A stretch of 63,056 nt of DNA, the filler included, from Lenisia limosa (lineage: Eukaryota; Protista; Breviatea): assembly GCA_001655205.1 (NCBI GenBank). It is 8 parts of 8 records of this genome, joined end to end, with 100 filler letters (N's around TTAATTAATTAA, not from the genome) between each part and the next. Parts side by side here need not be neighbours in the genome. Positions count along the whole stretch, not along the records: positions 21,360 to 40,791 come from LPNZ01001112.1; 7 more parts are not named here. One strand, 5' to 3'. The position numbers and the translations under genes were made by a program. Under the pieces are notes generated by a model, which worked only from the letters and a program-made list of their open reading frames with translations, searched no databases and was not told where the DNA came from. Of this stretch, positions 1-63,056 are shown piece by piece (within the stretch, counting starts at the first letter, position 1; each line of letters starts with the position of its first letter).

Positions 1-551
1 TTACATTGTATACATATAACATATACTATACTATACTATACTATATGATATATCGATATAGAATTTCTGGAGACTCCAGAGCAAAGAGAGCAGTTTATTG
101 ACTCAATAGAGGGGTATTTCCGAATTTACGCTCAATAATTGGCATTCATTGTTTTACTGCAAAACAAGACACGTCGCCTTTCGGAAAGTCTAACATATCC
201 GGGAATTTTCTGCTGCTATGTGTTGCTATTATTATTATCTAAAAACATCTCATAAGTATACTTTATACTATTTAGCTATATATTATAAAAATAACCAAGA
301 TTCTCTATCAAAATAATACATAACACTTCAAATCCTAACAAACAGGACACGTCTTCCTTTAACAGGCAAAAATATGAGGTTCTGCAAGTATGAGATGAAA
401 AGTAGTCAATACATTCAAAAAAAAGATTATTTTCCCCAGCTTTCATCCCCCCTCTCTCCAACTACGGCCATATTTCCGGAACCACCCCTAAAATTGAATC
501 CTTGCGTTTTTCTGATGAGTCGAATAGGATCTGGGAACCCGGAAAGATTGT

Positions 552-648
552 GGAGCTTCACTTTCGGTTCCAAAAAAAGACTGAATCCTCGATTAATCCT
601 CAAAAAATATCGATATTTCACACGTTTTTTGGAACCTAGAGTGAAGTG
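552..648. mobile_element. MITE family B copy
   Basis: GGAGCTTCACTTTCGGTTCC...GGAACCTAGAGTGAAG. Confidence 0.7.
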
Positions 649-723
649 CTACAATAGTACCCCCTTAAATCCCCCTCCCCTCACCTAGAACCGGGGTAGC
701 TGCAGTGAGAACGATGACGCTCA

Positions 724-3700
724 TTATGCCGCGCCACCACGCCTTCCTCTCCGTCTCCCCCGGGCTGCATCAGGAGCGACCTGGGCCGGGTTGCTGAAAT
801 GCGGATGGTAGCTCTGGGGGGAGTAAAACGAAGGAAGATGAAGAATATTGGCGTAAAGATACTAATCACGAACTGAATAATCTGAAACTCCGTAAAATTG
901 GAAAATTTAGGAAAAAAACAAACACAAAATCAACTCTGTTGGCTAGCAACACACGAGGGTTGAAAATCACAAAACAAACAAAGCCCNNNNNNNNNNNNNN
1001 NNNNNNNNNNNNNNNNNNNNNNNNNNNNNNNNNNNNNNNNNNNNNNNNNNNNNNNNNNNNNNNNNNNNNNNNNNNNNNNNNNNNNNNNNNNNNNNNNNNN
1101 NNNNNNNNNNNNNNNNNNNNNNNNNNATTGAACGTTTAGAGTTAATTAGGAATAAACACACGCAACATTGAATAAACCCCCAAAATTTTGAGTCATTCGT
1201 ATCAAAACCTGGTCAGTGTACATGCAGAATACAAATGTATCATAATACAGTGACCGGGATAAGTCTTGACCGATTTTCCTTGGAAAATCATAGCAAATCG
1301 GTCAAGACGTATCCCGGTCACTGTATGATAATACAAATTCTCTCCTACGTTCCTCAGGTTCTGGAGATCTTGCTGTTGCTTCCTTATGATCTCCTCCTGC
1401 GCAGCAGTTTTGGCCTAAGGTGGTCAGCCAAGACTATTCAGGTCATTTAATCCGATTATTGGAGTTCTTTTTTTAAAAAAGCCTTCAAAAACCGGGAATT
1501 CATTCTGGAAAAAGAGATTTCATGACAAAGCTAACAGTTCCCATTCATTATGGGAGTTCATTTCACATACTGTCTTAATTTTCACAAAGTCTACAGCAAA
1601 TATAACCATATCATATGTGTAATATGTCATACATAATATGCATATCATATACATGTATAATAGTAGGTTGTGTCTGGCAGAAGATTTCCACACAATCACG
1701 TTTAAACATACACTTGTATTAAATGTATTGTTCCCGACATAAATATGTTCAAAGTATAACCAGTATGGTCTCCCTTCGAATAAGATAATTGTATCCCATT
1801 GTCAATGTATACTGTATTGTCCTTGAAGGAGCTTCACTTTTGGTTCCAAAAAAGACTGAATTCTCGATAAATCCACTATATTTATTTATCAACGTTTTGT
1901 CAGCCTTTTGGAACCGAAAGTGAAGCTCCATTAAAAAGATCATCACTGCCAACTTTGAGGGCTTCCAGCTCCGGTTGTTCACTCTGCTGTGTTACCTAAA
2001 ATAATGATTTGATTACAACAAAGTCTCCTGTGATCATAGAGATTGGCAGTTGATTATGGAAAACAAGCATCAAAAAAGTACGGAAAGAGTCAATGTTCAA
2101 AGGCTGAATTTCATTAGAAGCAAAAGTGCATATATACTTGTTAAATTAAAGTATCTGAAATGGAGTTGAGGTTTGTCAACACGGTAGTTCCAAATGGAAA
2201 AAACCCACCAAAAAAGGTAATATTAGGACAAAGTTAAGACATATCCAACCTATCCAACCCACCTGCTGGTTCTGCTTGAAAATCTTTGGGCCTTTTATCT
2301 TGGCAATGACTCGGCTCTGTAACGGTCAGTTCTGTTAATTTGTTATTATGGTTCCAAAATTTTATTTCTATTTATGGTACCCCAGATTATATTTATCTTG
2401 TTCAAAAAAAAAGACAAAATTGAGACCCACAGGAGAATCTTGCTGCTGCAATCCTGGCAGTTGCTGTACCTGCTGCTCTTGCCGATATTTCTGCTGTTTC
2501 GCTTGTTGTTGTTGTAGATATAACCACTGCTCTTTCTCTTGCTGTTGCTGCTGCCTAAGCTGCTGATATTGTTGCTGTTGTTGAAGCTGTCTCTGCTGCT
2601 GATATTGTTGCTGTTGAAGCTGTCTTTGCCTCTGCTGCAGGAAATTCCTGGCAAAGTTTTGCTGGGGTGTGGGTTTCTCTTGCGTTCTTTGGGGGGGAGC
2701 GGCGGGCTGAGTGTATCTAGAGGGGTGTTGGATGGTTTCGGNNNNNNNNNNNNNNNNNNNNNNNNNNNNNNNNNNNNNNNNNNNNNNNNNTGTTGCCGAA
2801 GCTGTTTCTCTTGCTGTTGCTGCTGCCTAAGCTGTCTCTCTTGCTGTTGCTGCTGCCTAAGCTGCTGATATTGTTGCTGTTGAAGCTGTCTCTGCTGCCC
2901 CTGCTGCAGGATATTCCTGGCAAAGTTTTGCTGGGGTGTGGGTTTCTCTTGCGTTCTTTGGGGGTGAGCGGGCTGAGTGTATCTAGAGTGTTGGAAGACA
3001 GCGATCCTGGTTTTGGTCGTATTGGGAGCCTTAGTAGGTTGCATGCGCGGTGTAATCTTCGGCTCTTGTGATTGGGATTGTTGCTGAGCAGGGAGATTTG
3101 ACTGAACTTGGGGTTGTTTGACCTTTGACTGGATGTGGGGCGTTTTGGGGTCAGTATTCCTGGAGTACGTTTTTCCCTTGGGTTGTGCGCTGCAATTTGG
3201 TTAAAAAAGATCATAAAGAATAAAAACGAAGCCCCACAAACAAAACAATAGCATTGGAAAAAGCTCTGACGAAGCAATCCCTTAAAAAAATAAAAAAAAG
3301 CTTTGGTTGACGTAATCCCATAAAAAAAAAAAAAAAGGAAAAAAAAGATAATCCCATACACAAACAAAATAGGAAAAAGCTATCGTTGAAACAGTCCCAT
3401 AAAAACAAAACAAAAGGAAAAAAGATAATAAGCAGCCCGCCCCTACATTGGCTCTCCAGTGTTGGCAGCAGTTCGGGCCTTGTCTCTCTTCTCTTTCCGC
3501 TCAGTCATTCTAATTCTCTTTTCCTCCTTATCAGCCATTCGCTTCAGCTTTTCATCCTCCATATAACGCGAGTCCACTTTAAAACTGAAAAGTAAGCACA
3601 ACCCAGTTTACTATGTTGTGATACTACATACCATCAGAATTCTCATCAGAAACCTAAGACCTATCCAGTGACCGGGATAAGCCTTGACCGATTTTCCTTG

Positions 3701-6700
3701 GGAAATCACATTGCGAATTGGTCAACACTTATCCCGGTTATGTATGTTTATTACTCACCGGAAAGGAAATAGCTCCTCATCAAGGATGTGAAGAACGTTG
3801 TGGTAGTTCTGCGAAGGGGTTCTGGAGAGTAAGATTTTCTCCTAGTGCTTATAGCTTGAACTTCACTTCGGTTCAAAAAAAAAAACCGGTAAAATATCGA
3901 TAGTTTTCGAGGATTTATCGAGAAAGTCAGTCTTTTTTCGAACCGAAATGAAGACCTGCGTTTAGCTACAAACAAACATAATAAAAACATCCAAAATATA
4001 TCGATGAATCCTCGAAAAATAACAGTTTGTCCCGAAGTGAAGCCATACAGTGTCGAAGGTCATATGGAATATTTCAATGCAAAATTGACACAAAAAAAGG
4101 AACATATCTGTTAGAGCTTCACTTTTGGTGACAAAAAAAGACTGAATCCCCGATAAATCCTCGATAAATATCGATATTTAAACAGTTTTTCGGAACTGAA
4201 AGTGAGGTATCTTCCGTGGCCGAAGCCGTCCACATCATCATTACCAGGGCTTCCCTACGGTCCGCAAAAGACCGTTTACATATCGATAAGTATCGAGGAT
4301 TTGTCGAGAGATTCGGTCTTTTTTTGGGACCGTGGAGAAGCCCTAATAATTACCTTTATAAGAGATATTAATTCAAAAATAATCCAAACCAAATGGTCAT
4401 ATAGTATGCAGAAATCAGAAATGAAAAAGGAACATCTGATTAGACAGCCAAGAACATTCCCTCAAAATGGGCCCAAGTAGCCCACTTCTTCGGTTTTGCA
4501 ATTTTCACTCCGTTGGTGCCAAGAACAAGCTAAAAAGTTAATCTTCGGATAAGTTTAAAAGTCCAAATATCGATATATATCGATGATTTATCGAGAAAAT
4601 CGGTCTATTGTGGGATCGCAATGAATATGAGGAGATGAAAAAAAAAAGAAGGTTTTACAAGCCAAAGCCATCTACACAGTCACATTTAAAAGGAGCTTTT
4701 TGAAATGAGAATACAAGGAATTATCCGGCCGAAGCCTTGCCCTGGACACACCCTCTGGAATGTTGCGAAAATGGTGCTTCTGACTTTGTGTTCTCCAGCT
4801 GGTTGCAGAGATTTGTTCAGTACGTTTCCTGGAGAGGTCAAAAAGGGGTCAAAAAGGGGTCAAAAAGTCAAAGCAAAGGTAAAAGGTTGCCTGGGTTTCC
4901 AATGACAATAATGGGAATTCAAGTTTGTTTTTAATATATCTCAAGTCAATGCGCCGGAGAAAGGCAAATGGTGAGGGAAGTAATGTCTATCACCTCTAGG
5001 GCTTCCCAACGGTCCCAAAAAAGACTGAATATATCGATATATCCTCGATAAATATCGATATTTAACCGCCCTCAACACCCACTCCCCCACCATCACGATT
5101 GAGTACTACAGGGAACCGAAGCTGAAATAGTCAGAAAAGCAAAAGCAAAGACAGAATTGGGGGTGAAAGGAAAAAAAAAAGTGCGAAAATGGGAGTATTG
5201 ACTGTGACGATGTGTTTGCAGATATCATAATATGATATAATCGATATATACAGTACATACATGTAGTATATATCATATAATACTATATATTATTATTTAT
5301 CTTTTAGTACATATCATATATGATATGCATATATCATTATCTCATATCATTTCGTATGTTCAATGAAAAAAAAGTGAAACCCACAAAATGACATAATATA
5401 ATACCTCAGAATAACCATATAGCCCCCCCCCCACAGAACGGCCATAGCGGAGCCCCTGTGGAATCGGAGGCCCCCAAGGCAGAATGCTGACGATCTCATG
5501 GTTCCAATCGAAGACGGGCCGGGACCCTTGGTAAGGTGTATAGAACTGGTCCGAGGTTGCATGTCTGGCGGGGGAGTAAAAATGGAAAATTATTATCGGG
5601 AGGGTTTTTGGGGGGTAAAATTGGAAAATTTTTGAAACAAAAAAACCAAATCAACTCACAACACACCAGGGTTGAAAACAACAAAACAAACAAAGCTCAG
5701 GGCAGTCGCTTCTGCAGCACCACATCATGTTAGGTTACAACTGACAATTTATGGAAAGTGACTGATGCGGGAACAACACTGACAACTTATGGAAAGTGAT
5801 TGATGCGGGAACCACACTGACAATTTATGGAAAGTGACTGATGTGGAACAACACTGACAATTTATGGAAAGTGACTGATGCGGAACAACACACGACATGC
5901 CAACCTGAAGGCCTGTAAGTTGCCTAATTTGGAAACAATGATTCCGTCCCCCCGCAGCTCGACTTTGCCTTGCTTCTCACGCTCCAGCCAGATCTGCAGA
6001 GTCAGAAATAGGATTTCGCTCTGGTACAAAAAAGGTTACTCGTATCGATGTTTTCAGGATCGGAGTTAAGCTCTTGAAATCAAGTAATAATTAATTAGAA
6101 ATGAACTAATTTCAACTTCAATATTCTTTTGAACTCCATGCAACTCATTATTTTGGAGAAACTAATTGACACAGTCTGGAATGAAAGAGTCTGGATGATA
6201 GAGTCTGGAATGAAAGAGTCCGAAATGAAAGAGTCTGAAACGGACTTCTCGTTAGAGTATGTCCCACCAGTAGGTTATAATACCTTCTCCCCCACAACAT
6301 AAATTCAAAATGAATGAAATTGCGAAAAGTTACCAAAAAAAAAACGTAGTACCACTACTTATCTCACACACTGTATGTACATTAACAACAGTACCCCCCC
6401 CCCCNNNNNNNNNNNNNNNNNNNNNNNNNNNNNNNNNNNNNNNNNNNNNNNNNNNNNNNNNNNNNNNNNNNNNNNNNNNNNCACTATGCGAGACGTCACG
6501 TTGACGTTGTGCGTGGGATGAATCGTCGGCTCGGCGTATTTGTTGTACAGCAGCGGAACATATCTGCAGAAGTCACGCATGTTTTCATCATCCATCACTT
6601 CTACTCGGAAGTCGGTCACATAATCATATCACTTTCGGATTCCGAACAAAAAGTTTCGGTGACGTCATCTTTTATCTACTTTTTACTAGAATTTAGAAGA

Positions 6701-9700
6701 TTTTGCTCAGTATGATAATCACAACATTTGTTCTCTTGCTTCCAAAACAACTGCCTTTATTACAGTAAATAAAAATCACGCAGGTTACACTCGGTTTTGG
6801 CTTTATTTGTGGTTTATCCGAGCCAGTTTCTGGATTGGCACCCTGCTTTAAGGCTTCACTCCGATCCGAAAATAACGATAAAAAACGATAGTTTTGGAGG
6901 TTTTATTGAGGACTTCAGTTTACTGGTCTTTTTTTGCAGTTTCCTTGGTTTACCCCCCTACGATGCTTCCTGAAGGGCAGTTGCTCCATAGAATCGGAAA
7001 AATTCAAAGAATAGCTGGGGGGGGGGGGGGGNNNNNNNNNNNNNNNNNNNNNNNNNNNNNNNNNNNNNNNNNNNNNNNNNNNNNNNNNNNNNNNNNNNNN
7101 NNNNNNNNNNNNNNNNNNNNNNNNNNNAACAAATCATTTTGATAATCCCGCGCATACGGTGTTGGAGTCGGGCAGGCGATTGAGGAGTACCAGTTCAGGT
7201 TTATTGGCGTTTTCGAGGGGATGAAGAATGTAGTCGTTCTAGAGGCAATGATATTTAAAAAGGGAAAAAGAAGATATTTAACAAGGGAAACAAGAAGATA
7301 TTTAACAAGGAAAAAAGAAGATATTTAAGAATTGGAAGGGAGTTAATTTTATCCTTCCTTCCACCCCTCTTTTTTTTTGTGAAAACTTTTAACACTGTCT
7401 TCCTCCCCCCAGAATTTATGACAGGCTAATTTTCAGCCCCCCATACCCGAACAAGAAAGTGGATGGCCATATAAGCCCAGGCCGTCATATTGAGGTTGCC
7501 GTCTTGTCCGGAGTTGATCTCATTTTTCCGCGCCCACTGTCGGATAGCCTGGATGAAACTTTTGATCTGAGGGGAACGGGGAGTAAAACGAAGGAAATTC
7601 CGATCAAGAATAAAAATTTATGAAACAAAAGACGTGTAAAATCTACTCTATTGGGGGGAGAGAGTGAAAGAACAGAATCTTAGATTGGCAATATGTTGGT
7701 GGAAGAAAACTTATGAGGGGGTGAAGAATGGAAACTCTTCAGAAAAGAAGGTAAAATATCGATATTTATCGAGAATTTATCGAGAACGACAGTCTTTTTT
7801 TGGGACCGTAGTGAAGCCCCAATTATCATCACCCACAGTTGTGTTTGCTACCACGGTTGTGAGCATTTTAGTGTTCAAAATGGCATTGAGGTTGCCATAG
7901 GAAATTTCAACTTCCACTCCGTACTAAATTGTCAGTCACAGTGTATTTCCATATTTGCTCAGAATTTTTAGTCTAAAAGAACATTAATTAGAAGTACTCA
8001 TTGTATAATACTCCACCATTATCCTTAAAAGTAATGTGGTGAAGAAAGTAGCATTTATAATTACTACATTATTTTACTTAAGAGATATTGATTATAGTAT
8101 AATATTAACGCACCCAATCATTTGCCTTGCAACTCTGTGCACACAGCTTTCTGCGTGCCTCTCTATATTATATATAATGCCATACCAAGAGGAATCTGAA
8201 GATGGGGACCCGGCAATCGACAACAAAGGGCTTGGAGATGAGGATTTGGGACATGATTCGTTGTTTCATTCTTTTCAGGATTGGAAGCGCGACGTCACGC
8301 ATCATATCATCGTTGTCACTGGGGGTGTAAAATTGGTAAATCAACTCTGGTGGCTGACAATACACGAGGGCAAATAACAACAAAACAANNNNNNNNNNNN
8401 NNNNNNNNNNNNNNNNNNNNNNNNNNNNNNNNNNNNNNNNNNNNNNNNNNNNNNNNNNNNNNNNNNNNNAGGCCAGTAGGGCGAAAGGTGACCGATTGTC
8501 ACCTTACGCTCAAATATCGAGAGTTTTATGGTATTTATTGGGAGATTATCGTGTATTTATCAAGAATTTTCGAGAAAAAAAGAGGTAAAGAGTGAACATA
8601 TGCTAAAGATGAAAATTATAGTATCATACATAGGATACTACATTGTATATAAAGATGAAAAGAGTACTAAAGATGAAAAGAAGACAAACACAATAATAAG
8701 AGGTTGTGTTGCTCACCATTCTCCGACGTCAATGGTAATGTCGATGTCCGAATTGGGGTCACGAAGTCTAGATGTAGGGTTAGCATAACAAAAGATCACG
8801 AAAAGAATAGTTTTACAGCCAAAAACCACTCCTCCTTACCCTTGTACGGTGGATCCATAGATATCGTAGTTCTCAATGACACCCTCGGTGAGAAGACTAT
8901 TCAACACTCCTCGGATATCAATCATTGCCCTCTCAATGTTTTCAAATTCTGGAAACGTTAAACTATATAGAGATGAGAAATAAAACAATCTGTTCGAAAC
9001 AATTCACACGTCCCGCGTATAAGACATATAATATTGGATTATAGTAATATTAATTCACCTAATAATGTGTCTTACAACTTTGTGCACACCGCTTAATAAG
9101 ATTTTTAAACGGAATAATGTATTGATTAAAAGGTTATATATATTTGGTTGAGTGAGATTCACTTCAGTTGTCTAATTTGATAAATTCTCGATAAGTATCA
9201 AAGTAATATATTTCTTTGTTCTTTGGACAGAAAGTGAAGTATTGGGACTCTCCTCTCACTTCTTTTCGGGTTCTTGTAGGGGTACGTAGCTTCCAGCGAG
9301 ACAGCTTCATGCAGTACATCCGGCTCGGGCACTTTAATGGGGATTTCTAGAGGGTCAAATAGCTTCAAAAGGTATACTTTTTATATATACACTATATATA
9401 TATATGTACAGTGACCAGGATAAGTCTTGACCTAATTTCCTTGGGATTATTAGTCTTATGATATTGTATCTGGCCGAAAAAACAACCCTAGACCATATCT
9501 TGAAAGGCCGTTTTAATAATAATTTAAATCACGAGCAAACGCACCCGCATATTAGCTACTATTTATGAGGCAACTGCACCCAAAGAATAGAGCGATTTAT
9601 ATAGGGCTTCCCTACAGTCCCGATAAATTCTCAATAAATATCGATAATTTAATGGTGTTTTTTGGACCGAAGGAAAGCCTAAGTCACAAGCGTTCAAACC

Positions 9701-12626
9701 TTCCAATAGAATGTCATCGGTTGTTCTAACTGGTTTCCTGAATGCTTCAGCCAAGACCGCCTTCTTGAACTTCGACCGACGTTGCTCCTACCCGCGGTTA
9801 TATACAATATCATTGCGAGATAGATAACATATAATTATATTATCTAATATATTAGTATAAATATCAATTAGTAAATAGTAATCTGATATAGTATAGTAAA
9901 TATATCATGTGTTATACATAATATCATATAGTACTGATATATTATGATCTGTGGTGCTAGATCATGAATATATAATAGATTGTACTGTACGGGGAGTAAT
10001 CCCGATTTCAAAGAGGAAAATCTCACCTGTTCTTGCTGCTTCTTCTTCATTTCTTCTTCTTTCTTCTTCCGCTCCGATTCTTTCTTTAACACTTTCAGCT
10101 CCTTTTCCTTCTGTATCTTCATCAGCTCCTCATCACTCCCGTCCTCCGAGCCTTCAGAGCTCCCATGTTCGCTCTCGTCATACCATCTTGCTCGAAATGT
10201 CATCAAAGCATATGCGAAAATCGAACCAAGCTGCTCGTTTCCCGTGTTGCTCTTTTGAGTCTCTGCTTCTTGAGTTTTCTTCTTTTCCTCTTCCTCCTCT
10301 TGTTTCTTCTGACGGACTCTTTCCTCCAATTCGTCCAACCGTTTTTTCCTTTCCTCTTCTTTTATCTTCTTCATCTTTTGATGTTCCTTTAGAAGCTCCT
10401 GATGCCTTTCAGCCTTCTTCTTCTTTTCTTCCTCCAGCATCTTTGCCTTCCTTACTTTGTCTGCTTTCTTTTCTTCCTCCATCATCTTTATCTTACTTTC
10501 GTTTTCTGCCTTTTCTTCCTCCGGCATTTTTGCCTTCCATTCTTTTGCTGCTTTCTTTTCTTCCTTCTTCCTTTGCTGTTCCTTCAAAAACTCTTCATGC
10601 TTCTCGGCCTTACGCTTCTTCTCCTCTTCCTTTGCGATATTCAGCTTCTGCAGCTCCTTCAACTCTTCCCGCTTCTGATTCTCTGCTTCCTTCAATTTAA
10701 GCAGAGTAGCTTTGTTTTGTGCCTCCAATGCTCTGTGATCCTCAGAAGGGCTTTTACTTGACACTTTGATGATGTGTTCGGTTTGGGCCTCTTGTGCCGC
10801 CGTAACTTTGTCGCGGAGGGCTTTGCGCTTGATCTCAAGATCCTTCATTTTCTCAATGTAGGTTTCGGATTTTTCGGCTGTCTGTGGAGGTGAATGTCTT
10901 AGGCTATTCATAATTTCCCTACAGTCCCAGAAAAGACCAGTTTAAAAGCGATATTAATCGAGGATTTATCAAGAAATTCAGTCTTTTTTCGGACTGTTGG
11001 GAGCTGTATTCGTTAATTGTATGCACGATAAGTCCTGACTTTATCTTTAGTCAATCGTGTCAGGACCTATCGCGGTCACTGTACATAAGACATGATATGA
11101 TATGATAAGCTTTAGAGCATATTCACACTCATATACAGTGACCAAGATAAGTCTTGTTCCTTAGGAAATCACAGGTCAAGACTTATCCCGGTCACTGTAT
11201 GTAATTTATATGATAAGCTTTCGCATAAGAAGCTCACCAATCTGGTTTCCGGTTCTTGAAGGAGCGATTTATCAACGTCCGGAAACTCAATTGAAATCGG
11301 AATGCCCCGATCAACCCTGTTGTACGTGAAACGAGATTGTTAGGCCTTTCCTACGGTTTGGTTCGAAAAGACCAGTAAAATATCGAGGATTTATCGAGAA
11401 TTTGGTCTTGTTTGAAACATCACGCATTATTCACAAACAACACCCGCCCACATGTCGTCAAATGTTGCGTCAAAATCTTCAGTCTTGTAGAACACTTGGT
11501 ATGAAGATGAGTCGAGAACAGGGACACACTGAATAGTCATTAGTGTGAAATGGAATAGTGTACAAACATGGGTGGCGTGAAATGGGAACAATGACTTATC
11601 GATAGGGCCTCACTTCGGTTCGAAAAAGACGGTAAAATAACGATAATTTTCGAGGATTTATCGAGAAATTAAGTCTTTTTCGAACCGAACTTATCTTGTT
11701 TCGCTCAATGATTCCACATTAACTAATTATAAATTAATAATTTATCGCATTTCAAGCTTGTTCTTTAAAATATAACATCTAAATTTATGTTTTCGACATT
11801 ATGTAATATGATTGATATGTTCTTACGATATGTACTAAAAGTTATACGCACGAAAAATCCTCAAGAGATATCTTACTCCAGCTTATGAATAATTTCCGTT
11901 TATTTTGAAGCCTTCCTTGTTTCACACCTTTTCGCTAACATTCTTCAAAATGTTTTCTTCGGCTTTACCCCCCCCCCCCNNNNNNNNNNNNNNNNNNNNN
12001 NNNNNNNNNNNNNNNNNNNNNNNNNNNNNNNNNNNNNGAATAGTTCTAGACTTGGTCTGACAGGCGTGGCAAACACCCTGATGGTCAATGGGCAAGCAAC
12101 ATGCAATTCATTCATGTTTCAAACAGTTGATATTGCTGATTATATGAAGAGATAAAAAATATAAAAAGGGAGTATCTGGCCGAAGTAAGATATATTGGGT
12201 TATAGAATAATACCAATTCATCCAATTATTTGCTTTACAACTCTGTGCACACAGCCTTCTGCGTGCCTCCCCAGCATATTTATGATTACAACGGCTTCCA
12301 CCAAGCCAACAAACATACCTCGGTAAAAGCATTGCTCAGCTGTCTGGCTCTCAAGCAAGTGGCACATAAGTCAACAGGGTCGCTGTCCTCGAGATATATC
12401 TGTAATTCACACTGTTCCTCATCGGTCAGCTGCAGAGCTATATCAAGGAAGGGAATAACCAATTTTGGAGTCGTTCTGATTGGCGTCGCTGAGGAAGATA
12501 AAGGCTCAGCAACTGTCATTGTACAACGGAAAGAAGGGGTTGATTTGTGGGTCGGATCAATTGCAATAGGGAAGTTTGGGGTGGTAAAGTTGCTAAAGAG
12601 AGGAAAATGGACAATCAAGGAAAAGC
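724..12626 (-). CDS. Multi-exon Cid1/TRF4/GLD-2-family (pol-beta superfamily) RNA nucleotidyltransferase with N-terminal C4 zinc finger and KE-rich coiled coil, C-terminal Q-rich region and RG-rich tail
   Basis: Phase-consistent GT-AG exons: 12319-~12626, from 12077 into an N gap, 11452-11528, 11238-11316, 10027-10881 (KE-rich), 9700-9787, 9286-9346, 8840-8962, 8717-8767, 8186-8318, 7837-7923, 7447-7566, 7158-7238, 6962-7014, 6485-6563, 5905-6020, 5435-5564, 5091-5121, 4752-4828, 4486-4529, 3759-3821, 3447-3584, ~2427-3189, 2263-2331, 1954-1995, 1349-1414, 724-813 (TAA). Motifs: YGSTVQGLRDPNSDIDITI, DCRVPIFRF, EISYGNLNAILNTKML, IRQWARKNEIN..GNLNMTAWAYMAIHFL, LFFEFFRFYG, FDWNHEIVSI. The start codon was not located and the 2263-to-1995 junction is unresolved. 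Confidence 0.85.
816..986 (+). repeat. Dispersed repeat family D (GGGGAGTAAAACGAAGGAA...AAAATTGGAAAATTT...AAATCAACTC...ACACGAGGGTTGAAAA...CAAACAAAGCCC)
   Basis: Copies at 5570-5729, 7575-7650, 8321-8388 and 40892-41030, and reverse-oriented at 14060-14187 and 56062-56092. Confidence 0.75.
1248..1323. mobile_element. MITE family A (TA-CAGTGACCGGGATAAGTCTTGACC ... GGTCAAGACTTATCCCGGTCACTG-TA), Tc1/mariner-like
   Basis: Near-perfect ~30-bp terminal inverted repeats beginning CAGTG, TA on both sides, intronic. Confidence 0.85.
1828..1929. mobile_element. MITE family B copy
   Basis: GGAGCTTCACTTTTTGGTTCC...GGAACCGAAAGTGAAGCTCC. Confidence 0.75.
2530..2995 (-). repeat. Intragenic tandem duplication (~220-240 nt, 2 copies) plus CAG/CAA poly-Q runs in a coding exon
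   Basis: SRYTQPA(H/AP)PQRTQEKPTPQQNFARN(I/F)LQQ..QRQLQQQQYQQ occurs twice (~2780-2995 and ~2530-2735), separated by an N block. Confidence 0.85.
3666..3742. mobile_element. MITE family A copy
   Basis: Same TIRs, right end diverged. Confidence 0.75.
3858..4343. mobile_element. Cluster of MITE family B copies (3858-3956, ~3995-4045 partial, 4114-4206, 4247-4343 B2 subtype)
   Basis: Four copies in one intron, each with the TIR or ATCGA core. Confidence 0.8.
4999..5066. mobile_element. MITE family B2, partial
   Basis: TA-GGGCTTCCCAACGGTCCCAAAAAAGAC plus core. Confidence 0.7.
5737..5893. repeat. Tandem repeat, 37-38 bp x ~4 (intronic)
   Basis: Unit CAACACTGACAATTTATGGAAAGTGACTGATGCGG(G)AA, head to tail, no spacers. 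Confidence 0.9.
6174..6240. repeat. Tandem repeat, ~15 bp x 4-5
   Basis: Unit GAGTCTGGAATGAAA. Confidence 0.8.
7268..7330. repeat. Tandem repeat, ~24 bp x 3
   Basis: AAGAAGATATTTAACAAGG(G)AAA. Confidence 0.75.
7447..8962 (-). CDS. Catalytic nucleotidyltransferase core exons of the above gene
   Basis: hGS..DxD signature spliced across 8840/8767 (YGSTVQG|LRDPNSDIDI), followed by RVPI, the hIS..N....NT.hL strand and the K.WAK-like helix. All five exons have canonical splice sites and matching phase. Confidence 0.9.
7740..7819. mobile_element. MITE family B, right part
   Basis: Core plus GTCTTTTTTTGGGACCGTAGTGAAGCCC. Confidence 0.7.
9409..9444. mobile_element. MITE family A, left arm only
   Basis: TA-CAGTGACCAGGATAAGTCTTGACC. 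Confidence 0.7.
9604..9679. mobile_element. MITE family B2 copy
   Basis: TA-GGGCTTCCCTACAGTCC...GGACCGAAGGAAAGCC-TA. Confidence 0.75.
10915..11690. mobile_element. MITE family B copies in three successive introns (10915-11004, 11343-11418, 11605-11690)
   Basis: TIR and core matches. Confidence 0.7.
11024..11197. mobile_element. Two adjacent MITE family A copies (11024-11080 partial; 11136-11197 internally deleted)
   Basis: Ends GGTCACTG-TA; the second copy has both TIRs and TA flanks. Confidence 0.8.
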
Positions 12627-13259
12627 TATCAGCTCAGCAAAATCGCCACAGCAGGGTAGGGGCGAGAGAGGCGAGCGTGGTACGCTTCAGTCTAGGATCC
12701 TTGAGTGAAGGCCTGCACCGGGCTAAAATGACACATTAAAACTCCTTAAACACGTTTCTTTTGTTTATTTTCTCGTCAAAGGACTGGAAGGGCTAGTTAC
12801 CGAGTTTTTCTGATAAAATAGAGTAAGAAAAATTCACTTGCGGACACTCCATCACGTGACAGTTCAGTTCATTGATCACGTGTTCTTTTGCTTTTGTTCC
12901 GGATTTTGAAATCCGAAACAATAACTCTTACATTTTCTTGTTTAAGCGAAGTAGTCATTTAGTCAGTGAAAGCCCTCTGCAGAGGGATCATTTTGCTACA
13001 AGGTATGGCCTAAATTTGATTATATCTTGGTATTTTCCCAAAATGCCATTGTCTCATTCTTTAGATGGGTTCTTCTACTGAAAAAGAGCAGGAAATGTCC
13101 GAAATGAAAAATGTATGTGGGCTATTTCTTCCAGTTTTTAATTGCAATTGCCCATCTTCTTTCTGCACTCTTTCAAGGGCATTTAAAGGCTATTTTCTTG
13201 CTTGCTCTTCATATCAGACTCATTGCGGCTGACTATTTCTTTCGGAGTGTTGTTTCTTA

Positions 13260-14584
13260 ATGTCTTTTAGACCGCTGATGCCGAAGTTGGCAGATCTGCT
13301 CGCCCACCACCATTTGATTTCCCAAAGGCACCTCTTCCGCCTAAGAGACGTTGGATTAACGCTGTGCCTTGGTGGGGTTTCCCACCTATCGTTGGTATGC
13401 GGGCTATACGGAGACTTATCTGATTTACAACTTGTTTTAACAATATTACGGAGCTTAGGGTTGGAAATTCCTTCGTCCGAAACACGTATATTCTATTATT
13501 CAGCTTTCTTCGTCTTTCTCTTCATTATCGCTTCCAAATTTTGGTCACTTAACGTTTTAGACAACAACTTGGTCCGATTCACGTCCTTCTTCATCTTCCT
13601 CTGTGCTCTGACAGTCTTGGTCTTTGGTGTGATCTTAGGCAATGATGAAGTGTGGTGGCTTGTCCCCTTCATGCTCTGCGACTTCTTCATTCGCACATGC
13701 TTCGGCTTTGTTCCTTTCTCGTAAGCTGGCCGGCTTTGACAATAGGGGCTTTGTGAATTTGCAATAGGCCGAGAGGCCACTTTTTGCTTCTCTTGACATA
13801 TCTTCCCAATACTTCTTTATCATCATACTAATGGGCACAAGGGTTGCACTCCTCAAAAGTGCACCATTGGTACATGGTACCCCCCACTTTTAGCCTGATG
13901 ATATGTAATTATGTACAGTGATCGGGATAGTCTTGACCGATTTGCAAATGATTTCCCCAAGGAAAATCAGTCAAGACTTATCCGGTCACTGTACATCCTC
14001 AGCCAGATCTTCACTTCATCTTCGATACCCCCCCCCCCATCCTCCTAGCGAATGGCCTGGGCTTTGTTGTGTTGTCAGCCAACTGAGTTGATATTTGGGC
14101 CTTTATTTCATAAATTTTCCAATTTTACTCTAAGTACCTTTACGCCAATATTCGTCATCGACATTTCCTTCGTTTTACCCCCCCCCCAGCCCCCTCGGTA
14201 TGCTTGCCACCGCCCTCCTCTTCCTTGTCGGCAAGAAGACCATGANNNNNNNNNNNNNNNNNNNNNNNNNNNNNNNNNNNNNNNNNNNNTTAATTAATTA
14301 ANNNNNNNNNNNNNNNNNNNNNNNNNNNNNNNNNNNNNNNNNNNNGGAGGTGCATGGATGTTGGAATGTGTGAAGAGTACACGGAGGTAATTGTGGGAAA
14401 CCAGTTGGTAATCAAGGGGACGGTATGTTTCTCCTTTTTTGTAAACATTTATGTCCACAAGGAACGGGTAATATATCCATCAACGGTGTACCCACATGCC
14501 TTTTGTGAGGCCGGATGGCGTCATATGAGGGATGCTTCATTGCCTTGCTGGGATCTTATGAAATACATTCAATGTGTTGAATAA
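13260..14584 (+). CDS. Small multi-pass membrane protein, DUF4395-like
   Basis: ORF 13260-13720 contains NVLDNNLVRFTSFFIFLCALTVLVFGVILG..VWWLVPFMLCDFFIRTCFG. It splices (TC|gtaagc ... cccag|C at 14189) in phase to SPLGMLATALLFLVGKKTM, giving the DEN..R / DF.LR..G..SPL pattern I recall for DUF4395. Probable 3' exons at 14346-14427 and 14461-14584 lie beyond a gap and are less certain. Confidence 0.6.
13916..13991. mobile_element. MITE family A copy
   Basis: Both TIRs and TA flanks, in the DUF4395-like gene intron. Confidence 0.85.
14246..14345. other. Assembly linker N44-TTAATTAATTAA-N44 (also at 21260-21359, 40792-40891, 42953-43052, 45071-45170, 59884-59983, 61638-61737)
   Basis: Identical 100-nt structure seven times; the core puts stops in all six frames, so it is an artificial contig spacer of unknown true length. 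Confidence 0.95.
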
Positions 14585-14872
14585 TAAATACCCATCTCGC
14601 TTCTCGGTTTCGACCCCCCCCCCCNNNNNNNNNNNNNNNNNNNNNNNNNNNNNNNNNNNNNNNNNNNNNNNNNNNNNNNNNNNNNNNNNNNNNNNNNNNN
14701 NNNNNNNNNNNNNNNNNNNNNNNNNNNNNNNNNNNNATTTTTACAACTTTCCTCCCCCCTTTTTAAACATTTTGTAGTGACATGCGCCCTCAGGAAGTGA
14801 CCGAGATTGTACCCCTACCGTCTGAAGTTGACAGTAAGCCATGAGGATAGAAGCTTTTGTTGTTTGTCTTAC

Positions 14873-17100
14873 CTCGACCGCAACATGTATCTGGCTCCAT
14901 CACCGTGTCATCAAAACTAATGTTTTGGTCAAGAATATAACACTTTTCAATGTTGCATCTCAATTTGTAAAAAAAACCTTCCAACAAGATCTTGTGCTGA
15001 TCTGTCTCAAAAATTGAATTTTTATAAAAGCCTTGCTGAGACATTTTTTAAACTTGTTTTTATAATTTTATTGTATGTATATGTAGTTTTTGGTTTAAAT
15101 TTTGTTGAAATAGCCGGGTTTAAGTGGAGAAAATAATAATTTACAGAAATACGGATATTTACGGGAATTCTGCGCGGTAGTATATATATATTTATTGCTA
15201 AACACTTTACAACTCTTCACATAAATACAACATTAACAGTTTTTGAAAAATAATTACCCTCTCCAATGCAGAATAACACCAGAGCTTGCTGCAACAGCTC
15301 ATTAGTATTGCCGTTTTCGTGCAATATTAATATAGAATATTTAGGTAGCAACGTGTTTATTAACTAGGTCAAAGGTACAGCTCAAAGAAGAGAGGCAAAT
15401 GAAAACAGAGAGGGAGAAATCATTTTCTAAATAGAGCCATATATTCTAAAATAGTCTGATCAGTAATATCTCACCTTAAGAGGGCTAAGATAGACCGAGA
15501 GGGTAATTCAGAAGAAAGCCAATGATAAGGGCTCCATAAAGGCTGAAGATTGCGCTCATAACGAAGGTTTCTATTTCGTTAAGCAGCCCTACCTCTTCTT
15601 CAGAGAGGAAGCATTCTATTTTTAAGCCGTTAAAACTTCGCATGAGCTGTAATAATCAAACCAATAGTACATAATACGAGCTCAGAGACAACTCAGAGAC
15701 AACGAGAAACAAAATAATTCGAAAAATCACATTTATTTCAGTTTTTCTGGGGTATCATATTTCTATCATTGTTCTATACACTTCAGTGTAATGAATAGAA
15801 AACTCGGTCGAAGAGAATACAAGATATGGTTGAAAAAAGTGAAATACAGCAAAACTGTTTTTGATCTCTAATCAGATTTAATGATGGATCTTATCAACCT
15901 TTGTTGCTTAGATAAAACAGTTAAAATCATTTTCCAAACGAGAGCCCACGCTACCTCGCCAAAACCTACCAAAAGCGCACGTATTCCTTTTGTTCCTCTT
16001 TTTCTAGTTTTGCATGATTATGTTAATATAAGTATATTTAATAGTATTAGAGGTAGTCAGGAAGTGAATAGTGTTTTCATTGTCCTTTTCCATTCAGTAA
16101 CTCGCGTCTCTTTCCCCCTCCTTACCTCTCTTAGCAGTTTTATGGTATAGATTAGTACTCTGTCATTCCCGATAAGTGTTTGCTCATATTCATAATCACC
16201 CTGTCCCATGTCTCGATTCTTGATATTGACCCTCTTAAAACCCCACCAACTTGGATATATGTTATGCATTATTTACCATTAAACTGGCCCATCTGTTGAT
16301 TTCAGGGTATAATAGTAAGTGTGTGGTCAAATCATGTTCAATCCCCAAAAAATGGAGTAACACAACCACCTTAAGTGAAAAACTATTAAAAAAAAATTGC
16401 GTAATTAAAATGACCCTGAGGAATCAATCCGAAGGGTAGTTTTCTTTGCTGAGATAACGAGACCTTTCCTAAGTGGAGGCTACCAGTTTAGCGGAACGAA
16501 GTGAAGCAAACGAGTAACCGTAGCAACGGAAAGGTCGAGTTAGCGAAGCAGAAGAAGACCAATCAGGCAAGGCCAAGTGGGAATTCGCTTGGAAATAACT
16601 GAATTCGCTGGAAACTACGCTGTTGTATTTCTCTATTCAATATATGAGCGTATGCACTCTCACACTTTTTTGTTTTGGAATGATCTTTGTTTTTTCTCAA
16701 AAAAAAAAGAAAATCTGTTGATCTCTGGACTGGACAATTTCATTTCAAAACTGTGGCTGTAATTCATTCCGAGAAATTTTAAAGACTAATTTTTAATGTG
16801 TTCAAACACAGGAAAATGTTTAATACTGATACCTTCAATTAAAGCTCCAAGGAGCACACNNNNNNNNNNNNNNNNNNNNNNNNNNNNNNNNNNNNNNNNN
16901 NNNNNNNNNNNNNNNNNNNNNNNNNNNNNNNNNNNNNNNNNNNNNNNNNNNNNNNNNNNNNNNNNNNNNNNNNNTCCCGGCACGTTCCACAAAGTAGGGT
17001 TTTGCATCATTTCGTCCCTCAAAAGGAAATGAGTCGTCTCAAGAGACAAAGTCTCAACCATCTCACCGAGGCCCAGACTCTCTCCCGATTCTAGTAAAGC
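14873..17100 (-). CDS. Probable exons of an unidentified minus-strand gene or genes
   Basis: Exon-like segments with splice signals: MSQQGFYKNSIF...CCGR|gtaaga (14873-15044), MHNIYPSWWGFKR...KLLRE|gtaagg (~16126-16269), tag|ESGESLGLGEMVETLSLETTHFLLRDEMMQNPTLWN (~16984-17091). No domain recognised and connectivity not established. Confidence 0.3.
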
Positions 17101-18218
17101 AAAATGGCCTTTCCTAATTTTCCTCGATATGTAATTATCAAATTTTCATGGCTTTCTATTTTTACACTTCCAAAAGACAGCTTAGAAGGGGGAAATAAGA
17201 GCAAGTGCCAAGATCTGTCATGACCCATTTTCCATATGGGGCATCCTTCGCTTGCTTGAAGTGTAAAACTATTTATACAAGTGGTGCATGTTGACATACA
17301 TAAGACCCGAATTCAATTTTCCCCTTCTCTTCTATTAAATGTAATTCTCCATTCCTGGGTTCATATTTGATAAGATTCTTTTTTTTTTCTTCGATATCAC
17401 CGTCGAAGCCCCATGTAACTATACAGGCATAATTATTCTACTTTCACTTGTACAAACACCATCAACGTTTTTGAGAAATATCTTGAAAAAAATTTAAGTT
17501 TATACTGTTCATGGTTTAGGGAAGAGTCTTTAAAGAATCTTGTTTCTTTGTTTACACCTCGTCAATTAGCTGCCTTTTTTCTAAAAGTTCAATTTATTTT
17601 TTAATTTGGTTGAATATGAACATCGTTCAGCCCAACAGTTATTTGAAATTTGGAACGCTTTTAAAGCTGAAGCCATTTAATATACTTTTTTTCCAAAGTT
17701 GCCACCAAGGTCGACGGGGGAGGGGAGATCTCAGTCACAAATAGGTGGTTTCGACACTTTTCTTGAGATACTATGATAATGACTCAGTACAAGAAAACCA
17801 TGTACTATGTGGGAACACAGTCATATAAAATCAAAAACAAAGTTGGACCATAGATATGGACATAAGCACATGGGTATGAAAAACATTGCTTGATTTTCGA
17901 TATAAAAAAAAAGACGTAAATTATTGAGTTTCATCAGAGTTTCATCAGAAGACGAACGCCTGCTTGAGTTAATTTTTTTCATTTTTACAATGATCATTAA
18001 ATCCAATTTAATCCAAAATATTTCGGAACAGCCTTATAAAATGGTGAAAACTCATTGAATGTCAAAAAAAACCGACAGGAATATTAAATAATGACCAAAG
18101 GAAAACTTTTACATTTCCAGGAAAAAATTGTTCGGACCAGGAAAACCACTCTCACCACCAGAGAACCCACTCCCAGGAAAACCACTTTACACGAGAACAA
18201 AGATAAGATGCATGTTAG

Positions 18219-18357
18219 GATTTAGCTAATTTGCTTAGGGTTATTAAGATTAGAGCTGATTTGCTTGGTTATTACAATCGCATCAGATTTGTTCAGGGTA
18301 ATTAATACGATTTCAACAGAATTGCTTTGGTTAACTACACTTGAAGCTGTTTTGCCT
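18219..18357. repeat. Degenerate ~29-30 bp tandem array x ~5
   Basis: Recurring GCT.ATTTGCTT(A)GG.TTATTA-like units. Confidence 0.5.
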
Positions 18358-18639
18358 ACTAACGCTATTTTAAAATCCGATTAGGGTTTTGGGAGTCTGG
18401 ATTTCTGTTTCTGACGTCGTTAGAAGTTTTAAAGGGCTATACGATGAGAAATGACTGTTTTTTCGACTTTTTCAACCCTTTTTTCCCCAATTAGGCAAAT
18501 ATCGAACTTTTTGGAACATTTAGGTCCCAATTCAAAAAAATATCGCAAAAGTTACGAGACTTCCGCAAACTTAATTCCAAATCTAAGAACATCGCAAAAT
18601 GACAACAGTAGCAAGATTTAGTCCTGATTTTTGAATAAA

Positions 18640-19000
18640 ATTTGCCCGCGCGCCCGGGCCGGACTGCCAAATTTCCTGGAATTTGTATGAAATTTTACAT
18701 TTATTATTTCATTTCATATTTCCAATGGTTTTTAATGATGTTCACATTGTAAGAGAGCAACTGTTCTAAAAGTTTATCAAAAATTGGGTAAATCGGGTTT
18801 AGTATCGGAAGTATTATACATAATATTATATAGATACAATAAATCGATATATCTTGTATATTATATACTATTAATATATCGATATATCTTGTATATTACA
18901 TATGTATAATGTATATCATATACTATATGATAAGATATATTGTACTATATACGATAGAAAGGCCATCATACGTGACGCGCGTTTGTGGCGCCAATTTTCC
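18640..19000. promoter_or_regulatory. Possible promoter region with CpG-rich boxes
   Basis: Isolated GC-rich motifs GCCCGCGCGCCCGGGCCGG (~18645) and ACGTGACGCGCGTTTGTGGCGCC (~18968) in otherwise AT-rich non-coding sequence. Positional inference only. Confidence 0.2.
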
Positions 19001-19699
19001 CCTAAAGAACGCTGAAGAACGCTTCCACATAGTTGTTGGTACATATTCATCTTACTCTTGTTTCGTAATATTATTCAGAAAATTATTGTAACATATAGCT
19101 AATATATATTTCAGGCTAAATCAGCATAAAAAATAATGATAAATAGCATCCACAATTTGAGAACTAATTCCACTTAGCAAAATGATACTCAACAAGATCG
19201 AATTTGGAAGGTAGAAAAGCAATGTATTTAGTCCATTGTTTATGTTGTAGAATGCTATTCAGTATCTTGGCTTGGCCGACAAAGTTGGTGATGTAATTGA
19301 AAGACCTTTACCTGACGTTCTGTTTTTGAGTAACTCTATTTTTTAGATTTGCATTAACAAATTGTGCGAAATCCCTGGCTCGGCGCTGGATTGGATATTG
19401 AAGGGAGGATGCAACTGTGGTTCGGGTGGTTGTGCAGGATGTTGGCCTTTTTGTTTAGGTACTAGGGGTTTCTCTTGTTATTGTTTAACAAACTGGGTCT
19501 TGTTATTGTTGGAATATGCCTTGCTTAAAGCGAGATGTGCTTCGACCTTTTTGGGTTCGAGTCTTGCACAAATACTAATTAAAAAAAGAAGAAATCTCTA
19601 ATTATTGATTGATCTCTAATATTTTCTTGATATCTTTCCTTTATGGTCCAAATTGATAGTATATGAAAGTTACAATCAAAAGAAGAGAGAAAGGAGGCA

Positions 19700-20820
19700 A
19701 AGATGGATTACATCGATAAATTAAGGAAATTGCCACTCCACAAGAGGGCCCTCGTACTCTCGAACCTTTCTTCTCAGAAATTAAGTTAATATATTTGAAC
19801 ATTTACGGGGGTTAGAGCGGCTAATAGCATTTTTACTCAACGAGGCACATTTCGCTTTAAAGAAAACTGCTTGTTTTGTTCAACAAATGCTGTTTAGCGT
19901 TTTAGATTGTCATAGTGAACCCATGGACATCATCCTCAATGAATAGAAAGGCCCGGGAGATGGTCATGCCACATGACTTTGAAGGGTTTATTACCTTGGG
20001 GACTGCCTCCCCGACATTCTTGACCCTTCCAACCCCTTGCCAGAGGGATGCGGGCAGTCGCATCACTTTTCATATAATACTGACAAAGCAGGGAATGACT
20101 CTTTGGTTGCGCATATCTCTTCTCTCTCCCACGCTATCAAGAACTGCCACCCCTCTCTCATCACGAATATNNNNNNNNNNNTATCCGTTGGGAGCATAAA
20201 TCGACGATGTACCATAGCAGGAGAGAATCTCAGACTCTTCGCGAATAGTCTTCTGGTTGAGAAGTAGAACCGGTTTGATGGGTTTAAGGCTTGAACCATA
20301 GTGTTAGCCAAACCTTGCGAAGACGCTTCAGGGGTTCCGCTCTAAGGAAAAGGTGATCCTTTTGTTTTCATAAGAAAGATGTAGTTCCTGATTTTTGTTG
20401 TTTTGTCGTATGTCACCTAAACAATTTAGATAAACGATGATGTTTAATACTTTGTCTCATACATTTACAAACTTTTTCTCAATATTTTTTAAATAATTTG
20501 TTGGTGCAAACAAGCCAGTAATATTTCTATAGGTATGACCAGTACAGGGACATGCTGCGCAGAGCACTGTAGGGGAGAATGATGTCCATGCCAACAGACG
20601 TTCAAGGTAACCAGCAAACATGTTCTGAATTAGCTTTAAAAAACGGATCTGCCTGATTACACCCCCCTCCCCTAAACATGACAAAGACACGTAGATAATT
20701 ATACTCATCATGTCTAACTGCTGATGTAGTATCATCCCAGTTCAAATCCTTCTCGAATGGGGCGACTCTCACAGAGTATGAGCCCCCTGTTGACCTTCAT
20801 CACCAGCTCTGCCAGTAAGA
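19700..20820 (+). other. Poorly resolved coding-like or pseudogene segment
   Basis: Exon-like pieces (RVYYLGDCLPDILDPSNPLPEGCGQSHHF...; YDQYRDMLRRAL*; FKSFSNGATLTEYEPPVDLHHQLC). Frames are interrupted by stops and the strand is ambiguous. Confidence 0.25.
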
Positions 20821-21671
20821 AGAGTACTTACACCACCAACGTTTATCATTATAGATTCGAACCTTTAAAGTCGCTGTTCAGCATCGCTGTACAGTGGAGG
20901 GTCAACTGCGTGCTGTGTAGTGTTGAGTCAATAGTCACCACCATTGCTTACTCAATCTCGTTGGACAAATTTGGAGTAAGTGAGAATAAGTTCTATTTCT
21001 GGTTGTTTTCGATTCGTCAGGAATATTTCCTATATTTTACATCGTATCATGCACCTTCAAATATTGTAGATGACATAATACATACTAAATATAGTCAAAG
21101 CTCCGGAAATCATTAAAAATCTCCGGACATTTCAAAACTCCCAGACAGCTTGAATTTTCCCTATATAAGTACTATAAACTTCATTTCCCTGTTATTGTAT
21201 GAGTATGAGTATTGTCATTTAAATGTATTTTTTCTATACTACACACAGTGTTAAGAACANNNNNNNNNNNNNNNNNNNNNNNNNNNNNNNNNNNNNNNNN
21301 NNNTTAATTAATTAANNNNNNNNNNNNNNNNNNNNNNNNNNNNNNNNNNNNNNNNNNNNGGGGGGGGGGGGGATTGGAGAACATACATATGGTATAATAT
21401 ATATAGTACATATTACACATATACATGTACATACTATCTTGTATCATGGTTGTCCATGGCTCTCAATCTTATTATGAATGATCCTGTTGAATGTAATGAA
21501 GAAATATTAACAAGTTGAAAATATACTGTTTGTTCAACTGAATGTGGCTGTTTGTGTGGAGGAAAGATGAACTCTGCAATTATATGTATCATTAGATCTT
21601 GTGAGGTTTTACGATGACCCTTCAGTTTTCTGGTCGAGAGGCGATGATCCATTTTGAGAATGACAATTCAG

Positions 21672-24600
21672 ACTTTACACGAAGCGAAGAATGAAAACTC
21701 TTGGAACCAAGTTTGGTTGACTTACAACGCTATTAAAGTGAGTAATATTGAACATATTGTAATGAAAACTCCATTTCAGACATTCATTTAATTTTGTTTT
21801 ATTGAAAAAGAATTCATTATAACTCCATCACTTTTGCATCGCTAAATCAGCTACTTCAATTATTGGATTTTACTCTTTCACTATTAATAATTGTTTCCAT
21901 TACAAAGTCGACAATTGTCTTTATCATCGTATTGAACAATATGACCATTTAGCAAAATGTCAAGGGTGAAAGTTCCATGGATAACAGTGCAAAGGTTTGA
22001 AGGATGAAAATTTCAAAATATGTACGAGATAATGTACATATTCCCCATTGTTCTCTTCAATTTGTGTGATATTGTCTCTTAGAGACCAGTTACTACAAAC
22101 TCATTNNNNNNNNNNNNNNNNNNNNNNNNNNNNNNNNNNNNNNNNNNNNNNNNNNNNNNNNNNNNNCGCAGATATTGCAGCAGCGAGGTTTAGCCGAAGT
22201 TTCTTCAACTTGTTTATTTTCTTTCTTGCACTGCAACATGCCTATCTGCTGATCACTGCACTTCTTCACTTCAAAGTTTGTTGATAATAATGAGGGCCTC
22301 ATAATGATGACGTGAAGAGGGACATTCAATATTGATACGAACTAAACAACAAATTTATGACAAATTCCCATTTTCAAACCGGCTTTGAATTTTCAACCCG
22401 CAGTGTGAACCTCAACTGGACGGCTCGCATTCATTGATAGATGACCCTACCGTCCAGTGCTACACCGAGGAGTGGCACGATGCCGCTCGTGTGGCTCTTA
22501 TCGCTATTGCTGTGTATGGAATTGGTTTGTGGGTGATTTTATTTTAATCTTTTTTTGGGAATTTATGTGGGGACATTTAAATGTCTCCTATTATACCGTA
22601 ATCTTTTTGAATAAATAGCTTTCATGCTGAAGTTAATTGTCTTAATTTTCGAATCTGAAAGGTCTCTCTTGAATTAATTATCATTGTGAGAAAAGTTTCA
22701 ACTGTTCAGGAACCACTTATTAACCATGACCCATTTAGGTATTCCAGTCCTAGTTGTGACGCTTTTGATTAAGAGCGGCAAATCACTCTATGAACGCGAT
22801 ACTATTGAACTGTTTGCGTGGTGATTTGATAATTAATATTGTCCAATACCAATATTGATCAGATATGACCCAGGGTTCATCCTAAGTGAAGCATATGATC
22901 ATTGCGATTTGTCGGTCAATAATCACAGGAGTAGTTATGAGATAACGTTTGATGAGCGGATTTGATGAGTGAGTTGTGACAAAAATATATAGGCGTTGGG
23001 AAGGGTATGAAGCGTGAAATGTTATACAACTATCAGTGGCAATTTACTACATATAATTAACTGCATGTAGGACAGGCGGGTTGTACAACAGATATTTGCC
23101 GCAGCTCTATATGTGGGAAGTTATCATCATGGTGAGCAGGAGAGGATTTCAAATCGCATATTGTTCATTTCACTAATAAGTCAAATTATGACCCTTTAGC
23201 TCAGAAAACTCTGTGTCGTCCTTTTCTTCACCTTTTTCACGTCGCACGTTATGTACCAGCTTGTTGGAGGTCTAATAACCCTCTTTGTGGCACTGGAGGT
23301 GAGCGTGGATTGTCGTCAATTGTGGCATCATTATTCATCAAATGCTCTTTCAAACTGCCATACGTTTCCACAAAATTACCCAATGTATCAATTCAGAATA
23401 TTACATATAGAAATTTTGTCAACAAGAAACGATGGCATGCTTGTTCACTATCGCGCATTGATTTGAGAATCCCATAAATTTCTTCGAGTTTCTATCAAAT
23501 TCCATGGGATTCCCATGTAAAATATGGGAATTCCAACGTTTTACAAGATTCCCAAGTCGATGCTCCGTAGTGTTCTCGACATCAGTGCCATTACCCCCCG
23601 TCTAGCTCCAAGTGGTGTTCAAGCCTCATCAGTCGTACCACCTCATGTGGCTGGAGTACGTCGCACTATGCGCGTCCGTGGCCCTCCTCTTAGCTGGTCT
23701 GCTTCAAAATAATGATATATAATTAGGGCTTCATTTCGGTTCCAAAAAAGACTCAATTTCTCGATAAATCCTCGAAAACTATCGATATTTTCCCGAAACG
23801 AAGTGGAGATGGAATTTTAGAAACTGTAACTCTTCAGGTACTTTGTTCCTCGCGGGGATGCCAACTGAAGTGACTTATGAGTTAGTTAATTGGTTCTTTG
23901 ATAATAAGTTAATATCTTTTGTTATTATTTCCCCACAACGTGCTATTTATGCAATTTTTGGTTTTCGAAATGAGAATACGGAAGAACCTGGCTGAAGCAT
24001 TTCAGACTATCAGGGAAACTGGGTTACTTAATAGTATTGTTTCACCATGAGTTGCCTTAAAACTCTCTACACACAGCTTTATACTTGCCGTACCAGGGAT
24101 GTTGATAGTTTTGTCAATTTCTCATTCAATTCTACACAGTATTCTGTCAGCCACGGCCGTTCTGATCCTCATCGCCGCCTGTGTCATATTTGGAATTGTT
24201 TTTGCCAACCAGTCTATTTCCTTTGCAAAGGAAAAGGTATGAGAGGCCAAAAACTGACTACATACAATAGAGTCAATTCCACCATTATTCGAAAACTTTG
24301 AAAGTGACTGTTAGCCGAAAGAGAGTTCTTTTTACAATTTTTCACAAATATCCTCATTACTTGCAAATGATTAGGCTCCGATAAGACTGAAACCATTCAA
24401 TATTATTACTGGTATATTTTTTTTATACAAAGATTTACTTGATTCACTTAAGAAACACAGCTTTTTGCTCAAAACATGATTCATCATGCTGCCCAAATAT
24501 GTTCAGCTCATAAAAGTTCCAATTACCCCAAATCAGTCATTTGAGACAATATGGACATCTTACCCATTATACTCAGATAACAACCAACTCTGCGTGGACT

Positions 24601-27600
24601 CTTGGTAAGGCTTTTGGAGTTGTGACAAGTGGCAAAATTTCCGAGCTGTCAGAACAGGTTAGTATTTTGTATTTTGGGATATTTGATCACCACCACTGCG
24701 CTTACTTTTAGTACATTAGAAGCACTCCAGCTTATGCTCTCCCCATAACTATTTATTTTTTATTCATGGCATATGTATTACATGTATTACTTATTACATA
24801 TAATATATATATATCCAAAATATATCCAAGATAACATTAATTGACTCTTTCATTCATTTCCACGATAGGACATCAATCGAATGAAAAAGCTGACAGTTTC
24901 CGGTACCACTCAGACGAAAAGTCTTAACAGTGCCATTTTGGACATGGCGGAGGAGGCGGATACGCTGAAAGGTTTGTAACTTTTGGAATACCATAGACAG
25001 TGATGTTCTTTTTGAATACCATATACAGTGATGTTCTTTTGGAATCCCATATACAGTGATGTTCTTTTGGAATATCAGTGATGTTCTTCTGGAATACCAT
25101 ATATTACAGGATGTTCTTTTGGAATACTTGGTATCAACACCATATACAGTGATGTTCCACATTGTCTTTTGATCATTTGTATTTTATCAATTTTAGGAGC
25201 CATGGAAGGGATCATAGTATTTATTGGTCTCAAAGACAGTTCTGTTCTGTGGTCGAAATACCCTGAAGAGAGTAAAGAAATCAGCCAAGTCCTCACCAGT
25301 ATTATTGAGGAGCTTATACATTCATACCAGTGGGTTTGGGTAATCTTCTTCTGACATAGTATGTCAGTTACTATTGAATATATTATACATACACTTTCAG
25401 ATTTAACTGAGATCACAATTGCGTTAATTGTTACAGTAAATGTAGAAATCAAGCAATGATCTTATTCAAATTGATAGCATTTGGGTCTCTTCTCTTATCA
25501 GGATAAGAACATTAAAATATTGATATCTATCATGTTTTTATCAGATCGGAGAGCGGAGGGATGGAATAATAGAGCCTAACTCTACGCTGACATTTCAGTG
25601 GTTACGACCTTGGTGAGGATCAGGTTGCTGGATTTGGCCGACTTTGCTTCTTCGAAAATGCCTTCGATGCTGTTGACTTTGCTTTCACGCTGCACATTGC
25701 TATCGTTAAGGTATGCTTCAAAGGATTTACCGCATTGTCGAGCGTCACTACGTCTGATAAGTAATTCACTTCGGTTCGAAACAAGACTGAATTTCTCAAT
25801 AAATCGTCAAAAACTATCTTTTTCGAACCAGAGTGAAGCCCTACTTATGAACATGGTTTGGGTCAACATCTTATGTCTGATTTGGGTTCGGTGATGATAG
25901 TGGTAACTCTTTCACTACCCCTCATTTATAAACCAAACCAGTCCCAAAACGACCGCAAATATCTAAGATTTTTAAAATGAGACTTTTGTGAGATATGGGG
26001 AAGCCTTACCTACAATGCTCTTGGACATAAAAGTATAAGGATCTTTTTCTCACTGCTTAGAACGATTGGTCCGTGGCTGTACTGAGTTTGCCCCATTTCC
26101 ACTCGGTGGCAACGAGGCTCGACGAGTTAACCAATATTTGGTCAGGTCCACGCTTGTCTATTGTACTGGTACACACATTTGCCTATGGACTTAAACGAGC
26201 AATTGAGGAGTGGGTTGGTGAATTTTGGTGGAACGTGCACTTGAACTGTTTAACCTCAAGACTATTATTTTGTTAGTGAATATCTTCTTATTTTCATCCA
26301 GTGTAAGATGGTCTACATATCGCCTCGGTGTGATGTTTTTTTCTGGTGTCTACCCAGTATACAATGCTATACTATGTAGTACATCATATATACTGACTGG
26401 GATAAGTCTTGACATATTTTCCTTGGGAAATCACAGAGCAAATCAATCAAGACTTATCCCGGTCACTGTAAACCCATTTACTTCATGGAAAGTTGTAACG
26501 GACAGTTGTAAATGGATTTCTGCTTGCAATAACCATTGTAGAGCAAAAAAGAAGCTGAAAGATGATTATGAGAAACATAGCTTCACTTCATTAAACGATT
26601 GGAGGTCTACGTTCTTCAGATCAAACCCTAAAACTGTAATGACAGGGATGTTATGATATTCTTTTAACTGATAATGCACCTTTACAGGTTCTTTATGCCT
26701 CGTTTTGACCGACAATCGATCACAAGATCATTGAAAATGAGAATATAATATAGCTATGTATATCAATATATAACCGGTGGAATAACCTATTTAGTATATC
26801 ACTAAAATTTGGACAAATATCATACTTACTTGGTAGTTCATCATCGCTATAGGTTCCTTACGGCGTGATTCATCCTGACAAGTCGCAGTTCTATTCTAGT
26901 GATGTGGGCATGGGTGAAAAGGTTACTTTATCAGAATTTGTTGGCATCCATATCAGAGTCTTGAAATCAATGTAGACTTTGCTTTTAATCAATTTTTAAT
27001 GGACTGTTAATTTTCACTCCAAAATTTCTGATTAAATGATAATAGGAGTGTACCAAGTGTATACTTTTGACATGATCCCATTTCAATACAGTGAATATTT
27101 ACTATTTATCAATATATCCGTTTTTTGGGAACAATATGAAAAACTTGGTGAAAGCGTTTTGTCAAAATCTCAAATTTATTAATGACCATTAGGCTGCAAA
27201 AGCTGCCAGTGTGGCAGCCAAGGTTAAACGGGGTGATATCGTGATCACAGCAGGAGCTTGTGCGTTTCTTGAAGTCAAACAGGTCAGTGTAGACGTCGGA
27301 AGTGGAGTTCAAAATGACCAAAGTGAAGATAATTAAGTGCTAGATGATGATATTTTCATAATTGACTTTCTCCCGATAAACAAGGCTTAAGGCCCGAGCT
27401 AATCAGTACAGTATCAACGCATAAGTTAAAAAATGAATATTTTCTGTCTTTGACCAGAATTATAAACCAAAAACGCCATTGCTTATTTCTCTGTAGTCCG
27501 ACATCATGAAGCCGGGGTGGAAGCTGGTACACAGTACTCCCTACCTTCCTGAACCTCATATTTTAGTTACTCCACCAGGTTTGTATCGTTTTCATACAGG

Positions 27601-30600
27601 AACAGTTTTTTATTTCTCCCCTAATGAGCTGTATTTAGGGCTTCACTTCGGTTCGAAAACAGACTGAATGTCTTGATAAATCCTGAGTTTTTTTTTTGAA
27701 CCGAAGTGAAACTCAAGCAGTAAGGCATATGATTGGGTGAATTAATAGATCCTATGTACTTCATATGATATATTATAAACGCAATAGTGAAGATTGAAAC
27801 ATCCAATTTTTATGTTACTCTTTGTTTACATATTCCAACATGTATAACATGTGATGGAGTCACATCTGTTTACCTTCATACTCTAGGGTATGAAGAGAGA
27901 ATGGAGCGGCCAAAAATGGACGACTTGTTTCCTCCTGAAAGTACTAGTAGGGTAGATGTGTCAATTCGAACAATTCTCAAAATATCGAGACTAGAGTCAA
28001 AAGATGTTTATAAAGGCTGAATCCCTTATTCCTGATCATAAGTCAACCGACAATTTTCATGGACTGTAGCGCACGAAATGTCCACGAGAGAAAACTATGA
28101 TGATAAGATGAGCGGTCTCACGGAGTTCTTCAGTGACACTCCTGGTGTCTCCGCTTCACCTTCGCCCCAGGTACGAAGGTTTCTACTTCAACATCTAAGA
28201 ATTATGATGTAACTTTCATTTAATGAAATGGTATACAACTACTCAATTTAGAACAGCTGCCACTTGGATATTTGTATTATATCATATGCTATTCATTACA
28301 TGTTTGGAAATCATGGAAATGGTTCTATTAATACTTTTGGATTATTCTTTGAAAATTAAGACTCTTTTGGAATTGTACCTTGAAATAATTGTTTTAGATC
28401 CATGGATTCTTCATGTCGCGAACTGGACAGAGTAGTCTACAGCTCAACGCTACTTCCCAGCCTTCAGTGAAGACCAAAACTCCTGATAGCAATCTACAGA
28501 CATTTTTGACGGATGCAGCTCTAGAGGCTCGTGATATTGGTAAAGAATGTAAGTAAGGGTACGTGTGAATGGACAAAATTTGAAAATATACTGTAAAGGG
28601 ATTTCTTGTAATGTCTTGCTTGGAATTTCATAATTAGTTGTGTTTTACCGCATGAAAAGAGGCCAGACCTTTTGCAAGCAATGCAACAGTTCAACTCTCA
28701 TTTATTTAGTGCAAAAAGAGCAGATACGTGAAAGTCGCATTGCCTCCATACTCAACATTGTAGCAGCATGTCTCTGGCTAGTTCATAAAGTGGGAAACGG
28801 GGAGGTTAACATGAACAAAATACTCAGCATACATGAATACTTATTATATCCTATTTGAATCATGAGGGAATACAGAAACCATATTTCAACCTGCACTTTC
28901 AAGTATACGTTTTCATCACAATAACAAGAAATCACCACAACTTACCTGACACAGACCGCAGAATTCACTGCCAATCCTCTTGGTGACTATTTCCACATCA
29001 TCACTTGGATCTTTGTCTTGGGATTGGCATTCTTGTCGTGGTCCGTTCTCCTTTTTTCTCCAAACATGTCCAAAGCGGGAATATTGTCTTATTGGCTCCT
29101 TGTTTCCTGTCTTTTGAGGTAGGGCTAGTTTATGGATATTTTTTTCAAATGCAAATACACTCCTATCACTCCTTGTAGAGGACTATTTTTGGAACTGTTT
29201 CCAACTATCGGTTTTCAACTACCCATTGCTGTGACAAACATTAACAGGTTTAGAATTTCAGTGGCGATTCTGATTACGGCGCTGGACTCCATGCATGCCA
29301 TCGACAAAATAACGAGCCTGGTATGAGGGTGGACCAAATGTTGTTTTAAATGATACCATTGACCCAATGTCATCAAATATGACCCAAATTTGACAGAATA
29401 GGGCGAAACGTGCTTGCACATTATTTTGACGCTTACGGTATCATCGTTGGACTCAGCAATAGCCCTTCCCCTGGCCTGCTTCCATGGCATCGTGTTTTGG
29501 ATATTCACTAATCAGGTGGGCTGCCGCCACTATACCTAACAGATAAGGCTTCCCAGTTCTCTAAAGACTAGTGAATTATGATATATGATACTAATTTTAA
29601 GACCACAATTACGCACGACTCTATTGTTCCAATTTCATTGTAACAATCCCTGCAAGAAATAACACATTTTCAGTCAAATCTCTCCGAAAACGACCGAAGT
29701 TTCTGTATGTTCTTCCTCACCATCTCGGTGCTTCTCGGGTATGTTGAGAAAAGAGCATGCCCAGTGCACTGATATATGTACCTAAATATATTCTCATAGG
29801 ATGTCAATATGATGTACAAACATTGGGGTCGACATGTGTTTTGTAAGATTCAGTCTATTCTTTGCCATCCTTGTCATTAACAATCGTTTTAGCCATGTAT
29901 ACACGAAGTATCTAGGCTCTCAAGTCATTCACGCAGTAAAAGTGAGTTGTGTGGTAGACAGGTTCTGGATATATTACACTATGTTTAAAATGCCAGCATA
30001 GCGTTATCAAGTATTGTGGATATCGTAGATATACCGTCGATAGTTTAACACCAGTATTTCTTAGAGAAGATATTTTTAGACCACAACAAACATTTTTGTT
30101 GTTATTTTGCCACTGATTGCTGAATAACTTCAAAAGGTTCAACGAGCAGCAAAGCAAGCAACAAGATCACTGATGGCGTCCCTGCACAACATGATCCCTC
30201 AAGTCATTGCTGATAAGCTTCAAGTCAAGGGTATGCATCACTAACACATTTTTTGGCTGAACTCCTAATCTATATTTCATCTGCCCTTTCCCACCTTGGA
30301 GCCATAGCATCTGTAAGTTATCAGCAGCAGGAAAACTATCCATATTGTATTAATTCTAATTTCCACAGATAGATAATTTAAAAAGAGTGTGTGAGATGCC
30401 ACCAATCTTAATATTCAGATTTATTAGGATATTTTTTTGTTATATTTTCATTCTTACCTGTGCCCCAACAAATTAGTGCTCTGGAAACGCAGTTGACTTT
30501 TTATATTATTTGATCGGCTTCACGTTGGTAATATAAGAGTAAATTACCTGACAATACTCGATTGTCACTTTTGGTCCCTTGAAACCCCTCACTATTTCAG

Positions 30601-33600
30601 AGTTGGACGTAGCTCGTTTGCCTAAAAGAGGTTTATCAAAGGTTTGTGTGTAGTGAGGGTATTTTTATTAAGATATCTGAGGATGTAAAGTAAAGCCTTC
30701 CAATCATACTATATTTGTACTACATGTATGACACTTCACATCATATTTTATCAGCTTTGTTTTACATACTGTTGGGATAATGATGCAATATTCATAATCA
30801 CATTGTTGGAAATTATGGACATCTGTATATTCTATTGAATTTGCGCTCGCATGGCCATCATTCTTTATGATTGTCAAGTCAAGGGCAACTAACTCCTTGA
30901 ATTGAAGGGACGCCATACAACTGTCCTAAATAATAAACGCTTGGCCCCCAAATCAAATAAGCATTTACATTCTTGATTTATCAAAGGTTATTATGTGAAA
31001 TACGCTTTAATACCTCTGATAATATTCACTGATTAAGGAGTCGAAGGTTGTCAGTGGAGAGTTCTCTTTGAACAAGTCTGGTAATTCACCAAGTCTGATG
31101 GCTTTCGAGAGGCTGACTAACATCTCATCCAACTCCATCCCGAAAGCAGAGGAATGTGGGAGGTGGTCAGCATATTATTATCAAATAGTAAATATTTTTT
31201 GGAACATTGGTTTTGAATCTTTGAATTCTGAAATGTAAATATTGCAAAATGTCGTATTCTGCTATGGGCAGAATTGAGTCTTAACATGAGTATTATTTCA
31301 TGAAACTCCTCAGTTAAATTTCTCGAGACTCTTTGTTCAATTTATATTAACTAAATGGCTGTTTCATAACAAACGATTCCACTAAAGAATATATTGTCAT
31401 AAATCATGCACAAATTCCTATCGTAAATGAGGTTCCATCCCCCATCACCCTAATTTCTTCCTCCTCCTGGGAAAATGGATATGAAAGGGGAGTAAAATGC
31501 ATATTTCCAAGTAACCAGGTAGGTGTCTTTCCTTCCTTCGTTGAAAGTGCCGAGTCCTATTCGTCTGTAACCGTCTGCTTCCTTTCTTTGAGTAACTTCA
31601 GTGAACTTTCAATGGAAATGCCCCCTCGATTTGCCATGGACGTTGGCGGGGTAGATAACTTGGTCTCATTTTCCGGTTTATCATGGCGTTGTTATTATCA
31701 TTATATTTCAGTCACATGTAAAAAATCAATTACATACTAAAGTCAGCCTCATATCATGCCATTCTGTTTATCACAATTGTTTTCACTTATTCGCAAACAA
31801 TCCATTATTATCTATATTCTCTATTCCACATCGCACCTCACTAACATGTTCAGCTTGTGTCCGCTGTGTTCAACAGTCTTGACACAATCACTGAACGGTT
31901 CGGAGTATTCAAAGTCGAAATGATCAGCAGCGTCTATTTGGCCTGCTCAGTAGGCTTTGGCGTCATTATTCGTTCTCCTTTTTGGAGAATTCCCATACTG
32001 TGTGTTGTAGTGAGTCCGATTATGTAGCTAATTGATTTGTCTTGTCTTTATAAGCTATATTCACTTTTGTCACCTTCGTCACACTAAGAACGACCTGAAA
32101 CACCGTTTACCTATTTCATTTTATATTATATGCATATAATTTTCCACCTACTACCCGCTCTCAAAACGGCTTCGACCGTTCTCTTACCACTCAGAAATGG
32201 CTAAAGCTTTGTTTGGTTGTTGTTTTCAAATATCTCAAATGTTAACCCAGAAGAGTTTATTTTGGATGTTTTTTTGTTTCATAAAACTTGGATTTTACCA
32301 CTTAGAACTGTCCGAACGCTGATGCTGAGCACGCAGGACGCGTCATTGCCTGGGCAGTGGCCGCATTGGACTCCGTCCGTAACGGTTCTTTCCCTCGAGT
32401 CAACGAGAAAGCCATTGAGATCAAGGCTGGCGTGCACACGTAAGGTTACATACAGTGACCGGATAAGTCTTGACCGATTTCCCTTGAGAAAAAATGCAGC
32501 ATTTTGGTCAAGACTTATCCTGGTCACTGTATCTTGTGACTAGTTTCTTGGATTTGAGTGTAAACGTGTCTTGGATTTGAGGGCCTAGTTAAGGTTATAA
32601 TGAAGCTAGTTTTTTATCCATATTGATATGGGATATTTTCTTAGCCAACATATCAGTGACAATTCAGCGGCTCCCTTATTGGAGGCATAATCGGACGCAC
32701 TACCTTCCACTTCACACTTGGTAGGTCACTGTTATTCTTTGTGTTATTGCACAGAAATATTCTAACTTCCCTCTATGTGATACTGTGGTAAGGTGACACA
32801 ATGTTAACCCTTGACCTATTTAATAAGACAATCCTTTCTTTCTCTTGTATTGAATCTTAGCGAATTGTCCTGTACTTAGAATGACCTCATTTTACTCAAA
32901 TTTCAAAAGATAATGTAAACTTAAGAATAACCCGTTCCAGTTAGGTCTACTGAATTTCTCATTATTGTAAAGTCAATCTGGACTGTAGAGATGCCTTACT
33001 ACACTGTACTAACCCCCCAGTTGGAGATACGGTCAATACAACATCACGCATTCTCTCAGCTTGTGCCCCAAATTCAGTTCTTGTCTCTGAAGCCACAGCC
33101 TTGGCATTGACTGAGAATGCGAACTGCACTGTACCAACTGCCGAATCTATGTATGGAAGGATATTGTTGCGTAGTATAAAATAAGGCCTAATGTTACATA
33201 CATGTATATATCTATGGATACAACTTGATTTTCGGGATTCAATTTACATTTTATTCATCAGTTATTGAATCGCTCTTTGTTTAGTTAGTATTTGTGGCTT
33301 GCACTATCCATTGCATTTTTGCGTGTATAGGATTTTTCTCTTCTGAACAACAATTCGAAGTAACAAACCAGGTACCAACCCGTCACATCATGCCTTCCCG
33401 GCACCCTCATATTTCGAGGCGACATTGCCACAACCGAGTCATCATTCTCGCACATGGACGGCCTGAATGACGACACTAGCCTCCATTCTTCTGGACTGTT
33501 TGGCCTTTGTGCCAAATATTACGTAGCCCGCTATGCCCCTGCTACCACCACCCAATCCGGAACATGGACCCGACCATTGGACGAAATCAAATTGGTGGGA

Positions 33601-36600
33601 AGAAGGGGCTTTGAAACTTAACAGGTTCATATAATGCCCAAAACCTATTTTGATCAATGGATTTTGCTTCTGACTAGGGCTTCACTGCGGTTCAAAAAAG
33701 AGTGAATTTCTCGATAAATCCTCGAAAATTATCGACATTTTTACCAATCTTTTTCGAACCGAAGTGAAGCCCTACTTCTGATAATTGTCTCGCAGTACAG
33801 ATCTTGTGAACAATTTGTTTCAATTACACAGTACTCATCATTGCCATCACAGACTCTCGAATCTCTGTTGTCTTTCTCAGACCTACCATTTTTATGATAC
33901 TTCAGTGCTGTAAGAACCAGAACTTCCAGCTGACGTTCAATGGAAGTACAAAGCTCAAAGGTCGTGGCAACGTCAACACATTCTACGCCTCCACCATTCA
34001 TGGAATTACGCCGTCTGTCGGCATGTCAAACAGTTCTTCCACAACATTATCCAATATCTTCAAGCCGTACCTCGCAAGCATGGTTTGACTTGGGGTAACT
34101 CTATTCTTGTCATTTTATTTGCTTTCACATTTCAACACTATTTTCAAATGTCCATTTTCCCAAAACTTCAATGGTTTTTGTTTCGAAATAGTCCCATCAT
34201 TAGAAAATACATGATGTTTATTGCTCGACTAACAAAATTGGTGTGAATAGGGATGCACTTTGTATTCATAAAACAATTGAAAACGAGAAAACCAAAGATT
34301 TAGTATTGACCCCCACAAGTATACCAAAAAGACTATAAAGCCCCCCACTCATGACCCGTTATCCCTCAGCTTGTTGCCGACCGAGACACCGGCGTTGACT
34401 CCGAAGACACTGCAGTCATGTGGCCGCCGGCAATAGAGGACACACAGCCGGAGTCTTTCGCTGAATGGGCCAAATATCTGAGTACTAAAGATGGTGGGTT
34501 GAGATCTTCAGTATAGTTTCAAATAGAAGACATTGACAAATATTTGTTATGATAAATATGGTGTCTAATAATGATGTATGTAGATTCCAAAGTGAACGAG
34601 TCTACACCTTTCCCTAATCAACGCTCGGTTACTTGGGGTATCAATTTTGTCAAAATTATCATTTCACTACTGTGTTGTGTTCTAAACCTACATTATTCTC
34701 TGGTGGAAATATGACTCTTTATTAACATAAACGATAGACCCATTTTAAGCTCCTCAAAATTTCAACACAACACGCGTTGGCCCACACCACACCTAGCAGT
34801 CTTTTATTCCTCTGTCATTAATCTCCCCCCACACAGCAATCAGCAAATGTCACCACTGAAGCTTTCATCTCCTTCCATCTCAACCTGACACGGATATTTT
34901 TTACTCTTTTCGGAGCTGTCTCACTCATGGTTTTTGGAAACTACTTTAAAATGTAAGTTGAGGTGAACCAAAATCATGTTTATCCATTTCAACAATTGGA
35001 ATTGCCATCCAATACATCCAAAAGCAAAGTTCTGTTTAGGGTTTCATTTGTTTTATGTCACGTCCATTTATGTGAAATTTTTTTATTCTTCTTCACCACG
35101 GCAGGTTGGAATACCCACACCAAAGCGCAGTATTGACAGCTGCTTCGGTTTCCATTGGTGTCTTGGTGGGCGGTTGACCTTTGTACAAGGATATGAATTT
35201 GTGACAGACTAGATTGTTAATATACAACAACCGTTTCAGTCCTGGTCTGAAATGGCAATTTTCTATACTTCACCCTGCTTCCCACGCCTTTCACTAGTCT
35301 TGTTTTTATTTAACAGATTTCACCTTTTGCCCTTCGTTCGCCCCCTGTTATACACCCGCACCTAAGCAAGTCAATACAGGCATTAATGCTGGCCTTTCTT
35401 GTGGCAATTTTTGGCATGTATGTCAAGCTTTTTGCGCAAGTGGAAAGCGGCAGTGACGATGGTATGATTGCCCACCTTATAGCTCTATTTACTGGGATAT
35501 AATAGCAATGATTTCTCTTTCGGTTTCTAAGGCTCATAGTACAGTATAATCATATGTATCATAATTTGTTGTTTTGTGTAAGTGACCGTGGTGCATTATG
35601 GAAACGTAACCAAATCAACTTTAAAGGACAGCTTATCTATTAATAGCTTTAATTACCCTTATCGGTGTCATTCTCACATTTACCAGATTGGTCCTATGAA
35701 ATGCTCTTTTGCGCAAGTCTCTCGTTCGCATGGGCCACCCTGACACCATGTCACAACATTTTTAGTATGCCATAACTTATCCTATCTTTCAGAAATGGTT
35801 ATTTGACTGACGATGTTAATGTTGTTGCATTGCTCAGGATTGATGTTAATGCTAACGCTTCAATTTTCTAATGATTTCAGCAATCAGCTTTGTTTTACAT
35901 TGCTTCACGTGTGGGCCGATCATGGCCTATTTTACCCCAAACCTCTCCTATATTGTGGTATGTTTGAGAACATATGGCAATCTGTTCAAATTTTGAAACG
36001 GTTTAAAAAATCATCAGTTATTCTTGTTAATTAAAACCATTTGTCAAGTGTCAAGATCTGTGGTTTTTGTCCCAATGTTGAAAGAACTTTATTATTGATC
36101 GACCTTTGCTGAAGTAACCATTTAGATTGCGGAGAGCTGTTTAATTTGGATGTTTATCTGCTTTTTGGGATTTTCAGTTCGGGTGAAACGTGACAAGTAC
36201 TTCACTGCAATCTTCAATAATTCCAAAGTAGGATACGAACTGATTCATAGATATAATATGTATAGATATAATATGTATAGCTTTTTTTTTATCATCTTGC
36301 ATTATAGCTCAATAATTCTAGATTACACACAATATTTTGCTGACATATTAGCACCTTTCTTCAGTGAGTCAACAAACATGGCGGCTTATTTCACTGCTTC
36401 TGCCGCAACATGTGGTTAACGAGTTTTCAAAGGTGAATTGGACTGGGCAAGGGTGTGGAAATGGCATCTTCTCCGTATCACAATGAGTATCTTTTCCGCT
36501 CTTGTTCTAATCTACATATAAGGTAGAGTATATTGCTCTTCATTTTCACCAAGTTTATATACATATTGTCAAACACAATTACCAAAAACGATTCTCAATT

Positions 36601-38470
36601 CTCTCAAGTGTACATAACCACACAGGCGGATTACCAGCAGGTGAATAACATGATGTAGAAAGGCGCAGTAAATGAGGTGATTTCACGTGCCATTGTAATG
36701 CAATGTGACCTTGTCGGCTTCACCACTCTTTCTGCCAGTTTGAGCCCCTCTGATGTATGGGGGCAACAATGTGGTGAAATGTTGCTAAGTTTATTACTCC
36801 CCACAGCCTGAGCCGCATAAATTAGATCTTCAATGAAGTCCGAAGACAATATTTCAATGCACTTTTAAAACCAATCTATAGAAACACATATCGATGTATA
36901 TGGCGTAGCAATTCAGAGTTACATTACTTTGTTTTCTTATCTTTTCAGGTCTTCAACTTTGTGAATACACTGTTTTCGACCTTTGACGTCCAGGCTGAAA
37001 AGCTGGGTATTGAGCGAATCACAACTATTGGTGAGTTTTTTAAGATTGTACTGTAGGATACATATGATATGTGTCTCTAGTTTCAAAAATTATGGACAAA
37101 CAATGTACAAATGCAAAACTTCTGTGTTTTCTTTCATTTAATTTTGTTTTATAGTCTTTAGGGGATGCCTACATCTGTCTGGCGATGGAGGATAAGGATG
37201 ACGACCAACACCACATCCGCTGCATGTCTAAACTGGCTTCTGTCATGCTGCCTCTTCTTCATGAGGCTCTTTCAGCTGTTTGCGGCTGCTTTTAGTCAAT
37301 TTCTCATTGTTATTATTTGGGCTTGGAAATCTGTCTCATAGTAACATGTTACAACAATGTGTCAATTTACAGATTCACGTCATGCTGTTTTCCGTAATAA
37401 CGATGTAGTGCCGCCTGTCCACGAAATGCGTTCGAATCCGAATTGGCCTGGCCCAGGGCAATGTGTGGGGGTCCATTGTCGGCTCCCTATCTCCTCGGTT
37501 TGCGGAAGGGTAAAGAGTGTGGAATTAGAACAAGTAACCAAAACTGGCCATTTATGAAACGACAGTAAGAATGACGGGGTACTATATAGGGAATACGTAT
37601 GGTGTGAAATAGACCAGTAAAGGAGAGATTGGATTCAATGGAGAAATAATGTCTTGGACCGAAGCGAAGCCGAAGTTGTGTCAAATGCCAAAAGGGCATC
37701 ATATCAACATACATGCTGTGACAATGCGTTAAGTATTACTGATTTTGACTCTATTGTATCTTGCTCATTGACTCATTTACTGATATATTGATACACTACT
37801 TGTGACCTAATATCGCAGGTACCTAGTTTTTGGCCCTACCGTGGATCGAGCCGATCTATGCGAGCAAAGTGCCCATGAAAACTGCATGGTCATAGACTCC
37901 ACACTTGCGGCAACTCCCACTTTCAGACGGTGAGCACAGTATGAGAATTGTTGAAATTAAGAAATTCAAACTACCCTATCACCATGGACAACTTTCTTCA
38001 AAAAGTTCAATCAAATTCCTATATTATGACATGCGCAAAGAGTCACTATTCTTTATAACACAGGAGGTTACAATGAAATAAAAATATTATGCATCTTGTA
38101 TTATTTATCAGCCATGCCCTACACCCGGCAAGCTACAACAACCGCAAGGCTGCACCCGAGGGGGCTGTCTCCGTGGACCTCACGTGTATACACGGTAGGC
38201 TAACATAATTTTTCCATGTTATGCAATTACTATTTCATTGAAATGGAAGGTTCTTTTGAGAAATATGGAAAATGAGAGGTCATTATTTTATTTTTTGAAA
38301 TGTGGCAGATTTGAAGTGGACAAAAGACACTTACTGGGTATTAGTTTCCAAAATGAAAAGCAAAATTCAAACTTACATTACATTTTGATTCCTCAGAGCC
38401 CCTTATCACCGAGACGATTCTTCACACCCTCGAGTCAGTTGGAAGTGATGATAGCCTCTTCAATGATTAA
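21672..38470 (+). CDS. Large membrane class III nucleotide cyclase, probably guanylyl: multi-TM sensor block + degenerate cyclase domain + TM + catalytic domain + TM + catalytic domain; 5' end missing
   Basis: More than 35 GT-AG exons, most junctions phase-checked, terminal exon 38397-38470 (..SDDSLFND TAA). Motifs: CEPQLDGSHSLIDDPTVQCY..YGIGIP, LYNRY...WEVIIMLRK, IIVFIGLKDSSVLW, SLHNMIPQVIADKL, FKVEMISSVY, IKAGVHTG, VGDTVNTTSR, KLKGRGNVNTFY, LLLPQHVV, QCDLVGFT, RITTIGDAY, IRIGLAQG. A few junctions (26.2-27.9 kb, 30-31 kb, 34.5-36.3 kb) are not fully resolved. Confidence 0.85.
22172..24236 (+). CDS. N-terminal multi-TM block (6 helices visible) of the type that follows GCC2/GCC3 Cys-rich ectodomains
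   Basis: Exons 22172-22275, 22404-22524, 22739-22817, 23071-23131, 23200-23298, 23606-23696, 23838-23880, 24140-24236 are phase-consistent and hydrophobic, with C..G..L..D..hqC and LY..Y..WE..h.RK motifs. Confidence 0.8.
23726..23808. mobile_element. MITE family B copy
   Basis: TA-GGGCTTCATTTCGGTTCC plus core. Confidence 0.75.
24985..25158. repeat. Tandem repeat, ~28 bp x ~6 (cyclase intron)
   Basis: Unit GGAATACCATATACAGTGATGTTCTTTT. Confidence 0.9.
25197..27282 (+). CDS. Degenerate cyclase-homology domain (CHD0)
   Basis: IIVFIGLKDSSVLWSKYPEE / YHGYDLGED / FENAFDAVDFAFTLHIAIVKNDWS / GPRLSIVLVH / AAKAASVAAKVKRGDIVIT follow, in order, the TDI.DST.LW / GYEVKT.GD / A......Q..L...W / GLRVRMGIH / AARV....GGQI pattern, but the catalytic residues are replaced. 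Confidence 0.7.
25765..25841. mobile_element. MITE family B copy
   Basis: TTCACTTCGGTTCGAAAC...TTCGAACCAGAGTGAAGCCC-TA. Confidence 0.75.
26393..26468. mobile_element. MITE family A copy
   Basis: GGGATAAGTCTTGAC...CAAGACTTATCCCGGTCACTG-TA. Confidence 0.8.
27638..27714. mobile_element. MITE family B copy
   Basis: TA-GGGCTTCACTTCGGTTCG...GAACCGAAGTGAAAC. Confidence 0.78.
31523..34082 (+). CDS. Cyclase domain CHD1 (substrate-specifying and transition-state half)
   Basis: VTVCFLSLSNF and KVEMISSVY lack both metal-binding Asp; FHFTLVGDTVNTTSR retains Asn and Arg; KLKGRG present. Confidence 0.9.
32453..32529. mobile_element. MITE family A copy
   Basis: Both TIRs and TA flanks, in a cyclase intron. 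Confidence 0.85.
33677..33772. mobile_element. MITE family B reference copy (TA-GGGCTTCACT..GGTTC.AAAAAAGA ... TCTTTTTCGAACCGAAGTGAAGCCC-TA), ~96 bp
   Basis: ~27-bp TIRs, TA on both flanks, ATCGA-rich core; at least 25 related copies in the window. Confidence 0.85.
36659..37929 (+). CDS. Cyclase domain CHD2 (metal-binding half)
   Basis: VMQCDLVGFT and RITTIGDAY retain both Asp; RYLVFGPTVDRADLCE lacks the Asn/Arg pair. Confidence 0.9.
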
Positions 38471-39065
38471 TTCCCCCTGGGATTGATATCATTTTGTTTA
38501 GTTGTGTATTCACGATTTTTCTTGTTTTTCATGGTGATTAGTTGTTTCTTGAGTTGAATAGATAGTATTCCTCTATTTCCACTTCTCTGCATTCGGTTTT
38601 CCAACAATTTCGGACCCCTAAATTTGGAGTGAATTAAAAGTCTAACATCCAATTTAGGAAAGGACGGTCAAAAAAGGAATAAACACTTGCAAAAGACGAA
38701 AGGGTAAATATTTTTATTGGAATTTTGAATGAAGCTTATATTAAAAAAACTTTTTTTTTTTTTTCTTTTTTTTTCCCAATTTATGTTTTTTGATGCAAAT
38801 TGCATTTCAGCACCTCCAATCGTCAAAATAGCTCTTCTATTAAACGCAACAAAGGACTTCATTGCAGTGCGCCTATCAGAGTGGGGGGCAAAAACATTAT
38901 GCGATAGTACATCTGATATGTACATGCAATAATATGTATTACAATCAGTGTATTGTACTATAAAAAAGGTTGTGTCTGGCCGAAGCTGTCTCATGCTTAT
39001 ATTGTATATTCACTGTTATGATATATTCCAGGGTTTTGGTGAAAAGAAGAAATGCATTAAATAGA

Positions 39066-42000
39066 TCACTGTGAGAGTTTCTTAATGTAGTTGCTGACTT
39101 CTTCACTGAAAGCGTCCTAAAAGGTAAAAGTATGGCAAAAATAGGCAAAACACTCAGTAGAAATGAGAAGTAAAAAGGAAGCTGACCAAACAATCATATT
39201 GAAAAGAGAGTTGTGAATAATAGAGGATATAGAGGCTATGAATGGGGTATATGGTGTCCTTCACCACCTTAGGCACATTTCGATATCACAGAGTTTTTTC
39301 TTTTTACTTAGTGCTTCCCTGCGGTCCTAAAATGGCCGTCTAATTTTAGGTATTGATCGAGGCTTTATTGAGAGATTTGGCCTTTTTTTGGAACTGTAGG
39401 GACTCTAAGTATATATCATATGTACATATCATTTATGTATTGCATGCATATCACNNNNNNNNNNNNNNNNNNNNNNNNNNNNNNNNNNNNNNNNNNNNNN
39501 NNNNNNNNNNNNNNNNNNNNNNNNNNNNNNNTTCATCTCCAAAGGTGCGGATGGCTAAAGAAGTGAAAGGCGGTTGAGATGATCAAAACAATACTCCTGA
39601 TATTCTTGTTTCCGTTAGAGAAGAAACTAGGCTTCACTTCGGTTAAAAAAAAAAGACTGAATTTCTCGATAAATATCGATATTTGCTGGTCTTTTTCTTA
39701 CCGAAGTGAAGCTACTGACAGCACACACCAACATACCGCATTTTTGCCCTCCAGGCGGAAAGTCAGAGTGTAGTTCTGATATGTAAGAAGGTTTATGGAG
39801 GGCTCTCGGGTCCATGTACTACCACTGGGGCTTCACTTCTGTTCGAAAAGAGACTGAATTTCTCGATAAATCTTCGATAAATATCGGTATTATTTCGGTC
39901 TTTTTCGAACTGAAGTGAAGCCCTCAATACCACCATGTTTCATCTATCAAGGATTTAACGATCATTTTATTTTTGAATGACTTGTCGTGTGTTGCTTACA
40001 CATTCATATCAATATCTTTTACATTTCCTCTTGCAGAAAGATATAAAAGAGCCATATTTTAAAATTTCAAAATGATGTGTTTATTCAAAATATTACATAG
40101 ATTGTCATTGATCATTAACAACATACACTATGCTTGGGTATGTCGGCCCGTACATTGACACACTCTATGATATCATAATGTGAGTAGAAATAGACTATTA
40201 TCATCTCATTTCTGTCCCAAAGATATCCCCATGAGAAACTATCGACAATGCATTCATCTCCCCTCACCGAGCTGTAGGGCTCTATTTGTGATGCCAAAGA
40301 AAGGTAGTACTTCTTACCCTGGAAGGTAATTATTGCCAGGGCCTCAATCAATCTTTTCATTTTGTTTCGGAGGACGCCAACATACCTTGCGTTGACGCGC
40401 AATGATGAGGGCGCCCTTCTCGTAGTACATGGCCAGGAAGTAGAGGAGGCAAGAACACGCCATGTACACGCCGACGCAAGAGTAGTAGACAAGCTGAGCG
40501 TGGGGGTACGTTTCAGGGTATAAATGCCCAGTGGAGGCTATATAGTTATAAAATAGCAAAAAAAAAAGGCTTTAAAATGCATAAAATGGGACATGTTCGA
40601 GATGTACATTTGTCAAAATTGTGTTGACGATACTATGACCCTTGTTTACAAGTGCTCCCGAACTAGGGCTTCTACGGTCCGTAAAAGACCGTTTAAATAT
40701 CGATATTTATCAAGGATTTATCGATATATTCGGTCTTTTTTGGGACCGTACGGAAAACCTAACTGAACATTAGATCATACGTATGAATTATNNNNNNNNN
40801 NNNNNNNNNNNNNNNNNNNNNNNNNNNNNNNNNNNTTAATTAATTAANNNNNNNNNNNNNNNNNNNNNNNNNNNNNNNNNNNNNNNNNNNNCAACAAAAC
40901 AAGCAAAGCCCAGACCAGACCAGTCGCTTCTACAGCACCGCATCGCATCACTCCAGCGTGTGCAATTGGAAAATTTAGCAAAAATAATAACACACAACCC
41001 TCCCCCCCAGAAACAACTCTGTTGGCTGCAAAAATGGAAATCTATTAAACTCCCCGCTACCTTTGCCTGAATTACCCCCCCCCCCACTCTGATTTTGCTG
41101 TCAAAACGCCTGCGAGGGACAAGGAAATCCTCATTAATTCCCCTCTTGAGAAGGGCTACGACGACCTCAGCGTTGGCCGAGTTAAGACCTTGGGGAATTA
41201 CGGTTGTGCTGCATTTGGCATTTGGTATTTGGGGAATTAGAGAATCATCTCAAAATGGATTGGAAATTGAGGGAGAAGACCCGGGGGGGGGGGGGTTCTG
41301 GTATNNNNNNNNNNNNNNNNNNNNNNNNNNNNNNNNNNNNNNNNNNNNNNNNNNNNNNNNNNNNNNNNNNNNNNNNNNNNNNNNNNNNNNNNNNNNTAAG
41401 GAATCCAACCATATGCATAAGGAATCCAAACTTGCCATATAAGGAACCCAACTTACCATAAGCGGAACCGAGGGCGTTATCGAGGGTTCTCAGAATACGA
41501 TAGTCTTCAACAATCAAAGCGTTCAATAATCGTCCGAGAAGAGCCTAAATATCATGAGTGCAAGCGTCTTGGAAAATCCTATAAATGTAGGGTAAAATAA
41601 ACGTTGAGCAAAGAGAATTGCAAGCAGGAATATTCATGTAATCATCTTAGTCATTATAATATTATCATTACCATCACCCCTCCCCCACTAATCATATGAT
41701 AAACAGTACCGGAATAAGCCTTGGCCGATTTTCTTTGGGAAATCATATTGCAAATCTGTCAAGACTTATCTCGGTCAATGTATAAAAGGGATACCCCCCC
41801 CCCCCCCNNNNNNNNNNNNNNNNNNNNNNNNNNNNNNNNNNNNNNNNNNNNNNNNNNNNNNNNNNNNNNNNNNNNNNNNNNNNNNNNNNNNNNNNNNNGG
41901 CCTCGCGAACTAAGAGAGCCACTGAATATAAACGGTCCTCCGTAATTCCAGCGGATGCGTCGATGAGATTGGAAATGGATTGTACGGGGTTGGAGGCAGG

Positions 42001-45000
42001 GGTGAGAGAGATCTGGGGGTAAATATGGATCCCAGAAACATTTAAAAAAAAAGGCAAATAAAGGTGAAGGCGAATATAAAATTGGAATAATATAAATGAT
42101 AAAAGTCAAGGGAAATCTCAAATAGAAAAATAAATATGAGAGGAGAGAAAAAATAAAATAAGGCTGTATCTGGCCAAAGCCGTCCACACTGATATTGAAT
42201 TATAGTACAATATTAATTCACGCAATCATTTGCCTTATAACTCCGTGTACACAGAATTCTACGTGCCAACCCGACGTACCTCATAGACAACCTCCATGCG
42301 TTCGTCTTCCCTCCAGTCCTCGAATTCAGAAATAATCACAAACTTGGCTGGAAGAGTAAGTGTGGGAGCGAGTGTGGGAAATTTTATTCATGGTTATGGC
42401 TTCACTTTGGTTCGAAAAAAGACTGAAATTCTCGATAAATCCTCGAAATCTATAGATATTTTACTGGACTTTTTCGAAACGAAACTCTCATGGTATCCTT
42501 ATTGATTAAGTTTCCCAAGATTTTTAATGTAATGTTGAAAAGGAGTAAAAGTATTATTTAGCAGAAGGAAGACTTTCTATCCCACTAACAGAATAATCTA
42601 ACTCCCTCGCCCAATATTATATGTTGTAATATATTTTGTAACAATATATTTTGCATCATTATTGAGGCTACCCAACGGTCCGTAAAAGACCATAAAATTT
42701 TGATACCTATCAAAGATTTATCGAAAAATTCAGACTTTTTTGGGACCGTCGGGAAGCACTAATCAGTGTACACCACCCTTCACCGTTCATGAGACGGAAG
42801 AACCGGGCCTGGTTGACTTGGGGCTCAGACAGGGCAAGAACCTCGTCTCTTTCGTTGATGTACATGTAGTGCATGCTGAAGTGGTCAGAATTGAGGCATT
42901 TGTTGTATTCAGTTTATGAAGAAAATAATACAGTTTATGAAGAAAATGATACNNNNNNNNNNNNNNNNNNNNNNNNNNNNNNNNNNNNNNNNNNNNTTAA
43001 TTAATTAANNNNNNNNNNNNNNNNNNNNNNNNNNNNNNNNNNNNNNNNNNNNCATCATCATCATCCTACCATCCTCATTGTCGACGTAGAAAACAGGCCG
43101 GACCAAGTTGCCATCCTCCAGTCCAGCCATTCGATTTGTAGTAATGTTCCTATCCAAAACGTTTTCCACTCCGACTGCGAATGTCGATTCTGATGGCGTA
43201 AGCGACACGGAAATGTGTATCATATCATGTCTTTTCCTTTTAATATATCATATCATATTATGTCATATCATATCATACCATATCATTTCCTGACAGAGTC
43301 ACATTGCAAAAAAGCCAATTCATAGATATCGTATCAGATCGATTCTTCCAACACACATAGTATATGATGCGCTGAAAAAGCAGACCCTTCCACTCCATGA
43401 ACCCCCCCCCCCCCCCNNNNNNNNNNNNNNNNNNNNNNNNNNNNNNNNNNNNNNNNNNNNNNNNNNNNNNNNNNNNNNNNNNNNNNNNNNNNNNNNNNNN
43501 NNNNNNNNNNNNNNNNNNNNNNNNNNNNNNNNNNNNNNNNNNNNNNNNNNNNNNNNNNNNNNNNNNNNNNNNNNNNNNNNNNNNNNNNNNNNNNNNNNNN
43601 NNNNNNNNNNNNNNNNNNNNNNNNNNNNNNNNNNNNNNNNNNNNNNNNNNNNNNNCTCCTAATATGAGAGTTTAACGTAAATTGATGGTTATTATCAAGA
43701 CTTAGTTTTCTTCTGGGGGGGGGGGGTCATGTCACCTGAGAGTATTGAAGATATGAAATGATATAATACATGATTGCAAGCATGCAAAATTGCCTTATTA
43801 AGAGTTAACAGGAGCAAGATAATCTTATGGAGATAAATGTAATAATTTCCTCAAAAAAAAACAACCACATAGTGGACAAAACAACAAAACCAATTCATAC
43901 CATACCAAATGTACAGTACTAAATAACCAGCTTCAAAAGATCACTAGCCATAAGCTTACCTTCAAAATGGAGAAACACCATGACAGGAGCTGTGGAAGAT
44001 GATACCAACTTCTTGACCTTAGAATAGATCGGAACACCAACCTGAAGAGGTGTCACATATTAAAAAAAGACGGGGAAATATAGATTTTCATCATCGAAAA
44101 CTCGTTTCAAACCGTGAATGAACCGTATATATGACATAATAAATATGAAGTGATTCTTGTCATCTCATTATTGATAACTATCATCCCTTTCTGAATATTT
44201 CGATAAATACTCAAAAACTATCGATATTGATATAATATGAAGTATCCCCTAATCATAGAGCGGTCCCCCCCCCCCNNNNNNNNNNNNNNNNNNNNNNNNN
44301 NNNNNNNNNNNNNNNNNNNNNNNNNNNNNNNNNNNNNNNNNNNNNNNNNAGAGTAGTAGAAGTTCACCAGGTAGAAATCATTTGTTTCATCTAAAACATC
44401 ACGTCCAATCATTAGCAAGCATCAAGTGGCTCCAAACTACTGAAAAAATCCCAGGGGCTCCCTCAAACTGCAGAAGCAAATATACTCACTCCTTGACGTA
44501 TCCCGGACACCGCATGGTCCCAGCACGGGGGGGTCTGGGAGCCTAAAACATCAGAAAGTCACATCATCCAGAGCAATAAACGTATCAAATTGCAAGAGGG
44601 ACTGTAGCAAGTCTTGACTGATTTACTATCATATCATCATACATATATTTCTACGGCTTCACTTTGGTTCAAAAAAAAGACTTAATTTCTCGATAAATCC
44701 TCGAAAACAAACGACAGTACCGAGATAAATCTGGACCTATTTTTGTGAAACCACAGAGCAAATCGGTTAAGACTAACCCTGGTCAGTATATCATATGATA
44801 TGATATCATGTATAATCAAACCCCCTCCCCTCCCAGCGCTGCTCAGATTGAAGAGCAGGCTTAAAATTAGATATGCAATGGGAAATAACCAGGAGAGTAT
44901 CTGGCCGAAGCCGTCCACCCCATCACGTTAATAAGAGATATTGGAAAAAGTATAATATTAATTCACCTACACAACTCTGTGCAAAGAGCATTACACTCAG

Positions 45001-47150
45001 CAGAATCCAGAACTCAATAAAGAATAATATGACCTCAAGCTTTGTTAAGGTTACATAATTTGACAGAAAANNNNNNNNNNNNNNNNNNNNNNNNNNNNNN
45101 NNNNNNNNNNNNNNTTAATTAATTAANNNNNNNNNNNNNNNNNNNNNNNNNNNNNNNNNNNNNNNNNNNNATTATATCTACAGTCCCCTATTATGCCACA
45201 CATAGTACCACTATACTCCGGCCCTCACGCAGTAGAACTCAAGAAAGAGGGGTGAATTGCTCAAGTTAAAATATTGTATGTGCTGGAGTCTCACACAGTA
45301 CCTATTATTCTTCAACTAGCTCTGATATTCATATTATTCTATTGCATTCCCTTCACTAATGTAGTTATTACTTCCCATGGTCATGGCTCCACCATGTTCC
45401 TCTCTAATGTGAATGTTCACCTTTATAGGCTTCACGCTGCACTTTATTGGAGGCTTCTGGTTGAGGTTCACTGACAACATCCTCGGACCACACCTGATCA
45501 GAGAGGGGTAAACAATATATAAATCCCAAAATCAACTCCGATGGCCAAATATATGGACTATTTTGAAAGAAAATAAATAATAATAATAAAAAAAAAACCA
45601 CAAAGTAAATAAAATACAAAACAAAACACGCTTTATACCCCTCTTACAGAGAGCTCCGACTCTTCATCAGAGAAGGTATCTGGCGGATTCTCAATATCAA
45701 AGAAGCCGATTTCCTCAAGGAATTTCTGAGTATCCAGATCATTCGATTGAACGACTGTGGAAAAATTAGGTAAAAAAAAGGTCACTTCACATAAGTGAAG
45801 GCTTTCCCCGACTCTCCCAAGTCAGCCTTATGTCATTGTGTGGTATCTTGAAAACAGCGAAATAAGCCAACATTGACACAATGATATCCCCTTGAACATA
45901 TTATATTCAATGTATAATGTAAAATATTGGTCTCAAAAATTAAAATTTTGTATCTTACCCTTTTCCTTTGGTAAGACAGCAATACCATCGGAGGAAGACG
46001 AAAGCAGGGCGATAAGGTGAAGTTTTTGGGCCTATGATGAGGTTATTATTCAGACTAAGAGCTTGCAAATTGACAAATCAATAGTTTATTAATATAATAT
46101 AGAAATGAAAACTAACAAAAAGTGTTTTGAAGAATACAAAATATCGACTTGGAAAGTTGTAGAATAATATTGACCAGTCAAGAAAAGACAATAAAACTCA
46201 GCAAACTCACTGTTTCCTCAAGCTCCTGCTCGTATTTCTTGCGCTTATCGTAGCGGTCTAATTCGTCATCATGTTCCAGGAACTGCAAAAGTGGATAAGG
46301 TGATTCGGAGCAAGATGTGCTGCTTTTGCTTGAATATGGAACTTAGTAGAATTTTATCGACTATAACACCTTCCCCCCACTTGTGGCTCTTCTGGCCAAG
46401 CATGCTCGATTTCCTGAAGAAATGCCTCAGCTTTGTCCGCTCTACCATGGATTTTCATTTTCAAGGCATAACTATATGGGTAAATGGTAGATCGTCAGAT
46501 AATAAAAAAATCAGATGTTGAAATAATGTTACACACATAACAAATATCTCTGATACGCGTGATGGTGAGACGGCATCGACCAGATTCTACTTGGTTTTAT
46601 TTCTCATTTCTACATAATATTATAATGTAGTAGTATATGACTATAATATGTACCGATATAATTTATCGCTTCTTGAAGATAACCACATAGTATCCGCAAT
46701 AGAATTGACCCGCTCACTCTTTGAGAATTTCCACGACCTCCGCCGGCGTGGATTTGAAGGATTGATGAACCGCTGTCTGCCGACAAAACTCAAGACTTCG
46801 CTCGAACTCTGGACTGGATTCCTGGGGGTGTTGTGCAGATTAGTGAGGAATGGATCTTATCTTTGTCACAAAGCTGGTGGCGTGGGGATCTTAACTGGAA
46901 TTCCGGGATTGGATTATGGGGAGGTGGGAGATTCTAACAAAAGTGATGGACAAGATTCTTGAGAGTGACCTCATTCACCATTCCCCTCATCATTCATTCA
47001 CAGTCAACACCTCAATCATTCATCATTAACCACCGCTGACTTCATATCCTGTTACAAGAGTGATCAAGGCATATGGCACGTCTCCTGCGAGTTGTCTTCT
47101 CCCCTGCGGTCTTTGCATTGTCTGAACTGGAGTCAAAGCCATCGAAACTG
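39066..47150 (-). CDS. Uncharacterised multi-exon gene or genes with one predicted TM near the C-terminus; crosses three assembly linkers
   Basis: Exons with canonical sites, e.g. ESSPEFERSLEFC..ILKE|ADKAEAFLQEIEHAWPEEPQ|FLEHDDELDRY..EET|AQKLHLIALL..EK|VVQSNDLDTQKF; VGVPIYSKVKK..LHFE; STFAVGVENVLDR; MHYMYINERDE; KFVIISEFEDW..VYE|ISLTPASNP; ALLGRLLNAL; STGHLYPETYPHAQLVYYSCVGVYMACSCLLYFLAMYY; terminal DAFSEEVSNYIKKLSQ TGA (39066-39116). No family recognised. Confidence 0.65.
39311..39923. mobile_element. Three MITE family B copies (39311-39405 B2, 39630-39712, 39828-39923)
   Basis: TIR and core matches, one per intron. Confidence 0.78.
40666..40759. mobile_element. MITE family B2 copy
   Basis: TA-GGGCTTCTACGGTCC...GGGACCGTACGGAAAACC-TA. 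Confidence 0.78.
41704..41780. mobile_element. MITE family A copy (diverged)
   Basis: CAGTACCGGAATAAGCCTTGGCC...CAAGACTTATCTCGGTCAATG-TA. Confidence 0.7.
42166..42267 (+). repeat. Dispersed repeat family C, reference copy (GTATCTGGCC.AAGCCGTCCAC...AATCATTTGCCTTA.AACTC.GTG.ACACAG..TTCT.CGTGCC)
   Basis: Other copies at 12172-12267, 8088-8159, 9032-9092, 44897-44990; partial matches near 1670, 4206, 4724, 9466, 24050, 38970. No TIR seen. Confidence 0.75.
42398..42759. mobile_element. Two MITE family B copies (42398-42484, 42664-42759 B2)
   Basis: TIR and core matches. Confidence 0.75.
44655..44710. mobile_element. MITE family B, left part
   Basis: GGCTTCACTTTGGTTCAAAAAAAAGAC plus core. Confidence 0.65.
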
Positions 47151-47789
47151 TCTCATATCCATAAGTGATGTAGCCATATGAACAACTTTCGATAAGAAAT
47201 AACGATGAGAGGTAGCAAGAGGGTTCGTTCGGTATGAAAGTATATTTGATACTTGTTGATCAAGTCCAAAAAGAGTGGATATGGTGACCATATCCCAAAA
47301 AAAGTGATATGATGATTGTTAATTTATGGCCGAATCTCTACTAAAGATAAAGGGCATACTACAACACAAACAATTATATCAATGAAATGTATAATTTTTA
47401 ATCATAACCAATCGACTCAATTTTGATGCATCTGAACTTTGGTTTGAATATCTTTAGGTTCCCATGTCCATCCACAAACCTCAAAATTCTTGTGCTACTA
47501 TTCCAATTATGCTTGAAGTTTGAAGGTTCACATTCTAAGTAGATGATAAGGATTCATTCAGGGGTAAAGTAGTAGTTCATGATGTTATGATATTTGATAA
47601 ACAGTATCAAAGAGCCCAGGTGCAGATCTGGTAGTTACATATCGAATCAGAAATGTAAACTGAAACAGGCTGGCCGCAACTGACTACATAAAATCCCAAT
47701 TCCACTTTAGTAATAGACAGATGGTTGAAAACAGATGGTAATGATCAGATATATCATATAATTAGCGACTAGACATATAACATACTTTT

Positions 47790-49860
47790 CCTGGGATTCC
47801 TCTTTCAAATGTCTTAACTGAGACGAATGGCAATAGCCAGACGAAGGATACTACAAAAAGGTTTGTGTAGCAATGTAGCAATCACAAAAAGACATTTGAA
47901 TTATCGCGGCGGCGGGGTTTATAAGAATGCCTGTTTCTTGTAATTTAATTGCAATCTCGAGGTATTAAAATGAATGCTGATTTGGAATATTGAAAGTGGG
48001 AAAAAGATCTTCGAAGATGGGAGTATCTCGACCCTTCTTGGTGGTTTTCTTGTGAGTATGGACTAAAAATAGCTTGATGGTGCTTATTTTGTGGCGGCAG
48101 AGTTTAGATGATTCTAGTCCGTCGCTGCTGTTCAGTTTTTGTCATTCAGCTAATCTATTAGACTGGCTGTTCTCTCACTGGCCTCTGCCTATCCCGTACT
48201 ATTTTTAGCCGACGATGACTACACGTGAGGGGTTTAGGGTTAAAGGGGAATACAGCATGGCGAATTTGTTCTCAGCTGTGGATATATACCTTGATAACTT
48301 TAATCTTTTCCCATAATTTTTTATAGCCCTTCACATCTTCAGGGAATTATTTCAGTCTAAGCAACCGGGGTGCGAAATGGAAACGGATGCTGAATCTGGA
48401 GGAGTCTTTATGCCTGAAAAAGGTTGGGTTTCGTTGATACTTTGGATGTACAGTTACATGAGTGTTGCGGGGGACATATGTGTTTGACTTGTTGAAGGAT
48501 ACGAATGGGTTATTTCATGTGAAGTGAAGGTTGACCTATTTAGTAACGCTTACTTGTTCGGACCTTCCTACCAAAATTGAAGATGGATTATTGTATGGAA
48601 TGGGAGGGGCTTGGAATGAAACTCCTGTTATCTTTGAATTTTGAAATTTCGTTTTCTTCTTCTTTTCACCGCTTGCAGTGTTGTTATCCGAAGGGCGGTG
48701 ATGACTTCAAATGATTATATTATCCGAGGTGTTGACTCAATTTGTATGTTGGGCCACTTTGTTGCACAATTACCGCAGGATTTTTCTGTTTCTTGTTCCA
48801 CTATAGACTTGATTTCAAATAAATGTATGATCAATACAATAGGAACAGGAAAGGAATCATTAAATATATATATCATACAAAAACATAAACAAACATTTGA
48901 ATAGGGAGTGAAGGGGTTTAATTCGGTTAAACAATAAAGAAATGGTTTTAGGCCAACCTATTTCGTTATATATCACTTCCTGGTAAATACATTTTTCTGC
49001 TATTTATTCATTTTAGCTGGGGAAGTCATTTTTGAAGTCGGTCAAAAGTATCAGAAATTCAAAAGCAACGCATTTACTGTAAATACAGTGGGTGAGGAGG
49101 TGCGTATCAGTCATATGTGTGTCTTGCTGCAGTGGATGATACTATTTTAAGATAGTATGTATTTTTAACCACCGTGTTTAGGCCGACTCTATCTTTTCAA
49201 TTCGCCTGAAGAACTCAAAGTATGCTGGTCAAAAGAACTAGAGTTGGTATTAAAGGAGATGCGAAATATTCGATAAAAGACCTTTGCCTGGACACATACT
49301 ATTTAATAGAAGGGAAATGCTGTACTATATTCCATATATTAAAAAAATAATAAATTCCCTCACGATTTACAATGTATGTGTAATAAATATTGCTGTATCA
49401 AATTAATTAATCATTCAAAGGTCTCTTTCACTTTATCCCTTCGTTCCTCCTTTCTTTGGCCGAATGAAAATTTCACTTCAGTTGTCTCAATTGAATTAGT
49501 TTAATCGTGTTACATTATTGCCTTAAAGTGTTGTTTTTAAATCTGAAGCCTCTCTCTTTATTGTGTAGTACCGTGTTTGTCAACGAAATGGCGAACATTT
49601 ACATTTACAGCGATCCTTTTCGTAATATGGTGATTGAGACAAGTGGGGGGGGGGGGTTTATGGGTTTTTATNNNNNNNNNNNNNNNNNNNNNNNNNNNNN
49701 NNNNNNNNNNNNNNNNNNNNNNNNNNNNNNNNNNNNNNNNNNNNNNNNNNNNNNNNNNNNNNNNNNNNNNNNNNNNNNNNNNNNNNNNNNNNNNNNNNNN
49801 NNNNNNNNNNNNNNNNNNNTTTAGGTCAATTAAAACGTTAAATGTAGGGGATATCAGAAA
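47790..49860 (+). CDS. Probable upstream exons, possibly the 5' part of the Cys-rich gene
   Basis: Exon-like segments with AG/GT ends: VVIRRAVMTSNDYIIRGVDSI, GEVIFEVGQKYQKFKSNAFTVNTVGEE, TVFVNEMANIYIYSDPFRNMVIET. Phases were not chained. Confidence 0.35.
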
Positions 49861-50274
49861 GGTACATGATGCAGTCCCTTTAACGATGATAGTATTCCCA
49901 CGGATTTGGCTTGCTGAACTAACATTCCATTCATACAAATATCGTGTTCTTCATTACCACTCATGAACCTGTTTTGATAATGATAATTCTGATGCTTCCC
50001 TCACAGAACCCTCTTTTGAGCGTTGTAATGATCTTTTGTAGATAATGCACAGCAAGTTAAGTTGTTGTACATCTCCAAATACAGCGATGTTCACTGCTAT
50101 CCGAGTTTGAATACTAGTTTGCCATTAATCTTTGTTCATTCATTCCCATTTGAGCGTATTGTTTCGGTGACATTTACGGCTTTTTAGTATTGAGAGTAAG
50201 AATATATATTTTTTCTGATTAGACGTATGAATCCTGAGTCTTGTGATTATTTCTCCAGCACTTTTATTTTGTAG

Positions 50275-53200
50275 GATTCAGGTTTGATTTCCAAATCTCA
50301 AATTACCTCATGTTTCACCAAGTAAGTGAGAATTGTCCTCACACTTCTACTTTTCCTGCCCCCCCCTCCCCACAAACTAAACGCAACATTCTCAAACCTC
50401 ATTCTCATTTCTATTTAGACAAATGATGTGGACATACCAGACGGCCATATTGTGAACCCAAATTTCCCGTACGTTTTATCTTTGCCGATTAAGGGCCTCT
50501 CATCTCAAGTTCAATATATTCGAATGTTGCAAAGTGAAGGTGAGTGTTGCGCATCTTATATGAAAATTTTTCACATTCTATATTTTAATCTAAACACACA
50601 GGAAATACACAATACTTTTTCGCATATCAGATCTTGACCTCTATGATTTATGTTTGTCATTACATACATAATACATACATACATATGATATAGTATATGG
50701 TATATACAAGCCATATGTATAACCTTAAATGTTTTTAAACCGTGGCTACCACAAGAGACCGCACATCAGCCTTACATTCCCAGTGTGCCCTTTCGGATAC
50801 TTCTGCAAAGACGGCATGCCTTTTACTTGCCCTGTCAACAAAGTCGCTGTTCCTACTGGCTGTATCGAGGTCTGTTTTGAAAATGTCCATGAATACGTAT
50901 CATATTTGGTTATTCTTTGGGGGATACTAAAAAATAATCTATATATTCATAATGGTGATCTCACCTTTCATCAAATGGTCGGCCTACCCATGGGTACCAA
51001 AGCAGCTCCTCTGCTCGCGCCTTGGGTTGTATCGCCACGAAAGGGACTTTGTCTCGAGTCACCAGGACAGTGAAATCAACCTTCAACAACGCCTTAAGGT
51101 TTATTGATGATATTCTCTTGATTGACCTCATCATNNNNNNNNNNCCAACATCTGATGATATTGACCCTATCTTCCCACCCTATCTGCAATTATCACAAAC
51201 ATACGCTTCCACAACTGAAGTGGGTTATCTTGGTATTCATAGGAATCATATCAATACTTCAATATACGATAAACGCAGGGATTTTTGTTTTAAAGTCAAT
51301 CAAGATCCACATACACAAATCCATTCCACTATTCCGAAACAAATTGTAAAAGGTGTCTTGAACGGGCAACTCACGCGTTACGGTCGATTGTGTTCTCAAC
51401 CGAGACACTTCACCTAGTCCTACTATTGAGCCCCTTATAATCTGTTCTCCTTTGAGAACGTAATCAATATTTACGATATATTTTTCTATAAAGCCTTTGA
51501 TGTCTGCAACTCTAACTCTCTGAACCTCCTGAAACTGTGACATAAGACGGATTTAGGAGGGTTATTATGCATGGGCTATTGTCCTTATTCATGAATCTAA
51601 TCCTTGTAGGTATGCTGGNNNNNNNNNNTTTGCTATCCTGCATATCGTGTCCCATTACACATTACAAGCTATTTTTGACTGAGTAGTGCGACACTACGGT
51701 GGTCGATAATATCTGGTGAGTGAGCTTGGTGAAGTTTGAAATTTGATGTACGATTTGTTTCATGGAGTTGGGGCCTAATTTTTATCACGATCTTATTGCA
51801 AATTGGATACCAAACTTTTTTTGGTGATCTTGTGAAAGGCTTCCCTCAGTTTCAAAAAAAGGTTAAAAATGGTATTTTTCGAATATTTTGAAGCCTTTTT
51901 CAGTCTGAATTGAAGTACTTATCCTGTGTTTAATATTGTTAGTTTGTGCCCTGCGGGGACTTACATGAAGATACACAGTGATTTTTGCCAAGGTCAGTTG
52001 GGAGGATTGCTCACTAACATTTATCTTGAGATTCTTATTTATTCTTTGGGCATTTCAAGATTTGGGTCTCCCTTACATATTTTTTGAGCCGCGGAAGATA
52101 TTATTTCTACTATGTACTATTTATATCAAATTGGCATCGCGTACACCTTTTTGTATTACGTGTTATTGTTATTTGTTCTACCCCCCCCCTCTCTCTCTTT
52201 ATTTTTAATCACCCGGATTTCTCCCATAACATTGTAGAATGTCCAGACGGGCAGGCACGTGCTCTTCCCCCTCCTTCTACTGGTATGCTTGTCTGTAGGA
52301 TATGTAGTGATCATTTTCAAGTTAAAACAGAAGAGTGAAGTTAACTTTGACGTAATTAAGGCAGAAACAATCCATTCCATGGAATGTGATCTTTTTTTTG
52401 ATATGATTGTCTGATATGATGATCGTGTACACCACTATGATTATATGTTTCAGATCCATATTGTTAAGCTTTTTTTTTTATAATATTGTTACTTTCTGCT
52501 CACAAAGGCCCGATTACTCTTCAGAGCCCCTCCCGCTGCTCCGCAAGATTGAAGTTCGGCGATGCTTCAATGAAGATCAGGTATAAGGTGGTGACTTCCC
52601 GAAATAGGAATATACATGCTTAAGTCTCACGCATTGTTGACGTGTGTTATTGTTTTAACAAGGACCAGCTTGGGCCGCCCAACAACAGGCTTGTTAAGTG
52701 CGATAATCAATAAAATTTGACCAAATTGTGTACTCATGTTAGTTCATTTAATGGCAATGTTGTACCCTGTGTTTAATGGATTTTATGAAGAGTATTATGT
52801 CGCTATGGAGTTATTGACCCAAATATAGTTACAACATCTTTTTCCAATCATTTAGGCATACCTGGATAGATCTGACAGTTTTTGCAACGAATGCCCGGAG
52901 AACCATATTACAATCAATAACAAAGTAAGGATGGGTCTTCCCTTCTCATTTAGACATGCAGTGATTACTTACCTTTATAAGGTTTTTGCCCCTTTAGACT
53001 CTTGTCTATTTATTTATTGAATATGATGAAATAGAGCTATATGCGATTTATTATTTGACAACGTTAATATTTTCATCCCTTCGTAGACGGAATGTTATGA
53101 CTGTGGTCCTAATGCAACTCCAGACTCTTCTTTTCAACAATGGTAAGCGAGGGGTGGGGGTGCATTTCGCAATGAAATATGCGATCACCCTCTTCTCTGT

Positions 53201-56200
53201 CTCATATGATTCTACCATCCCTTTCAAGATTTTACTCATCTACTGTTTGTATCGTTCTTGATCATTTCAGCTTTTGTATTGTCGGGCATGGAGGACCGTT
53301 GTGCGAAAAGTGTCCGAGTGGCTCGGTATCCCTCAATTACGAGTGTCTTGCATGCCCACCATCTCATATTTCTGACGATATCGGTGCCACCTGTGTTTCG
53401 GTTGGTTGCAAATGGAGTTTTTCACGCTTTCGGGAAAACTAACACAAGTTGACCCATAATTAATATGGTTTACTTTTTTACAAATTCTAACTCAATGATA
53501 CAGTGTGGAGAGGCTTCTGTCATTGACAACAAATGGTGAGCCACAGTATGAGATTTAAACCTAAGGAATGTGGTGTAGAACAGCTTTTTTTTTTTTTTAA
53601 TAAATTAGGTCAAAATTCATTCTGTAGACACTTTACCTGTCCAAATGATAACACATATTTTGGTTCTTGTGTGTTATTTTTATCCAACTATGTAATCATT
53701 GGGCACAGTTCCTAACCCCCCCCCCCCNNNNNNNNNNNNNNNNNNNNNNNNNNNNNNNNNNNNNNNNNNNNNNNNNNNNNNNNNNNNNNNNNNNNNNNNN
53801 NNNNNNNNNNNNNNNNNNNNNNNNTAAGCTGTGGCCTCTGTGGCCCTGGGTTCTACTCGCATCCTGTCACTTTGCTGTGTTCGCCTTGCCCTGATGGTAC
53901 CTACGCTTCAGGGGAAATTCCTCTGACTGAGTGTTTGAATGTGAGGCGGATATCTGTCTTTATTTATCATGTTATGATATGCACACAAGTACTCTAACAA
54001 CTTCAGTGCACTGAGCCACATTCTATACCGTCTTTGAAGCAGCACGCCTGTGTTTGCAAGGATGGGTCTAGTCAACAGCCTGATGGCAGCTGTCTTCTTT
54101 GTCCTCTTGGTTTCTTTGAGCAATATGGCCAATGTACAGTGCGATGGGGTGCAATGTGCTTTATTGAAACAATTTAAACTAAAATTTATGAAGGACTTTT
54201 TTTTTTTTGATATTGCTATTTTCCAAATATTATGATGTATTTCAGGAATGTCGAACAGGTTACTGTGACCAACTTGGCCAGGATGAGCCCAAAACAGTAT
54301 GACACTTCTTTTTCACTTGTAGTATTCTCTGCCTATCCGAAATATATTCGATAAAGGAACAAAAAACTCCCATAATATTTTCAAATTTACACCAAGGCAA
54401 CAAAATAAGTTTTAATGCATAAGTGTGTTTACAACGGTTTTATTTCAGAAATAACAGACAAAGGTTGCGTGGAAACAAAACAATAAGAAATAAGTTATTC
54501 CCTTATTTCGAAAAAAGCAATTCATGGACTATTCAAGTCTCCTTGTTTGGATATGTGATATACTTCTACATTCACTTTGAGAGCCTCTATCGTCAAAAAT
54601 CTATGAGTATACAACTTTGAATAAAGGAAATAAATAAATAAATACGAGGTTGAATGTGAGAATCCATCTCTTACAAAACCTTAAATTTGTATGAGATAAA
54701 AGAGATGTATATATTATGTATATTTCTGGAATGGAGTAACCACTACAGTGTATCAATGGAATCCCCGAAGCTCCCTACAACAACGTGACAACATGGTTTG
54801 AAAATGCTCTTTTATAGCATTCTTCTCTATTGTGATAGTAGGGCTTCATTTCGGTCCGAAAAATACCTATAAAATATCGATAGTTTCCGAGGAATCATCT
54901 ATCTTTTTTCGGACTGTATTTAAGCCTTAATCGTAATCCAATTTCTCTTTCCTGACGGTTCTTCTGATTTCTTTCCACAGCGATAGCAAAATATTTTACA
55001 GTTTTAGTAAATGTCTTATTGGTTATCACCAAGATGTCGGAGGTTGCAAACTTTGTCCCAAAGGTTTGCCGGGGGGTGTGGGCGTATTGAGGGATTAGAA
55101 GTTTATTTAAAAAAGAGGAATCATTTCACCCTCAGAGTATCAGACAGTTTACTTTCTGTTTTGTTGATAACGTATCTTTAGTGTATTCTCACACCATTTC
55201 ACCATTTATTGCGCATTTGAAAATATGATAAATATGCACTAATTACTACTGGTTAGAATCAATCATGTTTTGATACATTTTAGGAACGTATGGCACCGCT
55301 CACGGAGTATGCACCCCGGCACCCGTGGATCATTATGTCAATGACGGTGGCCTTTTAGTGGAGGTGTGGGATAGAAGTTTTTATTGCAATAATATTTGTC
55401 ACTTACGCTTGAGTGTGGAGCAAAGTTTATCTTAGTGTTAAACATATATAGATTGGCTATTGCTTGTCTACTGTATGCGTTCATGTAATGTTTTTTTTCC
55501 AAGTGATATGATCGTAAAGCAGATTTAATACAAGTCTTCTGTCTTTCTTTGTTCATCTATTTTACCCAACCATTTGATTAGACCATCAGCTGCACTTACA
55601 CCACTTTCTTACCCTTATCAGTGTCCCTCTGGCTCCACGACCTTGGGAAGCACAGGAGCTGGGCATTGGTCTGAGTGCACATGTACGGACCCCCTCCACG
55701 CCTTAATTCAGCAACCCTATATATATTGTGGCATTTGCCCCCTTGGTTGGCAGGGTTTGGTGTGTGTAGAGAATTTCAAAAAAATGTAGTATTGCAAAAC
55801 ATATTTACTTCACTAAGCTCATCTGCATCCTTATATCTTCACTCTCCTCAAACTCTCGCGTCGGCAATTCCCCCCCCCCNNNNNNNNNNNNNNNNNNNNN
55901 NNNNNNNNNNNNNNNNNNNNNNNNNNNNNNNNNNNNNNNNNNNNNNNNNNNNNNNNNNNNNNNNNNNNNNNNNNNNNNNNNNNNNNNNNNNNNNNNNNNN
56001 NNNNNNNNNNNNNNNNNNNNNNNNNNNNNNNNNNNNNNNNNNNNNNNNNNNNNNNNNNNNNGTTCATCGAAATTTCCTTCGTTTTACCCCCCTTCCCCTT
56101 AGCAATAATCTATTAGGGTCATTTAAAAACGGTACTTCGTGCGATACTTGTCCTGATAATTTTCTGCGACTTGATATGAATTCCACTGTCTGTGACATGG

Positions 56201-59200
56201 AGGTTTGGGGGGGGGGGTAATATATGTTGTCCCATACTGATATTATACGTTCTTATGACCTACTTTCAAGTTAAAATGATGATGAAGGGTATGATATGTT
56301 GACATTGTATAATGGCAATTGTATACTCCTCTAACGGCCTTATTATGCCTCACTTATCAGTGCCCTTCCATTCGAATTGCTATTTCGCCCCTTCCCTCCG
56401 GGCACGACTCGTTGGACGACTGGTGAGGGGCAATGCGGCTGTTGCTATTTGAGTGAGTTAATTGGAGTTGATCCCCACAACATGTCTGACATCTTCAAAT
56501 TGTTTTTGAACTGTATTTGATTGTCCAAAGTAATAAATTTTAATGATTTTTTACAGAATATTTAATTATACAATATAACTACATATCATAATTGATATGT
56601 TCATTCGGAGCTTACCTATTCTCATTTATCATACTTACATTGAGCTTAGTTTTCTGGTATTCACAACCTTAGCATCTGTCCGCCTGGAACTGAGTTTGGA
56701 AACAATGGGACTTGCCAAATCTGTCCCGGATCCCTCATTCGCCCGCATTCCTCCTTTGATTTACACGCATTCTGCCAGGCACCTGAAATAACACACTCTT
56801 CTTATGATGGCATGAACGTCTTCAGTTGCCCGTTTTACTCACGGGTATGCGATTCGTATATATATTGTATGTAAGATCGGATCTTGTCAAACGAAAACAT
56901 TTATATTCTTAGCAATTCTTATGTATAATATATCATATGCATATATATATATGTAATACATATGTATATATGCATATTATATCATGTTTTTGTTTCTAGA
57001 ATTGGAAAGAGATTGACCCCCCCCCCTAGAACCACTACCCATGGTTTGCCAAAGGGCGGGACGCCTGTATTTGCTACTATGGATACGAATGGAATCCCCT
57101 GTCGTATCGCTGCGACGAATGCAGCTACACCCAAGGACGAGGGGAGGCTGAAGGCCAGTTTGGCAAGTGTCGCGAATGTTACCCCTAGTGAGTGGGTATG
57201 TTTATGGTGTATTTTCATGCACCGTCATGACAATCAATAAGATATTTTCATGCACCGTCATGACAATCAATAAGATATATTCTTATCACAGTATTTATTT
57301 TGCTACATCTTCTGAACTCTTGTTAAATGTTGAACACCATCCTGCTTACTGTATAGTATTAAGGATGATGGAATGTGTATCCGGTGTACCTACCTCAAGG
57401 TTGCTAGTTTCAGTGACCCAACGCAATGGTTGGCCAGTTGGTAGAAGCAAATTGTTTCCAAAGTTTCTATTTTTTTTTTCGTTTTTCTCTTTTATTGCTC
57501 TTAAGTGTTAATTTGTATGTCTTTTTTTTTGCGAATCGAGTGAATATATCATATAATATGTATTAGTTTAATTTTTTGAAAGTAGTAAGAAAGTCCATAT
57601 CACCCCCTAGCGTCTGCCCAGCTGGAATGGGTCAAGTGTCAGCTGCGCAAAACTGCAGAGAGGTGGGTTACTGAAGTTTAACTAGCTTGGATTAACTCCA
57701 GTACTTTAGGAATGAATAAGTTAGTTTGAAGTTATTGTTTTATTATTTTTGAATTCATGTAGTGGATTATATGGCGTTTTATTCATTAATATGTCCGTTA
57801 TCAATGGAAGTAGTATGATTTTACACTATTCGCTCGAGAAAAGGTATGGCACTCTTTCCAGGTGAAATGGTATTCAAAGTAGGCTATACCTTATCCATGT
57901 CCCTGTACATCTTGCCACATCTTCTACCACTGTATCCACACTATCACGACTTAGTGCGGTATTGGTATGTATCAGCCAGGCGACTCATCTATCTGCGTGT
58001 ACTGCCCCGTCAACACGTTCAATAACCTTCTTGGAATGAAGAGCTGTTTTCAGGTATGTGCTACTATTGTTTTAGATGATTGATATTATACTATATTATT
58101 ATATATTTCAAGTTAATATGATCAACTATATCAGAAATGAGAGATATGCATATTACTATCTAAATACAATCCAACCAAATATTTGTATTATATTATATAT
58201 ATTATTATACATGTATGATAGGTAGTACTGCCATCAAGGGACCTGCTACAGCCAGTGTTATACCATTAACCCCTCAGTGCCCTGGAAATTCAATTACCCT
58301 AGAGGAAGGTTCTACGTCTCAGGTATGGCCACTATTCTATAAACTTTGTCATGCATGTATTTTTGATATGAGACAGAGCTACATGTTCTTTGTTGTTATA
58401 TTTTGTTATCATTATTTTGGGTGTCTGTCTGACCTCTATAGAGCGACTGTGTTTGTCCTGGGGGCTTCACAGGAATGGACTGTCTGACCAAAATTGAAAG
58501 AGTGAGCCCCTTGAGCTTGGCAATTTGCTGTCTTTCTGAGTCCTTTTTTTAATTGGAATAATATAATTCAAATTTGCAATACCGATGTACTAAATCGAAA
58601 GGCTGATCATTTATTCATTTTTGAGATTTGCTTTTTTTTTTTTTAATACCTCCGGTTAATCCTCGATGTGTTCATATTTTTCTTGGTATTTTGTTTTTTT
58701 TTAGTAAAATGTATTGATATTCTCATATCTCAAGGGGTACATGCTTCTTGGCGAGTCTGGAGTGCAGAAGTGCCAGGCATACTACATCTGCCCCGATGAA
58801 GGAATGGTCTGAGGCAGAGTTAAGTCGCCATTTTAAAAGAAGATTTTAATAGTGTTCTGTACTTTTTGACCTTTTAGGTATCTGAATCAGAGTGTGGCGT
58901 ATACGATTTCAATATGGCTCTAAGCGCCGCAACGTTCGATGACTATGAAATGATCGCCGCTAATGTTGAACATGCGTGCTCCTGCAGCCTCAACATGGGC
59001 AAGGGAGAAGAGGGCTGCCGATATGTATGTTGGAGAACTCCCTTTGGCTAACTCCATTATAGGTTTACCTTCATCTTACAACTTTGTACATTGTTTTTTT
59101 TTGAAAAAAAATTGTCTTGTGAATTGGTCATCAATTCACAGGTATTTTTTTTTGGCGTATTGTCCCTTTAACTTAGCTTTTTGTCATTGCATTATAAGAC

Positions 59201-59755
59201 CAACACCTGTTTTTTGTCCGTAGCCTACAGCCTGAAAAAGACTGGTTAAAAGTCCCAATTTTTAGAGGATTGAAAGAAGAAAAATATTTTAGTTGACAAT
59301 TTTAGTCCCATAAAATGAAATGATTCATATTATGTTTTATATAAAGCTACAATACTAACTATCTTCCTCTGTTTACTTTAATGTACATGTACATATGTAT
59401 ATCTCTGATGTCGCACACTAACCCAAAACAGCTCGATATGGGTGAGTACATGGAGTTAGATCGGACCATCCATATGTGCCAAGATAATGAGTACGTCATA
59501 AATGGTGACTACTACAAGTGCCACCCTTGCGATCTTGGCCTTGTTACAAACGATTTGCACGTGAGTTGCACCCAACTTTACCATCATCAATTTAACCCCT
59601 AGTCTCTCACCAATTTAGAATGGATGTCAGCACCCCCCTGGGTTCACAGGCGGTGCTGAAGCTCACATAACTGCGAGGGGTTTCTTTAGCCCCCAAGGAA
59701 TTTTCGAATATCAATGCCCAAATACGACTACAACGCTGCTCAGAGGCGCAGGAAG
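50275..59755 (+). CDS. Long cysteine-rich extracellular repeat protein (GCC2/GCC3, ephrin-receptor-like Cys repeats); truncated at an assembly linker
   Basis: More than 25 exons with CP.G.Y motifs: VCPFGYFC, LCPAGTYM, LCEKCPSGS..CLACPP, CSPCPDGTYA, CLLCPLGFF, CKLCPKGTY, QCPSGSTT..SECTC, ICPPGTEF, CGIGMYQPG...CVYCPVNTFNNLLGMKSCFQCPGNSITLEEGSTSQSDCVCPGGF. Last exon NGCQHPPGFTGG..RGFFSPQGIFEYQCP (59622-59755); no stop before the gap at 59884. Confidence 0.9.
50920..51417 (+). mobile_element. Penelope-like element reverse-transcriptase fragment (degenerate, intronic)
   Basis: FHQMVGLPMGTKAAPLLA, LYRHERDF, LRFIDDIL, YLGI..NTSIYDKRRDFCFKV....STIPKQIVKGVLNGQLTRYGRLCS match PLE RT motifs (G.PMG..AP, RFIDD, YDKRDDF, SQL.RY.R.CS). 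Two frameshifts at ~51020-51075; no endonuclease seen. Confidence 0.85.
54841..54926. mobile_element. MITE family B copy
   Basis: TA-GGGCTTCATTTCGGTCCG...TTCGGACTGTATTTAAGCC. Confidence 0.7.
57213..57280. repeat. Direct duplication, 33 bp x 2
   Basis: TATTTTCATGCACCGTCATGACAATCAATAAGA. Confidence 0.85.
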
Positions 59756-60118
59756 GTGGATAGGGGGCAGAGTGGAGGAGTCAAATGCCCTTTCTCTTGT
59801 TTTATTTGAAGGAAATGGTTAATGTTGAGGAATGATGTGTCGAGGGACTCTATGTAAAAGTTGAGGATTGATGTGTCGAGGGANNNNNNNNNNNNNNNNN
59901 NNNNNNNNNNNNNNNNNNNNNNNNNNNTTAATTAATTAANNNNNNNNNNNNNNNNNNNNNNNNNNNNNNNNNNNNNNNNNNNNGAAAAAAATAATTTACC
60001 TAAATAGGGTATATTTTACCCGATTTCTGCGGCCTAGCATATACATGTACATATCATATCTTTCATGTATGGTATCTAGTACACACATTAGATGCATATT
60101 ATAAATAGACTACTAATA

Positions 60119-60196
60119 TAGTGACCGTAATAAGTCTTGACCGATTTTCTATTTGATTTCCTAAGGAAAATAGGCCAAGACTTATCCCGGTCACTG
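60119..60196. mobile_element. MITE family A copy
   Basis: GTGACCGTAATAAGTCTTGACC...CAAGACTTATCCCGGTCACTG-TA. Confidence 0.8.
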
Positions 60197-60324
60197 TATA
60201 TGTACTGTATGCATAAACATTAGTATGATACATGTATTATCATATATTCAAAATGGTGGTGCGTTCTTTGGGGTGAAAGGTGACATGTCATATCTCCACC
60301 AACGTAAAATATATCAACACCTAC

Positions 60325-61631
60325 CTGAGTGAGTAACGAGGTAGTTTCCTTCTCTGCAGCCGCTCCAGCTACTTCCTGTTCCCACACCCGTTCTTCAATC
60401 TGGGAGGTAAGATGAACATTATTGGGAGAGGATTCCTGTGTATTTCAGCATATCAGGTTCATCGTATACAGTATTTCATATATTACGCTTTTTTTGCTAG
60501 GTAGTGAGGGCAGGGGGGGGGGGGTTGNNNNNNNNNNNNNNNNNNNNNNNNNNNNNNNNNNNNNNNNNNNNNNNNNNNNNNNNNNNNNNNNNNNNNNNNN
60601 NNNNNNNNNNNNNNNNNNNNCATAACACCAGGAACCGAAAATGAACCTCACCGACCTCGCCGTTTGTTGTGGGTTTAGGGAGGACGAAGCTTCGGAATAC
60701 GATCGGAAGATCGTCAGACTCCTCGAGATTGTTGAGGTTTGGCCCTGAGGCGGAGGGAGGCAGGCAGCCTGGGAAATGAGAAAGGTCAGGTACTTTCGAG
60801 CTTGTAGTACTCCATTTTGTAATGCTGGAGTAAACGCATCACTTTCACCGTCTTTTTTATGAAACTAATGTCCATATAAATACAATGTTTCTGTATACCC
60901 ATTTTACTCGGCTCATCTAAAAAGGGGGTGGCAGCGTCTGTAGTTAAAAATTAAATAAAAAGGGATAAAAGTGGTATTTCTATGAACAAAATTAAAAAAC
61001 AAAAGGTGAATTTTTGCAGCTACAGACGTTTTTTATAGAGCCGCCCAATTTTGGACAAGCCTTTTACCCCCCACTCTCGGCCCAGTAGGTGAAGACTTTG
61101 CCTCTGCCCTTCAGCTCCACTGGTCCACGCCATGTCAGCGCCACCGCCATCTCAAACGTCTGCAAGTATTAAACAAAAAAGCCCCACCTGTCCAACAAGC
61201 TTCAGGTCGCCAGACCAAATGATCTTGGAGGGGAGACCTGCCTCAGATTCGGGGGAGTTTTCTACCATGATTAGTAGGGTGCGCGAAGATGAGGAAATGA
61301 GAAGGCAAAGCTGATCACAACATTATGTGGCGATTTGAATTGAGGAAAATGAGAACAACAAAGGAGTTTCTGAACTAAGAGAAACTGATAATTCATCCAA
61401 TCTTTTGCCTTACAACACGAATAAAAAAGCTAATAATATCCTTGTTAAACATCCCTAAATTCGCAATGATACAACTACTGCGTTTTCTTTGTTTTGAAAA
61501 GCAACTTCTGCCCACCTCACCCATTTCAGCACAAGGCGTGATTACAGCGTCATGAATGGCTTCCGCCGTCTCAGCACTGACCAGGATTTTGGAGGCTGCG
61601 GACTTCCCCAAAACACGTGATGACGTGTTAA
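60325..61631 (-). CDS. Fragment of a second, paralogous class III cyclase (end of a CHD1-type domain and following linker)
   Basis: Exons 61521-61631 (VNTSSRVLGKSAASKILVSAETAEAI), 61188-61237 (GLPSKIIWSGD), 61075-61159 (LTWRGPVELKGRGKVFTYW), 60652-60768, 60325-60399. The first four are phase-consistent. Confidence 0.85.
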
Positions 61632-61737
61632 CTGTGTNNNNNNNNNNNNNNNNNNNNNNNNNNNNNNNNNNNNNNNNNNNNTTAATTAATTAANNNNNNN
61701 NNNNNNNNNNNNNNNNNNNNNNNNNNNNNNNNNNNNN

Positions 61738-63056
61738 TCATGGCCCGAGTTGAACTTGAAGATGATTACACCATCACGGCGGTTTGTAAGTAAAATCTAG
61801 ACGGTAATTGGGTGGAGCATGGGAACTGATTTTAAAGTAAAACAACTCCAACAATTAAATCGCTATGATCGGTTAGGGATAACTTTAAAGTAAAACAACA
61901 ACAAATAAAACGCTTGATAGGGGATATCAGCATAATTGGATATTGAAGACACATTGATAGGCGGAGGGTGATTTTTTTGATACATTTCCTCGGCCTCAAC
62001 AAAATAGAAGAAAAGCAGCTCACTTCAGAGATTTGGCCAAGAGGGAAGTTGGACTTAGGCACGGTTCCCTTCAAGTTGAAGATGTGTTTATCGGTTACCA
62101 GCTGGTTAGGTTAGAGGGGGGGAATTTACAAAAGAAAGAAATAAAACTGTGAGTGAAAAAAGAGGGTGCTCATCAAAAAGAAAACTCTCAACTGTTGGCG
62201 TAAAACTATTCTCACCCCTCACAATAGTCCTGGGCTGTCCCTTGCCTGCAGCGTTGTACTTCAAAATATTGGCGACGAAGATGATGCGACTGTCGGTGGG
62301 AGCTATGCAGTGACAAGGGTGGCTTGGCACCGTGGTTTTGGAATTGGAATACATGGTAGATAGTTTTAACAAGCTGCCTACAAGACAATACACTCATCAA
62401 AAAAAGAATACATATTACATAATATTATATCGATATGATATATATTATAACATTGCCCAGTGAGCCCACCATGCTTGGTGAAGAACTCAATGGCAGCTGG
62501 AGAGCCTTCGGCCCACATGCCGTCAGTATGGTCCCCCTTAAACGGCTGGAACATGGACAGGACGTTGCGTTGCTGAATAGGGAGTGAAGGGAGGGGAAAT
62601 TTCGTAGAGAGGGAGGGGATTGAAAGTGTATATCAGAAAAAATTAATTCCATCCAAAAGCTTCTGAATTACAGTAAGTCAATTATCTAGGAAAAGTGAAA
62701 TTGACGCTGTGAGCAATAAATCCAACCCCCAAGACCAACCTTTCGGCCTTGGACAAGTCGAGGAACCGTTTTTCGGACTTTCATGAGATAGGTTTGGTCT
62801 CTGCACGACCTCCATGCGTTTTGGATCTTGCGACTATGTGGTGAAGGTGGTATGTATGGCAAGGTCAAGGTGCAGTATTAACGACACTGTTATAATGACA
62901 CGAACAAAATAGCAGCGAAGCAGCATACACGACGTCGTTAAGGGCGCGTTCCCTCAGGTCTTCGAGTTGGAAGAGAGTCTCCGGCCTTCTGATGAACACC
63001 TTCGACTTCCCAAGCTGGTACTCTGTGGAGGGGATGCCACTTGCCTCCATGAGGGC
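61738..63056 (-). CDS. Class I myosin, 3' part (end of motor/converter, IQ, TH1); incomplete at both ends
   Basis: YQLGKSKVFIRRPETLFQLEDLRER, IQ-like RKIQNAWR, K.RNVLSMFQPFKGDH, RIIFVANILKYNAAGKGQPRTILVTDKHIFNL, ILLTNRRDGVIIFKF. Exons are phase-consistent. Confidence 0.92.

Follow-up and report, generated by a model that had tools for sequence, protein, structure and literature searches.

A candidate membrane guanylyl cyclase of Lenisia limosa with a possible third, cyclase-like module at its front

Described cyclases closest to the Lenisia locus

In alveolate and Dictyostelium guanylyl cyclases, the nucleotide-binding (C2-like) catalytic domain comes first and the metal-binding (C1-like) domain second (PMC6592433). 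Toxoplasma GC1 carries the purine pair E/A together with Asn and Arg, alveolate GC2 holds two Asp, and a purine pair in which Glu is joined by a small residue denotes GTP specificity (PMC6592433). The locus described here lies in record LPNZ01001112.1 of Lenisia limosa, within a window of 63,056 nucleotides (the whole stretch of DNA analysed, filler included), and its intron-rich gene encodes, as read from the DNA, a class III nucleotidyl cyclase that passes the membrane many times and belongs with the guanylyl cyclases of protists.

As far as the account given in PMC6592433 extends, Dictyostelium discoideum GCA (Roelofs et al. 2001) resembles the Lenisia protein in having two sets of ~6 membrane helices with a cyclase-homology domain (CHD) behind each, in an order inverted with respect to mammalian adenylyl cyclases, and in being devoid of a P4-ATPase part. 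By description, the two are set apart by an extra block of six helices and a dead domain resembling a cyclase, both of which seem to precede the core in Lenisia, and by an insert exon of ~59 residues (33419-33594) in its first catalytic domain. The alveolate P4-ATPase-GCs (TgATPaseP-GC, Plasmodium GCalpha/beta and the ciliate GCs) share the inverted GC1/GC2 order; in the purine pair, their GC1 and the Lenisia CHD1 combine Glu with a small residue, E/A in Toxoplasma and E/T in Lenisia, and both have Asn and Arg, while their GC2 and CHD2 have two Asp (PMC6592433). These proteins are likewise very large and multi-pass, with an extra N-terminal membrane module, but the front module in Lenisia is built like that of a cyclase rather than like an ATPase. 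Exon-wise Pfam searches of the front exon pieces revealed no P-type ATPase family in the visible part of the protein, whose true N-terminus is missing, in agreement with a preliminary description of this DNA that had placed no P4-ATPase there; an ATPase part may still lie further upstream, in the missing 5' portion of the gene. Mammalian AC1-9 and mycobacterial Cya/Rv1625c have in common with the Lenisia protein the class III fold, the module of six transmembrane helices (6TM), helical domain and CHD, and the pseudo-heterodimer logic, whereas mammalian-type enzymes differ in their opposite C1-like/C2-like order and in having Lys instead of Glu at the purine position. Modules would number three here, against two in mammals and one in Rv1625c.

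The exon chain and its catalytic core

We curated 43 plus-strand exons from 22172 to 38470, with AG/GT at every border, all in phase and with 0 internal stops; the chain terminates in a TAA at 38468-38470 and leaves ~1560 residues visible. The chain is real as far as the DNA sequence can tell; because the splice sites were hand-picked, the agreement of phases carries only moderate weight. GC islands match the exons (GC ~0.47, against ~0.33 in introns), introns in the gene average ~250 nt, and plus-strand exon-like islands were absent from at least 2.3 kb 3' of the TAA. The preliminary description had proposed such a chain, and its junction from 28540 to 28962 was reproduced: the exon ends at 28539, the donor GT lies at 28540 and the next exon begins at 28962, with a Glu codon split as G/AA. 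The start that it had set at 21672 was not confirmed, the candidate exon there ending in phase 0 where exon 22172 needs one carried base. Two features bear on this end of the gene:

21672..21737 (+): candidate upstream exon, outside the chain; one frame open, AG and GTGAGT flanks, phase-0 end
22106..22166 (no strand): assembly gap (N); frame open from its right edge at 22168, AG at 22170-22171

Pfam returned for this candidate exon only an FBA_2 match at chance level. Given its phase 0 and the phase 1 needed by exon 22172, no continuous frame can be demonstrated through the gap, and the gene lacks its 5' end, lost at or beyond 22106-22166.

The catalytic core is made up of two domains:

31523-31650, 31854-31949, 32306-32439, 32668-32720, 33021-33170, 33419-33594 (insert exon), 33906-34082 (+): CHD1, C2-like; by PF00211, our own HMM and chain score
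36659-36754, 36949-37030, 37162-37277, 37409-37509, 37819-37929, 38112-38194, 38397-38470 (+): CHD2, C1-like, with C-terminus and TAA; by PF00211 and chain score

Partial PF00211 matches were collinear in both CHD1 (31845-32024, profile 32-65; 32954-33181, profile 127-163) and CHD2 (36826-37053, profile 28-64; 37415-37508, profile 99-123); each of the four stays under the whole-domain cut-off because each is a fragment. Our own bacterial CHD HMM, run over 676 stop-free pieces, ranked the CHD1 and CHD2 exons at the top, with E values of 5.6e-6 (CHD1), 0.03 and 0.06 besides further matches. Exon-chain profile scoring yielded 72 for CHD1 against a null of 17.6 +- 3 (z ~18) and 48.7 for CHD2 against 16.5 +- 2.4 (z ~14), with control chains at z < 0. 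Collectively, these data make it certain, at the level of sequence, that CHD1 and CHD2 are class III cyclase domains, as had been claimed.

Alignment places in CHD1 a Glu at the Lys/Glu purine position, a Thr three residues before the Gly of GDTVN, and Asn and Arg without the metal Asp. CHD2 retains both metal Asp (CDLVGF, TIGDAY), with Asn and Arg replaced (GPTVDRADL), so that the catalytic residues of CHD1 (Asn, Arg, purine pair) and CHD2 (two metal Asp) are complementary. In class III pseudo-heterodimers, Asn and Arg hold the ribose and the transition state. By analogy with these, CHD1 and CHD2 would pair head to tail to form one active and one dead site. The genomic order read from the alignments, C2-like CHD1 and then C1-like CHD2, is inverted, which bears out the earlier assignment to the inverted pair of alveolate and Dictyostelium guanylyl cyclases. 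The arrangement follows tmAC topology, with one hydrophobic block in front of CHD1 (residues 561-729) and another in front of CHD2 (residues 1135-1299). Glu at the Lys/Glu position would select GTP as substrate, and the product is probably cGMP, an assignment drawn from a single residue pair (E/T) and in line with the alveolate and Dictyostelium enzymes, whose domain order is inverted in the same way.

Membrane blocks and the front cyclase-like domain

Hydrophobic stretches are confined to three blocks of ~6, 5-6 and ~6 helices, as counted with Kyte-Doolittle windows only. These blocks, their linkers and the front domain (CHD0) map as follows:

22172-22275, 22404-22532, 23200-23298, 23606-23696, 24052-24236 (+): membrane block 1, ~6 helices; in-phase AG/GT chain, hydrophobic residues 9-199, GC islands
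24577-24657, 24890-24971 (+): juxtamembrane part and helical linker before CHD0; in-phase chain, end ...TLK/G with a phase-1 intron
25197-25329, 25599-25710 (+): N-terminal half of CHD0, cyclase-like beta1-alpha-beta2/3-alpha region; exon-chain alignment
26061-26234, 27193-27282, 27497-27578 (+): presumed C-terminal half of CHD0; GC islands, in phase, weakest exon borders of the model
27887-27946, 28070-28170, 28398-28539 (+): Ser/Thr/Pro/acidic linker between CHD0 and membrane block 2; in phase
28962-29118, 29179-29320, 29402-29515, 29674-29738, 29848-29941 (+): membrane block 2, 5-6 helices; hydrophobic residues 561-729
30137..30230 (+): helical exon before CHD1; end ...LQVK/G, phase 1; coding score 17.6
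34370..34493 (+): acidic linker exon; coding score 18.5
34844-34952, 35105-35165, 35317-35461, 35687-35764, 35881-35957, 36126-36227 (+): membrane block 3, ~6 helices; hydrophobic residues 1135-1299
36352..36432 (+): helical exon before CHD2; in-phase exon chain

Hydropathy of membrane block 1 agrees with the six helices that the preliminary description had counted in front. The GCC2/GCC3-associated receptor block that it had seen there was not recovered: a search for the GCC2_GCC3 repeat by Pfam on 22389-22544, 22168-22281 and 21648-21788 retrieved 0 families except the chance FBA_2, the first of these pieces being empty, and both Cys fall within the short loop between helix 1 (exon 22172-22275) and helix 2. 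With the Cys pair in an interhelix loop, block 1 resembles the usual 6-helix membrane anchor of a cyclase and not the stub of a receptor ectodomain. The linker that follows closes, like the exon before CHD1, with a K/G phase-1 intron; similarity between the two was not significant (124/2000 shuffles).

The two N-terminal exons of CHD0 align to positions 11-49 and 54-91 of the bacterial cyclase profile in the register of CHD1 and CHD2, with a score matched by 1/600 and 0/300 shuffles (two profiles; p ~0.002), yet by 1/39 natural non-CHD segments. An ESM-atlas search with 25199-25327 had a PF00211 cluster as its first match (0.92), and 8 of the 10 best family matches belong to the same family or clan. 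Gly stands in place of the first metal Asp and Glu in place of the second. Exon by exon, CHD0 produced nothing above threshold in Pfam, PDB or hhalign, of which the exon-wise PDB search is weak, genuine CHD1 and CHD2 exons also scarcely matching. Cyclase similarity was undetectable in the C-terminal half, whose profile score lies under the shuffled mean.

The failure of all exons at 25.2-27.6 kb to reach these thresholds, the low score of the second half and the natural segment equalling the N-terminal half are what one would expect if the gene were single and this domain an unrelated alpha/beta fold, the cyclase likeness of its first 80 residues being due to chance. We consider this quite unlikely: two profiles arrive at the same correct register over two consecutive exons, the independent language-model search sets 25199-25327 nearest to PF00211, and the domain occupies the place of the CHD in modules 2 and 3, being preceded by six helices and by a linker with the K/G phase-1 intron. 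The degenerate CHD0 of the preliminary description is thus weakly upheld for its N-terminal half, by register, shuffles and atlas, and not for its C-terminal half; similarly, its front pseudo-cyclase persists as an extra membrane block and a cyclase-like start lacking the first metal Asp, deprived of the receptor block. Since this Asp is missing and the second half is unrecognisable, CHD0 would be unable to catalyse. Most likely, to judge from these features, it would be a pseudo-cyclase with a regulatory or scaffolding role, or else an additional sensor block in the membrane, coupled to the CHD1/CHD2 pair.

That unrecognisable second half, along with the weakest borders of the model (donor 26234 scores ~0 and is followed by a 958-nt intron), could also betray a decaying remnant, that is, a pseudogenised partial duplication yielding no protein and leaving the 12-helix core alone functional. 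A dead remnant is expected to gather stops and frameshifts, whereas sixteen consecutive front exons have kept their frames open, with canonical splice sites, phases that fit one another and the GC of coding sequence; this explanation is therefore very improbable.

One gene or two

We rate it as slightly better than an even chance that most of one large gene is seen here, and that the CHD1/CHD2 core would be preceded in the same polypeptide by a third, similarly built module, in which six helices and a helical linker lead to a cyclase-like start; this front part is the less certain inference. The decisive junction joins CHD0 to the next linker. Its donor at 27578 (score 7.5) and acceptor at 27887 (score 7.6) belong to the best-scoring 1-2% of GT/AG sites and are in phase, and the intron between them (27579-27886) has a typical length of 308 nt and includes a MITE copy. 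The stretch of at least 2.3 kb behind the true stop, free of plus-strand exon-like islands, speaks for one gene as well.

This same interval could instead separate two tandem same-strand genes, the upstream one seen in its 3' part only and ending shortly after 27578 or 27282, and the downstream one a GCA-like 12-helix cyclase. The upstream gene, with its six helices and decayed CHD, may then be either a paralogue, diverged or decaying, of which only the second half is seen, or a monomeric 6TM-CHD protein; the downstream gene would be complete, starting at an ATG at ~27.90 kb, with exons 27887-28539 as its cytosolic N-terminus. In-frame Met codons do occur in exon 27887-27946 and in both following exons, read-through runs into stops at 27334 (past exon end 27282) and 27665 (past donor 27578), and a 12-helix core with two CHDs is known as a complete protein in its own right (PMC6592433). 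In protists, cyclase paralogues in tandem and cyclase pseudogenes are common (PMC2914791). However, 308 nt, partly MITE, would have to accommodate the 3' UTR of the first gene, an intergenic promoter and the 5' UTR of the second, where introns average ~250 nt; neither AATAAA nor ATTAAA occurs in 27283-28070, and the rise in GC that marks the exon begins at acceptor 27887. Two genes are therefore an unlikely solution, and the strong, in-phase splice sites lead us to favour a single gene on sequence grounds.

In its fullest form, the single-gene model holds three tandem modules of 6TM, helical linker and CHD (~18 helices), of which modules 2 and 3 would form an inverted guanylyl-cyclase pseudo-heterodimer and module 1 a dead, built-in regulator or sensor with its own anchor, in a lineage without close relatives in the searched library; to this whole we give somewhat less than an even chance. 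A protein-library search with one 76-residue piece found only two spurious repeat proteins and no relative, so conservation lends the model no support. The three-module domain order seems not to have been described, as far as a search based on that single piece can tell.

Were the front part a separate or decaying gene, the remainder would be an ordinary protist-type guanylyl cyclase. The function of the six-helix anchors by which class III cyclases sit in the membrane has long been an open question; in recent studies they are regarded as receptors. If true, the addition of a third anchor and a dead catalytic domain to an otherwise standard catalytic pair would offer a natural example of a membrane module retained for regulatory purposes and not for catalysis, and it would mean that duplication and fusion, the route by which one module became two, had been taken a step further in some eukaryote.

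Exon chain and 5′ end of the cyclase gene

The contig LPNZ01001112.1 (21360-40791) is intron-rich and eukaryotic, with ~38% GC, and neither tRNAs nor Rfam families were found in it. Dependable cyclase exons have ~50% GC against ~33-36% in their surroundings, and 75-nt GC islands coincide with each exon recognisable by translation. Exons were called by reading three frames at each island, which yielded 43 exons fixed by coordinates with hand-picked splice sites. A script check of these coordinates revealed that 43/43 are flanked by AG and GT, that all junctions are in phase, that exons and split codons are free of stops, and that the chain, 4685 nt long (~1560 residues), terminates at the TAA at 38468-38470. 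The G|AA junction from 28540 to 28962 proposed in the preliminary description was reproduced in this curated chain. Because the sites were picked by hand, phase agreement is supportive rather than decisive, and certain junctions were forced: without exon 33419-33594, for example, the frame would be lost between 33170 and 33906.

The only N gap of the contig lies at 22106-22166. To its right, one frame is open from 22168, with an AG at 22170-22171, and the first anchorable exon starts at 22172 and requires one carried base. The sole exon-like piece left of the gap is the following.

21672-21737, plus strand: candidate upstream exon with AG...GTGAGT borders, open in one frame only, ending in phase 0

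This phase-0 end does not join directly in frame to 22172 and so gives no support for continuity across the gap. The gene had earlier been placed at 21672-38470; its end on the plus strand holds, its start at 21672 is only a candidate, and for present purposes we treat the gene as 5′-truncated. The contig itself opens with a run of 14 G (21360-21373) that looks less like genome than like an artefact of sequencing or assembly.

Introns and flank carry several repeats. A short, palindromic MITE-like family with terminal inverted repeats is represented by copies 69-86% alike, every one of them intronic or flanking the cyclase gene, which translate to recurring look-alike peptides on both strands.

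23726-23789: MITE-like copy
25761-25857: MITE-like copy
27638-27701: MITE-like copy
33676-33788: MITE-like copy
39828-39939: MITE-like copy
39630-39679: MITE-like copy, inverted
40695-40762: MITE-like copy, inverted

A second, hairpin-like repeat (26389-26470 and 32461-32531; 40-nt inverted repeat around a 2-nt loop, 79% alike) is intronic at both places, and the intron preceding the first CHD0 exon holds a tandem repeat (24980-25099; four copies of a ~28-nt unit, 62-90% alike). The longest intron of the model (30231-31522, 1292 nt) encloses small GC islands at 30583-30622, 30876-30917 and 31072-31148 that do not fit the frame and could represent alternative exons or remains of repeats. Past the gene end lies a further GC island, at 40353-40514, in which frames of either strand are open; Pfam returned only a chance-level RTBV_P46 match for it (E 0.034), and it may represent a piece of an adjacent gene or of a mobile element.

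The two-domain core

Database searches of the gene were made per exon, and profile score and hydropathy were computed over the ordered exon list. Pfam detected partial matches to PF00211, the class III nucleotidyl cyclase catalytic domain, that are collinear inside each of two cyclase-homology domains, CHD1 (31.5-34.1 kb) and CHD2 (36.7-38.5 kb).

31845-32024, plus strand: CHD1, profile 32-65
32954-33181, plus strand: CHD1, profile 127-163
36826-37053, plus strand: CHD2, profile 28-64
37415-37508, plus strand: CHD2, profile 99-123

With HMMs made from bacterial cyclase domains and filters off, the ranking of all the contig's 676 stop-free pieces was headed mostly by CHD1 and CHD2 exons. A profile alignment that continued across successive exons and was scored against shuffles gave 72 bits for CHD1 and 49 for CHD2, versus shuffled means of ~17, and membrane and linker exons scored below their own shuffled means.

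Alignment and translation revealed that in CHD1 both metal Asp are replaced by Ser, the Lys/Glu purine position is occupied by Glu, a Thr stands three residues ahead of the GDTVN Gly, and the Asn and Arg are present; CHD2 keeps both metal Asp (CDLVGF, TIGDAY) and lacks the Asn and Arg (GPTVDRADL). The guanylyl cyclases of Toxoplasma, Plasmodium and ciliates, and Dictyostelium GCA, have a complementary, inverted arrangement, with the E/A pair on GC1 and the aspartates on GC2 (PMC6592433). CHD1 and CHD2 show the same complementary inverted order as these alveolate enzymes and GCA. Together they would form one active site, whose substrate, judged from these residues, is probably GTP. CHD1 also contains a GC-rich exon of 176 nt (33419-33594) that adds ~59 residues between the post-GDTVN helix and the final KGRG hairpin, and in which Pfam found no family.

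A word search with the CHD1 piece 32954-33181 yielded no candidate, and HMMER with the same piece found no relative within an E limit of 0.001 among 1.8 billion representatives, which shows only that close kin of this exon piece are missing from the library. The only two HMMER matches, a tandem-repeat ORF and a NACHT-ankyrin protein, were discarded as repeat proteins, spurious by Pfam.

Membrane blocks and the front domain CHD0

Kyte-Doolittle windows over the ordered exons detected hydrophobic stretches in three places, residues 9-199, 561-729 and 1135-1299, and nowhere else. They correspond to ~6, 5-6 and 6 helices and alternate with hydrophilic regions of ~360, 400 and 260 residues. A helix in exon 22172-22275 opens the first block. 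The block's two Cys, earlier taken as a GCC2/GCC3-type juxtamembrane motif, sit between this helix and the second one, in a loop where Pfam found no family; the front block thus resembles an ordinary six-helix cyclase anchor, and a GCC2/GCC3 receptor identity found no support.

Behind this anchor, the region termed CHD0 (25.2-27.6 kb) gave nothing significant exon by exon with Pfam, PDB phmmer or the bacterial-cyclase HMMs, nor with hhalign against 27 bacterial cyclase domains. PDB phmmer also barely matches the true CHD1 and CHD2 exons and so has no power exon-wise; the CHD0 negatives in part reflect low power. In the exon-chain profile, exons 25197-25329 and 25599-25710 align to positions 11-49 and 54-91, in the same register as the equivalent CHD1 and CHD2 exons. 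The score of this first half was reached by 1/600 shuffles, and by 0/300 when the profile was a second one, derived from different subfamilies; one of 39 natural non-cyclase segments equalled it, so an honest p is a few percent. Independently, in a language-model atlas, the first match of 25199-25327 was a PF00211 cluster (0.92), and 8 of the 10 best family matches belonged to the same family or clan. CHD0 follows six helices and a helical linker, the final exon of which terminates in K|G at a phase-1 intron, as with CHD1. We consider it quite likely that CHD0 is a cyclase-derived domain. In the aligned part the first metal Asp is replaced by Gly and the second by Glu; if a cyclase domain, CHD0 would be catalytically dead.

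The second half (exons 26061-27578) gave no signal with any method applied and contains the model's weakest splice site, so that the exons there may be wrong or the domain decayed. For an alternative exon, 26853-26972, the acceptors did not match the phase, and it was dismissed.

When equivalent exons from the three modules (each a membrane block, helical linker and CHD) were compared in pairs, no significant similarity emerged, not even between CHD1 and CHD2, so this test is silent on which module duplicated. The helical exons before CHD0 (24971/25197) and CHD1 (30230/31523) both end ...K|G in phase 1, and the pre-CHD2 exon in phase 0. The common end may be a trace of duplication linking modules 1 and 2; similarity between the two helical exons was matched by 124/2000 shuffles and is not significant.

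Probable linkage of front module and core

CHD0 is linked to the core by intron 27579-27886 and three Ser/Thr/Pro-rich exons. These linker exons carry Met codons, at which a GCA-like second gene could start, and read-through of the donors runs into stops; both points speak against a single gene. Against two tandem genes, splice matrices built leave-one-out from the gene's other introns scored donor and acceptor at 7.5 and 7.6; both values exceed the averages for this gene and rank among the highest 1-2% of all GT and AG sites. At 308 nt, partly MITE, the intron has a typical size for the cyclase gene and would be very short for a 3′ UTR, a promoter and a 5′ UTR together. Neither AATAAA nor ATTAAA occurs within 27283-28070, and at least 2.3 kb past the true stop are free of plus-strand exon-like islands. 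We consider it fairly likely that front and core are one gene.

A non-exhaustive search of the literature found no three-domain membrane cyclases. The front module is neither a GCC2/GCC3 receptor nor a P4-ATPase, for which there was no signal in a gene whose N-terminus is missing from the sequence. The full three-module reading, requiring both a single gene and a cyclase-derived CHD0, has about an even chance of being right, and the core belongs to the known group of inverted protist guanylyl cyclases.
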